Part shown: piece after piece, positions 1 to 64,000 of the stretch
Position numbering within the stretch: the first letter of the stretch is position 1
Layout of the letters: the number at the start of each line of letters is the position of its first letter
NCBI GenBank assembly: GCA_046293175.1
Contig: JBKBPM010000002.1
Location: 158,428 to 222,427 of the forward strand
Source: Minisyncoccia bacterium
Lineage (GTDB): Bacteria; Patescibacteriota; Minisyncoccia; Phycocordibacterales; UBA918
Reading direction: 5' to 3'
Length of the DNA: 64,000 nucleotides
The notes under the pieces: generated by a model
What the model saw: the letters and a program-made list of their open reading frames with translations, nothing else
Told to the model about the DNA's origin: nothing
The model's database searches: none
Translations under genes and position numbers: made by a program

Positions 1-165
1 CTGGTAAGATACCAAAACCTTCCATCAAATCATCATCGGTCACCACATCATCATCGCTTACTTCATCTAGTAAGTCATCATCAAGGGTTGCTTCATCATC
101 CCCGAGATCAAGATCTTCATCTTCTACTTCATCAGTATTGTCGGTACCAAAATCTTGCGTCATAA
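1..165 (-). CDS. Partial CDS (N-terminal ~55 codons only; continues beyond window start), strongly acidic N-terminus, product unknown
   Basis: ATG at 165 on minus strand, open to window edge; translation MTQDFGTDNTDEVEDEDLDLGDDEATLDDDLLDEVSDDD...; absent from ORF track because truncated. Confidence 0.35.
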
Positions 166-237
166 AAAACATTATAATTATGTGAATGGTTATAACAAAA
201 CTAAAAAAGTTTGCAAGCCCCCTCAATCCAGCTGATT

Positions 238-717
238 CTACCGATTTCGCCCGTACTGCGCAAGGGTGGTGATACCTATCGCAATGGCGTCATATTCGTC
301 ATCTTTCGCTTTTTTTGGGATATTGGGTATCAAGCGCTGTACCATGGCGTAGACCGCAGTTTTATCGCTATTACCATAGCCAGTGACCGCTACTTTCACT
401 TCCTGCGGTCCGTGTTCATAGATAGTTAGTCCGTGATGTTCTGCAATATAGAGTACTACTCCACGCGACTGCGCTACCCCAATACCAGTAGTGATGTTTT
501 TGTTAAAGAAGAGGGTCTCAATACCAAGCGTTGTTGGCTTATATTCGGCAATTATAGTTTCGAGTGCTGCTCCGATAGTCGTGAGGCGTTGGGAAAGTAC
601 AGCTGTCTTATTGGTTGTGATGCAAGTGGAGTAGAGCAATGCTTCTTTACCGTTAACATATTCAAGAACTGCTACGCCGCAGCGGTCAAAACCAGGATCG
701 ATAGCTAGTACTCGCAT
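238..717 (-). CDS. ruvC: Holliday junction resolvase RuvC
   Basis: 159 aa; N-term MRVLAIDPGFDRCG and RNase-H-like fold signature typical of RuvC. Confidence 0.85.
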   Translation of the reverse strand: MRVLAIDPGFDRCGVAVLEYVNGKEALLYSTCITTNKTAVLSQRLTTIGAALETIIAEYKPTTLGIETLFFNKNITTGIGVAQSRGVVLYIAEHHGLTIYEHGPQEVKVAVTGYGNSDKTAVYAMVQRLIPNIPKKAKDDEYDAIAIGITTLAQYGRNR

Positions 718-945
718 ACATGGTTGTAGTATATCATTTGCATTTTTTTAATGTGTAGTAACATCTTAACCAGGAACGTATAAGGGGCGCTTAAACCATA
801 ATTGACGGCTGCGATACGCTCTGCGGAGGAAATCTCATTATTCTGGCTGTCTTGATGTATTCGAACTGATCGCAGGGTAATGACCACTGATGACTTATAT
901 CAAGACAAACCACCCACTATTTTTTGATACTGGACGGTTCCCTAT

Positions 946-1485
946 TTATTCTGGAATATCAGCTGTGGTGAAGATTTCTTGCACATCGTCATGTTCCTCA
1001 AGGGCTTCGATAAGGTTTGCTAAGGCTTCACCATCGGTGTCGTTAAGTTCAATAGGGTTTTGGGGTACGTAACCATCAGCGGTTTTGGTAAAAGCCCACA
1101 TGGCAGTACCCGGCGCACCGAGATTGTAACCAGCTTTAGTGAAGATGTGGCGGATCTCTGGTGAGGTGCGGTTATTGTTATCAGTCACCGCGGTAATGAT
1201 CATACCGACCCCTCCTGGACCAAAGGCTTCAAAGACTACTTCCTCAAGGGCAGCCGCGCCAGCGCCTGCTCCCTTTGCGACCGCGCGGTCAATATTCTCC
1301 TTTGGCATCGAATCTTTCTTGGCGCGATCAATTGCGGCAATGAGACTAGGTGAGGAGAGATTGCCGCCGGCACGACGCGATTCCATCGTGATCATGAGGG
1401 CGTGTTTACTAAACAGCTTACTCTTCTGGGCGTCGGTCGCCGCCTTCTTGTGCTTAATTTTTGACCATTTGTTATGTCCTGACAT
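946..1485 (-). CDS. YebC/PmpR-family probable transcriptional regulator (short form)
   Basis: N-term MSGHNKWSKIKHKK matches YebC/TACO1 family start; 179 aa, shorter than typical ~240 aa. Confidence 0.75.
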   Translation of the reverse strand: MSGHNKWSKIKHKKAATDAQKSKLFSKHALMITMESRRAGGNLSSPSLIAAIDRAKKDSMPKENIDRAVAKGAGAGAAALEEVVFEAFGPGGVGMIITAVTDNNNRTSPEIRHIFTKAGYNLGAPGTAMWAFTKTADGYVPQNPIELNDTDGEALANLIEALEEHDDVQEIFTTADIPE

Positions 1486-1493
1486 ATCAATAT

Positions 1494-1691
1494 TTATCTA
1501 CCAACTTCACGAAAACAAGAGTCTGACTTTTCTCTGTATATGTCATTATCACTACCGTAAAGGGACCACATAGAATCTAGGCAAGAATCGAGCTTTTTAT
1601 CGAGCATGTTAGGCCTAATGACTAAATAATAAAAACTTGAAATACTTATAACGATCCCACAAACAATAAAAATTTTATCTTTAACACTCAT
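1494..1691 (-). CDS. Small hypothetical membrane peptide
   Basis: 65 aa ORF with one hydrophobic helix between ruvB and yebC; no other support. Confidence 0.25.
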   Translation of the reverse strand: MSVKDKIFIVCGIVISISSFYYLVIRPNMLDKKLDSCLDSMWSLYGSDNDIYREKSDSCFREVGR

Positions 1692-1703
1692 ACAATTTCA
1701 ATA

Positions 1704-2696
1704 TTAAATACGCTCTAAATGTTTATACGCCTCACTCGTTGCTACTCGTCCGCGGGGAGTACGTTCTATGAGGCCTTGGCGGATGAGATATGGTTCAATC
1801 ACGTCCTCAATGGTTGATTCTTCTTCACCAGTGGCGGCCGCAATCGTGTTAAGACCAACTGGGCCACCACTAAATTTGTGAATAATTGCCTCAAGGACCG
1901 CTCGGTCCGGGCGGGTGAGACCAATCCTATCAATATCAAGCAGGTCAAAGGTGCGATTAATGATGTCGGCATTAAATGCACCGCCTTCGATCTGAGCTAA
2001 ATCCCGGCAGCGCTTCAAGAGATAATTAGCCGTACGTGGTGTAGCACGGCAGCGCTTCGCGATACCCGATAAAAGTTGGTGTTCTGAGGCGATACCAAGG
2101 AGTTCTGCTGAGCGGGCAAGGATGTTCGTAATCTCTTCGTCACTATAAAATTCGAGGCGGAAGGTCCCACCTGAGAAACGGGAACGGAGTGGGGCTGAAA
2201 GCAGAGAAATACGAGTGGTGGCAGCCACGAGGGTAAACGGAGGGAGCTCGAGCTGAACGGTGCGAGCAGACGGACCTTTACCAATGATGATATCAAGCAC
2301 ACCCGATTCCATAGCAGGATAAAGAACCTCCTCTATACTTTTACTAAGGCGGTGGATTTCGTCGATAAAAAGTACATCACCCGGGGAGAGATTAGTGAGA
2401 ATAGCCGCTAAGTCAGCTACCCGTTCAATGGCCGGGCCAGAGGTGGTGCGCATGTTTGTACCAAGGGTTTTGGCAACCAGGTGTGCTAAGGTAGTCTTGC
2501 CAAGGCCGGGTGGTCCATAGAGGAGAATATGCTCGGCAGCATGACCACGTTCTCGAGCGGCCGTGAGTAAAATACGCAAGTTTTCCTTGGTTTTTGCCTG
2601 TCCGATGTACTCTTCCCAGGATTGTGGACGAAGAGTCTGATCGAGATTCCCAGCATCATCGCGGGTAACTGGTGGGCGGGGGGTTGAGCTAGCCAT
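1704..2696 (-). CDS. ruvB: Holliday junction branch-migration ATPase RuvB
   Basis: 330 aa; Walker A GPPGLGKTT, AAA+ RuvB motifs. Confidence 0.95.
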   Translation of the reverse strand: MASSTPRPPVTRDDAGNLDQTLRPQSWEEYIGQAKTKENLRILLTAARERGHAAEHILLYGPPGLGKTTLAHLVAKTLGTNMRTTSGPAIERVADLAAILTNLSPGDVLFIDEIHRLSKSIEEVLYPAMESGVLDIIIGKGPSARTVQLELPPFTLVAATTRISLLSAPLRSRFSGGTFRLEFYSDEEITNILARSAELLGIASEHQLLSGIAKRCRATPRTANYLLKRCRDLAQIEGGAFNADIINRTFDLLDIDRIGLTRPDRAVLEAIIHKFSGGPVGLNTIAAATGEEESTIEDVIEPYLIRQGLIERTPRGRVATSEAYKHLERI

Positions 2697-3136
2697 AATA
2701 GATTTAGTATATCAGAAAGTGAGCATTGGGGCGGGTAGCTTGACAAATAGTTGAGACTATGCTAGTATAGGTACGTTGAGTTCTCCAGTTCATGTAGTGT
2801 TATATCCAATCGGTATTACCTATTTGGCCGCTCTCCACAAAAAAATAACTAAAAAACGCCCACCAAGGCGCCTTTTATTGTGTTCAAGATGATAACTCTC
2901 TAAGCAACATGAGTACGTTGCGAGGATTGTGGGGTCCCACTCTTGAAGTGGAACACTCTGTATCCCCTTAGCGCGGTATTCACTTTCTATGCGGAAGCTT
3001 GCTTAGAGAGTTATACTCTCGAATACATCTCTATAAAGACGCTGTCAGGGAACTGATTGGTATGTCGACTATAGCGCAGTCATTCTTGTTTGCCTATATT
3101 GACCATATATCCTTTTCTTATTTGAATAAAGTCAAT

Positions 3137-3180
3137 ACAGACGCGCGACCATTTGTGTGGTCGCGCGTCTGTTTGTATTT
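3137..3180. terminator. Bidirectional intrinsic terminator hairpin (15-bp stem ACAGACGCGCGACCA/TGGTCGCGCGTCTGT)
   Basis: Perfect inverted repeat directly at the 3' end of pilB, followed by T-rich tract. Confidence 0.6.
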
Positions 3181-4924
3181 AGACTATATACTTACTGATG
3201 TCGATTTCTTCATCTGACGCTGGCGGTAGGTCTTTAGTTCGTCGTACATTCTGAAGATCAACCACACGCTCGAGTTCATCAATTGTCGTGACACCAGCGA
3301 GTACCTTAATCATACCATCTTCCGCCATACTCGGAATTTTTTGTGGAGCAGCTGCATCAAGAATCATGACTTCACGAGGATCACGAATGACAATTTCCTC
3401 TACCGCATCATCAATAATGATTGCTTCAAATACACCCACTCGACCTTTAAAGCCGGTACCACCACAAACATCACAGCCAACACTTTCATAAATCGTTACT
3501 CCATCTGGGATTGTTACTGGTTCTGGATAATGAGCGAGGGTTTGTCGCATAATAGTTACTTGTTCTGGTGTTGCCACTACCGCTTTTTTACAGTGTGAAC
3601 AAAGGACACGAACGAGTCGTTGTCCGAGCATTACGTTAACTGAACTTCCGATAATACGTGGATCAACACCGAGGTCGATAAGGCGAGGGAAGCCACCAGC
3701 CGCACTGTTGGTGTGTAGTGTAGAAAATACCAAGTGACCAGTCTGGGCTGCGTGAATAGCGGTTTCGGCTACTTCACGGTCACGGATTTCTCCTACCATA
3801 ATGATGTCAGGGTCTTGACGGAGAATGGCACGAAGACCAGAGGCAAATGTGTAATCGGGTCCGATTTGGGTTTGGACAATACCGGTCAGTTTATATTCAA
3901 CAGGGTTTTCAATAGTGATGATTTTTTTCTCACTATCATGAACAGCCCGCAAAAATGCATAAAGGGCAGTGGTTTTACCTGAGCCAGTTGGACCGGTAGT
4001 AATAATAAGACCGTTTGGTCGCTTGAGTTCACGCTCCATCACTGCTTTAAGGTATGGGTTAAGGTCTAGTTTATCGATACTAAAACTCGCAACATTTGGG
4101 TCAAGGAGACGCATTACCATTGATTCGCCACTAGCACCGGGGATTACTGAGGCACGCACTTCAATCTCAGTTTCGCCAAAGACGAATTGAAATCGACCGT
4201 CTTGTGCTTCTTTACGTTCATTGAGGGTCATACCCGACAACAATTTGAGGCGACTCATTAACCGTCCATAGAGGTGACTGTCGATATCAGCAATATCAAG
4301 GAGTACACCATCAAGACGATAGCGGAGTCGAATACCAGTTGCCGCTGGTTCGATATGGATGTCAGATGCCTTGAGTGCGAGGGCTCCTGCGAACATAAGC
4401 TCAAGTGTTTCAGATATTTGGCGTGGGCTGTTAACGGATGAAATTTTTGTGAGACCTTGGTGTACATCACCAATCGTTTTGATGGTACCAGCAGTCGCAT
4501 TAATCGCATCAGTATTGATATCAAGTATCCCTTTCTTACTCGCGGTGGTCATTTTTTGATCTGCGTATCGGATGAGGCCGTGTTCGATACTGGCACGAGA
4601 AGCCAAAAAGACGGAGAGGGTATAACCAGCTTGTTTCAGCTCGTGTAGCAACTGTGCCGTATTTGGTTCTTGAGGGGCCATTACTGCTACCGAGAGGTTT
4701 TGACGCGTCAGGGCAAAAGCGATGACGTTGGCCTGCCTGGCCCGAACTTCCGGCACTTTCATGAGAGCTTCGGGATTGATAGTCACACCATGAAGGTCGA
4801 TATACTTCAGCCCGTATTTTGGTGCCAAACTTTGCATCAAAGCCTCCTCACCTCGCTTGCGAAGGTCAGCGATACGTTTATTAGTATCATCATCATGGAA
4901 CTGATTCATACCCGTATTGTACAT
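3179..4924 (-). CDS. pilB: Type IV pilus/type II secretion assembly ATPase, GspE/PilB family
   Basis: 581 aa; N-terminal GspE_N-like region, Walker A GPTGSGKTT, tetracysteine CSHC..CDVCGGTG motif. Confidence 0.85.
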   Translation of the reverse strand: MYNTGMNQFHDDDTNKRIADLRKRGEEALMQSLAPKYGLKYIDLHGVTINPEALMKVPEVRARQANVIAFALTRQNLSVAVMAPQEPNTAQLLHELKQAGYTLSVFLASRASIEHGLIRYADQKMTTASKKGILDINTDAINATAGTIKTIGDVHQGLTKISSVNSPRQISETLELMFAGALALKASDIHIEPAATGIRLRYRLDGVLLDIADIDSHLYGRLMSRLKLLSGMTLNERKEAQDGRFQFVFGETEIEVRASVIPGASGESMVMRLLDPNVASFSIDKLDLNPYLKAVMERELKRPNGLIITTGPTGSGKTTALYAFLRAVHDSEKKIITIENPVEYKLTGIVQTQIGPDYTFASGLRAILRQDPDIIMVGEIRDREVAETAIHAAQTGHLVFSTLHTNSAAGGFPRLIDLGVDPRIIGSSVNVMLGQRLVRVLCSHCKKAVVATPEQVTIMRQTLAHYPEPVTIPDGVTIYESVGCDVCGGTGFKGRVGVFEAIIIDDAVEEIVIRDPREVMILDAAAPQKIPSMAEDGMIKVLAGVTTIDELERVVDLQNVRRTKDLPPASDEEIDISKYIV

Positions 4925-4996
4925 GAAATACCAGACGGTTAGAGACTAAACGGTGGAAGGCGACAGTGAGTTTTTTCGGTGCTACAATGCGACCAT

Positions 4997-5443
4997 ATGG
5001 AAACCTACGTTGCTCCAACCCTGGCTGCACTCGGTGAGGCTGCCCGAGAGATTCTTACCAACCTGAAGTTATTCCCACGAGCCGGTGCCATGGTACTGAC
5101 ACTCTCTGGAGAACTCGGTGCTGGTAAAACCGCGTTTGTGCAGCAGCTCGGTCTACATCTCGGGATAGCCGACACCATGGTCAGTCCGACCTTTGTGGTA
5201 ATGAAACGATACCAAACTACCGACCAGGTATTTACCAACCTCGTCCATATCGATGCCTATCGCCTCGAAGATGAAGCTGAAACAATACCACTACATTTTA
5301 GTGATATTTTTGCTGAACCACACACACTTATTTGTATCGAGTGGGCTTCTCGTATACCGACAACGATCCCAAGTCCTCATGCCACTTTGTCCATTGTTGA
5401 TGCAGATGGTGTTCGCACACTCACCTATACCAAACCTGTATGA
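4997..5443 (+). CDS. tsaE: tRNA threonylcarbamoyladenosine biosynthesis ATPase TsaE (YjeE)
   Basis: P-loop LSGELGAGKT; ATG at 4997 (METYV...) sits ~8 nt after a TACAAT -10 box, suggesting a leaderless start; ORF track shows GTG at 4979. Confidence 0.75.
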   Translation: METYVAPTLAALGEAAREILTNLKLFPRAGAMVLTLSGELGAGKTAFVQQLGLHLGIADTMVSPTFVVMKRYQTTDQVFTNLVHIDAYRLEDEAETIPLHFSDIFAEPHTLICIEWASRIPTTIPSPHATLSIVDADGVRTLTYTKPV

Positions 5444-7830
5444 CCAAAAAACCTGCCCCTGAAACCCTTGTCCTGTTAGACGCTCACGCGATTTTACACC
5501 GGGCCTTTCATGCGTTGCCTGACTTCACGTCACCAAGTGGAGAACCAACTGGCGCTTTGTATGGGGTAGTAGCTATGCTCTTGCGGATTATTGAAGAGTT
5601 TAAACCAACCTACATTGCTGCTTGTTTTGACTTACCAGAGCCAACCTATCGGCACGATGCGTATGCAGATTACAAAGGGACGCGAACCAAAACGGATGAA
5701 GCACTGGTGATGCAGATCAAACGATCCTATGATATTTTTGCTGCTTTTGGTATTCCCGTCTTTGAAGTAGCTGGGTTTGAGGCTGACGATATGCTCGGTA
5801 CCATTGCCCACCAAATGAAGGAACATAAAACAATTGAAGTTGTTATTGCTTCGGGTGATATGGATACACTTCAGTGTGTAGATAAAAAGCGGGTGAAAGT
5901 ATATACCCTCAAAAAAGGCATTAATGACACCATTCTCTACGACGAGGCAGCAGTGCTCGAACGGTTTGGCTTTCCGCCAAAGCTTGTTCCTGACTACAAA
6001 GGTTTGCGGGGAGACACCTCAGATAACATTCCGGGTATCCGGGGTATTGGCGAAAAGACCGCTAGTGATTTGATTAGGCAATTTGGTAGCCTTGAGGCCA
6101 TCTACAAGGTTCTTAAAAAAGATCCAGAGAAACTCAAAACTGCTGGTATCAAAGATCGGATGATAGGTCTCTTGCGTGATGGGGAAGAGGAAGCGCTTTT
6201 TTCAAAAATGCTCGCGACCATTCGCACCGATGCACCAATTACTATAGATCTTGAAACGATGCGCTGGCGTGAAAAGCTTGATACTGAACGCATTGGCGCC
6301 CTGTTTGGTGAGTTTGGTTTTCGTACCTTAGGAGCTCGGGTCAAAAGTATTATTGGTGCGACGCTTCCGACACCTGATGAGTCTACATTTGGGGCGAGTA
6401 ACGTGAGTCACGAGCAGTTAACTCGACTCCAAATCTATCTTTGGCTGCTTGAGAGTGAGCGTACCAATGCATCCCTTTCAGATATTATCGACTATGGTCG
6501 GGCGTACCTTGGTACCACTGAACCCACTACTATTGAAACCGCGCTCGAGGCACGGCTCAAAGAGGAAGGGACCTGGCGTGTGTACGAAGAAATCGAGGCA
6601 CCTCTGATACCGGTCCTTGCGTACATGCATGAGGTGGGAATTTCACTTGATGTGCCGTACCTGAAGACGCTCTCAGTAAAAATGCACGACGAACTCACCA
6701 AGCTCGAAACCGCGATTTATGAAGCAGCAGGGCAGACCTTTAATATCAATTCTCCAAAACAGCTGGGAGATATCTTGTTTGATACTTTAGGATTAAAACC
6801 AAAGCAGCAAAAGAAAACGGCGGGTGGGCAACGTTCAACCAAAGAGTCTGAACTCGAGAAGATGCGCGATATGCATCCGATCATTGATTACATTATGCGG
6901 TATCGGGAATTACAGAAATTGGTATCGACCTACATCGATAATCTCCCGACCTATGTGGCAAGTGATGGCCGGGTACACACTACCTTCATTCAAACTGGGG
7001 CCGCGACCGGCCGTATGGCGTCACAAAATCCAGGTCTCCAAAATATCCCGGTACGGACCGAAGAGAGTCGAGCTATTAGACAAGCTTTTGTTGCTACGCC
7101 GGGGTACACACTCGTGTCAATCGATTACTCACAAATCGAACTGCGGGTAGCGGCGATTCTCTCGCGTGATGAAAAGCTCATCGATATCTTCAAGCGTGGG
7201 GAGGATGTGCATACGGGGGTCGCTATGCGCGTCTTTGGGGTGACGGCAGAAGAAGTTACGAAGGACATGCGCCGCAAAGCTAAGGTGATCAACTTTGGTA
7301 TTCTTTATGGTATGGGCGTTAATGCGCTGCGGGGTAACCTCGGTGATGATACAAGTCGGGAAGAAGCCCAACAGTTCTACACTGCTTACTTTAATACCTT
7401 CACCACCCTCGCCGCTTACCTTGAAGACACTAAAGCCGCGGCGCGACGTGATGGGTATACAAAAACCCTTTTTGGTCGTCGTCGTCATTTTCCGGGTATC
7501 AATTCAGGTGCACCCTTTATTCGCGCCATGGCCGAACGCATGGCGATTAATGCACCAGTCCAGGGTACGGCAGCCGATATGATGCGGGTAGCGATGATTA
7601 ACATCTACACCCGTCTTACACTTGAGAATAAAACTGATATCGTCCGCATGCTCCTCCAGGTACACGACGAACTCGTTTTTGAGATTAAAGATGAGGTGCT
7701 CGCCAAAGAAATTGGTGTGCTTAAAGCCGAGATGGAAGCGGTACTTGCTGACTTTGAGACCTACGGAGTACCACTGACTGCTGAAGCTGCAACCGGAAAA
7801 AATTGGGGGGAGTTGGTACCCTACAAATAA
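5440..7830 (+). CDS. polA: DNA polymerase I (5'-3' exonuclease + polymerase domains; no obvious 3'-5' exonuclease domain)
   Basis: 796 aa; 5'-3' exo N-terminus, family A polymerase motifs (RRxAKxxNFGxxYG, QVHDELV); start overlaps tsaE stop (ATGA). Confidence 0.9.
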   Translation: MTKKPAPETLVLLDAHAILHRAFHALPDFTSPSGEPTGALYGVVAMLLRIIEEFKPTYIAACFDLPEPTYRHDAYADYKGTRTKTDEALVMQIKRSYDIFAAFGIPVFEVAGFEADDMLGTIAHQMKEHKTIEVVIASGDMDTLQCVDKKRVKVYTLKKGINDTILYDEAAVLERFGFPPKLVPDYKGLRGDTSDNIPGIRGIGEKTASDLIRQFGSLEAIYKVLKKDPEKLKTAGIKDRMIGLLRDGEEEALFSKMLATIRTDAPITIDLETMRWREKLDTERIGALFGEFGFRTLGARVKSIIGATLPTPDESTFGASNVSHEQLTRLQIYLWLLESERTNASLSDIIDYGRAYLGTTEPTTIETALEARLKEEGTWRVYEEIEAPLIPVLAYMHEVGISLDVPYLKTLSVKMHDELTKLETAIYEAAGQTFNINSPKQLGDILFDTLGLKPKQQKKTAGGQRSTKESELEKMRDMHPIIDYIMRYRELQKLVSTYIDNLPTYVASDGRVHTTFIQTGAATGRMASQNPGLQNIPVRTEESRAIRQAFVATPGYTLVSIDYSQIELRVAAILSRDEKLIDIFKRGEDVHTGVAMRVFGVTAEEVTKDMRRKAKVINFGILYGMGVNALRGNLGDDTSREEAQQFYTAYFNTFTTLAAYLEDTKAAARRDGYTKTLFGRRRHFPGINSGAPFIRAMAERMAINAPVQGTAADMMRVAMINIYTRLTLENKTDIVRMLLQVHDELVFEIKDEVLAKEIGVLKAEMEAVLADFETYGVPLTAEAATGKNWGELVPYK

Positions 7831-7840
7831 TAGAGATGCG

Positions 7841-7867
7841 AAAAAGGCGCCCGGAGGCGCCTTTATT
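7841..7867. terminator. Intrinsic terminator hairpin GGCGCC-CGGA-GGCGCC between convergent polA and 7867..8229 ORF
   Basis: GC hairpin flanked by A/T tracts. Confidence 0.5.
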
Positions 7868-8229
7868 CAAGCCGCTTTGTCTTGTTGCAGATTGTTAATC
7901 CAGGCCTTAAGCTCTGGCAACAGTGGCTTACAGTACACAAACGTAACGAGTTGTGAATAAATATGTGCCATCTGTTGTTTGGTTGTGAGGCGATTGCCAA
8001 AGACAAAAATCGGCAACTCCCGATTGCTGACATACCAGTTCTTTCCGATGGTTCGAATAACGCCTGGTTGTGGATCGCTGGGAGCTATGACTCCGTCAAA
8101 AAAGCCATGGGTTTCCTCGAACGCTTTGTTCAGGAGGGCGGCACTTTCGACGATTTCATAATCGACACCAGTTGCATCAAGGTGTCGTTTGATAGTTTTG
8201 GTTGGGGAGATGACTAAGAGACGCATCAC
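7867..8229 (-). CDS. Hypothetical protein
   Basis: 120 aa ORF convergent with polA, no recognisable motif. Confidence 0.4.
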   Translation of the reverse strand: MMRLLVISPTKTIKRHLDATGVDYEIVESAALLNKAFEETHGFFDGVIAPSDPQPGVIRTIGKNWYVSNRELPIFVFGNRLTTKQQMAHIYSQLVTFVYCKPLLPELKAWINNLQQDKAA

Positions 8230-8336
8230 CTTTTCCTTTCATCTTGTACTAATTCGTTTCCGCGCACACTGTAGTCTTTTAATAAGTATCTGTCAACTCA
8301 AGCGAGGTTTACAATGTTTGCTACAATAATGGCACT

Positions 8337-9041
8337 ATGATGAAACTCTTTTATGGGACGGATACGATTAAAGTGAGACAGGTAGCAATGGCCGAAGCTG
8401 ATACTTTGCGCGAGGGTGGGGTAAGCGTCGAGCGGCTTGAAACCAGAGATATCACGACAGCAAGACTGATTGATATTGCTTCCTCAGTGTCACTTTTTGG
8501 AGGTGAGACTGCGTATGTATTTGATACTCCGTCGGAGGATAAAGAAGTAGAAGAAATATTACTAAAGCACTTATCGGCTTTGGCAGAAAGTGGGCATACA
8601 ATACTCATTATTGAGACAGCAGTATTAGCGTCGGTGACAAAGCAGTACGAAAAAGCCGGAGCAGAACTTGTTGAATATAAAAAAGAAACAGGCAAACAAA
8701 CTTTTGACCCGTTTTTATTAGCCGGGGCGCTACTGACCAAAGACAAAAAAACCATGTGGATGTTACTCACTGAATCAGTCAGGCTTGGTATTCCAGCAGA
8801 AGAAACGGTCGGGATTATTTGGTGGCAACTGAAGACCTTGCGTCTCGCGGCGGTGGGGAAGTCGGCAGAGGAAGTGGGACTGAAATCCTATTCATATGAT
8901 AAGGCGAAGCGAGCTTTGCGGAATTTTGCGCCGGGGGAATTGGAGCGGTTGTCGGAGACATTGCTGTCTGTACATCATGAGGCGAGAAGTGGGCGGACGG
9001 AGTTAGGAGTGGGGTTAGAGAAGTGGGTGTTGGGGGTGTAG
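8337..9041 (+). CDS. holA: DNA polymerase III delta subunit-like (HolA-like, short)
   Basis: 234 aa; N-term LFYGTD... and overall pattern resemble short delta subunits; weak assignment. Confidence 0.55.
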   Translation: MMKLFYGTDTIKVRQVAMAEADTLREGGVSVERLETRDITTARLIDIASSVSLFGGETAYVFDTPSEDKEVEEILLKHLSALAESGHTILIIETAVLASVTKQYEKAGAELVEYKKETGKQTFDPFLLAGALLTKDKKTMWMLLTESVRLGIPAEETVGIIWWQLKTLRLAAVGKSAEEVGLKSYSYDKAKRALRNFAPGELERLSETLLSVHHEARSGRTELGVGLEKWVLGV

Positions 9042-9086
9042 GGATCTTCCCCTACGGGACGGTACAGGTTTCGTAACATTATTTGT

Positions 9087-9200
9087 GGTCACGAATCACT
9101 AAGTATATTTCTTCACTACGTTCGAAATCTACTAAGTGTTCGCGACCCCGCCTCGCGGTTTTCTGCTTTGGTCAAGCAGAAAACATCGCTGCGGCTCGCG
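9087..9200 (+). repeat. tRNA-downstream structured module, copy A (18-nt mini-repeat 9087-9104 + ~90-nt main repeat 9112-9200), antisense to tRNA-Lys
   Basis: ~80% identical to reverse complement of 36206-36290; the hairpin shows compensatory changes (GGTTTTCTGCTT/AAGCAGAAAACA here vs GGTTTTCTTTT/AAAAGAAAACA in copy B); partial copies at 32058-32118 and 33237-33302. Confidence 0.6.
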
Positions 9201-9236
9201 CCACCGTCGCAAGCAATACTAATTGCTTGCTAAACC

Positions 9237-9270
9237 AAAAACATCCCCATTAGCTAATGGGGATGTTTTT
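9237..9270. terminator. Intrinsic terminator hairpin AAAAACATCCCCATTAGCTAATGGGGATGTTTTT downstream of tRNA-Lys
   Basis: Perfect 12-bp stem flanked by A5/T5. Confidence 0.6.
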
Positions 9271-9279
9271 GGTTTTCGG

Positions 9280-9356
9280 TGGTGCGCCCAGTAGGGATCG
9301 AACCTACGACCTTCTCCTTAAAAGGGAGCTGCTCTACCGGCTGAGCTATAGGCGCA
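9280..9356 (-). tRNA. tRNA-Lys (anticodon TTT), CCA encoded
   Basis: Manual fold: acceptor GCGCCTA/TGGGCGC, T-arm GGTTCGATCC, anticodon loop CTTTTAA. Confidence 0.9.
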
Positions 9357-9395
9357 TTCTTTTTTATGTAAAAAAGGTGCGAGCACTATACCATA

Positions 9396-9794
9396 TTAGA
9401 TTGGTAAATCAAACGCTAGTGATCCAGCGCCAGTGATAAAGAGCGTGATGCCAATAGCGAGTAGCAGGATGGTGGTTCGGGTATCGGGGAAGCTTGAGTC
9501 ACTGAAGTAGCGTCTGAGGACCAGTAATTTTAGGCACCAGAGAATAGATAATAGTGCTGCCACTTGGGTAAAGAGGCCGATGATAAAAAGTCCACCAATC
9601 ACAAATTCGGTAATGATAATCATCACAACTGCAAATTTTGGCCAAGGCCAAAGCGGAAGACGAAGTGTTTCCGTAAGTCGGGCACCGTCTTGTTTATGGC
9701 GCAGTGCTAGCTCAATCCAAACAAAACCAACTACAATACGGAGAATGGCATACCCAAAGAGAGCAAGGAATTGCAAAGGGACTAGATTCAACAT
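9396..9794 (-). CDS. DoxX-family membrane protein
   Basis: 132 aa, 4 predicted TM helices, DoxX-like pattern. Confidence 0.6.
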   Translation of the reverse strand: MLNLVPLQFLALFGYAILRIVVGFVWIELALRHKQDGARLTETLRLPLWPWPKFAVVMIIITEFVIGGLFIIGLFTQVAALLSILWCLKLLVLRRYFSDSSFPDTRTTILLLAIGITLFITGAGSLAFDLPI

Positions 9795-9818
9795 ACTTAC
9801 TCTGGTAGTCTAGCACAT

Positions 9819-10292
9819 ATGCGGTATGTCATTCTCCATAACATTCGAAGTAAATACAACGTTGGTGCTATTTTTCGTACCGCTGATGCGGCGCGAGTGA
9901 CAACACTTTTTCTTACCGGATATACACCAGGTCCGAAGGACCGTTTTGGTCGGGTTGACCAAGAAATTATGAAAACCTCGCTTGGTGCCGTGGAGACAGT
10001 TCCGTATGAGCATGCCCCCACCGTCGAAGCTGTGGTAGAGAGGCTACAGCGGGAGGGGGTGGAAATTGTGGCTGTAGAGATTGCACCCGGAAGTGTCTCT
10101 CTCTACGATTATCAACCTAGACGGGATGTGGCGTATATATTTGGAAATGAAATCGAGGGTGTACCAAAAAGCGTGTTAGCGAAGGTTGATCGTATTCTAG
10201 AAATCCCAATGGGTGGGATGAAAGAGTCACTTAATGTATCTGTGACGGCTGGAGTGGTATTATTGCATCATCCGTATGATGTCTCGACTTAA
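9819..10292 (+). CDS. SpoU/TrmH-family RNA 2'-O-methyltransferase
   Basis: 157 aa; SPOUT motifs (IFGNE..GVP, EIPM.G...SLNVSV). Confidence 0.8.
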   Translation: MRYVILHNIRSKYNVGAIFRTADAARVTTLFLTGYTPGPKDRFGRVDQEIMKTSLGAVETVPYEHAPTVEAVVERLQREGVEIVAVEIAPGSVSLYDYQPRRDVAYIFGNEIEGVPKSVLAKVDRILEIPMGGMKESLNVSVTAGVVLLHHPYDVST

Positions 10293-11763
10293 GATTTTTT
10301 TTGATTGGTTGGTGGATCATCCGCGTTATGCGGGGATGATAGTCGGGGTGGGGCTCGGATCAGCTTTTGTATGGCCACTTGCCACACCATTTGTCATGGT
10401 GTGTTTATTTTTGGCGGTGTATCTTATTGAACGAGTTCCACTAACAGTCCTCCCGACAGTCCTTATGCTGGTCTTTGGCATAAAGTCGCTTATCGCCTTA
10501 TCGTGGTTTTGGAGTACCTACCCGATTTCATGGTTATTTGAATTAGCACCCAGTACGCAATATATTGCTATATTTTTTTATTGGACCAGCTCCGCTTTAT
10601 GGTTGTCATCAGCTGGGTTGATATTGGCGCTGTTGTGGCGGTTTAGTCCATTGCGGTATCGTCGGTATTTACTGCCAGCAGTATGGGTCTTGGCAGAATA
10701 TCTTGGGGCAGTTGTTTTTTCGATTTTAACTGCAGGTCCGGGATCATATATCACCGGCGCCTTTTCGTTTGGACATATTGGCTATCTTTTTCCGTACCTA
10801 ACACCAATTGCAGTATGGGGTGGGGTATATGCGGTCGGCTTGATTGGACTTATATTGGTGGTGATTATATATGACTACTTCACCACTAAACGACTGTTCC
10901 GTTTTGGGGTGATGATATGTATGTTACTAATAATCATAGCGGGGTCAGTTTTGTACCGAGTACCAGCAACACCATTACCAGTCGTGGTCGCAATTAATAC
11001 TACTTTTCCGGCTGCCACCAATCAAGAGACGCGGCAGGCAGCGCTTGATGAGATGATGAAGGTAGCGGTTAGTTTGCAGCCAGAGTACATTATCTTGCCA
11101 GAAGACTCACGGTATCTCTATACATACAAATCTGATCAGTTGGGAGCTGCTGTTGCGGTAGAGGCCTGGCAAATCCTTCATGCTACCAGTACGGCAATGG
11201 TGATTGATAGTGGTCGTACCACCGATGAAGTAACCGGTAAGATCGTGGCGCGGGCATTTTTATGGGGTACCAGTTCGAGTTTATACACAGCCGATAAACA
11301 GTACTTGGTACCCCAAGGGGAGTACATGCCGTCACTCTATGCATTTGTTTTACGTTTTATTGGGCTTGGTGTAGTAGCTGACGCTTTATCAGAAACCATT
11401 AACTACACTTCAAGTCGGCGTGTGGTGGCAGCGGAGGCCTTACCGTATGTCCCTAACCTCCTTTTTTGTTTTGAGAGTGTCAGTCCGCTGGCAGCTAAAC
11501 GACTGATTGCAAATCGATCAAGTGATTTTATTGTGCACCCGATGTCACATAGTTGGTTTAATGAACCGCGCGTATTGTGGCGACAGCTCGAGACCATGCT
11601 TCGCTATCAGGCGGTGTTTGCGCGTACGCCGATTGTGAGCGTAGGGAATGAAATCCGCGGTCAGGTGTACCAACCAAATGGTGAAATAGAAACATATACC
11701 ACCATTGCTACATTTCCCTTTGGAACTATTGATAGTACCCCGGCGGCACGAGTGGCCAACTAG
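10276..11763 (+). CDS. lnt: Apolipoprotein N-acyltransferase-like (Lnt-like): N-terminal polytopic membrane domain + C-terminal CN-hydrolase-like domain
   Basis: 495 aa; ~7 N-terminal TM helices followed by soluble domain of nitrilase/CN-hydrolase size; architecture-based call. Confidence 0.5.
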   Translation: MMSRLKIFFDWLVDHPRYAGMIVGVGLGSAFVWPLATPFVMVCLFLAVYLIERVPLTVLPTVLMLVFGIKSLIALSWFWSTYPISWLFELAPSTQYIAIFFYWTSSALWLSSAGLILALLWRFSPLRYRRYLLPAVWVLAEYLGAVVFSILTAGPGSYITGAFSFGHIGYLFPYLTPIAVWGGVYAVGLIGLILVVIIYDYFTTKRLFRFGVMICMLLIIIAGSVLYRVPATPLPVVVAINTTFPAATNQETRQAALDEMMKVAVSLQPEYIILPEDSRYLYTYKSDQLGAAVAVEAWQILHATSTAMVIDSGRTTDEVTGKIVARAFLWGTSSSLYTADKQYLVPQGEYMPSLYAFVLRFIGLGVVADALSETINYTSSRRVVAAEALPYVPNLLFCFESVSPLAAKRLIANRSSDFIVHPMSHSWFNEPRVLWRQLETMLRYQAVFARTPIVSVGNEIRGQVYQPNGEIETYTTIATFPFGTIDSTPAARVAN

Positions 11764-11766
11764 TTG

Positions 11767-13035
11767 TTACAGACGAGCCAGTTCTTCTTTTACTACCTCA
11801 GCATCACTCCACACTTGTCGTGTGTTATTTGGTCCCATGATATATGGATCGGTCCCTTTACCTGAAATAAGGACATACCCACCTTCAGGTGCCATAGCAA
11901 GCGCTGCACGGATAGCCTCACGTCGGTCCATAATAATGGTGAGTTTACTTTTGTCGTCTATACCTTTGGCCATATCGTCAACAATCTTGCGTGGGTTTTC
12001 ATCGTACGGATCTTCGTTAGTGAGGATAACCTGATCACAGTAGTGGGCAGCAATACTACCCATCTCGGGTCGCTTCCAGGTATCTCGACCACCACCGGTG
12101 TTACCGAGGATACACACTTTAGGAACATTGGGGAAAGCTTCGTAGAACTGCTTAAGTGAATCAGGGGTATGGGCGTAGTCCACCACGGCAGTCACAGCCT
12201 TTTTGTCTTTGCTGCTGTGGAATTGTTCAACCCGGCCATGGACAGGTGGTAGGGAACGAAAAGCCCGTTCGATAGTGCTCAAATCAACACCAAGTGCCCG
12301 AGCCAAGGTGGTAGCAGCAAGTGCGTTGTAGACATTAAATAATCCAACGAGCGGAACGCGAATCGTAGTGTTTTCTATAACCATAGTGACACTCTCTTTT
12401 TGTAACGTGTACAACGACACATCACTCAGTCCGTAGCCAATTTTGTGTTCAACATCAAAATTAAGGAAATCGACTCCATGCTCATTATCGGTATTGGCAA
12501 TAAGGTAACGTGGCCGCTTCTTTGAACGAAAGACTGCTCCAGCAATACGGAGCTTGGCATTTTTATAATTTTCAAATGACCCATGCGACTCGATATGCTC
12601 CGGACTGAGATTGGTGAAAATGAGGGCATCAAACTCAATAAAGCGGTGACGGAATTGTTTGGCTCCTTCGGAGGTCATCTCAAGTACGACATGCGTACAG
12701 CCGGCATCAGCGGCCTTACGCAAAAATCGCTGGACGAAGAAACGCCCCGGGGTGGTCATCTTAAATAGATTCTTTGTCTCTTCGTCTCCAATCATAAAGC
12801 GGATGGTGGAGAGAGAAGCGACTTTAAACCCATGGGTGCGTAGGAGATGAGCGGTCATTTCAGTCACGGTGGATTTACCCTTGGTGCCAGTAACCGCAAT
12901 CACCGCCAGATGGCGGCTTGGATGGCGATACCAGACTGCACCAGTGTAGGCGAGGAGAAAGTGATAAAGCGGGCGGACCTGTTGTAATAGGGTTTTGGGA
13001 ATAAAACGCTTGAGACGATACAAGATTGAGTCCAT
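11767..13035 (-). CDS. Mur ligase family protein (MurE/MurF-like UDP-MurNAc-peptide ligase)
   Basis: 422 aa; ATP-binding VTGTKGKST motif and Mur ligase middle/C-terminal domain pattern. Confidence 0.8.
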   Translation of the reverse strand: MDSILYRLKRFIPKTLLQQVRPLYHFLLAYTGAVWYRHPSRHLAVIAVTGTKGKSTVTEMTAHLLRTHGFKVASLSTIRFMIGDEETKNLFKMTTPGRFFVQRFLRKAADAGCTHVVLEMTSEGAKQFRHRFIEFDALIFTNLSPEHIESHGSFENYKNAKLRIAGAVFRSKKRPRYLIANTDNEHGVDFLNFDVEHKIGYGLSDVSLYTLQKESVTMVIENTTIRVPLVGLFNVYNALAATTLARALGVDLSTIERAFRSLPPVHGRVEQFHSSKDKKAVTAVVDYAHTPDSLKQFYEAFPNVPKVCILGNTGGGRDTWKRPEMGSIAAHYCDQVILTNEDPYDENPRKIVDDMAKGIDDKSKLTIIMDRREAIRAALAMAPEGGYVLISGKGTDPYIMGPNNTRQVWSDAEVVKEELARL

Positions 13036-13135
13036 ATCTCTTTATTATACGGCGTTCTCATGGCTTTGGCTAATCAGAACAAAACCGGTTTTACTATAGC
13101 AAAGTGACTTCTCCCGCCGTATACTTATAACTGTT

Positions 13136-14083
13136 ATGCTGGGCTATGTTATTAATAAAATTGCCAGTCTACTCATTCCAATAGTGGCCATAGCGGTGGT
13201 GGTTGCACTGGTGCCTGTGCCGCAAAGTTGGACCTTACTCCTCGTTCTGGTGTCGCTGCTTGGGTACACCCACTATTTCATTGGTGCCTACTACCAACAT
13301 CAAGCTTGGCGTCGTCGTGGCATGTATAGACGTTTTTTATATAGATTTACACTACTGAGTGTAGTTTCAGTTGGATTGGTAGTTTTGGCAATCTTGAATG
13401 ATCTCCTTTGGTTAGTAGCAATTTTGACCATTCCATACTTTGTTTGGCATGGGTATGAAAATGAACATACACTCTTCACTCGTGCGACCGGTCAGCAGCT
13501 GTCTGTGTGGTTACTAGGGGGTATTAGCGCCGTCGCTGTTGGAGCGACCATTGATGCCTTTCGGCATACGAGTGCCAACTTCTCTTATTCACTTATCTAT
13601 ACAGCGGGACTCATCCCAAAATTTACAGGTACATTGGCAGAGCTGGATTCGTATTTGTACTTCGTTGGTTTTGGTCTAATGTTAGTGGGGAGTATGGCAA
13701 TTTGGTTCGCTACATTCAAACGCTACTCCAGAGCCAATGTTTTTTGGAGTGTAGCATCAGCTACTGCACTTATATGGTTTTTTATTGACAATCCACTGCC
13801 ATATATTTGGCTATTTGTATTATTACTCGGGTACCATTTTCTCACGTGGGGAATTCACTACGGAGTCGTTTTTTGGCCACAAACAAAAAAATTCTTTAAC
13901 TACCTCATGGTACATGGTCTGGTGGTGGTTGGGGTAGTAGTAGTTTCTATGGGTATTGGTTTGATTACTAGTCAATTTCCACTGGGTTTACTGAATAGTG
14001 AATTCTTTTTGACTGCCACACTTGTGCATATCTCGACTTCATTCTTGAACGACAACTGGTTACAAAAAGCCCTCGGGTTATAA
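13136..14083 (+). CDS. Hypothetical polytopic membrane protein (~9 TM)
   Basis: 315 aa, highly hydrophobic, no motif. Confidence 0.55.
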   Translation: MLGYVINKIASLLIPIVAIAVVVALVPVPQSWTLLLVLVSLLGYTHYFIGAYYQHQAWRRRGMYRRFLYRFTLLSVVSVGLVVLAILNDLLWLVAILTIPYFVWHGYENEHTLFTRATGQQLSVWLLGGISAVAVGATIDAFRHTSANFSYSLIYTAGLIPKFTGTLAELDSYLYFVGFGLMLVGSMAIWFATFKRYSRANVFWSVASATALIWFFIDNPLPYIWLFVLLLGYHFLTWGIHYGVVFWPQTKKFFNYLMVHGLVVVGVVVVSMGIGLITSQFPLGLLNSEFFLTATLVHISTSFLNDNWLQKALGL

Positions 14084-14153
14084 CCAACGTGTATAATATA
14101 TGTAAGAAATATCAGTTGATATTATCGGTACATTACTAACATAATTTTATCAT

Positions 14154-14963
14154 ATGGAACCAGAGATTGAAGGACGTCTCGTGAGCGACCATAAAGTGAT
14201 ATCTCGCCGTACATACAAACGGATTGGAATAACTTTCGTTGGCCTCTGTTTCTTGGTGGGAGCTCTATACACTGGGTATATGTTTTATGCGGCGCCAACC
14301 ATTCGTGAAGATAAACTATGGCAAGAGTTTGAAGCCAAAATAGCTGAAATAGAAGCCAATCCCCCAGCCTTTGAATTCATCGTTGTACCAAATGCTCTCG
14401 AAGCTATTTCTCTCCCAGAACGTATCAATCAAGATCCTGAAGAACTAAAGACTGAGTTCTTGTTGGCTCAAGCCAAAACCTCTCGCGTTAATGAGGAGCC
14501 GCCTACTATCTTTGATATGCCAGTTGGAGAAACTACGTATATCGAATACATCAATAATCTTCCGGTAGAGTTGCAAGAGACGCTGTTCCAAATGCACGAC
14601 GAGTTGCGGGCCGTAACCAGGTCGCTTGGTACGATGTATGAGCAGGTGCCACTAGCCGAGCGTATCGGAGAAGGTGATCAAGTAGCCTACAAAGACTTAC
14701 TGACTCCAGAGAAAGACCAACCACTGGTCTACCCCAGTCTTCGTGTGGTTGAGGCAGAGTTCATTCACCAAGTGTTAGCCACCCAGTTCCCAACAAATGC
14801 GCCTTTTTACCAGGAATATGTGAACTCATACATCGCAGATGGAGTGGGATATGGGTACTATTCTGCACTTGAGGCTGATGTAGCTAAAATGGTGGTAAGT
14901 GATTACCTAGCGGCCGCAAGACAAAATGCCTCTACAGCCGCAGTGTTACAATCATTAGAATAA
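14154..14963 (+). CDS. Hypothetical single-pass membrane-anchored protein
   Basis: 269 aa, one N-terminal TM (ITFVGLCFLVGALYTGYMFYAA), acidic soluble domain. Confidence 0.5.
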   Translation: MEPEIEGRLVSDHKVISRRTYKRIGITFVGLCFLVGALYTGYMFYAAPTIREDKLWQEFEAKIAEIEANPPAFEFIVVPNALEAISLPERINQDPEELKTEFLLAQAKTSRVNEEPPTIFDMPVGETTYIEYINNLPVELQETLFQMHDELRAVTRSLGTMYEQVPLAERIGEGDQVAYKDLLTPEKDQPLVYPSLRVVEAEFIHQVLATQFPTNAPFYQEYVNSYIADGVGYGYYSALEADVAKMVVSDYLAAARQNASTAAVLQSLE

Positions 14964-14967
14964 AGGT

Positions 14968-16752
14968 ATGATATTCACTCTAAAACTTGGTTCTGCATTA
15001 ATAATTATTGCAAGCCTCAGTATATTTGGACTCATTCAGCATGTTGAAGCGGGAGGCGGTGGAGGAAATAGTAATGGTGGAGGAAATAGTAACTCACGGC
15101 CGGCCGCAAGCCCCACATATAATTGGAGTAGAGCAGCTGCAAATGCTACTACTCAAGCCTATAACAACTTAGCTCGGTCACTCAATCGTAATTATACGTA
15201 CAGTACCCGTACAACATATAACTCAACGTATGGTTGGGGTTACACAACAGTAAGAAATGTGCCTGAGCGGGGCGGTGGCAATAACATTAATTTTGGTAGA
15301 GGTATCCCAGACACTCCATCAACAACTTGTGAAAATCAAAACCTCACAACGATTGATATATTTTTTGTTCCTGCCGGTGCACAACCAGCGCCTGGTAACA
15401 CTAATCCTTCAACACAAGGGGTTTCCTTAGCAGTACTCACTTCTAACCCATATCAGCGGCATATAATTCCCAACAATGAACTTGAGGTTGGAGTCTTGTA
15501 TGATCCAATAGTGCAGGTACGAAATTACGCTTTAAATTGGATGCCGAGCACTTGTGCCCCTAGTCCAGCGTCTGGAGCACGAGGCTTTCGTTTAATTCCA
15601 ACCGTGCACGCAGGTGGTGGCAGTAGTGACAGGGGTGCGACACCGCAACCAAACGACTACCCCAATAACTTCCGGACCCAAGCCCCATTTGGCGCAAATG
15701 GCTCGTTCCCAATTCGGGCTCGCATTGATGTAGGGAATAACAATACCTATGAGTGGGAACAGTACCTCAACGCTCTAGGCCCAATCGCTAATGGTCGAAG
15801 TATATTCGTGCGTTTGCCGTCGTTCTCGACACCTGAAGGTGGTACCCATACAATCGAAGTTGTTACCGATATCCGCCACAATGTTGATCCGGGACGTGGC
15901 TGCTTTGCTGCCAGTACACCAGCCTCAGCCGGTTGGGGTTGCGTCCGCGAAACGAGTGAGACTGATAATGATCGCAGTGAAGCCTTCACGACTCGTGTTG
16001 GTAATGCGAGTTACCGACTGGCGGTTGATGTTTCAGATGTTACCGTGCGAGCTGGCTCAATGCTGACCGAGGTACCATTTGTGGGTATCAACACTGGCCT
16101 GGCAACCATTAATGACTATCGATACCGAGTAACCATAAACGGCGCAACTTTCGCGAGCACCACTCGCACCACCAGTCTCGCTCCATCAGCCAGAGAGACT
16201 GTCCGCGCTACTGGTAGCTACACCGCACCTATGACACCAACATCATTACCACTGATAGTTTGTGCTCGGATCGCTACCAGTACCGAAGTATGTGATACCG
16301 CTCGTCTTATTGTGACCACCCCACAGTGTTCAGATACTCGAGATAATGAACCAGACGGCACCTTAGATGCTAATGATCCAGGTTGTTATGGTGACCCACT
16401 GGATCCAACCACCTATGATCCAAACGATGATAACGAAGGGGATATGGCTACCACCTCACCATCGGTAACTATCGAATTCAAACCAGTAGTGAATCCAGTT
16501 CGGTACAATACCGGTGCAGCACTCGAGTACGTGATCAATGGTCCCGCCCTAATGTCCTGTGTGGTAACTGGTGGGGAAACGAATAGTCCTATCATGCATA
16601 CACCACCTCGCACCACCGGACAGATAACCACCGCGCCCGTGACTAGTACCCAACAGTACACACTCCGCTGTACCGTCAGTGTTGGTGGCAGTATCCTCCA
16701 GTTTGAGCGTACAACTACAGTAGATGTCTTGCCACAAATTCAAGAAACGTAA
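14968..16752 (+). CDS. Large secreted protein, Gly/Asn/Thr-rich, with conserved C-terminal Cys-containing domain shared with 17670..19931
   Basis: 594 aa; signal/anchor MIFTLKLGSALIIIASLSIFG; GGGGGNSNGGGNSN low-complexity; C-terminal ~65 aa aligns with C-terminus of next large protein (C..G...H....TTG.I.T.P.TSTQ.(F/Y)TL.C). Confidence 0.6.
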   Translation: MIFTLKLGSALIIIASLSIFGLIQHVEAGGGGGNSNGGGNSNSRPAASPTYNWSRAAANATTQAYNNLARSLNRNYTYSTRTTYNSTYGWGYTTVRNVPERGGGNNINFGRGIPDTPSTTCENQNLTTIDIFFVPAGAQPAPGNTNPSTQGVSLAVLTSNPYQRHIIPNNELEVGVLYDPIVQVRNYALNWMPSTCAPSPASGARGFRLIPTVHAGGGSSDRGATPQPNDYPNNFRTQAPFGANGSFPIRARIDVGNNNTYEWEQYLNALGPIANGRSIFVRLPSFSTPEGGTHTIEVVTDIRHNVDPGRGCFAASTPASAGWGCVRETSETDNDRSEAFTTRVGNASYRLAVDVSDVTVRAGSMLTEVPFVGINTGLATINDYRYRVTINGATFASTTRTTSLAPSARETVRATGSYTAPMTPTSLPLIVCARIATSTEVCDTARLIVTTPQCSDTRDNEPDGTLDANDPGCYGDPLDPTTYDPNDDNEGDMATTSPSVTIEFKPVVNPVRYNTGAALEYVINGPALMSCVVTGGETNSPIMHTPPRTTGQITTAPVTSTQQYTLRCTVSVGGSILQFERTTTVDVLPQIQET

Positions 16753-16771
16753 AAGTTAAAAATAGCAGATA

Positions 16772-16803
16772 CCAAAAAAAGCGCCAGGTTGGCGCTTTTT
16801 TTG
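16772..16803. terminator. Intrinsic terminator AAAAAAAGCGCCAGGTTGGCGCTTTTTTT
   Basis: GC hairpin with flanking A/T runs after 14968..16752. Confidence 0.55.
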
Positions 16804-16828
16804 GTATCCACGAATTTAGTTTTAGAAA

Positions 16829-17665
16829 GTGTCCGTCTTTGTAAGAGCATGCCATAATATGATTATGGATTCGTTACAACAAAAATTCGGCGGAGAACCG
16901 GATATTATTACCCCAAAAAGACCTTGGCTCCCGTTGGTAGGACTCGGCATTATGAGCTTAATCGGATTTGGAGTGATTGGTTACTGGTGGTTACAACCAG
17001 CTCCAACTCCAATAGTGAAAGACGTTGTTCCCGTGACACTGACAGTTGAAGAGGTGGAGTCATATCGTGCGTCATTACCACGTACCTTCAATGGTGCTGA
17101 ACCGGTAGTAGAAGGATCCACTTCGGAAGAACTTATTGTGCCAACAAAACAAACGTTGACAGATCCGATGATTGAAAATTTTGATGAGAATAACAATGCT
17201 GGGAATGTCACTAATGATGTAGCGGTATCGTATGTGCCACCAGCTGAGGCGGTAGGTGTGCCGGTTACGATTGCGATGGGTAGTGACGCGACGGCCAACA
17301 TGACCAGTGTCATGCCAAACAACACCTCATATGTCGAGGGAGACGTTACGATTAGTGACGTTACTATTACACAGCCAGATCGTAGCGAAAAGACTCCTTT
17401 TTCGGCCACCGGTGTTGTTAACGGTACTGACGACAATTTACAGAAAGTGAGCGTTTCAAGTAACGGGGAAGTGATTGAGCTTGAGGTGTCTGGTGGATCT
17501 ATTAAAACAACTGATGGTCGATTAATTCCATTTTCGGCATTACGTACAAACGATATTGTTGAAATTTATGGACAACGATATAAGGACGTCCCAGTGGTAG
17601 CTGAAGTCACCATAACTTTGATTGGTGTCCAAGAATTTATTCCGGCGATTGATATTGGTGTATAA
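16829..17665 (+). CDS. Hypothetical single-pass membrane protein
   Basis: 278 aa; TM LPLVGLGIMSLIGFGVIGYWW, Thr/Val-rich extracytoplasmic part. Confidence 0.5.
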   Translation: MSVFVRACHNMIMDSLQQKFGGEPDIITPKRPWLPLVGLGIMSLIGFGVIGYWWLQPAPTPIVKDVVPVTLTVEEVESYRASLPRTFNGAEPVVEGSTSEELIVPTKQTLTDPMIENFDENNNAGNVTNDVAVSYVPPAEAVGVPVTIAMGSDATANMTSVMPNNTSYVEGDVTISDVTITQPDRSEKTPFSATGVVNGTDDNLQKVSVSSNGEVIELEVSGGSIKTTDGRLIPFSALRTNDIVEIYGQRYKDVPVVAEVTITLIGVQEFIPAIDIGV

Positions 17666-17669
17666 ACAT

Positions 17670-19931
17670 ATGAAAAAGGTAATAATTTTAGCTCTGGCCC
17701 TACTATTCCTTCAAACTGCGTCACCAGCGGTAGCGGCTGTCGGCGGCTGGGAACACTTTCAAGCCCAGCAATTAGGACGCCATAATGGTGATTGTTCATC
17801 AGGGCAGTCAAAGCGCGACTTCATTCTCAAAGACTATAGTAATAATGACATTAACCCGCAAGGGTTACGAATGAAAGCACAGGTTGTTGGTCGTAATGAT
17901 GGTAATGGTGCTTGGGAGGTTACAAGAGAAACTGAGTGGGTAACCAACACAAACATTAGTCCGGCTGTTTGTTACAGTCCCGATACCGAGTCTACCCGAG
18001 TAGTAGTAGAAGCGGCCGATAGTTCACCGTACATGCCCTTTTACGGGGCTGGTTGGTGGGGGGAAACGGCAGCTTCACGTGAGGTTGAGCGTGGTCGCTA
18101 TCAGCGCGGCGTGGTCCACCTAAAAGCCAAAGGGGTACCCACAATCGATCTTATGGCACCCGCTGAAGTGTTCCTACGAACCAGTACGCCAACTTTTATC
18201 GTCCGCACTAATGATGCCCCATTGCTCTACAATGCTACCGCAATGTCGAGAACTTTTATTGGGTTTTGGCAAAACAACCGTCGTACTGCTCGTTTTGCTC
18301 AAGAGCACGGTGGGCTCAGTGGAGTACGGCAATTTACTCCAGGCAATTTTCCAGATGGTTTATATACCTGGACAGTAGTGCAACAGCTCAACGGTGTAGC
18401 CGATGTTGAGCAAATGCTCAATACCTTCGATCGGTCATGTGGTGCTGCCGTGGAGCGTGTTGATTATGCACTTCGAGAACAGGGAGGTATCAGGCCAATA
18501 AACCCTCGTGATATAACAGCGAGTGTCGTCGTGCGAAATAGTAGAACGCAGGCAATTGTCAGTGAAACCCCATTTGCTGCTGGCTCGACAGTTTCTCCGG
18601 CGGTTTGTTACGACCAGAGTACTCAGAGCATCGGTTTAAGATTACAGGTTGATGCAAATGCTTACTACTTCAATGGTGGTACTGAGACAGTACGGCAAAG
18701 TTCACAAGTAACCGCAAACGCCCAAGGAAAATTGTACTTCCGTATCATTGCCGAACTTCCTGCTCGAACAAGACAGGTTACTGAACCAATCAATATGCAA
18801 TTTACTCCAATCGGGAACATCAACACCCTCAAAGACTTGTATACACAACGGTGGAGGTGGGTTCCGGGGACTGGTATTTCAGAAACCAAACAGTTCTATA
18901 TTGATAGAACATTACCAACCTTAACAGCCTCATTGCAGGCTGCTACATCAACAGCTGGATCGCAGGCGATTGCTACCGTAAACGCTCGTGATATGGGTTC
19001 AGGTCTGCGACAAATTAATATGGTTTTCACACCTGTTAGCGGACAAGGAAGTGTTGCCACAGTAACAATTCCATTTGCAGTCGGAACCGGCATCATCGGT
19101 GGTCCAAAAGATACTCAAGTGGTTACTTGGCGTACAAATCTCCGACCAGGCACTACGTACCGCTACGTTGCTACTGCTGTTGATGTGGCCGGCAACACAA
19201 TGAGTACTGCTGCCCGCACCTTCACTGCGCCAACACTAACGCCTGATATTGCCTTCCAAAACTTCTTTATCCGCAGCACGTGTACACCTGAGGCAGTGAA
19301 CTTTGTGGTAGATGCATTTTGTCCATTAACCACCGTAGCTATGGCGATTCGTAATACCAGTAATGGTGTTATCAACCGCGGGGTGAATATTCCGTATCGT
19401 ATTGAGTACCGCTACCCAGGTAATGACACGGGTGTTTGGACTGAGGTTTATCGTGGCAATTATGCGGGTGGCTTAGAAGCCCAGGCTACTACACCGGTAT
19501 TTAATGTCGCTATAGCCCGAAGTATGCGGGGAAGTGGACAGCTACGCGCCTTGGTCAATATGGCGCCCCAAACGAACAATTCGATTGGTGAAACAGAATT
19601 CAGTAATAACACCAGCCCAACCCGTACCATTGTATTTGCGACAACGCCGCCGACGCTCACCCTCACTACCGATCGTAGTACTGTCAGAAGTGGACAAACG
19701 GTCACTCTAACGTACAACATTGAGTCACCACAGCCGTTTACTTGTGAATTGCGTGGCAATGGTACACCAACGGTTATTCGTCATGAAGGTGGAGACACGA
19801 CTGGTTCAATCCAAACTACTCCTATCACCAGTACTCAGACGTTTACCCTATCTTGTGTCAGTGATATGGGTGGTGAACCAACGGAGCAAAGTATAACGGT
19901 TGAAGTGATACCGTTTATTGATGAGGTCTAA
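17670..19931 (+). CDS. Large secreted protein, paralogous C-terminal domain with 14968..16752
   Basis: Start moved to MKKVIILALALLFLQTASPAVAAVGG (classic signal peptide) inside ORF 17622..19931; 753 aa; shared C-terminal domain. Confidence 0.65.
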   Translation: MKKVIILALALLFLQTASPAVAAVGGWEHFQAQQLGRHNGDCSSGQSKRDFILKDYSNNDINPQGLRMKAQVVGRNDGNGAWEVTRETEWVTNTNISPAVCYSPDTESTRVVVEAADSSPYMPFYGAGWWGETAASREVERGRYQRGVVHLKAKGVPTIDLMAPAEVFLRTSTPTFIVRTNDAPLLYNATAMSRTFIGFWQNNRRTARFAQEHGGLSGVRQFTPGNFPDGLYTWTVVQQLNGVADVEQMLNTFDRSCGAAVERVDYALREQGGIRPINPRDITASVVVRNSRTQAIVSETPFAAGSTVSPAVCYDQSTQSIGLRLQVDANAYYFNGGTETVRQSSQVTANAQGKLYFRIIAELPARTRQVTEPINMQFTPIGNINTLKDLYTQRWRWVPGTGISETKQFYIDRTLPTLTASLQAATSTAGSQAIATVNARDMGSGLRQINMVFTPVSGQGSVATVTIPFAVGTGIIGGPKDTQVVTWRTNLRPGTTYRYVATAVDVAGNTMSTAARTFTAPTLTPDIAFQNFFIRSTCTPEAVNFVVDAFCPLTTVAMAIRNTSNGVINRGVNIPYRIEYRYPGNDTGVWTEVYRGNYAGGLEAQATTPVFNVAIARSMRGSGQLRALVNMAPQTNNSIGETEFSNNTSPTRTIVFATTPPTLTLTTDRSTVRSGQTVTLTYNIESPQPFTCELRGNGTPTVIRHEGGDTTGSIQTTPITSTQTFTLSCVSDMGGEPTEQSITVEVIPFIDEV

Positions 19932-19938
19932 CTAATTA

Positions 19939-19980
19939 AAAAACAAAACACCCCACTTTGGTGGGGTGTTTTGTTTTTTA
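19939..19980. terminator. Bidirectional terminator AAAACAAAACACCCCACTTTGGTGGGGTGTTTTGTTTTTT between convergent genes
   Basis: Perfect GC-cored hairpin with symmetric A/T tracts. Confidence 0.6.
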
Positions 19981-20541
19981 ATTGAGTTGCCGCAGAGCTT
20001 CTCCGACAATTGCACTGGTCGAATCACCAGAACCAATCGCGTCAAGTACCTGCCGTACTGACTGTGGGTTGTACCCGAGCGTGACGAGTGTATCAAAGGC
20101 GTCTTGGTAGACGGTACCGCGTACCGGTGCAGTTGGTACAATTGTCGTATCAAGTTTGTCTTTGAGTCCGAGGATAATTTTTTCGGCCGTTTTTTTTGAA
20201 ATACTCGAGAGTTTTGTCAGGTGTAGTGGGTCTTCAGCAGCCACCGCTTCAACAATTAATGTACGATCAGCCTGGTCCATAATTTGGAGAGCACTTTTTG
20301 GTCCAATACCGGAGATGGTAAGGAGGAGTTCAAAGAGGTCGAGATCTTCACGGTTCACAAATCCATAGAGGTCTAAGGCGGTTTCGCGTACTGCCAGGTG
20401 CGTATAGAGACGAATGATTTCCCCTGGAAGGGTAATTAGTCGGTGGGTGACCGCTACCATATACCCAACGCCACTTGAGGTCTCAATAATAAGTGTGTTA
20501 CCGCTAGTCTCGACGACAGTGCCAGAAATGAGGCGAATCAT
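19978..20541 (-). CDS. ruvA: Holliday junction DNA helicase subunit RuvA
   Basis: Start taken at MIRLISGTVVE (canonical RuvA N-terminus) within ORF 19978..20583; HhH motifs ISGIGPKSA. Confidence 0.85.
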   Translation of the reverse strand: MIRLISGTVVETSGNTLIIETSSGVGYMVAVTHRLITLPGEIIRLYTHLAVRETALDLYGFVNREDLDLFELLLTISGIGPKSALQIMDQADRTLIVEAVAAEDPLHLTKLSSISKKTAEKIILGLKDKLDTTIVPTAPVRGTVYQDAFDTLVTLGYNPQSVRQVLDAIGSGDSTSAIVGEALRQLN

Positions 20542-20633
20542 AGTGTTTCTATTGTACACTAATCTGCGGCGGATGGTCGCCATTGATTTATTTTGTCAAA
20601 TACCGTATAGTACGCACCACATAACAAATCAAT

Positions 20634-20906
20634 ATGGCAATTACTAAAAATGCAAAAAAAGCAGTCCGCAGTAGTGAGCGAAAGCGTGTATACAACCTTC
20701 GCCGTATTACCGCAATGCGCGAAGTAGTGAAGTCGGTCCGAAAGTCGGCTGCTCTAGGTACTGTTACAGACGCCAAGGCTGATCTCGCAAAGGCGTACAA
20801 AGCTATTGATAAGGCTGCTAAGCGTGGTGTTATCAAAGCTAATACTGCAGCACGAAAGAAGTCTCGTTTGGCTGCTGCAGTCAAAAAGTCAACCAAAAAG
20901 GATTAA
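20634..20906 (+). CDS. rpsT: 30S ribosomal protein S20
   Basis: 90 aa, MAITKNAKKAVRSSERKR... lysine/alanine-rich S20 pattern. Confidence 0.9.
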   Translation: MAITKNAKKAVRSSERKRVYNLRRITAMREVVKSVRKSAALGTVTDAKADLAKAYKAIDKAAKRGVIKANTAARKKSRLAAAVKKSTKKD

Positions 20907-20968
20907 ATCTTGGTAACAGAACAAAAACCACTCGCATGATGTGAGTGGTTTTTGTATACTAGTGGCAT

Positions 20969-21754
20969 ATGAAAGCAACCTACATGATTGTGGTGCTGAT
21001 GTTATTTACGCTTATCGGTGGTTTGGGATGGCTCATGAGTCGTTACCTTGATACCACACCAACGTCAATATCAGAAGACGAAGCTGCACGTTTTGCAGAT
21101 GCTACAAAAGTTTTTTATAAAAGCGAAGCAGGGGAGATCACTGTTGAATATATAAGTAATCTAGCGCGGGTATCGGGTGGAGCTTACGACGGGATGGTTT
21201 TTAGGCAAGTGGTGGCTGCTTCCGGTGCAAAGTACAAAGGCGAAAGAGGTGTTACTTTATGGACTAAAAATAATGAGGTGCGCATTGAAACCCCACAGCA
21301 GGTGGTCTATACCGGAACTGCGGTGCCGAGAGAGGAGCCGGTTCCAACACCGCCTCCAATAGTTCCTGAGACGCTGGTCGCCACATCATCAGTCGCAACA
21401 ACATCCCCTGAAACGAGTAGTCTCACTGAAAAAACCTGGGTATGGGAGTCTGCGATTCAAGGTAGTGAAACCATACAACCGAAGAAAGCTGATGCTTTTT
21501 CACTTATCTTTACGGCTGACGGTACGATGCAAGGAAAAACCGATTGTAATGGCTTTGGTGGGGAGTACACTATTGCTGGTTCAGAAATCAAACTAGGCGC
21601 GCTCCAGTCAACGCTCATGTTCTGCGAAAACTCAGAAGAAGGACTGTTTGTAAGCTTGATAGAAAGTCCTTTGACGATTGTTGCAGTGACTGACACTACA
21701 CTTGAATTCAAAAATGCTTCGGGTGATATGTTGCGCTTTAAGCGTGGGGAGTAG
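20969..21754 (+). CDS. Membrane-anchored protein with MliC-like (lysozyme-inhibitor) N-domain and META/HslJ-like C-domain
   Basis: 261 aa; N-terminal TM; YKSEAGEITVEY...GVTLWTKNNEVRIE (MliC-like); TDCNGFGGEY...LMFC (META/DUF306-like two-Cys pattern). Confidence 0.55.
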   Translation: MKATYMIVVLMLFTLIGGLGWLMSRYLDTTPTSISEDEAARFADATKVFYKSEAGEITVEYISNLARVSGGAYDGMVFRQVVAASGAKYKGERGVTLWTKNNEVRIETPQQVVYTGTAVPREEPVPTPPPIVPETLVATSSVATTSPETSSLTEKTWVWESAIQGSETIQPKKADAFSLIFTADGTMQGKTDCNGFGGEYTIAGSEIKLGALQSTLMFCENSEEGLFVSLIESPLTIVAVTDTTLEFKNASGDMLRFKRGE

Positions 21755-21769
21755 CTCTCTTACCAATGC

Positions 21770-22400
21770 GCTAGTCTCTTTAACTATTACTCGGATATAT
21801 TCATCGGTGCAACACGATACTACAATTTACTTGATTGGAGTGAAATAAAGATTTCGTTATCGTAGCTGATTCCTTGATAATAGATTCGTACTATGAGACT
21901 TTGATTTTCAAAGTAATCTTTTGGACGAATAGATATTTTACGGTGATATATCTTGTTCAGTTTTAAGGGTATAACATCAATTTGGTATCGAAGTGGTTTA
22001 CCAGGAAGTGGTTCAAGGCTAAGTATTTCAATTTTTTCCGTCCCATTTATTACTTGTATCTCCATTTCTTTCGAAGGATATAACCATTCTAAAAGTACAC
22101 TTGGGATTCTAAAACGAAAGAGTCCATATCACACTTTTGGTTTAAGTGAAAAACTTATATCAGTTACAGTTAGATTGAAAGCCGCAGCTTCTGGCCAGAA
22201 TATGTTTTTTGATTTAAGAAATTATGAACTATGGATGTCTAAATCCTCTGGAATAAAGAAAACCTTAAACGTAAGAGGTATAAATTTCTTTAACAATGGT
22301 TTCATTGTAAATTTAATTACTCCTAGAATCAATGCCAAGCCAATAGTTATTTTAATCATAATGTTACATTTTACCACCTGAGAGAGATTCGGTCGCTACA
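21770..22400. other. AT-rich islet (~33% GC vs ~50% flanks) abutting the 3' end of tRNA-Ser; possible remnant of foreign DNA
   Basis: Compositional break visible by eye; only weak ORFs; ends at an inverted copy of the tRNA-Ser 3' end. Confidence 0.5.
21820..22065 (-). CDS. Hypothetical small protein inside AT-rich islet
   Basis: 81 aa, MEIQVINGTEKIEILSLEPLPGKPLRYQIDVIPLK; plausible beta-rich protein, no homology assignable. Confidence 0.3.
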   Translation of the reverse strand: MEIQVINGTEKIEILSLEPLPGKPLRYQIDVIPLKLNKIYHRKISIRPKDYFENQSLIVRIYYQGISYDNEIFISLQSSKL

Positions 22401-22496
22401 CGACCAGTACACCTTTTGGGTACTTTATTTCGCACGGCTCATAAAGTTCTGCAAAAGGTTTTCGAATCCCTACGCACAAGCTCCCAGCTTGTGCTC

Positions 22497-22556
22497 TCTC
22501 TCCGCGAACAAAAAAGGCGCCAAACGGCGCTCTATTTTGTACTCGCGGAGAGAGAG
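22497..22556. repeat. 14-bp perfect inverted repeat (CTCTCTCTCCGCGA / TCGCGGAGAGAGAG) made of the tRNA-Ser 3' acceptor end and an inverted copy, flanking a GC hairpin
   Basis: Read directly; inverted copy continues into a degenerate T-arm-like TTCGAATCCCT at 22474-22484. Confidence 0.6.
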
Positions 22557-22632
22557 GGATTCGAACCCTCGAGGAGCTTTCACCCCTAACAGTTTTCAAG
22601 ACTGCCGCCTTCAACCACTCAGCCATCTCTCC
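22546..22632 (-). tRNA. tRNA-Ser (anticodon TGA), long variable arm
   Basis: Manual fold: acceptor GGAGAGA/TCTCTCC, anticodon loop CTTGAAA, variable arm ~18 nt, T-arm GAGGGTTCGAATCCCTC; ORFs 22396..22749(-) and 22489..22815(+) are translation artefacts of this gene. Confidence 0.9.
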
Positions 22633-22756
22633 AATATATGCAATTTTTGTAGGTGGTTGAAGGTTCGTCCACCTGGCACTGGTTCGCTTTCGCTCACATC
22701 GTGCCTCCGCGATTTGATCGCGGAACGGATCAAAAGTGAAACTTTTCACTTTTCAT

Positions 22757-22774
22757 CCACTCAGCCATCTCTCC
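22757..22774 (-). repeat. Direct partial copy of tRNA-Ser 5' end (GGAGAGATGGCTGAGTGG) 125 nt upstream of the gene
   Basis: 18/18 identity to 22615-22632; followed by hairpin-rich sequence, no matching 3' half. Confidence 0.55.
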
Positions 22775-22899
22775 AAATATATTCAGTTGTGGCATGCACT
22801 ATAGCATTTTTTTGATTTTATACAACCATAGCTCGTAGGGGTGCGAGGGTAGGGGAAAGACCACTTTGACGTCCATCCCCATGCTAAAATAAAATTACT

Positions 22900-23370
22900 A
22901 TGAATGAAGCAATGCGGAGCATTACCTGGGAAGCCCCAGAACGTGCGCGTGGCGACAAAGGCGGGGATTGGTACTTTGCACTAAGTATTTTAACGGTGGC
23001 GGTAGTGATTGCCGCTATTATTTTTGGTAACTTCCTTTTTGCAATTTTGGCTGGTCTCTCTGGGGCGTCGCTCGCGGTCGCTGCGTCACAACCACCGCGG
23101 ATTATCCGGTACGGGGTCAGCGTCCGTGGGGTGCTTGAGGAGAACATCGTTCATCCTTTTGCGTCACTGCGGGCTTACTCGATTAATGAAGATGACCCGC
23201 GTGGGCCACAACTTCTCATTCTTTCGACGAAGACATTTGCCCCGATGATTGTCATGCCGATTCCCGAGGAATACATTGATGATATTGATGCTATCTTGTC
23301 TGAACGACTACCAGAGGAAGCTCTCGAGGAACCACTGTTTAATCGGTTGCTTGAACTAGCTGGATTCTGA
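22900..23370 (+). CDS. Hypothetical membrane protein (2 TM)
   Basis: 156 aa; TM YFALSILTVAVVIAAIIFGNFLFAILAGLSGASLAVA. Confidence 0.5.
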   Translation: MNEAMRSITWEAPERARGDKGGDWYFALSILTVAVVIAAIIFGNFLFAILAGLSGASLAVAASQPPRIIRYGVSVRGVLEENIVHPFASLRAYSINEDDPRGPQLLILSTKTFAPMIVMPIPEEYIDDIDAILSERLPEEALEEPLFNRLLELAGF

Positions 23371-23427
23371 TACTATCTTTCCCGTAACGTGACAAACAAA
23401 AAAGCTTGTGGTACTATGCCACGCATC

Positions 23428-23499
23428 GCTCTCATAGTTTAATGGATAGAATGCCGGTTTGCGGTACCTGCGATCCAGGTTCGATTCCTGGTGAGAGCA
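23428..23499 (+). tRNA. tRNA-Arg (anticodon GCG by manual fold; one C-T mismatch in anticodon stem)
   Basis: Perfect 7-bp acceptor GCTCTCA/TGAGAGC, T-arm CCAGGTTCGATTCCTGG, D-arm TAGTTTAATGGATAGAAT; TACTAT -10-like box 10 nt upstream; ORF 23406..23618 is an artefact. Confidence 0.7.
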
Positions 23500-23566
23500 C
23501 AAACGGCCGACCCATATGCGCAAGCATATGGGTCGTTGCCGTTTGTAGCTCTCACCAGGAATCGAA
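23481..23566. repeat. ~38-bp imperfect inverted repeat: tRNA-Arg 3' end plus trailer pairs with an inverted copy (loop CGCAAG)
   Basis: Arm 23481-23518 vs arm 23525-23566; followed by second GC hairpin 23569-23601. Confidence 0.6.
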
Positions 23567-23762
23567 AGACTGTTCCGGGGTCCCCTTAGGGCCGGAACAG
23601 TCCGGGTCGGGCGAATGAGATATTTTATGAGGCACGAAATAAAATATCCATGAGCGTGACCGATTCCTTCTAAAGAATTGCGTTAGGAATCGAAGCCCGA
23701 TTGAGCTGGATTATGAGCTTGCGAAATAATCCAGCCAATTGGGTGACTTCCCCTGTAAGGAC

Positions 23763-23782
23763 CGATTCCTGGTGAGAGCACA
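23763..23782 (+). repeat. Direct repeat of tRNA-Arg 3' end (CGATTCCTGGTGAGAGCACAA) ~270 nt downstream of the gene
   Basis: 20/20 identity with 23483-23502; att-like duplication signature but no integrase nearby. Confidence 0.55.
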
Positions 23783-23899
23783 ACTACGAAAAAGCGCACC
23801 CTTATGAGTGCATTTTTCGTTCGTGCTCCCATCAAAAACTACCTGAAGCATAATGTAAAACAGCATCCCTTTCGGGAGCTGTTTTACATGAGCTAATTA

Positions 23900-25795
23900 T
23901 TAATCGACAATTGTTACAACACTTGTCTCAAAGCGGTTTGCCGGAGCTGCTGTCCATGTTTGGTTTGGATTAGTAGCAGTTGCAGCATACTCGAGAGTGA
24001 GGAGTCGAAGTCGGCTTGATGTTAGCGGTGACTGTGGCTGGTGGGTAACTGAGAGGGTAACCGTCCTGGTCTGTCCTTCTGGAATAAAGAAGTAGTTCCC
24101 TTGTTCTCGAGCCGATGATGAGATGACGGCAGTACCAGTTGCAGAAAGACTATTTCCACTTGCGTCGCGAAGTTCATATGATATCGCAGCTGTATTTGAT
24201 GGCATATACACATCTTGGTTAATCGCTGTGACATCAATTGAAATCTGATAGGTGGCATAGTCATTTAGGCTGCCATTTGTACTTGTGACTACTGCATTGG
24301 TATTTTTGATAGTCACTGCCGCTCCAGCTGTTTGAAGAATATGGGTATCACCAGATACTGTGCCTGAGAGTTGGTTGCCGCTGAGATCGTCAGCACCTTC
24401 GGCTTTGATAGTCGAGCCAACCACGCGGCCTGAAATTGTGGTCCCTTCATACATTGCAGGTAAGGCTTTGAAGTCTACCTCAACAATAGCGGTGACTCTG
24501 TCGCCAGCATCTATGACCAGCTCATTGCTTTTAAAGTCGAATGTGACAATTCCTGTTGTGCCGTCAACAAGTGCTTTACGGGTATAGGTTTTACCATCAA
24601 TTATGATTCGCACGTCGCGCACCAACGTATTCATGGTTCCTGTACTGACGGATAATTCTATTGGTAGGCTGTTAATTTCTATGTCATTGATACTGTCATC
24701 AGTATCAAGGTCAAAGGCAAATACAGGGGTGAATCCTGAACGAGTAGTTCGATTGAGTACCAAAGTGGTGGCATCAATGTCATCATCACTAGTACGAATC
24801 ATCAATTCGTCACCAGTCCCCGCTTCTTCAAGTGTAATTTCAACTTGTTCACTATTATTGCCGATCTCAACCGTTGTTCGCTCTGCATCAAGAGCACGAA
24901 TACCGTTGTTTGGTACATAAACCGTCCAGTTTTCTCCATCACTGATACCGCGGATACTATTTGCAGCAGATACCTTAACTGTTAATTGTGTATCACTGTC
25001 TTCGGCTAGGAAGTGATTGAGACCTGAAATACGGAGCGTTGCTTCTCCTGTAGATCGGTTTATATCACGCCAAGCTGATTTTGAACTAGTATTAATGCGG
25101 GCAATACGGTTATTACCGTCCCAGATGCTCACGTCACTGAAAGTGTCCCAAGCATCCTTTTCATTGTTAGCAGTATTTGGTTTAAAAACCAAATCAATAC
25201 GTTGTAGTGTTGCGTCCCCGTCTTCTACGGTAAACTCGATATCAGCAATCGAACGGTTCTCGTCACGTTCTTCAAGAGTGGTATCATCTCCTGCTTTAAA
25301 TTGATAATCTCGAAACGAAGCTTCTCCCTGTGGGGTTGGATTTGTTGGAGTGGTGGTACCAGTGCCAGGGTTAATTGGAGTTGATACACAAGTTGCATTT
25401 ACTTTAGATCGAGTAACGGGACCGAAGTAACCAACGGCTGGTGTAATGTTTTGACTTCGCTGATAACTGCTAAGCGCTTGTCTTGTTTGTTCACCAAAAT
25501 ATCCTGTCGCTCCAGCAGAAATAGTGTGCCCTTTCGCTATAAGATACTGTTGTAGACGAGTAACTTCACTCCCGGTACGTCCAACCGTTAGATCTGATGT
25601 AAACGGAAGACAAGTCGTTGGGGCAGTGTTATTGCGCAATGCCTCAAGCTGTGCAAGTAATTGTGTAATCTGAGCTTGTAGATCTGCTACCGTGGTGTTA
25701 GCAGAGGCTGTGGGCGCAGGGACGCCCGCTGTCAAAAGGGAAAGTGCGAGCATACTGCCCACCACACCTTTCTGGATTTTAGAATACGGTTTCAT
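23900..25795 (-). CDS. Large secreted protein with peptidoglycan-binding (PG_binding_1-like) domain and long beta-rich C-terminal region
   Basis: Start moved to MKPYSKIQKGVVGSMLALSLLTAGVPAPTASA (signal peptide); TRLQQYLIAKGH...GYFGEQTRQALSSYQ resembles PG-binding repeat. Confidence 0.65.
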   Translation of the reverse strand: MKPYSKIQKGVVGSMLALSLLTAGVPAPTASANTTVADLQAQITQLLAQLEALRNNTAPTTCLPFTSDLTVGRTGSEVTRLQQYLIAKGHTISAGATGYFGEQTRQALSSYQRSQNITPAVGYFGPVTRSKVNATCVSTPINPGTGTTTPTNPTPQGEASFRDYQFKAGDDTTLEERDENRSIADIEFTVEDGDATLQRIDLVFKPNTANNEKDAWDTFSDVSIWDGNNRIARINTSSKSAWRDINRSTGEATLRISGLNHFLAEDSDTQLTVKVSAANSIRGISDGENWTVYVPNNGIRALDAERTTVEIGNNSEQVEITLEEAGTGDELMIRTSDDDIDATTLVLNRTTRSGFTPVFAFDLDTDDSINDIEINSLPIELSVSTGTMNTLVRDVRIIIDGKTYTRKALVDGTTGIVTFDFKSNELVIDAGDRVTAIVEVDFKALPAMYEGTTISGRVVGSTIKAEGADDLSGNQLSGTVSGDTHILQTAGAAVTIKNTNAVVTSTNGSLNDYATYQISIDVTAINQDVYMPSNTAAISYELRDASGNSLSATGTAVISSSAREQGNYFFIPEGQTRTVTLSVTHQPQSPLTSSRLRLLTLEYAATATNPNQTWTAAPANRFETSVVTIVD

Positions 25796-25944
25796 TATAA
25801 GTTTATTAGATGTTTTGTAAGTAGACGATGGGTCGTCAGTACGCGTCCGTACAAATATATAGACACGAGACCTTGGCAAATCTCACACGAAGTAATAGTT
25901 GACAGTGGCAGTCGTCATAGTACTGTGAGGAAACAGAGCGAGCG

Positions 25945-26463
25945 GTGTCTATATATATGGATAAAGAAACATGGTTTACAAAATTGTACGACTCTCACGC
26001 AGATGCAATCTGGCGATATTTTATGGTACGTCTTGCAAATGCAGAGCGCGCAAATGAATTAACTCATGACACATTTTTGCGAGTCTGGGAGGTTGTCACA
26101 AAAGGGGATATTATAGAATATGAACGGACTTATCTTTACGTAGTAGCAAAACGTTTGTTTCTCAATGAGATTCGCAATAAAAAGATCATGACATCACTAG
26201 ATGACTTAACAGAAATTGGTTTTGATATCCCTGATACTGAAGTTTTGCCAGACCGTGCAGCTGAGCACCAAGAGCTCTGGCAAAATCTCAGTATGATCTT
26301 ACCGTCGTATCAAGAAGTTCTTATTTTGCGATACGTGGACGGTTTGCCGGTCAATGAGATAGCCAAACTCCTGGAGGTGCAGGAAACGAATGTATCGATG
26401 AGAATTAAACGAGGAATTGATGCACTGCTAAACCTATATCAAAAAAAACCGCACACGACATGA
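25945..26463 (+). CDS. ECF-type RNA polymerase sigma factor (sigma-70 regions 2 and 4)
   Basis: 172 aa; region 2 (DTFLRVWE) and region 4 HTH (LRYVDGLPVNEIAKLLEVQETNVSMRIKRG). Confidence 0.85.
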   Translation: MSIYMDKETWFTKLYDSHADAIWRYFMVRLANAERANELTHDTFLRVWEVVTKGDIIEYERTYLYVVAKRLFLNEIRNKKIMTSLDDLTEIGFDIPDTEVLPDRAAEHQELWQNLSMILPSYQEVLILRYVDGLPVNEIAKLLEVQETNVSMRIKRGIDALLNLYQKKPHTT

Positions 26464-27299
26464 AAAATCAACACGACATCGAACAACTACTTTCTACATT
26501 ATCTCCCGACGATACGTCATTTGACCGTGCCGGTGTAAAGTCACGGCTGATGAAAAAAATTTCAGAAAAACCAATTCCATCATTGTATTATTCACATGTG
26601 CGTAGGTTTGGAGTAAGTATTGCAATGCTTTGTATATTGTTCACGGGGACTAGTTATGCATCACTTTCGAGTCTTCCAGGTGAACCACTGTATATAGTTA
26701 AAGTTAATGTGGCTGAAGAGTTGGTTGCTCTAACAAAACGTTCACCGGATACAGCACTTGATTATGCGATTGAACGCCTCGAAACCCGGCAATTTGAGCT
26801 TGTTACACTGCAGCGTGGTCAAACACCATTAGTTACATCTGTGGCTGATGATTTGAGTGAGCAATTAACCGAAGATATCAATACCATTGAAAGTATTGTA
26901 GATAGTATTAAAGTTGATGCAAAAACTGAAGAGGTTCTCTCAAAGCTTGCTAGAATGAAGTCTTTAGTTATCACTAATAATGATTTAACAGCTGATTTAT
27001 TGGCGACAACTAGTGTTTCTGTTGCTGGCCTTGCTTCAGAAAATAATGCCGTTGAAATATTTGAAAGCGAAGTGGCAGAATATGTCGCCTCGACTGCTAC
27101 CTCAACAGTAATAGACTTTGTTTCAGATCAGTTGTCAGAAATTGAAGACGTCTTATTGGCATCTTCAACCCCAAACACCTTGCACTATGAGAGTGAAATG
27201 AAGTTACAGACGATGATCGATTACCTGAATGAGGAAAATTTCACCGAAGCAATTATTGAGACATTAGAGTTAGCAGAAACCTTAGATGTAAATAGCTAA
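26460..27299 (+). CDS. Putative anti-sigma factor / membrane protein (translationally coupled to ECF sigma)
   Basis: 4-bp overlap with sigma gene; cytoplasmic N-terminus, one TM (GVSIAMLCILFTGTSYASL), acidic extracytoplasmic domain. Confidence 0.5.
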   Translation: MKNQHDIEQLLSTLSPDDTSFDRAGVKSRLMKKISEKPIPSLYYSHVRRFGVSIAMLCILFTGTSYASLSSLPGEPLYIVKVNVAEELVALTKRSPDTALDYAIERLETRQFELVTLQRGQTPLVTSVADDLSEQLTEDINTIESIVDSIKVDAKTEEVLSKLARMKSLVITNNDLTADLLATTSVSVAGLASENNAVEIFESEVAEYVASTATSTVIDFVSDQLSEIEDVLLASSTPNTLHYESEMKLQTMIDYLNEENFTEAIIETLELAETLDVNS

Positions 27300-27349
27300 C
27301 TTATAGCAAGTCAGCAGTTTGCAATTAGTGATTAAAAATTAGGTATAAG

Positions 27350-27382
27350 AAAATCGGCCTCTTTGAGGCCGATTTTCTTTAT
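27350..27382. terminator. Bidirectional terminator AAAATCGGCCTCTTTGAGGCCGATTTTCTTT
   Basis: GC hairpin between convergent genes. Confidence 0.55.
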
Positions 27383-27408
27383 ATGTGCAGGTTTTGTTAC
27401 CTCACAAT

Positions 27409-28467
27409 TTACATAGACAACTTGAGCTTAAGTAGTTGCTGCAAGAGACTTATGATTTGCTGCATTAATTTGATGTTCAATTCGTTATTTTCAACAGCTT
27501 CGACAACTTCCTCGACTTCATCCACTTCTTCTTCCTCTACCACTTCTTCATCTTCGTCAGTGTTATCCGGAGCACTGACGTAGTTTACTCCTTGGTTAAT
27601 GACTATGTTAGGGTTTTGCTTACGGGCTTCGTAATTAAGATGAACCTTGCTCGGTTGGAAGTTTATTTCACGCCAAATGTTTGGAACACTACCAGTATAT
27701 TTGGCAATCGAATCAGATGTTACATAGCCCCAGTGACCATCAGCCACACGGAGCTTGTACCAAGTTTTTCCACCAATCGTTTGCGGTGTATAGAAGTACA
27801 GAATTTCCGTCAGACTCCCTTTGGCGACAACGAACTTACGGTTGCCGTTTGGTGCATCGTAGTAGGTGGCGTCTTTACTCAATACCACAATTTCACCACC
27901 CTTGAATTCTTTCGTAGGGGTTGGAGTAGGAGTTGGTGTTGGGGTCGGTGTTGGGGTAGGAGTTGGTGTTGGAGTTGTATTCCCGCCACTATTTGCAGGA
28001 GCTCCCGCTGGTGGGGTAACGTAATTAACTCCTTGGTCAATAACGATATTGTAATTTACTTTACGAGCTTCGTAGTTGAGGTGTACCTGACTTGGTTGGT
28101 AGTCAATTTCACGCCAAATAGTTGGAACGGTACCTGTATATTTGGAAATCAAACTTTCTCGCACATATCCGTAATATCCGTCGGCCACACGTAGTTTGCG
28201 CCAGATTTGCCCATTGCGCACTTCCGGATCGGCGAAGTAAAGTACTTCTGCTAAGGTGCCTGGCGCGACCACAAATCGCACTGCCTCATTTCCTGGTTCG
28301 TAATGGAATGGTGTGTTTTGGTTAAGTATAACAATCTCAGACCCAGCAAAAGCGCTTGTCTGGGCGTGGGTAACAGCTGGGCTAAAACAAACTATATATG
28401 CCGTAGCGATAAACGCCATTCCGACTACAAGTTTGCGAAACAAACTTTGGTAACTAATTATTTGCAT
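27409..28467 (-). CDS. Secreted protein with two SH3b-like repeats separated by a (TP)n linker and an acidic C-terminal tail
   Basis: 352 aa; signal peptide; two ~110-aa internal repeats (..KLRVADG.WGYV..IAKYTG.VP.IWREI..QPS.VHLNYEARK..NIVI.QGVNYV); TPTPTPTPTPTPTPT linker; EDEEVVEEEEVDEVEEVVE tail. Confidence 0.6.
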   Translation of the reverse strand: MQIISYQSLFRKLVVGMAFIATAYIVCFSPAVTHAQTSAFAGSEIVILNQNTPFHYEPGNEAVRFVVAPGTLAEVLYFADPEVRNGQIWRKLRVADGYYGYVRESLISKYTGTVPTIWREIDYQPSQVHLNYEARKVNYNIVIDQGVNYVTPPAGAPANSGGNTTPTPTPTPTPTPTPTPTPTPTKEFKGGEIVVLSKDATYYDAPNGNRKFVVAKGSLTEILYFYTPQTIGGKTWYKLRVADGHWGYVTSDSIAKYTGSVPNIWREINFQPSKVHLNYEARKQNPNIVINQGVNYVSAPDNTDEDEEVVEEEEVDEVEEVVEAVENNELNIKLMQQIISLLQQLLKLKLSM

Positions 28468-28627
28468 AAAATGCTTCTGCAGAATTTAGGTAGTGATTAA
28501 TAATTTTGAACGAAAATATGGTCAGATCACAATCTGACCACACCTCCCCTTATTATAGAGTACCCAAAACCGTGAATTTCCCGCCCTGGGCATAAGAATT
28601 TGTAGGCAAAACCATTAATTTTTGCCA

Positions 28628-28661
28628 ACCCAAACATTTTCGCCTACAATACGACACATAT
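28628..28661 (+). promoter_or_regulatory. Sigma-70-like promoter (TTGCCA-17-TACAAT) immediately upstream of ruvX
   Basis: Hexamers and 17-nt spacing read from sequence. Confidence 0.4.
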
Positions 28662-29040
28662 GCGACTCATGGGAATTGATTACGGTACCAAAAAAGTAGG
28701 GATTGCCTTCACCGATGAGAGTGGGACGATGGCCTTTCCCCACGCAGTGGTGCCCAACACTCCCAAGCTTCTTGATGTTATTACTGGTTTGATCAATGAA
28801 AAAGGGGTTGGTGCGGTTGTCATTGGTCACTCGCTTGATAAAGAAGGAAAGCCAAACGCGGTTCATGCCGCAGTTGAAGCGCTCATGCTCGACCTCACGC
28901 TTGCGACCGGCCTCCCAATCCATCTTGAGCCAGAACAGTACTCAACCCAGGCCGCTATGCAGCTACAAGGACGAAATGCTAACACCGATGCTTCCGCTGC
29001 CGCCCTGATTCTCGACGGATTCCTTACTCGCAAAAAATAA
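28660..29040 (+). CDS. ruvX: Putative pre-16S rRNA nuclease / Holliday junction resolvase-like YqgF (RuvX)
   Basis: 126 aa; MRLMGIDYGTKKVGIA... RNase H-like YqgF signature. Confidence 0.85.
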   Translation: MRLMGIDYGTKKVGIAFTDESGTMAFPHAVVPNTPKLLDVITGLINEKGVGAVVIGHSLDKEGKPNAVHAAVEALMLDLTLATGLPIHLEPEQYSTQAAMQLQGRNANTDASAAALILDGFLTRKK

Positions 29041-29051
29041 TCATTATCTCT

Positions 29052-29384
29052 ATGGAACAAATCAGCTACGAAGATTTTGCAAAATTACACATTGGTATTG
29101 GTACCATTCTGTCCGTTGAAATTGTAGAGGGAGCCGATAAGCTCCTTAAGCTCGCGGTTGAAGTAGGGGAGGAGACACCGCGGCAGATTCTCTCTGGTAT
29201 TCGTGAATACTTTGAAGATCCACAATCACTCGTTGGAAAACAATTTCCGTTTGTACTCAATCTCGCACCGAGAGTGATTCGTGGCTTTGAAAGTCAGGGG
29301 ATGATTTTGGCAGCGAGTCACGAAGACAGTCTCGCCTTATTGGCACCAACTATCGTCGTACCACCAGGAACAAAAGTTAAGTAG
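29052..29384 (+). CDS. tRNA-binding domain protein (CsaA/Myf/EMAP-like OB fold)
   Basis: 110 aa; pattern F..L....G.I......E.ADKL.....VG.E..RQI.SGI resembles MetRS C-terminal/CsaA domain. Confidence 0.65.
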   Translation: MEQISYEDFAKLHIGIGTILSVEIVEGADKLLKLAVEVGEETPRQILSGIREYFEDPQSLVGKQFPFVLNLAPRVIRGFESQGMILAASHEDSLALLAPTIVVPPGTKVK

Positions 29385-29441
29385 AAATAGTTGGGGGTTT
29401 TGGCTGAGATTTTTAACCCACCTACCCGTATAATAGAAGGA

Positions 29442-30536
29442 ATGTCGATTAGTTCGTTACTCGCGCGCTATTTACCGCCGCCCCAGTTCCTTTCTATGCC
29501 AAGCCTTGGGGTGGATATTTCTGATACCTCACTCAAGTACGTACAGTTTGGTGATGAAAAGCGGGGGATGCGCCCGCTCAAAATGTGGGGAGAAATTGAT
29601 ATTCCTACTGGGGTACTCGATCGGGGGTATGTCCACGATCAAAAGAAGTTGGCTGAAGTACTTAAAGAGTGTAAGCAAAAGACTAATGCTACCTTTGTGC
29701 GAGTTTCTCTTCCAGAGGAACGAGCGTACCTATTTGAAACCGAAATAAAACGTTCAACTCCGACCAAAGAGATCCGTAGTCTCCTCGAATTTCGCCTAGA
29801 AGAAAACGTTCCCATCCCAGCCCGGGAAGCCTTTTTTGATTTTGATATCCTCAAAGGGGAGACGACTGATAAGACCGTACGTGTAGTGGTAGCAGCGTAT
29901 GCACGTGAGACCATCCTCAATTATTTTGATGCCTGTAATGAAGCTGGACTCATACCACTCTCTTTTGAAGTAGAGGCGCAGGCGATGGTGCGTTCCGTGT
30001 TACCAACTGGCGCACGTGGTGCCCATATGTTGGTGGACTTTGGGAAGACGCGTACCGGGGTGGGGATAGTGCTTGATGGCACTTTGATGTACACCTCCAC
30101 TATCGACTTTGGTGGGAATCAACTTTCAGAGGTGTTACGTAAGGTACATGGACAAATTACTGAAGGGGAGCTCACCACCATCAAAAATACCCAAGGACTC
30201 ATTAAGGGGGTGCACGATACACGTAGCTATGATGCACTTATTTCGACTATCTCGGTGATTAAAGATGAACTTTCGTCTCGGATTCAATACTGGCACGGTG
30301 GTAATTACAAAACCGACTCCCGTCGCATTCAGTCAGTGACGCTCTGTGGTGGTAGTTCAAATCTCAAAGGCCTGCCGGAATACTTTACCGAGACGCTTGG
30401 TATTCCGACCTCACGGGCGAGTGTCTGGCAAAATGCTTTTCGAGTTGATGACTACATCCCACCAGTGAGTGTCCGATATTCGTATGGCTATGCTACTGCG
30501 ATTGGTCTCGCGTTGCCGTCACAAAATCCTCTATGA
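29442..30536 (+). CDS. pilM: Type IV pilus assembly protein PilM (actin-like ATPase fold)
   Basis: Start chosen at ATG preceded by GAAGGA SD and TATAAT; LGVDISDTSLKYVQF N-terminus and actin-like motifs typical of PilM. Confidence 0.75.
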   Translation: MSISSLLARYLPPPQFLSMPSLGVDISDTSLKYVQFGDEKRGMRPLKMWGEIDIPTGVLDRGYVHDQKKLAEVLKECKQKTNATFVRVSLPEERAYLFETEIKRSTPTKEIRSLLEFRLEENVPIPAREAFFDFDILKGETTDKTVRVVVAAYARETILNYFDACNEAGLIPLSFEVEAQAMVRSVLPTGARGAHMLVDFGKTRTGVGIVLDGTLMYTSTIDFGGNQLSEVLRKVHGQITEGELTTIKNTQGLIKGVHDTRSYDALISTISVIKDELSSRIQYWHGGNYKTDSRRIQSVTLCGGSSNLKGLPEYFTETLGIPTSRASVWQNAFRVDDYIPPVSVRYSYGYATAIGLALPSQNPL

Positions 30537-31069
30537 TAAACCTGATTCCACCTAGTGCTGAAAAGCTAATCATCAAAGAGTATTGGCTCCGCGTCTTGGC
30601 GGTATGGTTGTTCTTGTTTGGAACAGGCTGCTTGATTGTGGCGAGTTTACACCTCCCGACCTATGTGCTGTTGCGCAATGAGCTCACCAGTCTCCGCGAA
30701 CAGGTCGCGAACAACGCTGCAGAGACGGCTTCGTTTGATACTGGTTCAGCAGCGCTTGCTACCGCTATGGCCGAAGCTGCGCTCTTGCAATCGGCAGGTA
30801 CGAGTAGTGCTCTTCATGTAGATGACATCAAAGCTCTAACTGAAATTGCTGGGAGTGAAGTCATCTTGTCATCTTTTGTGTTTACCAAGGCGGATAGTAC
30901 AACAATGGTGACCCTGATCGGGACGGCGCGCACCCGCGCCGCTCTGGCAAATTTTCGTGATGCTATTGAGGCTGATCAACGTTTTGCTGATGCGATTTTG
31001 CCAATTTCGAGTCTCATCAAAGATCGCAATATTGACTTTACTATGACCGTAACAAGTACCCACCTATGA
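30533..31069 (+). CDS. pilN: PilN-like inner-membrane pilus assembly protein
   Basis: 178 aa; N-terminal TM after conserved INLIP motif; overlaps pilM stop. Confidence 0.6.
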   Translation: MINLIPPSAEKLIIKEYWLRVLAVWLFLFGTGCLIVASLHLPTYVLLRNELTSLREQVANNAAETASFDTGSAALATAMAEAALLQSAGTSSALHVDDIKALTEIAGSEVILSSFVFTKADSTTMVTLIGTARTRAALANFRDAIEADQRFADAILPISSLIKDRNIDFTMTVTSTHL

Positions 31070-31575
31070 CCAAACAAACTGTCACAACGCTTGGTGTTGC
31101 TTCTCTCTACTTTGTGATTGTGGCGTCGGTTATGGTGTATGCGTTTATATCGGTACGTTCGCAAAAAGCTGATGCGCTGGCACTGGCGACTACATTGGCA
31201 GAACAGACGAGTAAACAATCGGTCGCTCGCACAGTAGCCACTACCATTGAATCAACCGCCGCACTTCGCGAAGAGGTCAGCACGTACTTTTTAGAAGAGA
31301 AAGAAACCATCTCGTTTATTACCGAGATTGAAGGTCTCGCTGGTGTACTTGGAGTGACGATTGAAACAACCTCCCTAGATATGACTAAAACAGAAGGTGG
31401 TCGGGGTGAGCTCAAAACTGGCTTTTCAGTAAAAGGCACCCGAGCAGCGGTGCTCCGTTTTATGGAGGCAATTGAAACACTCCCATACCATAGTCGGATT
31501 GCGACCATGCAGGTGACCGGTGAGGGTAATGAATGGCGTGGACAGGTAGATATCTTTGTTACAATAAAACCATGA
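31066..31575 (+). CDS. pilO: PilO-like pilus assembly protein
   Basis: 169 aa; single N-terminal TM, coiled-coil, position after pilN with 4-bp overlap. Confidence 0.5.
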   Translation: MTKQTVTTLGVASLYFVIVASVMVYAFISVRSQKADALALATTLAEQTSKQSVARTVATTIESTAALREEVSTYFLEEKETISFITEIEGLAGVLGVTIETTSLDMTKTEGGRGELKTGFSVKGTRAAVLRFMEAIETLPYHSRIATMQVTGEGNEWRGQVDIFVTIKP

Positions 31576-32030
31576 TAGACCAAGCGCGTATTCAACAAAT
31601 AGTAAAACGTCTTCTGAAGTCGCCTTCGGTCGAGGAACGACAAGCCATTAATCCACCACGGGAATGGGCCCTTGGTATTATGCTTTCACTAATTGGTGTT
31701 GGGGTAGGAGGGGCGGTGAGTTACCTTTCATATCTAAATACCGTATCGGTTGAGGTGGTGGCTCCGGTAGTTGTTGAACCTGCAGCGTATAGCGGGGTAG
31801 TAGTCGAAGGTGCCGCGATGCAATTCCGAGAGCGGGCAGCGCGGTTTGCCGAGCTGCGCGGGGACACTAGTGTTCCGGTTCCAGCGCCAATTGAAACTGT
31901 GGCAACTACAACAAAAGCCGAAGTACCGCCACCGACAGAAGTTGAAGTTGTGCCGGAGATACCAGAGACACCAGTCGATGAGGCTCCGGCTTCGGAACCG
32001 GATGGTTTGACACCGGAGTTGGGTGTGTAG
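31572..32030 (+). CDS. Hypothetical membrane protein with Pro/Glu/Val-rich C-terminus (possible PilP/PilQ-associated)
   Basis: Start taken at ATGA overlap with pilO stop; one TM (ALGIMLSLIGVGVGGAV). Confidence 0.45.
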   Translation: MIDQARIQQIVKRLLKSPSVEERQAINPPREWALGIMLSLIGVGVGGAVSYLSYLNTVSVEVVAPVVVEPAAYSGVVVEGAAMQFRERAARFAELRGDTSVPVPAPIETVATTTKAEVPPPTEVEVVPEIPETPVDEAPASEPDGLTPELGV

Positions 32031-32057
32031 GGTACAGTTACAAATCGTGAATCATTT

Positions 32058-32118
32058 GGTCACCAGTCACTAATTATAATTGTTCACTACGTTCGAAATC
32101 TACTAAGTGTTCACGACC
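32058..32118 (+). repeat. tRNA-downstream module, partial copy C (mini-repeat + first ~36 nt of main repeat), antisense to tRNA-Arg(TCT)
   Basis: TTCACTACGTTCGAAATCTACTAAGTGTTC identical to copy A for 30 nt. Confidence 0.5.
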
Positions 32119-32249
32119 TTGGCTTGGAATCGTCCTGACGGTCACCAAGCTAGATTGTTTCGTATACACTCACAATCTAGCAGGTGCCGCGGGACACGGC
32201 TCGCCGGCCCTAAACTTGCAAAAGCGTCCCACGCTTTCTCACCCGGCTT

Positions 32250-32340
32250 TGCCGTTCGATTCCAAGCCGTGCCTACAAATGGCAACAGCCAGAACGCATG
32301 CGCGTGCTGGCTGGCCATTTGTGCCCCGGCTTGGAATCGA
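32250..32340. repeat. ~36-bp inverted repeat: tRNA-Arg(TCT) T-arm/acceptor/trailer pairs with an inverted copy; inner palindrome CGCATGCG
   Basis: Arm GTTCGATTCCAAGCCG.GGCACAAATGGC.AGCCAG on both strands; same architecture as at tRNA-Arg(GCG). Confidence 0.6.
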
Positions 32341-32392
32341 ACCAAGAATAACGGCTTAGAAGTCCGCAGTTATATCCATTTAACTACCGGGA
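32321..32392 (-). tRNA. tRNA-Arg (anticodon TCT)
   Basis: Manual fold: acceptor GTCCCGG/CCGGGGC (one G-U), D-arm GTTAAATGGATATAAC, anticodon loop CTTCTAA, T-arm CTTGGTTCGATTCCAAG; 72 nt; ORFs 32107..32406(+) and 32142..32345(-) are spurious. Confidence 0.7.
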
Positions 32393-32487
32393 CGCACCCC
32401 ATCTAAAGATGAGGTGAAGCTAGCATAGCAAAAAAATGCTGTGTCGGAAACTTCGTAAATCGTGGCAGGTTTTGTATACTAAGGCGT

Positions 32488-33225
32488 ATGCAAACACGAC
32501 CGACTATTCTCTTGGTACAATTCAGACAAACTCCTGCTGCAGATTTGCTTGAACGACAGAGTATTGAACGTGAAGTTTCTCCTTTTGTAACTGTAAAAAC
32601 AATTTGTGGTGTCACTGAAGATGTTCGGGCAGTATTAAACGAAGTCGATGGAGTGATTCTTGGTGGTTCGGGCGACTACGACTTTGATGGGGCGCGGTCA
32701 GTTGATGATCCGGTGCGGGCTCGTACTGAGAGCCTCTTCCGTTCTCTTGGTCCGACGCTTGATTATTTATTTACTATCGATAAACCCCTCCTTGGTATCT
32801 GTTTTGGACACCAGCTCATGGGTGCCTTTCGAGGGGCTAGTGTCTATCATGATAAAGAGCAGAGTAAGTTGAAGACTCACACGGTGACCATGCATGAGGA
32901 AGGGCGAAATCATCGCCTGTTCGCGAACATGCCGACTACCTTTGATGCGCAGTATGGGCACAAGGATGTACTTGCACATATTCCGACGGGCGCAACGTTG
33001 CTCGCCCACGGCGGTGAGTCGTGTCGGGTCTCAGCGCTCGCGTATAGTGATAATATTATCTCGACACAATTCCATCCCGAATTGACCTTAACCGATATGT
33101 ATGACCGTGTGGCCCATATTCCACACTATTTGCCTGAGGGAACGACCGTGGATGAAATGTTTTTTGATACTCCGCACGCGCGGACGATTTTGCATAATTT
33201 TGCGAAGGTGGTGGCGGTGGGGTAG
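32488..33225 (+). CDS. Class I glutamine amidotransferase-like protein
   Basis: 245 aa; nucleophile elbow GICFGHQLM and His/Glu region typical of GATase1. Confidence 0.7.
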   Translation: MQTRPTILLVQFRQTPAADLLERQSIEREVSPFVTVKTICGVTEDVRAVLNEVDGVILGGSGDYDFDGARSVDDPVRARTESLFRSLGPTLDYLFTIDKPLLGICFGHQLMGAFRGASVYHDKEQSKLKTHTVTMHEEGRNHRLFANMPTTFDAQYGHKDVLAHIPTGATLLAHGGESCRVSALAYSDNIISTQFHPELTLTDMYDRVAHIPHYLPEGTTVDEMFFDTPHARTILHNFAKVVAVG

Positions 33226-33236
33226 GGGCGGGACTT

Positions 33237-33302
33237 GGTCATAAGTCACTAAGCTTTTTATTGAACTCAGTTCATAAAAATCTAAGTACTTGCGACCCCT
33301 CC
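33237..33302 (+). repeat. tRNA-downstream module, partial copy D, antisense to tRNA-Val
   Basis: GGTCATAAGTCACTAAGC + TTCATAAAAATCTAAGTACTTGCGACCCCTCC; ~75% identity to copy A. Confidence 0.5.
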
Positions 33303-33418
33303 TTGACTCTCTCTTTCTCCGCTTCGCTCCGAAATTCGCATGAGTCCCCGGCTTTCAAGTCCCTTATCGCCAGACCAACAGCAACGGCCGGAACACTAAC
33401 GTGTTCCGGCCGGCTGAT

Positions 33419-33494
33419 TGGTGGGCGATGAGGGACTTGAACCCCCGACCTTCTCAGTGTAAATGAGCTGCTCTACCAACTGAGCTAATCGCCC
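33419..33494 (-). tRNA. tRNA-Val (anticodon TAC), CCA encoded
   Basis: Manual fold: acceptor GGGCGAT/ATCGCCC, anticodon loop TTTACAC, T-arm GGGGGTTCAAGTCCCTC. Confidence 0.9.
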
Positions 33495-33573
33495 GCACTT
33501 AGTTGCCTAAGGTAGCCACTATACTACCTGCTTTTGAAAATATTTCAATAGCTGCTCATTATTAGGTATACTG

Positions 33574-33855
33574 GTGACTATGATAGAGCTGCACGCAACC
33601 GTAACCGGAAAAGTCCAAGGCGTCCGCTACCGGGACTATGTTCAACAAGTAGCTACCAATATGGGATTGGTTGGTTCGGTCGAGAATCGGAGAGATGGTT
33701 CAGTTTTTGTGATTGCCCAAGGTATGCCTGACGTACTTAAGGAATTTGTTGAGTACCTCCATGAGGGATCTCTCCTTTCTAAGGTAGATGGGGTAGCGGT
33801 TGAGTGGCGGAGCCAGGCGAAGGTTTACCAAGAGTTCTCCATTCTTTTTACTTAG
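33574..33855 (+). CDS. acyP: Acylphosphatase
   Basis: 93 aa; V.G.VQGV.YR motif (VTGKVQGVRYRDY) and GxVxN (GSVENRRDG). Confidence 0.85.
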   Translation: MTMIELHATVTGKVQGVRYRDYVQQVATNMGLVGSVENRRDGSVFVIAQGMPDVLKEFVEYLHEGSLLSKVDGVAVEWRSQAKVYQEFSILFT

Positions 33856-33859
33856 CTGT

Positions 33860-34546
33860 ATGACAGATAGCCCAATACGTCCCACCTGCGTTGGTTTTAT
33901 CATGGATGGTAACCGTCGCTGGGCACTCGAGCAAAATGCGGAAACAATCTTTGGTCACGAAGCCGGTGAAAAAAAATTTTATGAAGTGGCACAGTGGATA
34001 AAAGAAGCGCATATTCCACACGCGGTCTTTTATGCGTTTTCCAGTGAGAACTGGAAGCGTAGTTTGCTTGAGGTGACCTATCTTCAAGAACTCTTTTTGC
34101 GCTTCACGAAGCGAATGTTGGCCGAAGTGCACCAATGGCAGGTGAGAGTCAACGTTTTTGGAGATCTCTCCCTATTTAGTGATGAGCTGCGACAAGCAGT
34201 TGGTGAACTCATGCAGGAAAGTGCCCGCTATGAGACTACTACTATTTGGGTAGCGCTCTCTTATGGTGGGCGAGCAGAGATAGTGGCGGCAGTCAACAAA
34301 GCAATCGTTGTAGGGCGACCAGTTGATGATGTGACCTTTGCTCGTCACCTGGCTACCGCTGGAATGCCAGACCCTGACCTTATTATTCGGACTGGGGGAG
34401 ACGTTCGACTGTCTAATTTTTTACCGTGGCAGTCGGTCTACAGCGAGCTTATGTTTACTCCTACCTATTGGCCGGCATTTACTAAAGACGAATTTATGAG
34501 TATGCTGACGCAGTATGGAGATAGAAAACGTCGTTTCGGACGCTAA
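33860..34546 (+). CDS. uppS: Undecaprenyl (isoprenyl) diphosphate synthase, cis-prenyltransferase
   Basis: Start at MTDSPIRP...; motifs FIMDGNRRWA, ENW.R, RTGG..RLS.FLPWQ. Confidence 0.85.
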   Translation: MTDSPIRPTCVGFIMDGNRRWALEQNAETIFGHEAGEKKFYEVAQWIKEAHIPHAVFYAFSSENWKRSLLEVTYLQELFLRFTKRMLAEVHQWQVRVNVFGDLSLFSDELRQAVGELMQESARYETTTIWVALSYGGRAEIVAAVNKAIVVGRPVDDVTFARHLATAGMPDPDLIIRTGGDVRLSNFLPWQSVYSELMFTPTYWPAFTKDEFMSMLTQYGDRKRRFGR

Positions 34547-35291
34547 AGATATAACTGAGCCAGTGGTCCTCTTTGAAAATGAGGCTGTGTTGGTCGTGAA
34601 TAAGCCCTACGGTATGCTCGTTCACGAGGATTGGCAAAAAGCCGATACGACACTTGTCGATTGGTTCTTGATCCGCTGTCCGGAGGCGAAGGGAGTGGGG
34701 GAAGCGACCGCGACCCCTGATGGGAAGCCACTTGAACGCTCTGGGGTAGTCCACCGACTCGACCGTGATACTTCCGGCGTCATGATCCTGGCAAAGACGG
34801 CGGAGGCTCATGCGCACCTCAAGGCCCAGTTCCATGATCGTCACGCCAAAAAAGAATATCGTGCCTTTGTCTACGGTCGCCTCAATGAACGGTGGGGAAC
34901 GATTAATCGCCCGATTGGTCGCAATACCCAGAACTTCCGCCTACGCTCCGCCCAGCGGGGTGCCAAAGGTACGTTGCGCAGTGCCGTGACAGATTGGGAA
35001 CGAATTGCGGCCGGCGAGTACGCAGGAGAGCCCTTTTCCTATGTAAAGCTTATCCCGAAGACTGGACGTACTCACCAGCTGCGCGTCCACCTCAAAGCCA
35101 TTGACCGACCAATTGTGGGGGATGTCCTCTACAGCGGCAAAAAGCGAGAACTTTCTAACAATCTTGAGCTCGACCGTTTGGCCCTCCATGCTCATGTCCT
35201 TGAGCTTACGTTGCCAAATGGAAGCCTTGAACGCTTTATTGCTCCGGTACCCCACAGCTTTGAACTAGCAGCGGAACGTATTGCAGAATAA
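34515..35291 (+). CDS. RluA-family pseudouridine synthase
   Basis: 258 aa; catalytic HRLDRDTSGVMILAKT motif. Confidence 0.8.
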   Translation: MEIENVVSDAKDITEPVVLFENEAVLVVNKPYGMLVHEDWQKADTTLVDWFLIRCPEAKGVGEATATPDGKPLERSGVVHRLDRDTSGVMILAKTAEAHAHLKAQFHDRHAKKEYRAFVYGRLNERWGTINRPIGRNTQNFRLRSAQRGAKGTLRSAVTDWERIAAGEYAGEPFSYVKLIPKTGRTHQLRVHLKAIDRPIVGDVLYSGKKRELSNNLELDRLALHAHVLELTLPNGSLERFIAPVPHSFELAAERIAE

Positions 35292-35357
35292 GGGAGCTTG
35301 TGGTAGATTAGGGCACGTTTTACACGGACCAGAGGCATTTATTGTTATTATTATTGT

Positions 35358-35930
35358 ATGAACACAGCATTACAAGGCGTTGCTATCTCGCCAGTACAGA
35401 TGGCAGACCGCAAAGCGCTCGGCATCAAGCCAGGTGACACAGTTAAGGTGCACCAGAAAATCGTCGATAAGGGAAAGACTCGTCTTCAGGTATTTGAAGG
35501 TGTGGTCCTTGCTCGTAAGCATGGCAATGAGCCAGGCGCTACATTCACCGTCCGTAAGGTTTCAAGTGGGGTTGGCGTAGAGAAGATTTTCCCGCTCTAC
35601 ACACCACTGATTGAAAAAATTGAAATTGTGAAGCGCGCCAAGGTCCGTCGTGCCAAGCTCTATTACATCCGCGAGAAGGTGGCGCGTGAAATCAAGCGTC
35701 AAATGCGCCGCATGTCTCTCGTTTCGATGTCTACTGAAAGTGAGACTGAAGCGAACGCTCGTATTGAAGCAGAAGCAAACGCGGTCGCCGAAGCTGCCGC
35801 CGCTGCAGAAGCAGCAGCACTCGCAGCTGCAGCACCAGCGATAGAAGAAACTCCAGCTGAAGCCACACCAGCGGTGGCTGAAGAAACTTCGGCTGTTGAA
35901 ACACCCGCTGAAGAAGAGAAGAAGGACTAA
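35358..35930 (+). CDS. rplS: 50S ribosomal protein L19 with Ala/Glu-rich C-terminal extension
   Basis: N-terminal 115 aa canonical L19; ~70-aa low-complexity AEAxAAA tail. Confidence 0.9.
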
Positions 35931-36040
35931 AGAATTTTCCTCACAAAAACCGAACGCCTCGTGCGCTCGGTTTTTGTTATGGTTGCAAATTACGTACTTT
36001 CCGTGCATAATGTCGCCACTTGAGAAATCAAGGGACACCT

Positions 36041-36124
36041 GCCCAGGTGGCGAAATTGGTAGACGCACTACCTTGAGGTGGTAGCGCCTTCACAGGCATG
36101 CTGGTTCAAATCCAGTCTTGGGCA
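36041..36124 (+). tRNA. tRNA-Leu (anticodon GAG), long variable arm, CCA not encoded
   Basis: Manual fold: acceptor GCCCAGG/CTTGGGC, anticodon stem CTACC/GGTAG loop TTGAGGT, T-arm CTGGTTCAAATCCAG. Confidence 0.9.
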
Positions 36125-36127
36125 CAA

Positions 36128-36155
36128 TATAAAAGACGCACCGAGGTGCGTCTTT
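36128..36155 (+). terminator. Intrinsic terminator AAAAGACGCACCGAGGTGCGTCTTTT after tRNA-Leu
   Basis: Perfect hairpin with A4/T4 flanks. Confidence 0.6.
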
Positions 36156-36205
36156 TATATTGTGCCCAAGAAGAAAAGCATTAATATGCTTTTCGTCTGG
36201 ATTTG

Positions 36206-36290
36206 AAAGCCGCAGCGTTGTTTTCTTTTAACAAAAAAGAAAACCGCGAGGCGGGGTCGAGAGTACTTAGATTTTTATGAACGAAGTGAA
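36206..36290 (-). repeat. tRNA-downstream module, copy B main repeat (reverse complement of copy A), antisense to tRNA-Leu; mini-repeat at 36523-36540
   Basis: ~80% identity to 9112-9200 with compensatory hairpin substitutions; mini-repeat ACTTAGTGATTCGTGACC identical to copy A. Confidence 0.6.
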
Positions 36291-36592
36291 ATAAAAAGCT
36301 TTGTAACTTGTGACCTAATCCAGTCTTGGTTATTCATAATACCGAAACGGGTGAGCCCTGGGTGAGAAATGGGAAAGGGACCCATTTCGCAAGACCTTTT
36401 GAGAAATCTTTTATTTCCAAAAGGGGTACTGCTCCTGTAAGGAGGAAGTTCTTACTAGAATTGGAGCGAAGCAAACAATTATAGTTAGCAACTTGACCCC
36501 AGTGAAAATACGCACCTCAAAAACTTAGTGATTCGTGACCAAGACAAACAACTTCTGACCAAATCCACTCTCTACACCACCGTCTATAGCTG

Positions 36593-37999
36593 ATGATATA
36601 CTACTCCCGTATGACCTACTCGCTTGCCCCACAGTTTCTAAAAGCCTTCAAAGATGCTGATATTCGTGGGACCTATCCCGAAGAGATTAACGAGGGAGTT
36701 GCCTACGCTGTAGCGCGTGCCTTTGTGGAGGAGTTTGCCTATACCAAGGTGGTGGTGGGACGAGATATGCGACTGTCTTCACCAGAGCTACACACCGCTT
36801 TTGTGGCTGGTGTGCGAGACGCCGGTGCGGACGTTATTGATGTGGGGATGGTAGCGACCCCACAGCTCTACTTTGCCTCTGGGTCCATGGATATCCCCGG
36901 GGTGATGATTACCGCCTCGCACAGTCCAGCTGAATATAATGGGATGAAGCTCGTGCATGCACAGGCGATACCGCTCACTAAGCGCAATGGCCTCGCGCAA
37001 CTCCTCAAACGAGTGAAAAAAGGGCAGCGGGTGACACCGAATAAAAAAGGAAAGTACACCAAAAAGAATATTGACGCTGGCTATCAGAAGCAAGTCCTCG
37101 CCGGCATCAAACCAAAGCGCTACGCCGGTATTCGTCTCGCGACCGATATTGGTAACGGGATGGCGCATGATATTGTGCCACTCTTAGCCGCAAAGCTCCC
37201 CATTAAGTTTGATACAATTTTTGCCCGCCGTGATGGTCATTTCCCGAATCGGGACTCTGATCCAAACCTCCGCGAGAATCAAATTGCGCTTGATAATAAA
37301 ATTGATCACGGTCACTATGACTTCGGTATCTCCTTTGATGGTGATGCTGACCGTATTGCTTTCTTAGACGAACATGGTAACTACGTAAACAGTGCCGCTA
37401 TTGGTGCCTTGATTGCGAAGCGTATTTTGGCTCGCGAACCAAAAGCGAAGATCGCCTCAACTAATCTCAATAGCCGTATCTACGACGAAACGATTAAAAA
37501 GCATGGAGGGAAAGTAGTAATGGCACGTACGGGACACACCTTTGTGAAAGAAGCGATGCGCAAACATCAAGCTGTCTTTGGTTGCGAATACTCAGGCCAC
37601 TTCTTCTTTCGTGATTTCTTTTATACCGATTCGGTGGTATTAACCCTCCGTGAGGTGCTTGATGCCTATGTCGAAGGTAAAGCCGCTGGGCAGACCTTCA
37701 GCCAGCTTATGGCACCGTACCTCATCTACGAACAGACCGAAGATATTGTCATACCAGTTAAAGATAAGGATGTCGCTATGGCGAAGGTTCATGACTATCT
37801 CGTCTCTCTAAAACCTAAAACACTCAAGAAATTTGATGGCTACTTTGTTGATTTCGGTGACGTGTGGGGTGCGGTCAAAATGAGTGTGACCGAATACGGC
37901 GTGAAGTTGATGTTTGAATCAACGAGCAAAACGAAAGCTCAAAAGCTTCAGCGGAAGATTCAGCAGTTTGTGAAATCGATTACCAAAGATACTCAATAG
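36593..37999 (+). CDS. Phosphoglucomutase/phosphomannomutase family protein
   Basis: 468 aa; active-site ITASHSPAEYNGMK, metal loop FDGDADR. Confidence 0.8.
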   Translation: MIYYSRMTYSLAPQFLKAFKDADIRGTYPEEINEGVAYAVARAFVEEFAYTKVVVGRDMRLSSPELHTAFVAGVRDAGADVIDVGMVATPQLYFASGSMDIPGVMITASHSPAEYNGMKLVHAQAIPLTKRNGLAQLLKRVKKGQRVTPNKKGKYTKKNIDAGYQKQVLAGIKPKRYAGIRLATDIGNGMAHDIVPLLAAKLPIKFDTIFARRDGHFPNRDSDPNLRENQIALDNKIDHGHYDFGISFDGDADRIAFLDEHGNYVNSAAIGALIAKRILAREPKAKIASTNLNSRIYDETIKKHGGKVVMARTGHTFVKEAMRKHQAVFGCEYSGHFFFRDFFYTDSVVLTLREVLDAYVEGKAAGQTFSQLMAPYLIYEQTEDIVIPVKDKDVAMAKVHDYLVSLKPKTLKKFDGYFVDFGDVWGAVKMSVTEYGVKLMFESTSKTKAQKLQRKIQQFVKSITKDTQ

Positions 38000-38001
38000 C
38001 A

Positions 38002-39126
38002 TTAATCAACCATGACCTCAGAGGCAATGGGGAAGGAGTTGTAGCCACGAGCACGCATACTGGCACAGTAGGCGCCGGTGTCATAGATACGGACCTCGTC
38101 ACCAATGTGAGCAGTTTTAAGTTTCCTTGGGGCAACTGATTCTGAGTCACCTGGTACGGTCGTGAAAATATCACCTGACTCGCAATTGTGTCCGACTACC
38201 ACATATTCCTCGTAGGTTTCTTCATCATTTATCACGGCAATCTTGTGTTGCGCGCCGTACATAGTAGTGCGAAGAAAGTCATTCATACCAGTGTTGAGTT
38301 TGAGGAAGGTGTAGCCGTTTTTACCAGTATCGACGATATCATCAATGGTGGCCACAAGCGTACCAGCATGCGCAATAAAGTAGGTGCCGGGTTCAATTTC
38401 AAGTGCTAACTGGCGTCCGGTGGAGGCGGCAAAAGCTTCGAGTTGTCGTTTGAATTCGGCAGCGATGATAGACATATCGGCTTCTTTTTCTTCGGCAAAG
38501 CGATGGACTTTATACCCACCACCAATATCAAGTGTGGTGACGTCAGGAAAGAGAGTAACTATCTCGAGCGCTCGAGCCATTACTTCACTCCAAACTTTTG
38601 GGTCAGCCCCGGAACCGATGTGGAGATGGAGACGATCAATGGTCCCTCCTGCCGCATCAGTACGTGCGAGGATATCAGGTATGTACTCATACCAGATACC
38701 AAAACTGGCGGACACCCCACCGGTACTCGTGCGAGCATTATGACCCATGCCCAAATCAGGATTAATGCGGACTGCAACGGTATCCGGACGACCTGGCGTA
38801 TCCAGAAAAAGCTCGAGTTGATGAAGTGATGTCGCTACAAACTGGACTTTGGCTGCGAGTAACTCGGGAAGATTGTGTGGCGTTTGCTGGGAAGAGAGTG
38901 AGATATGTGCGCCAGGGATACCAAGTGCGAGGAGCTCGCTTGCTTCATAGCTTGAGCTCGCATCAAAGTGCACACCATTTTTATGCATCAGAGCGATGAT
39001 GTCGGGGAAGGGGTTAGCTTTAACCGCGTACCGAACCGTGAGGCCGTAGGGTAGATCAAGGTTGGTGAGGAGATTAATTCGATCGCTAATGACCTGACGA
39101 CTATACTCGTAACGTGGGGTAGACAT
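38002..39126 (-). CDS. PLP-dependent group IV decarboxylase (diaminopimelate/ornithine decarboxylase-like)
   Basis: 374 aa; YAVKAN PLP-lysine motif, GGG loop, TIM-barrel + beta-sandwich pattern. Confidence 0.7.
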   Translation of the reverse strand: MSTPRYEYSRQVISDRINLLTNLDLPYGLTVRYAVKANPFPDIIALMHKNGVHFDASSSYEASELLALGIPGAHISLSSQQTPHNLPELLAAKVQFVATSLHQLELFLDTPGRPDTVAVRINPDLGMGHNARTSTGGVSASFGIWYEYIPDILARTDAAGGTIDRLHLHIGSGADPKVWSEVMARALEIVTLFPDVTTLDIGGGYKVHRFAEEKEADMSIIAAEFKRQLEAFAASTGRQLALEIEPGTYFIAHAGTLVATIDDIVDTGKNGYTFLKLNTGMNDFLRTTMYGAQHKIAVINDEETYEEYVVVGHNCESGDIFTTVPGDSESVAPRKLKTAHIGDEVRIYDTGAYCASMRARGYNSFPIASEVMVD

Positions 39127-39177
39127 TGTTCAAGTATAGAATAGTAGCAGGTTAGACGCCAGATGGCATTTTTATTG

Positions 39178-39250
39178 GGCGGCTACCGGGAATTGAACCC
39201 GAATTGAGAGTTCCACAAACTCCAGTAATAACCATTATACCATAGCCGCC
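39178..39250 (-). tRNA. tRNA-His (anticodon GTG) with genomically encoded G-1
   Basis: Manual fold: G-1 + acceptor GCGGCTA/TAGCCGC, anticodon loop TTGTGGA, T-arm TCGGGTTCAATTCCCGG. Confidence 0.85.
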
Positions 39251-39466
39251 ATATGTGTCGGCGAGCAATTGGTTGCTCGCGTGACCACTGTTATACCTAT
39301 TTTTTGGGAAAAAGTCGAGCCCTGTGTTGTCATTGGTAGTTAGCGAGATATTTTGTATACTTACGTATACCACTATGGATCAAGAAACCCTCTTAATTGC
39401 TATTTTCTTCACCTTTATGATTGGTGCGGGAATTGGTTTTTACGCCACCAAAGTTATTATTGGCGT

Positions 39467-40597
39467 ATGAGTCGCTGGTTGTTTGGGGTAGTGACTGGTC
39501 TTTCCCTACTTATCGGGGGAGTATCGGTCTCTGCTCAGGAGGTTCACCAGGAACTGCAAGAGACCGTACGAGCCGAGGTCCTTGAGATTGTTGAGCAATA
39601 TGACCGAGATATCCTTGGTACCGGAGCGACGACCACAGTCCAGGAGCTTCGTGCTAAGCTCCTCTCGGGGAGTAAAGAAGGTGAGGTGGTGCGATTTGAA
39701 AACGACCTTATGGTACTTGAGGTGGGGGATAAGATATTCGTCAATCGTCTGATTGCCATTGATGGCGAGGAATACTATACCTTTAAGGATATCGAGCGGC
39801 GACCGCAGCTGTTGATTCTAGCGATTGTGCTTTCCATCCTCGTCGTGGTGTTTGCGCGCTGGCAAGGGCTGCGGGCGCTCCTGAGTCTCGCCCTCAGTGC
39901 GATCGCGATTATCTTCCTTCTTGTACCCGCCCTCCTCGCCGGCTATGATCCGGCGCTCGCAAGCTTTGCGATTGCAGCGGTCATCCTTGCCCTTACGCTC
40001 TTTTTGACCCATGGGTTTGGCATCTATGTGCGGATTGCGTATTTTGGCACTATGGCGGCGGTGGGGGTGACCTGTCTTATTGCTTGGGTGTCAGTCTCGT
40101 GGCTCCACCTCACGGGCTTTAGTGCGGATGCATCGGTGTATCTCAACTTCGCCACGGGCGGACAGCTTGATCTTGCTGGGCTCCTTCTTGGCGGAATTAT
40201 CATTGGGCTCCTGGGGGTTCTCGACGATGTCTCGATTACTCAGGCTTCAGTGGTCCAGGAGCTTCGCCGAGCCAACCCTACCCTCGGTATCCGGTCACTC
40301 TATGAACGAGGGGTACGGGTAGGTCGAGATCACGTTGGGTCGCTTGTTAATACCTTGGCGCTAGCCTATGTTGGTACCACACTCCCGCTTGTACTCCTCT
40401 ACGCCCAATCACAAGCGCCATTTTTGGATATTCTTAATCAGGAAGTAGTAGCCGCCGAGCTTGTGCGTATTATTGTGGGGAGTATTGGCCTTGTTCTGGC
40501 CGTACCATTCACCACTCTGGTCGCTGCTTACTACTTTTCTCGTCACGAAATTGACAACGATTCGTCCCCATCGCACAACCACCACCATTATCATTAG
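39467..40597 (+). CDS. YibE/F-family polytopic membrane protein with His-rich C-terminal tail
   Basis: Start at MSRWLFGVV (signal-like) inside ORF 39353..40597; many TM helices; ends ...SPSHNHHHYH. Confidence 0.6.
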   Translation: MSRWLFGVVTGLSLLIGGVSVSAQEVHQELQETVRAEVLEIVEQYDRDILGTGATTTVQELRAKLLSGSKEGEVVRFENDLMVLEVGDKIFVNRLIAIDGEEYYTFKDIERRPQLLILAIVLSILVVVFARWQGLRALLSLALSAIAIIFLLVPALLAGYDPALASFAIAAVILALTLFLTHGFGIYVRIAYFGTMAAVGVTCLIAWVSVSWLHLTGFSADASVYLNFATGGQLDLAGLLLGGIIIGLLGVLDDVSITQASVVQELRRANPTLGIRSLYERGVRVGRDHVGSLVNTLALAYVGTTLPLVLLYAQSQAPFLDILNQEVVAAELVRIIVGSIGLVLAVPFTTLVAAYYFSRHEIDNDSSPSHNHHHYH

Positions 40598-40651
40598 AAG
40601 CGTATACTATTATTACCTTTATTTAATCAAGGGTAATTTTTAAACAAAATT

Positions 40652-41044
40652 ATGAAAGCATTTTTAGAAGAATTCAAAGCCTTCGCCATGCGAGGGAACG
40701 TTGTTGATTTGGCCGTAGCGGTGATTATTGGTACCGCTTTTGGCAAGATTGTCTCATCACTCGTTGAGAACATCTTTATGCCAATCATTGGCATCTTGGT
40801 CGGTGGGGTGGACTTTACCGGCTGGACATTGACTGTTGGCGAAGCAAATATTACCTACGGCGCGTTTATTCAGAGTGTTTTTGACTTTATCATTGTGGCC
40901 CTCGTCATCTTTATGGTGGTGAAGGCGATGGCTAAAATGAAGAAGACTGCAGAAGAAGCACCAACAAAGCCAGTAGAACCATCAGCTGAGGTAAAGCTGT
41001 TGACCGAAATCCGCGACAGTCTTCGCCACCATCACCACAACTAA
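40652..41044 (+). CDS. mscL: Large-conductance mechanosensitive channel MscL (His-rich C-terminus HHHHN)
   Basis: 130 aa; [24 protein letters not shown]... canonical MscL. Confidence 0.9.
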
Positions 41045-41521
41045 AGATAAAGATTGTTGTGGCGAGATACAACCCGCAAAACAGCCAAAGCGCGTGACAG
41101 CATAGTCACGTGCTTTTGCTTTCTCTCGCCAAAGTCATAAATCAGTATTCCAATACGTACTGTCCACCAGTTATCCACATTTGGTGGGGTGTGGTGGCGA
41201 ATATAACTATATTTTTCAATCCTATTTCCGAAAAGACTGGTCTTTTTACAAGAAAGCAAAACCACTCTATGATAGAGGTACCGCACGAGTTCTCCAATCG
41301 TGCGTGTCGGAGGTATAGACACGCCACGTGCACGCCAATTTCATGACGTGAACCATGGCCAGCATGTTCTGGTGTGTCTTTATTTCCCTCATTCTTTCCC
41401 AGACCCAATCGGCACGTAGGACACTAGAGTTAGTCGCTTGAGTACTATACGCACCACCACAGATTGTGTTTGGATGAGAAACCAATTATTACCACTGTCG
41501 CCTAACTGTTCTTGTTGTGAT

Positions 41522-42835
41522 ATGGAAATTAAGCAGATAAAAAAGCGTGACGGTTCAATCAAGCCTTTTGATATTGCAAAGATTGAGCACGCCATTCTGA
41601 GGGCTCTCATGGAGACCAATGCCGGTGGAGAAGCAGATGCCAAAAAAGTTGCAACGCTCGTCCATCAAAAAGTAGTATCAATGTGTGTCCAAGCCGGCAC
41701 GGCTGAAGCTGGTGATCCAAAGGCGCAGAAATGTGTTGATGGATACCCAACCGTCGAAGAAATCCAAGACCTGGTTGAGGCGTCACTCATGGAGCTTAAC
41801 TATTTTGATACCGCCAAGGCGTACATCATTTATCGTAATGAGCGGAAGAAGATGCGTGAGCGAGATATTTTCCGCAAACGCCAGCACCTCAAGCCCTACG
41901 AGTACCCAGAACTGTACGAGTATGTTGATGCTATCCGCCACTCCTACTGGGTACACACTGAATTCAACTTTACCGGTGACGTGCAGCACTTCCACGTGAA
42001 CGTCAACGATGCTGAACGAAACGCTATCAAGAACACAATGCTTGCTATCGCGCAGATTGAAGTCGCGGTGAAAAGCTTTTGGGGGGACATATACAAGAAG
42101 ATGCCAAAGCCAGAGATTGGGGCGGTGGGGTCTACTTTTGCGGAATCTGAGATTCGTCACACTGATGCCTATTCACACCTGCTTGAAATTCTTGGTCTCA
42201 ATAATGAGTTTGCCAAGATCAAAGATATTCCTGTGATTAAGCAGCGTATGGACTACCTTGATAAGGTAGCTGAACTCTCACGTACGCAGGAGAACCGTGA
42301 GTACGCACACGCGATCATGCTCTTCTCACTTTTTATAGAACATGTGTCATTGTTCTCACAGTTCCTCATCATGATGTCATTTAACAAGCACAAGAACTTG
42401 TTTAAAGGTATCAGTAATGCGGTCGAGGCAACCAGTAAAGAAGAGAACCTTCACGGCCTCTTTGGTATTGATGTGATCAACATCATTAAAGAAGAACACC
42501 CAGAATGGTTTGATAAGGCGATGCAAGAAGCAATCTTAAAGGCATGTGAAGAAGCGTACGAAGCTGAAAGTCGCGTGGTGGACTGGATTTTCGAAGCGGG
42601 AGAACTCGACTTTTTGCCGTCACAGAACGTGAAGGAATTTATCAAGAATCGTCTCAATAACTCACTTGCGGCTATTGGTATGCCTCGCCACTTTGAAGTA
42701 AGTGAAGCTCTCCTTGAGGAAACTGATTGGTTTGATAATGAAGTCATTGCGACCAAACACGTCGACTTCTTCGATAAGCGTTCAATCAACTACAACAAAC
42801 GCGCTGCCAGTGTCACCAGTGAAGATTTATTCTAG
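41522..42835 (+). CDS. nrdB: Class I ribonucleotide reductase small (beta/R2) subunit with N-terminal ATP-cone domain
   Basis: Start at MEIKQIKKRDGSIKPFDIAKIEHAI (ATP-cone pattern K.RDG....F...KI); remainder is a ferritin-like R2 fold with the metal-ligand E..H pair (AESEIRHTDAYS); the N-terminal 28 codons of the ORF-track call are discarded. Confidence 0.75.
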   Translation: MEIKQIKKRDGSIKPFDIAKIEHAILRALMETNAGGEADAKKVATLVHQKVVSMCVQAGTAEAGDPKAQKCVDGYPTVEEIQDLVEASLMELNYFDTAKAYIIYRNERKKMRERDIFRKRQHLKPYEYPELYEYVDAIRHSYWVHTEFNFTGDVQHFHVNVNDAERNAIKNTMLAIAQIEVAVKSFWGDIYKKMPKPEIGAVGSTFAESEIRHTDAYSHLLEILGLNNEFAKIKDIPVIKQRMDYLDKVAELSRTQENREYAHAIMLFSLFIEHVSLFSQFLIMMSFNKHKNLFKGISNAVEATSKEENLHGLFGIDVINIIKEEHPEWFDKAMQEAILKACEEAYEAESRVVDWIFEAGELDFLPSQNVKEFIKNRLNNSLAAIGMPRHFEVSEALLEETDWFDNEVIATKHVDFFDKRSINYNKRAASVTSEDLF

Positions 42836-42856
42836 TAATGCTGTATTTCTGTCCAT

Positions 42857-44551
42857 ATGTCTATTAACTACCAAGAGCCGTGGTACTGGGTAAATGAAAA
42901 TACCCGAGCCTTCATGTCCCGGGGGTACCTCGTTGACGGTCAGACGACCGAAGAACGAGTTCGTTACATTGGCGAGTACGCCGAAAAAGTATTAAATAAA
43001 CCAGGCTTTGCGAAGAAGTTTGAGGATTATATGAGTCGTGGCTGGATTTCGCTCGCCACACCAGTATGGGCCAACTTTGGTCTTAAGCGTGGTCTACCAA
43101 TCAGTTGTTTTGGCTCGTTTGTGGCAGATGATATGGCGAACATTCTCCATACGCAGGCCGAAGTTGGGATGATGAGTAAGTACGGTGGGGGATGCTCTGC
43201 TTATTTTGGTGATCTTCGTCCACGTGGTAGCGAAATTACCCAGAATGGACACTCATCTGGTCCAGTCCACTTCATGCAGCTGTTTGAAAAGATTCTTGAT
43301 GTGGTGAGTCAAGGAGCAACTCGTCGTGGTGTTTTTGCTGCCTACCTGCCGGTTGAACATCCCGATATTCTTGAGTTTCTCGATATTGGCACCGAAGGGA
43401 ATCCGATTCAAAAAATCAACCATGCAGTGACGGTAACTAATAAGTGGATGGAAGAGATGGTGGCGGGCGATGCTGATAAGCGTGCAATTTGGGCGAAGGT
43501 GATACAGCGCCGCGGTGAAATCGGCTACCCGTACATTATCTTCATTGATAATGCGAACGAAGGGAAGCCAGACGTCTACAAGGACAAGAATCTCCCGATT
43601 TATGCAAGTAATGTCTGTAGTGAGATTATGCTCCCGAGTAACCGTGATTGGTCATTTGTGTGTTGTCTCTCGTCTATTAACATCATGCATTATGATGACT
43701 GGAAGGATACTGATCTCGTCGAAACGATGACCTACTTCCTTGACGCGGTGATGAGTGAGTTTATCTCGAAGCTCGAAGTCATGCGTGATCACGAGGATAA
43801 GGACAAGCGTCTAGCCTTCCGTTTTATGGAACGACCATACAACTTTGCGGTGGCGAACCGTGCGCTGGGACTTGGGGTGCTGGGGTACCACTCATACTTA
43901 CAGTCAAAAGGTCTGCCGTTTGAAAGTGAAGAAGCTAGACGTATCAACAAAGAGATTTTTGCCTTGATGCAAGAGCGGTCACTGAAGGCTTCAGCTGAAA
44001 TGGCTAAAGAGTACGGTGAACCAGAAATCCTTAAGGGTTATGGCCGCCGCCACACAACCACCATGGCGATTGCCCCGACTACCTCATCAGCCTTTATTCT
44101 TGGTCAGGTGTCACAGGGGATTGAACCAATCTGGTCCAACTGCTACATTAAGGACGTGGCGAAGCTCAAGGTGGTTATTAAGAACCCAACACTTGAAACC
44201 TTGCTTGATGAGAAAGGGAAGAACACCAAAGAAGTCTGGGACAGTATTCGTGACAACGATGGTTCGGTGCAACACCTTGATTTTCTCTCTGATGATGAAA
44301 AGGCGGTATTCCGCACCTTTGCCGAGATTGATCAGAGCAAGCTCATTATGCACGCTGGTGAACGGCAAAAGTTTATTGACCAAGGGCAATCACTCAATGT
44401 GATGGTGGCGCCTGATACGCCAGTAAAGGAAATCAACCAGCTCTACCTCCAGGCCTGGAAGCAGGGTTGCAAGGCACTCTACTACCAACACAGTATGAAC
44501 GCCGCACAGCAGTTGACTCGCAAGAAGATTCAGGAACGAGCGCAGAAGTGA
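42857..44551 (+). CDS. nrdA: Ribonucleotide reductase large (alpha) subunit, short form lacking N-terminal ATP-cone
   Basis: 564 aa; conserved catalytic core motifs (CFG...NLC..I pattern: ISCFGSFV, SNVCSEI); paired with ATP-cone NrdB upstream. Confidence 0.85.
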   Translation: MSINYQEPWYWVNENTRAFMSRGYLVDGQTTEERVRYIGEYAEKVLNKPGFAKKFEDYMSRGWISLATPVWANFGLKRGLPISCFGSFVADDMANILHTQAEVGMMSKYGGGCSAYFGDLRPRGSEITQNGHSSGPVHFMQLFEKILDVVSQGATRRGVFAAYLPVEHPDILEFLDIGTEGNPIQKINHAVTVTNKWMEEMVAGDADKRAIWAKVIQRRGEIGYPYIIFIDNANEGKPDVYKDKNLPIYASNVCSEIMLPSNRDWSFVCCLSSINIMHYDDWKDTDLVETMTYFLDAVMSEFISKLEVMRDHEDKDKRLAFRFMERPYNFAVANRALGLGVLGYHSYLQSKGLPFESEEARRINKEIFALMQERSLKASAEMAKEYGEPEILKGYGRRHTTTMAIAPTTSSAFILGQVSQGIEPIWSNCYIKDVAKLKVVIKNPTLETLLDEKGKNTKEVWDSIRDNDGSVQHLDFLSDDEKAVFRTFAEIDQSKLIMHAGERQKFIDQGQSLNVMVAPDTPVKEINQLYLQAWKQGCKALYYQHSMNAAQQLTRKKIQERAQK

Positions 44552-44659
44552 AATGAGCCAAGGAGGCTACAAGCCGACTATGGTGAATTTCCACCTGTGA
44601 GGCTTATCTTTAATGGCCTCATCGACGCACTACCACTTTGTTTATTAAATTGCCAAAGA

Positions 44660-44698
44660 AAAAGCCCGCCGATGTCCGTATCGACGGGCTTTTTTGGT
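44660..44698 (+). terminator. Intrinsic terminator AAAAAGCCCGCCGATGTCCGTATCGACGGGCTTTTTT after nrdA
   Basis: GC stem-loop with flanking A5/T6. Confidence 0.6.
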
Positions 44699-44708
44699 GG
44701 GAGAGTAA

Positions 44709-45029
44709 TCAGTGGGCAAACTGCTCGCAGAGGATGGCGAGCATGTTTTCGGCCGTAAGCGCATCCTTGTCGCGCTTTTGCCAGTCCTTTTCAAGCTGGC
44801 GAAAGGTTTTTGGTCGCTGACAGCCAAGTATCTCGCCGATAGCGAAGAGCAGATTGATCAGATGATCGTTGACCTGTTTCTTGCGTAGACTGAGTTGACC
44901 AAAACGAAGCCTCTGGTCTTCTTTTTCGAGTTTACGAAACTCGGCGACCACCTCGGGGAGGGTGATGCTGCCATCGGTCAGATGGATATTGGCAGCGTGC
45001 ATGAACGGGGAGATGGGAAGATCAGTCAT
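44709..45029 (-). CDS. Hypothetical protein
   Basis: Start taken at MTDLPISPF within ORF 44709..45080; no motif. Confidence 0.4.
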   Translation of the reverse strand: MTDLPISPFMHAANIHLTDGSITLPEVVAEFRKLEKEDQRLRFGQLSLRKKQVNDHLINLLFAIGEILGCQRPKTFRQLEKDWQKRDKDALTAENMLAILCEQFAH

Positions 45030-45595
45030 CAGTCGTCCTTTCTGCCACAACGGGCTTGGTTGATGTTTCCGCACTACCATACAACAGTCCTTTGATTTTG
45101 TATACAGTAGCCGTGGATATGTCCCTTCGGTAACTGCACACCTCGTGTATGATAGAGGGTAAGGAAGCCAAAGCGGTGTTGGGCAGGGACTATGTTTCGC
45201 GACGACATGGTCCCCGCCGAGTACCGCTTTGCTTTATATACATGGGCTGATACACTAAATGGTAGTGTAGTCTCAATTGGCGCAGGGAGGTGTCAATGTT
45301 CCCGTTTTTTCTAAACGTGTCTGGTCTCCTCTTTGGGAGCGCTGAGATAGTACTACGGCCCAACTTTCCTTCGTGTGAGCGGTGGGAAGCGCCACAGGTA
45401 CAAGTCGAGCAAGTGGCTTGCTTGTGCAAAGAAGTAGCAGGTCTAGATTTTTGTGTGGGAAATTTACTTCGCCGTACAAAATTCATCGAGGTGTATCTAA
45501 TCCCGCGAAATGGACAACATCCGCTTCTGTACTTGAAGATGAAGTTGGAAAAACAATGAACGGGGCGACCAACGGTCGCCCCTTCGCCTGCAATT

Positions 45596-45991
45596 TTGTA
45601 TAATATCATCATGGATTCATACCTTGACCAAGTAATACAAAGTCCCTCGCGTGTGCTTGCCACCTATGGTCCGGCTGGACTAAATGTGGTGCCGGTGTCT
45701 GTAGTTACCAAAGAGGGTGACACACTCACCCTCTACGATTTTTTTATGGGGAAGACTGTCGTTAATATCAAAGCTACTGGTGAGGTGGCATTAACCGCTT
45801 GGGATGGACTGTCAGGTATTCAAATCAAGGGTCAGGCTTGTTACGAATCATCAGGGGAATCGTATACTAATGCGGTGACCGTCATGCGCGGGCGGTTTCC
45901 AGAACGAACGCTTCGTGGCCTTATTCGTATTAGTCCAAAGACGGTATTTTTGGTTTCACCTGGTACTGAGGCTGGACAACAATTAGTATAG
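45596..45991 (+). CDS. PNPOx/flavin-reductase-like split-barrel protein (putative FMN-binding)
   Basis: 131 aa; pattern resembles pyridoxamine 5'-phosphate oxidase-like fold; weak. Confidence 0.45.
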   Translation: MYNIIMDSYLDQVIQSPSRVLATYGPAGLNVVPVSVVTKEGDTLTLYDFFMGKTVVNIKATGEVALTAWDGLSGIQIKGQACYESSGESYTNAVTVMRGRFPERTLRGLIRISPKTVFLVSPGTEAGQQLV

Positions 45992-46001
45992 GCATATTGG
46001 T

Positions 46002-46943
46002 ATGCTCAGAACTCTGTCGTTATTATTAATAGTCTCTTTAGCGCTCTACTGGTATGCGGCGGTGGGACAGGTGTGCCAGGCGCCACTCTCGTACCAGATT
46101 GTCGGACCAATCGATGAACGATTTGGTATCACTGAGGCAGAAGCCGCCGAAGCAGTCAAAGAGGCAGAGACGGTCTGGGAAGAAGCGCTCGGGCGAGAGC
46201 TCTTCTATGTGGCAGCGGGAAGTCGCGCTGACGTCACGATTAATTTCGTATTTGGTGAGCGACAAGCTACCGCAATCGCTGAAGCTGACTTTAGGGAGCG
46301 TCTTCTCGACAAACAAATGTCTTCAAGTGATTTGCAGGCAGAGTACGATAAGCTCGTCAGTGCATATCAAGCCGCCCGAAAGGCACACGAAGCTCGGGTA
46401 GGAACCTACGAAGCACGACTAGCCTCATACAATGCAGAGGTTGCTCGCTACAACAATGAGGGCGGAGCACCGCCTGATGTGTATGAACGGTTAGATCAAA
46501 CTGAAGGGGAGTTGGCTAAAGAAGCCGACTCCCTCGAGGCCGAAGCCGCTGTGCTCCAAGAGCAGGCCGCTGAGATCAATAAACTCGGTGAAGCTGGTAA
46601 CCAAATTATTCGCCAGTACAACGCCGGTGTAGAGTCGTACAACGAGCAATTTGGCACCGCTGAAGAGTTTACCGAAGGGGACTACCAAGATGGTCGTATC
46701 AATATCTATACTTTTGCCAATGAGGCAGAATTAGTGAAGGTACTCGCGCATGAACTTGGGCACTCCTTATCAGTGTCTCACGTTGAGGGGAGCAATTCCG
46801 TGATGTATTATTTACTCGAGGATCAACCGACGCCTTTGACCTTATCACCACAAGATACTGCTGCCGTGACAGCTGTCTGTGGAGAGACCGGCAGTGTTGG
46901 GACGAAAGTAAGAACACTTATTAATCGTTATATATTATTATAG
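46002..46943 (+). CDS. Membrane-anchored zinc metallopeptidase (metzincin-type HExxHxxxxxH)
   Basis: 313 aa; N-terminal TM; VLAHELGHSLSVSHVEGSNSVMYY; coiled-coil middle region. Confidence 0.65.
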   Translation: MLRTLSLLLIVSLALYWYAAVGQVCQAPLSYQIVGPIDERFGITEAEAAEAVKEAETVWEEALGRELFYVAAGSRADVTINFVFGERQATAIAEADFRERLLDKQMSSSDLQAEYDKLVSAYQAARKAHEARVGTYEARLASYNAEVARYNNEGGAPPDVYERLDQTEGELAKEADSLEAEAAVLQEQAAEINKLGEAGNQIIRQYNAGVESYNEQFGTAEEFTEGDYQDGRINIYTFANEAELVKVLAHELGHSLSVSHVEGSNSVMYYLLEDQPTPLTLSPQDTAAVTAVCGETGSVGTKVRTLINRYILL

Positions 46944-46945
46944 TT

Positions 46946-47734
46946 ATGAATAGTTTGTTTAGTACTGTGCTCAATCGTACCTTAGCGACACTTGTTCTCG
47001 TTGGGATCGTAGCTGCGCTTGGTAGTTATGCGTACGTAACGCTCAAAAATGCAGGCGGTTGGGTTGGGCCAACAACAATTAATGTGGTTGGTAATGGTGA
47101 AGTAACGGCCGTGCCTGATATTGCAACCTTCTCATTTTCAGTGAAGGCGGAAGGGGCTGATGCAGCCGCCGCTCAGGCCAAGTCAACTGAAGCAATGAAG
47201 GCCGTCAATGATTACTTGAAGGGTGAGGGGGTTGAAGAAAAAGATATCAAAACAACAGGATACAATTTGATGCCAAAGTACACCTACGAAACAAAACCTT
47301 GTGCGATGGGTATGTGGTGTCCACCTGGGGAGCAGAAGCAAGATGGCTTTGAGGTTTACCAAACGGTGACCGTCAAGGTGCGCGATACCGCAAAGGCTGG
47401 CAACCTGCTCACTGGAGTTGGAAGCAAGGGAGCTACTGATATCAGTGGTCTTGGTTTCACCATCGATGATGACGAGAAGTACAAAGCTGATGCTCGCAAG
47501 CTTGCTATTGAAGACGCCAAGGCACAAGCTGAAGCGCTTGCGGAACAGCTCGGTGTCCGTTTGGTTGAGATGACAGGCTACTACGAAGAGTCGCCAATGA
47601 ACCCAATGCCATACTACGGTATGGGTGGTGACATGGCGATGTCTGCCAAGGCAGAGATGGCGCCAGCCGCTGATGTACCAATGGGTGAAAACACTATCAC
47701 CAGTCGCGTCAATTTGACCTACACAATTCGCTAG
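46946..47734 (+). CDS. SIMPL-domain (DUF541) secreted/periplasmic protein
   Basis: 262 aa; N-terminal TM/signal; NVVGNGEVTAVPDIATFSFSV...DYLK pattern typical of SIMPL/26-kDa periplasmic immunogenic protein family. Confidence 0.65.
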   Translation: MNSLFSTVLNRTLATLVLVGIVAALGSYAYVTLKNAGGWVGPTTINVVGNGEVTAVPDIATFSFSVKAEGADAAAAQAKSTEAMKAVNDYLKGEGVEEKDIKTTGYNLMPKYTYETKPCAMGMWCPPGEQKQDGFEVYQTVTVKVRDTAKAGNLLTGVGSKGATDISGLGFTIDDDEKYKADARKLAIEDAKAQAEALAEQLGVRLVEMTGYYEESPMNPMPYYGMGGDMAMSAKAEMAPAADVPMGENTITSRVNLTYTIR

Positions 47735-47750
47735 TTTAATCGATTTAGGC

Positions 47751-47783
47751 AACACAAAAGACCCCGCCGGGGTCTTTTGTTTT
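47751..47783 (+). terminator. Intrinsic terminator AAAAGACCCCGCCGGGGTCTTTTGTTTTG
   Basis: GC hairpin plus U-tract. Confidence 0.6.
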
Positions 47784-47882
47784 GCCTGCGGTTGACACCC
47801 TCATAACGGGGGAGTATAGTAGTACTAAATCGCCCCCGAGGCGTTTTTATTTTGACCACCTATTCGTTAATTAATTACTATT

Positions 47883-48071
47883 ATGGAACGTTTTTCTCGT
47901 TACATTCGCGCTACCATCGCTGAAATGAAGCATGTAAAGTGGCCAACTCGCCATCAGGCTGGGGTGTATACCGTGCTCGTTATTGGTATTTCTGCTATCG
48001 TGATGGTTTTTGTGTCACTCGCAGACTTTGTCTTTACCTCTGGTATCGACTTTATTATTAATCGCTTCTAA
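47883..48071 (+). CDS. secE: Preprotein translocase subunit SecE
   Basis: 62 aa; ..EMKHVKWPTR....T..V.. single TM; position before nusG. Confidence 0.85.
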   Translation: MERFSRYIRATIAEMKHVKWPTRHQAGVYTVLVIGISAIVMVFVSLADFVFTSGIDFIINRF

Positions 48072-48076
48072 ATCGT

Positions 48077-48622
48077 ATGGCCAAACAACATTCAACCGGT
48101 GAACGTCGTTGGTATGCTATCCATACCTATTCTGGTTACGAAAATGCGGTAGCCCGTAACCTTCGCCAGCGTATTGATTCACTCAACATGCAGGAGAAGA
48201 TTTTTGATGTGGTTGTCCCGTCAGAGAAGAAGATTCGGGTCAAAGGAGGTAAGCGTGTCACTGAAGAAGAGAATCTTTTCCCCGGGTATGTCTTGGTGGA
48301 AATGATTGTAGACGACGAATCATGGTACGTCGTGCGTAATACGCCTCGGGTTACCGGCTTTGTTGGTTCAGGCACCCAACCGGTACCACTCTCAGAGGCT
48401 GAATATCGCGCGCTCGTGCGTCAAATGTCTGATGACACGCCAACCCACAAGGTTGATCTCTCAGTTGGTGACATGGTTATTATTGCCGATGGTCCATTTA
48501 AGGATCTTGAAGGTAAGGTAGGGGAGGTAGATGAGAAGTCAGGTAAGGTGAAGGTACTTGTGGCGATGTTTGGGCGGGAGACTCCCGTGGAACTCGACTT
48601 CCTCCAGATTAAAAAAGTATAA
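48077..48622 (+). CDS. nusG: Transcription termination/antitermination factor NusG
   Basis: 181 aa; NGN domain (WYAIHTYSGYENAV) and KOW (GDMVIIADGPFKDLEGKV). Confidence 0.9.
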   Translation: MAKQHSTGERRWYAIHTYSGYENAVARNLRQRIDSLNMQEKIFDVVVPSEKKIRVKGGKRVTEEENLFPGYVLVEMIVDDESWYVVRNTPRVTGFVGSGTQPVPLSEAEYRALVRQMSDDTPTHKVDLSVGDMVIIADGPFKDLEGKVGEVDEKSGKVKVLVAMFGRETPVELDFLQIKKV

Positions 48623-48755
48623 ACGGGCAAATAGCTTTGTCGGTACGAAGTTTTTCTCAGTCATCGTACAAGAAGTACGCCTTCTTCCAAAAATTTCTAG
48701 CCTCCTCGCTCTTTATCCCGTTTCTACATTTTTAGAAGTCTAAGCAAGACAATAA

Positions 48756-48786
48756 AGACGCCGGCCTATAGGCCGGCGTCTTTAGA
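48756..48786 (+). terminator. Intrinsic terminator AAAGACGCCGGCCTATAGGCCGGCGTCTTT after nusG
   Basis: Perfect 11-bp stem. Confidence 0.6.
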
Positions 48787-48900
48787 TGGTTGCAAAATAG
48801 CCGTTTTCTTGTATACTGCGTGAGCTTCTAAAAGCTAGACGCTCGTGGCTATGGAAAACACGGCGGGTAGCGCACACGTTAATTATTTCAATCACACACC

Positions 48901-49329
48901 ATGGCAAAGAAACTTGTAAAGAAAATCAAGGTTCAGGCAGTGGGCGGTAAGGCAACTCCCGCTCCACCACTTGGACCAGTACTCGGTCAGGCCGGTATCA
49001 ATATCGGTGAATTCGTTAACCAGTTCAACGAACAAACTCGTGCCGAACGCATGGGCGAAGTGGTCCCGGTAGAACTCTCAGTCTTTGATGACCGTTCGTT
49101 CACGTTCATCCTCAAGACCTCACCGGCTTCACGTCTTATCCTCAAGAAGATGGGCAAGGAGAAGGGTTCACAGAAGCCAGGTACCCAGAGTGGTGGTACT
49201 ATCACCAAGGCGCAGATTCGCGAGATCGCCGAAATCAAGGCTGTTGACCTCACTGCCGCTTCAGTTGAAGCAGCGATGCGCAGTATCGAAGGTACTGCAC
49301 GATCAATGGGTGTAAAGGTCGTAGATTAA
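48901..49329 (+). CDS. rplK: 50S ribosomal protein L11
   Basis: 142 aa; canonical L11 sequence (VGGKATPAPPLGPVLGQAGINI...). Confidence 0.95.
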   Translation: MAKKLVKKIKVQAVGGKATPAPPLGPVLGQAGINIGEFVNQFNEQTRAERMGEVVPVELSVFDDRSFTFILKTSPASRLILKKMGKEKGSQKPGTQSGGTITKAQIREIAEIKAVDLTAASVEAAMRSIEGTARSMGVKVVD

Positions 49330-49355
49330 TCCACATCTTATACTCTAAACAAAAT

Positions 49356-49380
49356 GCACCCACCAGGGTGCTTTTTGTTT
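49356..49380 (+). terminator. Intrinsic terminator GCACCCACCAGGGTGCTTTTTGTTT after rplK (no rplA follows)
   Basis: GC hairpin and T-run. Confidence 0.55.
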
Positions 49381-49527
49381 ACGGGTCTGAGATTACGGTT
49401 GACGCACTCATGCTGTTGTCCTCTTATGTACCCATTATCTTGGTCTCTGTAAGAAATAGGGAAGTGAGGCGTCAAAGGGTTTGGAGCCCCAATAATGGGG
49501 TGAGTTCAATAATACAATGGGGCAGAG

Positions 49528-49932
49528 ATGCTTGACCAACTATTAACTATCAAGAGGCCCGAACTTGTTATCGTGGTCCACGATCCAGTCCCAGGCGAGT
49601 CACCCTTTTCTAGACCTTCGCCGCGGATTGTCTCGACTATGGTTGCAAAGCAACCTTCAATCTGGGGTGTTGCCAAACGTGTGCAGATGTTACTTGTCCC
49701 ACCGAATGACCGTGTAACCAATTCGTTCACTGTCCACGAGTCTCGGCGCGTTGAAGTGAATGGTGTCGACCGATTCTACTTCATGGTTAGCGGTCATAAC
49801 TTTAGCTTTGGCAAACGACTTCGGAGGCAGTTCTTCCAACCAGGTTCAGCGGCCGCTATGTTTGGTCCGGTTGATGGTCCGGTCGTCGAAGAGATGATTC
49901 AAAAGTTCCTCGACGAACTAAAGCGGAAGTAA
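49528..49932 (+). CDS. Hypothetical protein (first gene of the deoxynucleotide island)
   Basis: 134 aa; no recognisable motif. Confidence 0.4.
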   Translation: MLDQLLTIKRPELVIVVHDPVPGESPFSRPSPRIVSTMVAKQPSIWGVAKRVQMLLVPPNDRVTNSFTVHESRRVEVNGVDRFYFMVSGHNFSFGKRLRRQFFQPGSAAAMFGPVDGPVVEEMIQKFLDELKRK

Positions 49933-50061
49933 GTCGCTAATACATCAGCCATGCTGACAATCCACCCGTCCAGTTCGTGTAACTGGGCGGTTTTTGCATG
50001 TGATTGCGTTTGGGTTCATAGTTTGTTACCTTTGTCCCAGTTGTTGGACAAGGAGATCCAC

Positions 50062-50490
50062 ATGTTAGAAGTGTACGTTGGTGCTGCTCTTACCGGAGCT
50101 CCGCCTGAATTCGTCAATAACTTCCTGCCGGCACTTAAGGCAGGAATTCGCCAGATGGATATCCATGTGTTCGACTTCATCGGTCTGGAGGGAGAAACGG
50201 CACTCAAGGTCTATATTCATGACCGGAACTGCACCGAGCTGGCCGATGTCTGTGTTTTTTTGGTTGGTGAACCATCGACTGGCCTCGGCATGGAAATCAT
50301 GCTGCGGGAGGGGACAGGGAAACCTGCTCTGTTCTTTGCACAGGAGAACGCTCGTGTGACCCGCATGCTTCTCGGTTTTCTCGAGGTGCGCGGGCAGAAA
50401 CTCCACCGCTACAACACTGCCGAAGACATTTGTCATGTGCTGCGGGAGCATGTCCTCGCTCGGGATCCGAACTACTGGTCGCGCGGCTAG
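50062..50490 (+). CDS. Nucleoside 2-deoxyribosyltransferase-like / Rcl(DNPH1)-like protein
   Basis: Start at ATG preceded by AGGAGA SD (inside ORF 49951..50490); N-terminal VYVGAALTG..F and C-terminal ADVCVFLVGEPSTGLGMEIMLREGTGKPAL match the NDT-family A-D/G/E-x-GT-x-E-x-G-x-A-x-GKP signature. Confidence 0.6.
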   Translation: MLEVYVGAALTGAPPEFVNNFLPALKAGIRQMDIHVFDFIGLEGETALKVYIHDRNCTELADVCVFLVGEPSTGLGMEIMLREGTGKPALFFAQENARVTRMLLGFLEVRGQKLHRYNTAEDICHVLREHVLARDPNYWSRG

Positions 50491-50507
50491 GGGCAGAGCT
50501 GAATCAA

Positions 50508-50540
50508 AGAAAGGGCGCGGGAGACTGCGCCTTTTTCTTA
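50508..50540 (+). terminator. Intrinsic terminator GGCGCGGGAGACTGCGCCTTTTTCTT
   Basis: GC hairpin plus T-run after NDT-like gene. Confidence 0.5.
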
Positions 50541-50570
50541 TCTCATATCACTGCTATACTACTAACCAAT

Positions 50571-51674
50571 ATGGAATTGTCGCGACAGGGAGCCTTGCCC
50601 GCCCAACAGCTACAACAGCTTATGGACAGTGGTTTTATAAAAGGAGCAGACACCACTCATGTGTCACCAGCTTCACTTGATCTCACCGTCAGTGATGAGG
50701 TGTATGAAATTGAAGGGCTCCTCTTACCAAAAAGTGGGGAGACCATTAAGAGTCTCTTGCCACTTATGGATGCAAGGCGTATTGATTATAGTAATCCCTG
50801 TCGAGCGAAGAAACTTTACCTCGCTCGCCTCAATGAATCCCTCGAGCTTCCATCTGCTATCTATGGGTACTGCAATCCGAAATCATCAACCGGAAGACTT
50901 GATGTCCATGTACGGGTGCTCGCTGATGGGGTACCACGCTTTGATTCAGTGACTCCAAAGGGTTTTGTAGGTGAGTTATGGGTGGCGATTATCCCGCAGT
51001 CTTTTTCTGTCCAACTTCATGTGGGAACGCCGCTGACCCAGCTCCGCCTTTTTACCGCTGATACCCGCTTTTCAGAACTTGATTTAGAAATTGCCATGAA
51101 AGAAGGTTTGGTCTATAGTCGTGAATCTGGTGAAAAACTTTCGTATAGTGAATTGGTAACTAACGATCAAGATGGGGCAGTGGTACTCACCGCTTTAGTC
51201 GAAGAAGGGCTTTGTGGCTATGAGTGTATAGCGATCCCTGACCAAATTATTGACGTGGCACAAGTGGGTGGCTATGAAGCAGCCGAGTTTTTTAAACCGC
51301 TAACCATTGACCGCGGGGCACTGCGTCTTAAGCGCGACCGCTTTTACATACTCTCGGGTGCTGAAGCCGTACGGATTCCACCAGGATTAGCCTCTGAGAT
51401 GGTGCCAATGGATGAACGCAGTGGTGATTTTCGCTCCCACTATGCCGGTTTCCTTGACCCTGGATGGGGCTACGGACAGGACGGTGCTGGGAAGGGGCGC
51501 CCGTTTACGCTTGAGGTCCGACCGTTTGAGGATTTAGTAGTGAGACCAGGTCAACCAATCGCGAAGATTCGTTTTGAGCGAATGGCTGAGGTGCCCACCT
51601 TTCATTACGACACAAAACAATCAAACTACCTCATCCAGTTTGGTCCAAAACTTGGAAAGCAATTTAAGAGCTAA
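50571..51674 (+). CDS. Tandem dUTPase-fold dCTP deaminase-like protein (PF06559 'DCD'-like)
   Basis: Start at MELSRQG.. (upstream 47 codons overlap previous gene and terminator); both halves resemble Dcd (KSSTGRLDVHVRV ~ GRSSLARLGLMVHV; FLDPGWGYG...FTLEVRPFEDLVVRPGQPIAKIRFERM ~ IDPGWSG..IVLEFYN...LRPGMLIGALSFE). Confidence 0.65.
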   Translation: MELSRQGALPAQQLQQLMDSGFIKGADTTHVSPASLDLTVSDEVYEIEGLLLPKSGETIKSLLPLMDARRIDYSNPCRAKKLYLARLNESLELPSAIYGYCNPKSSTGRLDVHVRVLADGVPRFDSVTPKGFVGELWVAIIPQSFSVQLHVGTPLTQLRLFTADTRFSELDLEIAMKEGLVYSRESGEKLSYSELVTNDQDGAVVLTALVEEGLCGYECIAIPDQIIDVAQVGGYEAAEFFKPLTIDRGALRLKRDRFYILSGAEAVRIPPGLASEMVPMDERSGDFRSHYAGFLDPGWGYGQDGAGKGRPFTLEVRPFEDLVVRPGQPIAKIRFERMAEVPTFHYDTKQSNYLIQFGPKLGKQFKS

Positions 51675-51678
51675 ACAA

Positions 51679-51708
51679 AAACCCCGCGACAATGTCGCGG
51701 GTTTTTTT
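51679..51708. terminator. Bidirectional terminator AAAAACCCCGCGACAATGTCGCGGGTTTTTTTG between convergent DCD-like and thyX-like genes
   Basis: Perfect GC hairpin with A5/T7 flanks. Confidence 0.6.
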
Positions 51709-51714
51709 GTTTAG

Positions 51715-53076
51715 CTAGTCCTTTTTTACGATATCGTGCTCACCACGTTTGATATTGAAGCGCCCTGGTTCAGGGTCAAGATGGAGTATAAGGCCACTGT
51801 CACCATAAGCATCTTCAAGCATGTGGGCCATCTCAGCCGCTCTTGCGGCGAGGGTGGGGTGGACGACACTCGTAGCCCGGAGTTCAACGAGATACACCAG
51901 AGCCGGTAGGTCACCGGTGAGGTAATTACTGATGTTGTTGCCCATGGCGTGGTAGTACTGAGCGATATACGCATCATTGGTCAAGGCTTCAATAGCAGCT
52001 TTTTGATTAGCAATAAGCGCTTCTGCTTCGCTGCGCAGGGTTGGGGTGAGTTCATCAAGATACCACTCATGGAAACCGATTTCAGTGGTGAGGAGTGGCA
52101 TGCGCTGTGTCACTGCGCGGTGGCGCTGGATGTCACGGAAGGAACCAAAGTCGAGCGTAAAAGCAAAAGCTACTTCACCAGTTGTACCGAGCCACTTTGG
52201 CAACTCAGTTTTGGCCGGGCGGTTTTTAAGCAGAGACTCGTACGGAATCAGTTCAGTGCGATCAATGCCATCACGCACCAGAGCGAGAGATGGAGTTTCT
52301 GGATCGTGATAGTAATAGTGTGCCATGGTCTCGGCCACATATGCCTCCGTTGCTTCATAGCGCTTCTTTTCGCGACTAAATGAGTTGGGATAGGCAGCAA
52401 TCATGCCGTCTTCGAGCTTCTGCGCAATATCACGTACTTCTGGCAGTGGATGGTGGCGGAGAATAACAATCCGATCTGCAAATTGACGAAGGGTACCACT
52501 CCACGCGAGGTTCGTTGAAGCACCAGCCGGGAGGAAGCCACGACAGATATCAAAAGCTCTAGCGGCAATAGCCTTATCGTATACGGCTTCCTTCTCACCG
52601 TCGCCAAGTGGGTACCGCTCTTTGAGAGCGTCTTTCATCTCGGCGACAGCTTTGAGATAAAAGGCCCGCCAGTTTTCGAGAATGCTTGTACCGGCGTCTG
52701 AAGCAATTGGGTTAATAAACGGTTGATGAGCAAAATCTATATAACGAGTTGATGCCTCCTGGCCGTTGTAGAGCTTGTAGTCCTGAATCGCTTTAGCGGC
52801 GAGCATTGATACTCCTTCAATAAAAACGACCGCAAAACCGCAGTCACCAATTGATTTATGGCCGTAGCCGACATAGTACGTCGACATGAATTTGTCTGCG
52901 CCTTTTTCGGCAAGTACAGTGAGGTGTTCAGCGACACCACCAACCGAGCGAGAGTGGAGCGCTTGGAGCATTGCGAGCGCTTCAGCGGTGAGAGTGGCGC
53001 CTGGATCAATAATAACAATATGACCACCGTCTTTAAGTAATTCTTTTTGATGATTAAGGGATTCAATTGATTGCAT
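51715..53076 (-). CDS. thyX: Flavin-dependent thymidylate synthase ThyX-like, tandem-fused (two ThyX folds in one 453-aa chain)
   Basis: First half aligns to ThyX core but has QDYK in place of RHR while keeping Q.S.RY-like QEASTRY; second half has RHR (DIQRHRAVTQRMP) but lacks the S..S.RY segment; both halves retain the C-terminal R..LP / R.L..F pattern. Confidence 0.7.
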   Translation of the reverse strand: MQSIESLNHQKELLKDGGHIVIIDPGATLTAEALAMLQALHSRSVGGVAEHLTVLAEKGADKFMSTYYVGYGHKSIGDCGFAVVFIEGVSMLAAKAIQDYKLYNGQEASTRYIDFAHQPFINPIASDAGTSILENWRAFYLKAVAEMKDALKERYPLGDGEKEAVYDKAIAARAFDICRGFLPAGASTNLAWSGTLRQFADRIVILRHHPLPEVRDIAQKLEDGMIAAYPNSFSREKKRYEATEAYVAETMAHYYYHDPETPSLALVRDGIDRTELIPYESLLKNRPAKTELPKWLGTTGEVAFAFTLDFGSFRDIQRHRAVTQRMPLLTTEIGFHEWYLDELTPTLRSEAEALIANQKAAIEALTNDAYIAQYYHAMGNNISNYLTGDLPALVYLVELRATSVVHPTLAARAAEMAHMLEDAYGDSGLILHLDPEPGRFNIKRGEHDIVKKD

Positions 53077-53230
53077 ATATCTCTATTGTACGCTTTTTCT
53101 AGGGCAACAATTAAACGATTCTCGGTTTTGACAGGGGACAGTCACTTTGACTAGATTGACCGTTGAGCAAAGCTGTTTTTGAGTGCCTCGAATATTTGGC
53201 TTGAAACCGTGGTATTAGGTAAAATAGCGT

Positions 53231-53926
53231 ATGCCTGGAACTTTAATTGTCCTTGATGGTGCTGATGGCGCTGGCAAGGCTACTCAAACTCGTTTACTCG
53301 TTGATCGCTTAAATGCTGAAGGGTATGTCGTTCATACTCTCGATTTCCCGCAATACACCCAGAATCATTTTGGTCGTCTCCTCCGTGAATGTCTCGATGG
53401 TAAGCGCGGTGATTTTATTGGCCTTGATGCCCGGTTGGCCTCAACGATTTTTGCTGCCGACCGTTTTGAATCAGCGCCGATTATTCGAGAATGGCTTGAA
53501 AGTGGGGCAGTGGTAATTCTCGACCGGTATGTGAGCTCAAATATGCTGCATCAAGGTGCCAAGATTTATGATGCCGAAGAACTATCAAACTTTTTAACCT
53601 GGCTTGATCATATGGAACATGGTGTCTTTGGCATTCCTCGTCCCGACACTATCGTGTATCTTGATGTGCCATTTGATGTTCGAAAAAAGCTCAAAGCTGA
53701 AGCGGTGGCAGCTGGAAAACATGGGGTAGAAGTAAAACTCGATCAAGCCGAAGCTAACGACCAGCATCAGCAAGATGCTGAGGAGAATGCTAAACGTTTA
53801 GTGGCGCTTCATAATGAATGGCGGACGGTAGTTTGTGTAGATGGTGATACACTTTTATCTCGTGAAGCTATCCATGAGCAAGTCTACGAAACCGTAAAGC
53901 CAATCTTGCCGCCACGTTACGAGTAG
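53231..53926 (+). CDS. tmk: Thymidylate kinase-like P-loop kinase (paralog 1)
   Basis: 231 aa; P-loop IVLDGADGAGKATQ, DRY motif (LDRYVSSNMLHQG), Tmk length. Confidence 0.7.
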   Translation: MPGTLIVLDGADGAGKATQTRLLVDRLNAEGYVVHTLDFPQYTQNHFGRLLRECLDGKRGDFIGLDARLASTIFAADRFESAPIIREWLESGAVVILDRYVSSNMLHQGAKIYDAEELSNFLTWLDHMEHGVFGIPRPDTIVYLDVPFDVRKKLKAEAVAAGKHGVEVKLDQAEANDQHQQDAEENAKRLVALHNEWRTVVCVDGDTLLSREAIHEQVYETVKPILPPRYE

Positions 53927-53929
53927 GGT

Positions 53930-54352
53930 ATGGAACTCAAAGTCAAAAAGCTACACCCCGATGCCAAGCTACCGAGCTATGCGCACGCGAGTGATGCGGG
54001 GATGGATTTGTATACGGTTGAGTATTTTGTTATCGAACCAGGAGCGCATGTGATTGCAAAGACCGGTATCGCCCTTGTTATACCAGATGGGTATGCCGCC
54101 CTTGTATGGGACAAAGGTGGTATTGCGAACAAACGTCACCTCAAAACCGTGGGCGGCGTGTTTGATACTGATTATCGGGGGGAGTATCTCATCGGCCTCT
54201 ACAATTTTGGGACGGAAGCACAGGCTTTTAAGGCAGGTGATAAGATTGCGCAGCTCATTATACAACGAGTTGAACACCCGACTCTCATTGAGGTGACTGA
54301 ACTCGATGCAACACCCCGTGGGGAAGGCCGATTTGGTAGTACTGGAGAGTAG
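53930..54352 (+). CDS. dut: dUTP diphosphatase (dUTPase)
   Basis: 140 aa; all five dUTPase motifs (ASDAGMDLY, KTGIAL, GVFDTDYRGE, RGEGRFGSTG). Confidence 0.9.
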   Translation: MELKVKKLHPDAKLPSYAHASDAGMDLYTVEYFVIEPGAHVIAKTGIALVIPDGYAALVWDKGGIANKRHLKTVGGVFDTDYRGEYLIGLYNFGTEAQAFKAGDKIAQLIIQRVEHPTLIEVTELDATPRGEGRFGSTGE

Positions 54353-54361
54353 CGTACAATA

Positions 54362-55051
54362 ATGAAAACATTTATGGAAAAAGCAAAATTGATTGTCGTA
54401 GACGGTGGGGCAAATATTGGTAAGGCGACACAAGCCGACATGCTCATGAACCGGCTCATGAATGAAGGGTATACGGTTGGGAAGATGGATTTCCCGCGCT
54501 ACAACCAAAACACTATTGGCCACTTCATCAATGAGTTTATTGATAGTGATAGTCCATCTTTGGCGACCTTGCCACCCAAGTGTTTTGCGATTCTCTTTGC
54601 GGCTGACCGTTTTGAATCAAAAAAGCAGATTGAAGAATGGATAGCCGAAGGACGGGTGATTATCTTTGACCGGTACGTCAGCGCCTCGATGCTGCACCAG
54701 GGGAGTAAGATTACCGATATCGATGCGCGGGAGGAGTTCCTTCGTTGGGTAGAGCACGTGGAGTATGAAATATTTGGTATGCCGCGCCCCGACCTCACGG
54801 TCTATCTTGATGTACCACCAAATGAGAGTGATAAGCTTCTCGGTTATGTAGAAGAGCTTGGGGTGAAAGTCATAAACGATGAAAGTAAGGCAAAGATCGA
54901 CCAAGCCAAAGTTTCTGATTGCGCAAAGTACCTTGCTGCTATTAATCACAACTGGGTGACGGTACCGTGTATGGCTGATGGTAACCTCCGCAACCGTGAT
55001 GATATTCACGAAGAAGTGTATCAGGCGGTCAAAAGTAAGGTGTTGATTTAA
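54362..55051 (+). CDS. Thymidylate kinase-like P-loop kinase (paralog 2, divergent P-loop)
   Basis: 229 aa; IVVDGGANIGKATQ, FDRYVSASMLHQG; clear paralog of 53231..53926. Confidence 0.6.
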   Translation: MKTFMEKAKLIVVDGGANIGKATQADMLMNRLMNEGYTVGKMDFPRYNQNTIGHFINEFIDSDSPSLATLPPKCFAILFAADRFESKKQIEEWIAEGRVIIFDRYVSASMLHQGSKITDIDAREEFLRWVEHVEYEIFGMPRPDLTVYLDVPPNESDKLLGYVEELGVKVINDESKAKIDQAKVSDCAKYLAAINHNWVTVPCMADGNLRNRDDIHEEVYQAVKSKVLI

Positions 55052-55172
55052 GAGTCTAGTCAAAAAAGCCTGCAGACAAGGAACGAGAGCGAGTAAATGT
55101 GAAGCGTATTAGATATACGATGAACTTTTACGAGCGAGCAGTGACGTCGTATCCAGGTTTTTTGGACGGACT

Positions 55173-55544
55173 CTAGTACATGGCGGTGCGAGCCCGGTTT
55201 ACTATCTCCTTTACATCATGACTTGCTTTTACGATGTAGTCTTCTGGCTTGAGTGATACCGCCTCATAGACATTTTCTGGAGCGCTGTAGTTTGTAAGGT
55301 AGATGACCTTGGCGGTTCGTCCCCAAGCATCTTCACGGATTTTTTTCATCGCTTCATATCCATCCATATTTGGCATATCAATATCCATGAGAATGAGTGA
55401 CGGGTGATATTCAAGCGCAAGAGCAATCGCCTCAGTATTGTCTTTGGCGATTAACACATTGATACCGGCCTCACTAAACGCAAAGCGGTACATTTCGCTC
55501 AGTACCATATCATCATCAACGAGTAAAATAGTTTTTTGGTCCAT
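55173..55544 (-). CDS. Stand-alone response-regulator receiver domain (CheY-like)
   Basis: 123 aa; LLVDDD...LILMDIDMPNMDG...K motif set of receiver domains; no output domain. Confidence 0.8.
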   Translation of the reverse strand: MDQKTILLVDDDMVLSEMYRFAFSEAGINVLIAKDNTEAIALALEYHPSLILMDIDMPNMDGYEAMKKIREDAWGRTAKVIYLTNYSAPENVYEAVSLKPEDYIVKASHDVKEIVNRARTAMY

Positions 55545-55704
55545 ATTGACAGTATATCACCTGCGTAGGCTAGTGGGTAGCAAATCGTTTTCTTTAGCTT
55601 CACTGCCAAAAATCTTGTATACTACAGCTACTAAATATCCGCCCTATGATCTAAGTACCTGCGACATTGATGAGAGGAATTATCTAAAGCTAATTTACTA
55701 TCGT

Positions 55705-56973
55705 ATGGAACACTATTCATTCATCAAAGCGCAGGATCCAGAATTGTATACCGCTCTTGTTGGCGAAGAGGCCCGCGAAGCGCGCGGGGTAGAGCTTATC
55801 CCAAGTGAGAACTACGTCTCACGAGCGGTACTTGAGGCCAATGGTTCTGTGTTTACCAATAAGTACTCTGAGGGGTATCCCGGCAAGCGGTACTACGGCG
55901 GACAAGAGTATACTGATATTGCGGAGACGCTCGCTATCGAGCGGGCCAAAGAACTTTTTAAGGCCAAATATGCTAATGTGCAGCCACTTGGGGGTGCAGC
56001 AGCGAACGTCGCGATGTACTTTGCTTTGATGGAGCCAGGTGATACCGTCCTTGGTATGGATCTCAGTCATGGGGGACACCTCACCCATGGACATCCCACT
56101 ACTGCCATAAACAAAGTCTTCAACTTTGTCCGCTATAAGATGAAAGATGTTGAGACGGGAGAAATCGATTACGAGGAATTACGTCGTGTCGCCCTCGAAT
56201 ATAAACCAAGGGTTATCCTGGCTGGCTTCTCTGCGTATAGTCGTGAGCTTGATTATCAAAAGTTTGTTGATATCGCCAAAGAAGTTGGTGCGTACACCGT
56301 CGCAGATATGGCTCATATTGCTGGACTGATTGCCGGTGGGGTAGCGAAGAATCCGTTTGACTTCGGTTTTGATGTGATTACCACCACTACCCACAAGACA
56401 CTTCGTGGTCCACGTGGGGGAATGATTCTTGTTCGTGATGATGAAGAGATTGCGAAGAAAATCAATAAGGCAGTTTTCCCCGGTATGCAAGGTGGTCCAC
56501 ATATGCACATTATTGCAGCGAAGGCGGTCGCTTTTGGAGAGGCGCTCACACCAGCCTTTAAGGTCTATGCGGCCCAGATTCTCAAAAATGCCAAAGCAAT
56601 GGAAGCGGTCTTTAAGGCTGAAGGTGTACGTCTGCTCTGTGGCGGAACAGATAACCATCTCCTCGTGGCTGATGTCTTTGGAAGTCTTGGGGTCACTGGT
56701 CAGGAGGCCGAGACGGTGCTTGATGAGGTCGGTATCACCCTTAATAAGAATATGATTGCCGACGATACTCGTACGGCGATGGATCCGTCTGGTATTCGCT
56801 TTGGTACCCCAGCGATGACTACTCGAGGCATGAAAGAAGGGGAAGCGACCAAGCTCGCCGAAATCATGATTACTGCCATGCGCGCGAAGTCCGATGCTAG
56901 GAAGAAAGCCGAACTCCAGAAAGAGGTGCAAGCGCTTTGTGAGGCGTTCCCCGTCCCAGAGAAAATGGTTTAA
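55705..56973 (+). CDS. glyA: Serine hydroxymethyltransferase
   Basis: Start at MEHYSFIK (inside ORF 55438..56973; upstream part overlaps the receiver gene on the other strand); PLP-lysine motif TTTTHKTLRGPRGG. Confidence 0.9.
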   Translation: MEHYSFIKAQDPELYTALVGEEAREARGVELIPSENYVSRAVLEANGSVFTNKYSEGYPGKRYYGGQEYTDIAETLAIERAKELFKAKYANVQPLGGAAANVAMYFALMEPGDTVLGMDLSHGGHLTHGHPTTAINKVFNFVRYKMKDVETGEIDYEELRRVALEYKPRVILAGFSAYSRELDYQKFVDIAKEVGAYTVADMAHIAGLIAGGVAKNPFDFGFDVITTTTHKTLRGPRGGMILVRDDEEIAKKINKAVFPGMQGGPHMHIIAAKAVAFGEALTPAFKVYAAQILKNAKAMEAVFKAEGVRLLCGGTDNHLLVADVFGSLGVTGQEAETVLDEVGITLNKNMIADDTRTAMDPSGIRFGTPAMTTRGMKEGEATKLAEIMITAMRAKSDARKKAELQKEVQALCEAFPVPEKMV

Positions 56974-57126
56974 ATCGCGTTTTCTAAACCCACATACTTT
57001 GTCGTGTTTCATTCGTTAATATTCACCGTATAACAAATACGTCTCACATCCCCCTCAATCACACTCCTCGTCTCTGGGGTCATAAAACCCGATTTATCAT
57101 GACTGCATTTAGTGTTGAATCTCAAA

Positions 57127-57165
57127 ACCACCGGCCTAAAGGGCCGGTGGTTGCTTTTTTGTTTC
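57127..57165 (+). terminator. Strong intrinsic terminator AAAACCACCGGCCTAAAGGGCCGGTGGTTGCTTTTTTGTTT
   Basis: 11-bp GC stem, T-run. Confidence 0.65.
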
Positions 57166-57186
57166 TGATGTGTCATAATCATGTTG

Positions 57187-57290
57187 AGGCACGGGACCGG
57201 AACCCCGTAACTCTCTTCACTGTCCCTCGTTCCGCGACTGGGCGCCTGAGAGCAATCTTGGGCGCCATTTTTTATTTAGCCCGTTAGAAG
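57187..57290 (+). ncRNA. Candidate small RNA (~100 nt) between two intrinsic terminators
   Basis: Putative promoter TTGCTT-17-CATAAT (57152-57180) then hairpin ACGGG/CCCGT and terminal hairpin GGGCGCC...GGGCGCC + T6 at ~57250-57290; no ORF. Confidence 0.3.
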
Positions 57291-57387
57291 TTTCCATATA
57301 GCGTTTTTTAGCGTTTTTTATAGTAACGATGACACTTCATTAAAAATTGAAGAAATTCTAACGGGCTCTATCTGCTACAATACCTCT

Positions 57388-58479
57388 ATGGACGACGAGC
57401 GGGAACCATTTTTAAAACGTATCAAGCATACGGTCAAACACCACTGGCTGACACTGGCTTTTGTCGGTGGATTTATCACTGACTTCCTCCTCCTCAATCG
57501 TGTTGATGATGCAATTGATAATGCGATTCTTACCGCGTATGTGGTACTCGCCACCATCTCACTGCTGCTCTTTTATGCTGGCATTGCGCAGCGCTTTGGG
57601 TACATCTGGTCGCCACGCGTGCAAAAAGGGGCGAGTATCGTCATGCAGTATGCGTACGGTGGTCTCTTCTCGGGCATGCTCATTTTTTATGGCAAGAGCG
57701 GCGCGATTCTCTCGAGTTGGCCGTTTCTCCTTCTTATCATTATTGCGATTCTCGGCAACGAATTGATTAAGAATCGGGGACAGCAGCTGGTCTTTAACCT
57801 CTTTGCCTATTTTGTTGGACTCTTCTCGTTTATGGTACTTCAAGTACCTGTCTTAAGTGGTTACATGGGTGGCTGGATATTTTTTGGTTCGGGGCTTCTC
57901 GCACTCTTTGGGGTGTACATTGTCATCCAATTGCTGACCTTTATTATTCCCAACTACCTCCTTCTCGAGATGCGGAAGATTGTCTTTGTGATTCTCGGTA
58001 CGTTTGTCGTCTTTCAGGGTTTCTATATTACAAACATCATTCCACCAATCCCACTATCACTAAAGGAAATTACTATTGCGCAATCCGTTGTTCGGGTAGG
58101 GAATGATTATGAGGTAGTCTATGAACCGGCACCGTGGTGGCAGTTCTGGGTGCGCGCACATGAGACCTTTCATCCCGCCACAGGATCAGTGGCTTGCTTT
58201 ACTCGGGTCTTTGCACCAACAAAGCTCTCGACTGAAATAGAGCATGTCTGGGAATACAAAGACCCCAAGACGGGGAAGTGGGTGCACCATTTTAGCTTGC
58301 CATTTCCGATTGTCGGTGGAGGTGAAAATGGCTATCGGGGCTTTACCGCTATTTCGAGTTATCGCGATGGTACCTGGCGCTGTCGGGTGACGACGAAGCG
58401 TGGCCAGGTGATTGGTCAACAGATATTTACGATTGATTCGACCGAAAAACCTGGTCGGACTGAACGACGGGTTGAGTAG
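57388..58479 (+). CDS. Hypothetical polytopic membrane protein with C-terminal soluble domain
   Basis: 363 aa; ~7 TM helices then ~120-aa hydrophilic domain. Confidence 0.55.
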   Translation: MDDEREPFLKRIKHTVKHHWLTLAFVGGFITDFLLLNRVDDAIDNAILTAYVVLATISLLLFYAGIAQRFGYIWSPRVQKGASIVMQYAYGGLFSGMLIFYGKSGAILSSWPFLLLIIIAILGNELIKNRGQQLVFNLFAYFVGLFSFMVLQVPVLSGYMGGWIFFGSGLLALFGVYIVIQLLTFIIPNYLLLEMRKIVFVILGTFVVFQGFYITNIIPPIPLSLKEITIAQSVVRVGNDYEVVYEPAPWWQFWVRAHETFHPATGSVACFTRVFAPTKLSTEIEHVWEYKDPKTGKWVHHFSLPFPIVGGGENGYRGFTAISSYRDGTWRCRVTTKRGQVIGQQIFTIDSTEKPGRTERRVE

Positions 58480-58515
58480 TTCATAATTTAGGGTTTTCTG
58501 TTATAGTGTGCCCAT

Positions 58516-60201
58516 ATGGAAGCTGTTATCTGTGCTGCTATCAAAGACGCGCTGGTCGAACTTGGTCTCCCCGAGGTAGTTTTTTCCATTGAGCACCCGA
58601 AGATCCTTGATCATGGTGATTACGCCTGCAACATAGCGATGGTTCTGGGTAAGCAGGTGGGGCAGGCACCACGCACGCTAGCGGAGCAAATCCTTGCGAA
58701 GCTTCAAGGTCAGATTGAGTATGTTGAGCGGATCGAAATCGCTGGTCCGGGTTTTTTGAACTTTTACCTCAGTCGAGACTTGTTCTCAGCTGAAGCTGTC
58801 CGTGTTTTACAGCTGGGAGACACTTGGGGTAAAAATGATAGTTGGTCAGACAAAAAAGTAGTTGTTGAATATACCGACCCCAATCCGTTTAAAGAGTTTC
58901 ATATTGGTCATCTTTTTACCAATGCCGTTGGTGAATCAATCGCTCGTCTTTTTATGATGAATGGAGCTGAAGTGAAGCGTGTTTGTTACCAAGGTGATGT
59001 TGGTCTTCATGTGGCGTATGCGCTTTGGGGTATGCAAGAACTTGGTATTACTGCGCAGAGCGATTTTACTGCAAAGGATTTGGGTCGTGCCTATGCCCTT
59101 GGTGCCACCACGTACAAAAACGATGAGTCCAAGCAAGAGATGATTCGATCGATTAATAAGGCGGTGTATGATCGTAGTAACGAAGAACTAAACGCCCTTT
59201 ATGACGCAGGACGAACTATTTCTCTAGCGTATTTTGAAACTATTTATCAGACAGTAGGAACCAAGTTCGACGAGTACTTTTTTGAAAGTGAAGCTGGTCC
59301 ACGCGGCAAACAGCTGGTTTTAGATAACCCTACCCATTTCGGAGAAAGTGATGGTGCGCGTGTATTTAAGGGTGAAGACTACGGGCTTCATACTCGAGTA
59401 TTTCTAAATAAAGAAGGTCTCCCGACGTACGAAGCAAAAGAGCTTGCACTTGCAAAAATGAAAGAAGAAAAGCTTGGTGTTTACGATCACTCAGTCATTT
59501 CTACCGCCAAAGAAATCAATGAGTATTTCAAGGTACTTCTAAAGGCTATGAGTTTTGTCTATCCCGATTTAGCTGCTAAGACCGAACATATTGGTCATGG
59601 TATGGTTCGTCTTACTACTGGGAAGATGTCATCGCGAACAGGTGATGTTATTCCAGCTCTTGAATTTATTGAGGATGTCGCAGCTACTGCGCGCGAACGA
59701 ATTGATGCGTCAGGTGTTTCCAGAGCTACCGATACACTTGCGACCCAAATCGCTGTGGCCGCTATAAAGTACGCAACTCTAAAGGGAAGTATTTTCCAAG
59801 ACTCTGTTTTTGATAAAGAGAAAGCCCTCTCTTTTGAAGGGGACTCCGGTCCATACCTGCAATACACGTATGCGCGCTGTCTTTCAGTCCTTGAGAAAGC
59901 GAGGGACGTAGGAATCGAGCCGCAACTTGCGCCAGCACCTGAAGTCCCATACGTGCTAGAACGTATTCTCTACCGTTTTCCCGAAGCGGTGGAGGAGGCG
60001 CTAGACGAGCGAGCGCCACACACTGTCGTAACATACCTCACCGAACTGGCCGGAGAATTTAATTCTTTCTATGCGCATGAAATGATTGCAGATGCGAGTG
60101 ATATATACGCACCATACAAAACCTTACTGACCAGTGCGGTGGCGACCACACTCAAGAACGGCCTTTGGGTCCTTGGTATTGAAGCACCAGAACGACTCTA
60201 A
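58516..60201 (+). CDS. argS: Arginine--tRNA ligase
   Basis: 561 aa; HIGH-type motif PNPFKEFHIGHL, class I ArgS C-terminal anticodon-binding pattern. Confidence 0.9.
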   Translation: MEAVICAAIKDALVELGLPEVVFSIEHPKILDHGDYACNIAMVLGKQVGQAPRTLAEQILAKLQGQIEYVERIEIAGPGFLNFYLSRDLFSAEAVRVLQLGDTWGKNDSWSDKKVVVEYTDPNPFKEFHIGHLFTNAVGESIARLFMMNGAEVKRVCYQGDVGLHVAYALWGMQELGITAQSDFTAKDLGRAYALGATTYKNDESKQEMIRSINKAVYDRSNEELNALYDAGRTISLAYFETIYQTVGTKFDEYFFESEAGPRGKQLVLDNPTHFGESDGARVFKGEDYGLHTRVFLNKEGLPTYEAKELALAKMKEEKLGVYDHSVISTAKEINEYFKVLLKAMSFVYPDLAAKTEHIGHGMVRLTTGKMSSRTGDVIPALEFIEDVAATARERIDASGVSRATDTLATQIAVAAIKYATLKGSIFQDSVFDKEKALSFEGDSGPYLQYTYARCLSVLEKARDVGIEPQLAPAPEVPYVLERILYRFPEAVEEALDERAPHTVVTYLTELAGEFNSFYAHEMIADASDIYAPYKTLLTSAVATTLKNGLWVLGIEAPERL

Positions 60202-60275
60202 TGACCTTGACGGTAATACTGACGGGTGTACGATTATAGTCTATCCGCTTCAGAGAGGAGATGATGAAGATGGGG

Positions 60276-60377
60276 TGATGTTTTTTGTGGTAATTATCGG
60301 TCTGTTAGGACTGATGCTCTACGACATACTCGAAATAAGTATGCGTTGTGGTCGAGCAAGGAAACTGAGCGGGTAAC
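60276..60377 (+). CDS. Candidate small hydrophobic peptide (33 aa, one TM helix)
   Basis: GAGGAG SD-like at 60252; MFFVVIIGLLGLMLYDILEISMRCGRARKLSG; followed by terminator GAGCGGGTAACACCCGCTCTTTGCTTTG. Confidence 0.3.
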
Positions 60378-60516
60378 ACCCGCTCTTTGCTTTGTATCAT
60401 TCGCCAAACCAAAGAATCGTGGTACTATCTGAATTACCGGCCTGATATGTCGGTGTAAGTAAGGGGTCCGACCCCTAACTGGCATTAATAATGTCTGATA
60501 TACATTTTATATTTTT

Positions 60517-63500
60517 ATGTCTAAACAACACGGTCGTGAAAACGACAGTGTCGAGGTAGTAACCTCGACCCCAAAGAGTGACGTTGCTCTGCGCGAAGAG
60601 ACTATTCTCGCGTTTTGGCAAGAGCACGATATTTTTAATAAAACACTAGCGACCCCAGCTGGGGAAGCACCAATTGGTGACTACGTCTTCTATGACGGAC
60701 CACCGTTTGCGACCGGGACACCACACTACGGTCATATACTAGCAAGTACCATCAAGGACGCTGTGCCACGCTTTTGGACTATGCGCGGTTACCGCGTCCC
60801 ACGGAAGTGGGGCTGGGACTGTCATGGTCTGCCACTTGAAAACCTCATCGAGAAGAAACTTGGCCTCGCCACGAAGCGCGACATCGAAGACTATGGCGTG
60901 AAGAACTTCAACGAAGCCGCGCGTGGCACCGTGATGGAGTATGCTGATTATTGGAAGATGGCTATCCCTCGGATGGGACGCTGGGCCGACATGGAGAATG
61001 ACTACAAGACCATGGACAGTACCTACACCGAAAGTGTTTGGTGGGTCTTCTCTGAACTCTACAAAAAAGGTCTTGCCTTTGAAGGCTTCAAGACTATGCA
61101 CCTCTGTCCACGCTGTGGGACAACCCTCTCAAACTTTGAAGTAAACCAGGGCTATAAAGATATCAAAGATATCGCGGTGACGGTGAAGTTGCCACTCCTT
61201 GATGAACAGGGTGCTGTGACTGATACCTCACTCCTCGTGTGGACGACCACTCCCTGGACACTCCCAGGGAACTTGGCGGCTGCTATCAATCGTGAGTTTG
61301 ATTATGTGAAGGTGGCGTTGACTTCCGATGGCGTAACAGAAAATCTTATTATCGCCAAAGGACGCCTCGTACAGCTCGGTGATGCATCGTACGACATAAT
61401 CGAAGAAATGAAGGGCGAAGCCTTGATTGGTCGACGTTATCAACCACCATTTCCATTTTTGGCAGGACAGTCGTTTGACCAGACGAATGCCTGGAAGATT
61501 TGGCATGCGGACTATGTCGAGCTCGGTGAAGAGGGGACCGGTGCTGTGCATATTGCTCCTGCTTATGGTGAGGATGACATGCAGCTCGCGAAGACTAATG
61601 GCGTGCCAATTGTTCACCACGTCGACGAGAGCGGTCGCTTCAAAGACTGGGTGACGGGCTTTAACTGTGCGCTGGTGAAGCCAAAAGATGATGATGCTGC
61701 AGGTGTCGATCACAAAGACACTGATATCGAAATCCTCAAGTCTCTCCAGGCCGCGGGCAAGATTTTTAAGAAAGAGAACATCACGCACAGCTACCCACAC
61801 TGTTGGCGCTGTGATACGCCACTCCTCAATTACGCGACTACCTCGTGGTTTGTGAACGTACCAAAGATCAAAGACGAACTCGTCGCCGTGAACAGCGAAG
61901 TTAATTGGGTGCCAGATCACGTCGGTACCAATCGCTTCGGGAAGTGGCTTGAAGGCGCCCGCGACTGGGCTATCTCTCGTCAGCGCTACTGGGGAGCACC
62001 ACTCCCAATCTGGAAAAATCCGACCACTGGTGAGGTGAAGGTTATTGGCTCGCTTAAGGACCTCCAGTCATATATTCGTAAGAGTGGCAACACCTACACC
62101 ATCACCCGTCATGCTGAGGCAGAGAGTAATATCACGGGTGTGATTGACGCGTTTGCCGATGAGAGCAATCACCTCACTGATAATGGTCGGGCACAGGCCA
62201 AAGCTACTGCCGAGACACTTCGATCTCGCGGTGTTACCCGAATTGTCCACTCGGGAATGACCCGAGCCCGCGAGACGGCCGAACTTATTGCAGCCGAACT
62301 CGGACTTCCGAGTGATGCTGTCATTGCCGATGTAAGACTACAAGAATTTAAGGTAGGAACCGAGTGGGAAGGTAAGACCTGGGCCGAGTTCAACTCGCAG
62401 TTTGCCACTGAGGAAGAAAAGTTTGAGAAGACTTTTACTGGAGGAGAGAGTCGGTACGATCTCCTCAAGCGTGTCGGAGCGTGGCTTTATGAATATGAGT
62501 CCAAGCACCAAAATGAACATACTCTGGTTGTTGGGCACGGTAGTTCACTGTTTGCCCTTGAGGCGGTAGCGCGTGGAGCCAATCACGTAGAAATGATGAC
62601 ACTCAAAAAACAGGGTTACCTGAGCAATAGTGAAGTCCGTGACTTGCCATTTACACCGGTCCCACACAATGACCTCTTCCAGCTCGACTACCATCGACCA
62701 TATATCGACGAGATAGAACTCTTCGATACTGACGGTACGAAGCTCGAGCGTATCAAAGACGTCTTTGACTGTTGGTTTGAAAGTGGGTCGATGCCGTACG
62801 CGCAGCACCACTACATGGGAGAGAATCCTGAAGCCTTTGTGGGTACCTGCTTCCCAGCACAGTTTATCGCCGAAGGGCTGGATCAGACACGTGGATGGTT
62901 CTACTCACTGATTGTGCTTGGTACCGCACTTTTTGGTCGCTCTCCGTACGAGAACGTGATCGTAAACGGTCTGGCACTCGCGGAAGATGGCAAGAAAATG
63001 TCGAAGAGTCTCCGCAATTATCCTGATCCGATGGAGCTCGTAGACCGGGTTGGTGCCGACGCTATCCGTTACTACATGATGTCTGCGCCAATTATTCGTG
63101 GCGAAGACCTCAACTTCAGTGAGAAGGAAGTAACTGAACAACAGCGCAAGAATATTGGTCGTTTGCACAATGTACTCGCCATGTACGAGATGTACGCAGA
63201 TGGTACCAAGGCAGATGGTACATCGAGCAATGTCCTCGACTGCTGGATTGTCTCACGCCTCAATCAGCTGATTGGGGAAGTGACAGCTGGCTACGAAAGC
63301 TACGAGCTTGATAAAGCCACTCGTCCACTGGCTGACTTTATCGATGATGTGTCTGTCTGGTACCTCCGCCGCAGTCGTGAGCGCCTGAAGCAGGATTCGA
63401 AAATTGAGGCATCTCCGTCGTTGCGGGTCCCAGCCGATTCTTTCGCCGTAGCAGAAAGTACGTCTCCATCATCAGCTTTCCCGCGCCTTGCATCTGACAC

Positions 63501-64000
63501 TCAATTATCAAATCCTGAGACAAGCGATAAAGAATTGGCATTAGGAACCCTCCGCTTTATCCTGCGAGAACTGGCGAAGGTAATGGCACCAGCCATGCCG
63601 TTCTACGCTGAGTATCTCTACCGCGCGGTGCGCGATGAGAGCGAAGCTGAGAGTGTGCATCTCACGAAGTGGCCGGTAGCAGGGGATACAAACGAGGAGG
63701 TTGTTGAATTGATGAAGCAGGTACGAGAAGTGGTGACCGCAGCCCTTGAAGCACGCACCAAGTCTGGTATCAAAGTGCGTCAGCCCATCGCGAGTGTCAC
63801 TGGTCCAGAGTTGCCAGCGGAGTACCAGTCAATTGTCCTCGATGAACTTAATGCCAAGAGCTATCTAGTAGGGGAGATGATAGCGATTGATACCAACCTC
63901 ACCCCAGAACTTATCGCCGAAGGAGCGGTGCGCGAACTCATGCGGGCCATCCAGGATATGCGTAAAAAGGCCGACCTTACTCCAGCGGATCTCGTTATAC
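60517..64000 (+). CDS. ileS: Isoleucine--tRNA ligase, 5' partial (runs off window end), with inserted histidine-phosphatase-like domain
   Basis: My own frame-1 translation (no track ORF, because no stop in window): PPFATGTPHYGH (HIGH), ...KMSKS; insertion ~62030-62760 contains RHAEAESN...LVVGHGSS (histidine phosphatase/PGAM signature). Confidence 0.9.
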   Translation, partial: MSKQHGRENDSVEVVTSTPKSDVALREETILAFWQEHDIFNKTLATPAGEAPIGDYVFYDGPPFATGTPHYGHILASTIKDAVPRFWTMRGYRVPRKWGWDCHGLPLENLIEKKLGLATKRDIEDYGVKNFNEAARGTVMEYADYWKMAIPRMGRWADMENDYKTMDSTYTESVWWVFSELYKKGLAFEGFKTMHLCPRCGTTLSNFEVNQGYKDIKDIAVTVKLPLLDEQGAVTDTSLLVWTTTPWTLPGNLAAAINREFDYVKVALTSDGVTENLIIAKGRLVQLGDASYDIIEEMKGEALIGRRYQPPFPFLAGQSFDQTNAWKIWHADYVELGEEGTGAVHIAPAYGEDDMQLAKTNGVPIVHHVDESGRFKDWVTGFNCALVKPKDDDAAGVDHKDTDIEILKSLQAAGKIFKKENITHSYPHCWRCDTPLLNYATTSWFVNVPKIKDELVAVNSEVNWVPDHVGTNRFGKWLEGARDWAISRQRYWGAPLPIWKNPTTGEVKVIGSLKDLQSYIRKSGNTYTITRHAEAESNITGVIDAFADESNHLTDNGRAQAKATAETLRSRGVTRIVHSGMTRARETAELIAAELGLPSDAVIADVRLQEFKVGTEWEGKTWAEFNSQFATEEEKFEKTFTGGESRYDLLKRVGAWLYEYESKHQNEHTLVVGHGSSLFALEAVARGANHVEMMTLKKQGYLSNSEVRDLPFTPVPHNDLFQLDYHRPYIDEIELFDTDGTKLERIKDVFDCWFESGSMPYAQHHYMGENPEAFVGTCFPAQFIAEGLDQTRGWFYSLIVLGTALFGRSPYENVIVNGLALAEDGKKMSKSLRNYPDPMELVDRVGADAIRYYMMSAPIIRGEDLNFSEKEVTEQQRKNIGRLHNVLAMYEMYADGTKADGTSSNVLDCWIVSRLNQLIGEVTAGYESYELDKATRPLADFIDDVSVWYLRRSRERLKQDSKIEASPSLRVPADSFAVAESTSPSSAFPRLASDTQLSNPETSDKELALGTLRFILRELAKVMAPAMPFYAEYLYRAVRDESEAESVHLTKWPVAGDTNEEVVELMKQVREVVTAALEARTKSGIKVRQPIASVTGPELPAEYQSIVLDELNAKSYLVGEMIAIDTNLTPELIAEGAVRELMRAIQDMRKKADLTPADLVI

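What the first reader, a model, noticed from the sequence alone, without database searches (positions are those of the whole stretch)
62030..62760. Histidine-phosphatase (PGAM/SixA-like) domain inserted into the catalytic core of IleS
Between the region after WAISRQRYWGAPLPIWK and the ...DCWFESGSMPYAQ segment, where most IleS have a short connector, this IleS carries ~240 extra residues. They contain both signature motifs of the histidine phosphatase superfamily: RHAEAESN (the RHG-type catalytic His) and LVVGHGSSLFAL (the second His). The reading frame is continuous and there are no intein motifs, so it is a genuine domain insertion. It could be a phosphatase acting on a nucleotide or aminoacyl-adenylate analogue, a moonlighting enzyme, or a regulatory domain.
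Basis: seen in the sequence. Interest (0 to 1): 0.65.

Follow-up and report, generated by a model that had tools for sequence, protein, structure and literature searches.

The report
Phosphatase domain nested inside isoleucyl-tRNA synthetase
The enzyme that loads isoleucine onto tRNA in this small uncultivated bacterium has a complete, apparently working phosphatase built into its catalytic core; related bacteria keep the same phosphatase as a separate gene directly next to the synthetase gene, so the two probably work together for a purpose I found described nowhere.

Summary
The ileS ORF (ATG 60517, runs off the window) encodes a type-2 IleRS. About 205 residues (aa 519-723, nt 62071-62685) replace an ~8-residue loop of the CP3 subdomain. 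The insert is a full histidine-phosphatase domain (Pfam PF00300, E 5e-30; AlphaFold pLDDT 91; nearest solved fold is PhoE). It is PhoE-like, not SixA-like.

The insertion is old and selected:
- 80 of 80 GTDB loci examined, all Patescibacteria, carry it at the same site in one ORF.
- Its length stays at 198-212 aa.
- The catalytic residues R531, H532, R583, E610 and H674 are invariant in 81 of 81 sequences.

New here: close standalone homologues (~190 aa) exist. In 54 of 65 metagenomic loci the standalone gene lies directly upstream of an insert-less ileS, usually between argS and ileS. No locus has both forms at this position. The same phosphatase clade also occurs in tandem copies in IleRS, nested in ValRS, and once fused to ArgRS.

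I conclude it is a dedicated phosphatase partner of class Ia synthetases. Its substrate is unknown. I found no literature or curated family for it. Verdict: a new variant of accessory-domain synthetases, of high interest.

The parts
60517..64000 (+). ileS, a type-2 (eukaryote-like) isoleucyl-tRNA synthetase. The ORF starts at ATG 60517 and runs off the window end (at least 1161 aa).
   Evidence: Translation. TIGR00392 ileS scores 831.7 bits against a cutoff of 621.4. The full-length AF2 model has pLDDT 89 and pTM 0.85. Foldseek matches IleRS2 8C8V/8C9D, yeast 7D5C/8WND and 1ILE (TMt 0.92). The HIGH-type, KMSKS and editing TTTPWT / GTG.VH.AP motifs are conserved in 81 homologues.
62071..62685 (+). 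The inserted segment, aa 519-723 (~205 aa). It is nested in the loop between the two helices of the CP3 subdomain.
   Evidence: PDB alignments leave query 519-723 unmatched between yeast IleRS residues 490 and 499, and between C. albicans residues 497 and 505. CP3 spans Sc 459-526 and Ca 473-534 (PMC7955072, PMC7191050). The insert length is 198-212 aa in 81 homologues.
62101..62589 (+). Core of the histidine phosphatase (PF00300 His_Phos_1) domain, aa 529-691.
   Evidence: Pfam E 5.5e-30. The AF2 model of the insert has pLDDT 91.3 and pTM 0.89. The top Foldseek PDB hits are PhoE 1H2E (E 1e-13), Rv2419c and PspA.
62107..62112 (+). R531-H532 of the 'RHA' (RHG-type) motif. H532 is the predicted phospho-accepting nucleophile.
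   Evidence: The codons cgt and cat are read directly. Both residues are invariant in 81/81 nested copies and 64/64 standalone copies.
62263..62265 (+). R583, the second phosphate-pocket arginine.
   Evidence: Invariant in 81/81 and 64/64.
62344..62346 (+). E610, the predicted general acid/base, in the motif RLQE.
   Evidence: Invariant in 81/81 nested copies. In standalone copies it is E in 50 and D in 14 of 64.
62536..62538 (+). H674, the second catalytic histidine, in the motif VVGHG.
   Evidence: Invariant in 81/81 and 64/64.
62650..62709 (+). Conserved C-terminal junction F-x-P-x-P-H-N-x-x-[YF]-x-L-D-x-H-R-P-Y-I-D, which leads back into the second CP3 helix.
   Evidence: Conservation string over 81 sequences. 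Ten-residue-block mean pLDDT is 95 for both blocks spanning 701-720 and 96 for 721-730 in the full-length model.
58516..60201 (+). argS, the upstream neighbour. In sister lineages the standalone phosphatase gene sits between argS and ileS.
   Evidence: Pfam PF03485, PF00750 and PF05746. Synteny was examined.

Best explanation
What it is (shown): the window's ileS encodes a canonical type-2 IleRS. A complete PhoE/GpmB-like histidine phosphatase domain is nested in the alpha-alpha loop of its CP3 subdomain. CP3 is the variable connective module that flanks the synthetic active site. The domain keeps every residue of the superfamily's catalytic core: R531 and H532 (nucleophile), N538, R583, E610 (acid/base) and H674. 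It should therefore hydrolyse phosphomonoesters through a phospho-His532 intermediate, as PhoE does.

Where it comes from (shown): it is the fused form of a Patescibacteria-specific phosphatase. In sister lineages that phosphatase is a separate ~190-aa gene lying directly upstream of an insert-less ileS, usually between argS and ileS. No locus examined has both a nested domain and a standalone copy between argS and ileS. Domains of the same clade have also been nested in ValRS, duplicated in tandem inside IleRS, and once fused to the C-terminus of ArgRS.

How it most likely works (inferred): the phosphatase is a dedicated partner of class Ia synthetases and is held on the enzyme. The model suggests it is held rigidly: pTM is 0.85 and there are no low-confidence linkers. 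From there it removes a phosphate from something that the synthetase binds or releases.

My leading guess for the substrate is a phosphorylated adenine-nucleotide species or a 2'/3'-phosphorylated tRNA acceptor end that would otherwise block aminoacylation. The substrate itself is not shown by any result here.

My confidences are about 0.95 for identity and catalytic competence, about 0.55 for a synthetase-coupled function, and at most 0.2 for any single substrate.
For: - Domain identity: Pfam PF00300 at E 5.5e-30; AF2 of the insert gives pLDDT 91.3; Foldseek's top hit is PhoE 1H2E at E 1e-13.
- Exact delimitation inside CP3.
- Selection: 80/80 GTDB loci have one continuous ORF of about 1100-1300 aa. 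The catalytic residues are invariant in 81/81. Insert length is 198-212 aa, and mean pairwise identity is 39.6%, against 45-60% for the IleRS domains. The IleRS motifs are intact.
- Scale: 492 cluster representatives at 50% identity match at E<=1e-30.
- Separate-gene versus fused-domain (Rosetta-stone) link: standalone homologues lie 1-10 nt upstream of an insert-less ileS. In a metagenome sample, 54 of 65 standalone copies have ileS directly downstream, 4 more have it within 2.3 kb, and 2 are convergent with it. Fifteen loci are nested, and no locus has both forms. Only 1 of 80 GTDB nested loci has an extra copy, and it is about 4 kb downstream.
- Recurrence in other hosts and at other sites: tandem or second copies in IleRS and four copies in a ValRS; five ValRS clusters with PF00300; a valS locus that is not next to argS/ileS; an ArgS fusion.
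- Rigid placement: in the full-length AF2 model (pTM 0.85) all 10-residue blocks over 511-730 have pLDDT >=84.
- CP3 and the CP2-CP3 linker border the active site and the tRNA-CCA pocket (PMC7955072, PMC12077802).
Against: - No result identifies the substrate.
- The nearest solved relatives (PhoE, phosphoserine phosphatase PspA, glucosyl-3-phosphoglycerate phosphatase) all act on small metabolites.
- The domain is acidic, not basic: net charge is -8 in the window and -4.5 on average. This gives no support for RNA binding.
- The order argS-ileS is itself conserved, so part of the adjacency could be inherited synteny. Fusions between neighbouring genes can also be neutral.
- The ValRS and ArgRS examples come from few, fragmentary, low-coverage or frameshifted contigs.
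- Model coordinates are not exposed by the tools. I could not measure how the phosphatase pocket is oriented relative to the Ile-AMP or A76 sites.
- Only IleRS carries the domain in most genomes. That is odd for a general repair or clearance function.
Confidence: 0.55

Rival explanations
1. Hitch-hiking housekeeping enzyme. The domain is an autonomous small-molecule phosphatase or mutase, for example a short dPGM-type phosphoglycerate mutase, a phosphoserine phosphatase or a sugar-phosphate phosphatase. Its chemistry has nothing to do with aminoacylation. It sat in the argS-ileS operon for co-expression and became fused to its neighbour by neutral, ratchet-like evolution in small, reduced genomes.
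For: The closest solved and curated relatives are metabolic phosphatases or mutases, although all score below curated cutoffs. The domain is acidic. It folds confidently on its own. Standalone forms exist. The ArgS fusion looks like a simple loss of a stop codon between neighbours.
Against: Moving an upstream gene into an internal loop of ileS is not a simple read-through fusion. The same clade was nested independently in ValRS at a locus away from argS/ileS, and at several different sites. Tandem expansion to 2-4 intact copies inside synthetases is hard to explain by neutrality. No curated dPGM, CobC, GpmB or PspA model reaches its cutoff.
Confidence: 0.3
2. Built-in protein phosphatase. The domain dephosphorylates IleRS itself or a translation partner. 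It would counter inhibitory phosphorylation of synthetases by HipA-type kinase toxins. I know the HipA precedent from GltX and TrpS; I did not test it here.
For: The superfamily contains protein phosphatases (PGAM5, SixA), and these appear as weak hits. The phosphatase is tightly tethered to the presumed target. It associates with several synthetases.
Against: The sequence and fold neighbours are PhoE-type, not SixA or PGAM5. SixA scores far below its cutoff. I saw no kinase partner in the conserved neighbourhood.
Confidence: 0.08
3. Structural or scaffolding module. The domain serves oligomerisation or assembly of synthetases. PGAM-like folds often dimerise, which I state from my own knowledge. 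On this reading catalysis is irrelevant.
For: The packing is rigid and confidently predicted. The domain replaces a variable CP3 loop that carries a zinc module in other IleRS (PMC7191050).
Against: All catalytic residues are invariant in 81/81 nested copies. In 64/64 standalone copies R531, H532, R583 and H674 are invariant and E610 is conservatively E or D. By my reading of the sequence, each of the three complete copies in the four-domain ValRS also keeps them. This pattern is not expected for a purely structural role.
Confidence: 0.05
4. Artefact or selfish element: a chimeric assembly, an intein, or a recently inserted mobile gene.
For: The junction ends in a conserved ...P-H-N, which superficially resembles the His-Asn end of an intein.
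Against: The same in-frame architecture appears in 80 independent GTDB assemblies and 15 metagenome contigs. No Hint domain is found. The residue after HN is Asp/Glu-type, not Cys, Ser or Thr. The whole insert is a His_Phos fold. The insert GC equals that of its flanks.
Confidence: 0.01

Closest known systems
Bacillus stearothermophilus PhoE (YhfR; PDB 1H2E/1EBB), with related broad-specificity phosphatases of the dPGM branch (H. thermophilus PspA 4IJ5, M. tuberculosis Rv2419c 4PZ9)
   Same: They share the fold and the catalytic core: the RHG-type nucleophile His, two Arg, Glu and a second His, plus the L-T-x-x-G and G-E-S motifs. These are the best sequence and Foldseek matches. The insert presumably uses the same phospho-histidine mechanism.
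   Different: Identity is only ~25%. PhoE is a free-standing protein, whereas this domain is nested in a synthetase or encoded next to one. The family has its own invariant Asn six residues before the RH motif and lacks the C-terminal ~30 positions of the Pfam profile. It reaches none of the curated NCBIfam phosphatase or mutase cutoffs that appear among its hits.
IleRS with an inserted N-acetyltransferase domain (NCBIfam NF040702 'ileS_w_GNAT'; example fragment P0050)
   Same: It is also a type-2-like IleRS that hosts an extra catalytic domain inside the connective-peptide region. This shows that the scaffold tolerates nested enzymes.
   Different: The inserted enzyme differs (GNAT, not a phosphatase). 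In P0050 the insertion site is upstream of the GRFGKWLEGARDW segment, not in the CP3 loop. The window protein scores 295 bits against a cutoff of 1999 for that model.
The CP1 editing domain of class Ia synthetases (IleRS, ValRS, LeuRS)
   Same: It is a second hydrolytic active site nested in the Rossmann-fold catalytic domain of the same enzymes, and it acts on a species produced by the synthetic site. This is the precedent for the idea that a nested domain works on what the host handles. [quoted passage not shown]
   Different: CP1 is universal in the class and is an ester hydrolase for mischarged tRNA. The domain here is lineage-specific, belongs to an unrelated superfamily and performs phosphoryl transfer. 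CP1 is still present and intact in this protein.
Bifunctional RNase H / acid phosphatase (NCBIfam NF005567, PRK07238)
   Same: A PhoE/CobC-like His_Phos domain is covalently joined to a nucleic-acid enzyme. It is among the best NCBIfam hits to the insert and the top hit to standalone P0283.
   Different: It is a terminal fusion, not a nested one, and the partner enzyme differs. Scores are far below the cutoff (60-90 bits against 326).

Membership tests
Histidine phosphatase superfamily, branch 1 (Pfam PF00300) | Profile match above the curated gathering score | tested here: met
   104.9 bits against a cutoff of 21.7, E 5.5e-30, aa 529-691.
Histidine phosphatase superfamily, branch 1 (Pfam PF00300) | Catalytic core: RHG-type Arg-His (nucleophile), second Arg, Glu proton donor and second His | tested here: met
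   R531, H532, R583, E610 and H674 are present. They are invariant in 81/81 nested homologues. In 64 standalone homologues all are invariant except E610, which is E or D.
Histidine phosphatase superfamily, branch 1 (Pfam PF00300) | Alpha/beta fold of dPGM/PhoE type | tested here: met
   The AF2 model has pLDDT 91.3 and pTM 0.89. Foldseek matches 1H2E at E 1.3e-13 with TMt 0.73, and 298 PDB chains match at E<=0.001; the 50 best listed are all histidine-phosphatase/PGAM-superfamily entries.
Histidine phosphatase superfamily, branch 1 (Pfam PF00300) | Phosphomonoesterase or mutase activity through a phospho-His intermediate | not testable with these tools
   This needs an enzyme assay with an H532A control.
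   26-29 bits against a cutoff of 74.5, and only profile positions 5-71 match.
Cofactor-dependent phosphoglycerate mutase (TIGR01258 pgm_1; NF038349 dPGM_arch) | Curated model score above the cutoff | tested here: not met
   The insert scores 17 bits against 81.7 and 57-60 bits against 225. Standalone P0245 scores 102 bits against 225.
Alpha-ribazole phosphatase CobC (TIGR03162) / GpmB (NF002901) / PspA (NF045917) | Curated model score above the cutoff | tested here: not met
   73-77 bits against 162.9, 47-51 against 261, and 52-56 against 350. The standalone copies also fall below these cutoffs.
Isoleucyl-tRNA synthetase, type 2 (TIGR00392 ileS) | Equivalog score above the cutoff, plus the class I signature and editing motifs | tested here: met
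   831.7 bits against 621.4. PHYGH, KMSKS, TTTPWT and GTGAVHIAP are present and conserved among the 81. Foldseek matches IleRS2 and eukaryotic IleRS.
Mupirocin-resistance IleRS MupA/MupB (NF000257/NF000258) | Exception-model score above the cutoff | tested here: not met
   620-669 bits against a cutoff of 1900. This reflects general type-2 similarity only.
Intein | Hint-domain blocks, a Cys/Ser at the N-junction, and His-Asn followed by Cys/Ser/Thr at the C-junction | tested here: not met
   No Hint family appears in Pfam. The insert is entirely a His_Phos fold. The conserved ...PHN is followed by D/E-type residues, and the N-junction reads KSGN-x-Y.

The most novel reading that the evidence does not exclude
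The nested (or adjacent) phosphatase is an acceptor-end repair activity built into class Ia synthetases. It would remove a 2'/3'-phosphate or pyrophosphate from A76 of tRNA(Ile) and tRNA(Val) while the tRNA is bound. Such ends are left by tRNA-CCA-pyrophosphorylating toxSAS/CapRel-type toxins or by end-cleaving RNases. This would give these episymbiotic bacteria intrinsic immunity against attacks on tRNA charging. The rare IleRS variant that also carries a P-loop kinase-like domain (P0301) would then be an end-healing kinase/phosphatase pair. Nothing here excludes this reading. The only indirect support is the tethering next to the CCA pocket and the recurrence in several tRNA-binding synthetases.
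Probability: 0.13. Interest if true: 0.9.

Novelty: new variant of a known kind. Interest (0 to 1): 0.72.

Why it matters
Aminoacyl-tRNA synthetases are among the best-studied enzymes. Their known nested catalytic module is the CP1 editing domain. Here a second, unrelated hydrolytic active site, a phosphatase, sits fixed inside the catalytic core of IleRS across a large radiation of Patescibacteria. The same phosphatase also exists as a gene partner next to ileS and recurs in ValRS. This implies a phosphoryl-transfer step linked to tRNA charging that has no described counterpart.

Whatever the substrate turns out to be (a damaged tRNA end, an inhibitory nucleotide, or the synthetase itself), it would reveal a new layer of quality control or defence in translation. 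It would also say something about the physiology of an uncultivated, host-dependent phylum. The separate-gene and nested pair gives a natural experimental design: separate subunits against the fused enzyme. Even if the hitch-hiker rival is right, this is an unusually clean and datable case of a neighbouring gene being nested into an essential enzyme.

Tried and rejected
- Chance or intein: rejected.
- Assembly chimera: rejected by 80 GTDB and 15 metagenome loci that show the same continuous ORF.
- Recent horizontal insertion: rejected. The insert GC equals that of its flanks and the feature is clade-wide.
- SixA, dPGM, CobC, GpmB or PspA membership: none reaches its curated cutoff.
- RNA-binding signature: net charge and pI of the insert show it is acidic. 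This is a weak test and gives no support.
- A second, standalone paralogue in the 64-kb window: none. One of the 80 GTDB loci has one about 4 kb downstream.
- Alternative genetic code 25 as the reason for the broken valS calls in L174: rejected. There is no in-frame TGA, and the breaks are frameshifts.
- Conserved neighbours as functional clues: ArgS, RecO, a membrane protein, GlyRS and SHMT show only housekeeping synteny.
- The afdb50 fold library was unavailable.
- The search for homologous proteins returned only proteins of about 530 aa or less, so full-length proteins had to come from the GTDB loci and the representative library.
- Nine literature searches found nothing on IleRS or ValRS with a histidine phosphatase or PGAM domain or were used for CP3 definitions. 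One paper on domain insertions was also checked.
- I could not measure the distance or orientation between the two active sites, because model coordinates are not exposed.
Full report
**Observation.** The region lies in a single ORF that starts at ATG 60517 on the + strand and runs off the end of the window, giving at least 1161 codons. Pfam finds tRNA-synt_1 (PF00133) on both sides of a His_Phos_1 match (PF00300) at aa 529-691. That match scores 104.9 bits against a gathering score of 21.7, E 5.5e-30. No Hint or intein family is found. NCBIfam calls the protein ileS (TIGR00392, 831.7 bits against 621.4).

Phmmer against PDB chains aligns aa 26-518 to yeast IleRS 13-490 and aa 724-964 to 499-749. 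The C. albicans enzyme gives the same break, at residues 497 and 505. The extra segment is therefore aa 519-723, about 205 aa (nt 62071-62685), and it replaces a loop of about 8 residues.

**Where the insert sits in IleRS.** Published domain maps place C. albicans residues 473-534 and yeast residues 459-526 in the CP3 connective subdomain. CP3 has a beta-beta-alpha-alpha topology, and its fold and zinc content vary between IleRS lineages (PMC7191050, PMC7955072). The insertion point lies in the loop between the two CP3 helices. The CP2-CP3 linker just upstream (ARDWxxSRxRYWG) lines the tRNA-CCA and reveromycin pocket (PMC7955072). CP3 residues also border the active site in a network analysis of the Plasmodium enzyme (PMC12077802).

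The host enzyme looks fully functional. HIGH-type, KMSKS and the editing motifs TTTPWT and GTG.VH.AP are present and conserved. A full-length AlphaFold model (39-sequence alignment; pLDDT 89.0, pTM 0.85) matches type-2 IleRS structures: P. megaterium IleRS2, yeast IleRS, and T. thermophilus 1ILE at TMt 0.92.

**What the insert is.** Modelled alone with short flanks, it folds with pLDDT 91.3 and pTM 0.89. Its best Foldseek PDB matches are B. stearothermophilus PhoE (1H2E, E 1.3e-13), M. tuberculosis glucosyl-3-phosphoglycerate phosphatase and H. thermophilus phosphoserine phosphatase. The same proteins lead the sequence search of the PDB.

It is a PhoE/GpmB-like member of the dPGM branch. It reaches no curated NCBIfam cutoff for SixA, dPGM, CobC, GpmB or PspA. 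'SixA-like' is therefore not supported. In the full-length model every 10-residue block from 511 to 730 has mean pLDDT of at least 84, mostly 92-97, so no flexible linkers are predicted.

**Distribution and selection.** Of those 600 pattern hits, 242 encode a relative of the query. The best 80 loci are all Patescibacteria. Their labels include Nomura-, Kaiser-, Adler-, Taylor-, Zambryskii- and Vogelbacteria, Paceibacterota and Minisyncoccia, and many MAGs labelled Saccharibacteria.

Every locus has one continuous ORF through the N-terminal IleRS half, the phosphatase and the C-terminal half. These ORFs are about 1100-1300 aa where the locus is complete. In an 81-sequence alignment:
- R531, H532, N538, R583, E610, E644, R652 and H674 are invariant.
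- Insert length is 198-212 aa (median 205).
- Mean pairwise identity of the insert is 39.6%, against 45-60% for the IleRS domains.
- The junction F-x-P-x-P-H-N..Y-E-L-D-x-H-R-P-Y-I-D is conserved.

Insert GC equals flank GC. A profile search of 1.84 billion cluster representatives gives 492 proteins at E<=1e-30. Most of the top 150 are IleRS with the domain at about residues 470-720. The insertion is ancient, vertically inherited and under purifying selection for catalysis.

**The key new finding.** Among those representatives are genuine ~190-aa standalone proteins with their own start and stop. They match only the phosphatase part of the profile. Looking up their contigs shows the gene 1-10 nt upstream of an insert-less ileS (931-962 aa). 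The synteny is the same as in the window: argS, then the phosphatase, then ileS..., then recO.

I then scanned metagenome contigs with a profile of the standalone proteins and classified the best 80 loci:
- 15 have the domain nested in IleRS.
- 65 have it standalone.

Of the 65 standalone loci:
- 54 have ileS starting directly downstream on the same strand.
- 4 have ileS 0.7-2.3 kb downstream.
- 2 have ileS convergent.
- 5 sit on contigs too short to tell.

No locus has both forms. Their IleRS aligns to the window protein as 27-518 plus 726-1160, which is exactly the window protein without the insert. Conversely, none of the 80 GTDB nested loci has a phosphatase gene between argS and ileS, and only one has a copy, about 4 kb downstream. 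The standalone copies keep R, H, R and H invariant (64/64), with E610 as E or D. A rough neighbour-joining tree without support values separates all synthetase-associated phosphatases from generic PhoE-like proteins. It places eight standalone proteins as sister to the nested clade.

This is a separate-gene versus fused-domain (Rosetta-stone) relationship: the same protein is a neighbouring gene in some lineages and a nested domain in others.

**Recurrence.** The same clade turns up in other arrangements:
- IleRS with two tandem copies in CP3.
- IleRS with a second copy between the catalytic and anticodon-binding domains.
- An IleRS (P0301) with the CP3 phosphatase plus a weakly matching P-loop kinase-like domain inserted after DCWFESGSMPYAS.
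- A ValRS (P0158) with four copies.

A search with the ValRS junction found five clusters of ValRS fragments with PF00300. Three have the domain between IPVWY and DTLDTWFSSG, which corresponds to CP3, and one has it at a different site. One such valS locus is not next to argS/ileS. One contig has ArgS fused in frame to the phosphatase, with no stop codon between ...GISSPQQ and MKRIELNNKYYIMRHG. These rarer cases rest on few, partly low-coverage or frameshifted contigs, so I treat them as supportive rather than secure.

**Interpretation.** Four things are shown:
- The domain identity and its intact catalytic machinery.
- Long-term selection.
- The insertion site in CP3.
- The genomic coupling, either adjacent or nested.

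The mechanism of coupling is inferred. The evidence for a function tied to class Ia synthetases is: tight and near-universal adjacency to ileS; mutual exclusivity of the two forms; independent nesting into ValRS at a locus away from argS/ileS; tandem amplification inside synthetases; and predicted rigid docking. I consider this more likely than an unrelated metabolic role, at about 0.55 against 0.3.

The chemistry should be that of PhoE: phosphoryl transfer to H532, with R531, R583 and H674 forming the phosphate pocket and E610 acting as acid/base. The substrate is unknown. Candidates are:
- a phosphorylated adenine nucleotide that competes at the synthetic site;
- a 2'/3'-phosphorylated or pyrophosphorylated tRNA acceptor end;
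- the synthetase itself.

Against an RNA substrate, the domain is acidic and all characterised neighbours act on small molecules.

**Novelty.** No curated NCBIfam model reaches its cutoff on this architecture, although one exists for an IleRS with a GNAT domain (NF040702). NCBI names fragments only 'class I tRNA ligase family protein' or 'histidine phosphatase family protein'. Searches of 8 million full texts found nothing that combines IleRS or ValRS with a histidine phosphatase or PGAM domain. Both parts belong to well-known families, and synthetases with accessory domains are a known phenomenon. I therefore rate it a new variant of a known kind, with high interest.

Noticed in passing
window 63394-63534 (IleS aa 960-1006): A 47-aa low-complexity Ser/Pro/Ala-rich segment (DSKIEASPSLRVPADSFAVAESTSPSSAFPRLASDTQLSNPETSDKE) is inserted after RRSRERLKQ in the anticodon-binding region. 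AF2 predicts it disordered (pLDDT ~30). Relatives have a median of 7 aa here; only L008 has a comparable 46 aa. A 95%-identical fragment (P0029) has a diverged version of it.
   Followed up: partly
P0301 (IleRS representative, 1395 aa), residues ~740-870: This IleRS carries the CP3 phosphatase and also a P-loop domain (Walker A GACGAGKT) inserted after DCWFESGSMPYAS. The P-loop domain has weak hits to AAA_18/AAA_33 and to adenylyl-sulfate and shikimate kinase models. A kinase-like and a phosphatase module therefore sit in one synthetase.
   Followed up: partly
P0158 / L092-L093; P0303-P0307; L174 8369-12188: ValRS proteins carry one to four His_Phos domains of the same clade, in CP3 and at other sites. 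The L174 valS is broken by frameshifts rather than by a recoded stop codon.
   Followed up: partly
L107 3381-5567: A single ORF encodes ArgRS fused in frame to the phosphatase, and ileS follows immediately at 5567. There is no stop codon between the two parts. It may be a real fusion or a sequencing error.
   Followed up: partly
P0028 (TARA fragment); P0205, P0227, P0264, P0272, P0279, P0302; P0221, P0250, P0284, P0285: These are IleRS variants with two phosphatase domains. In some the two are tandem in CP3, with one on each side of the LDLH(K/R) helix in P0028. In others the second copy lies between the catalytic and anticodon-binding domains.
   Followed up: partly
P0050 and NCBIfam NF040702: IleRS with a GNAT acetyltransferase domain inserted upstream of the GRFGKWLEGARDW segment. 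It is another nested enzyme in the same scaffold and already has a curated NCBIfam model.
   Followed up: no
P0027: A related IleRS (56% identity in the flanks) has no phosphatase at the CP3 site. Instead it has a ~30-aa low-complexity linker (LSLRVTNRSEAISNSNVEIASVATLPRNDTTM). This could be a remnant of loss or an independent expansion of the loop.
   Followed up: no
L029 11805-12350: This is the only one of 80 GTDB loci with a nested domain that also has a standalone 181-aa homologue. The homologue scores E 3e-25 against the insert HMM and lies about 4 kb downstream of ileS.
   Followed up: no
window 60202-60516: The argS-ileS spacer is 315 nt long, at the position where relatives carry the standalone phosphatase gene. 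No Rfam family, including T-box, reaches its gathering score there. Only seven tRNA genes were found in the whole window.
   Followed up: partly
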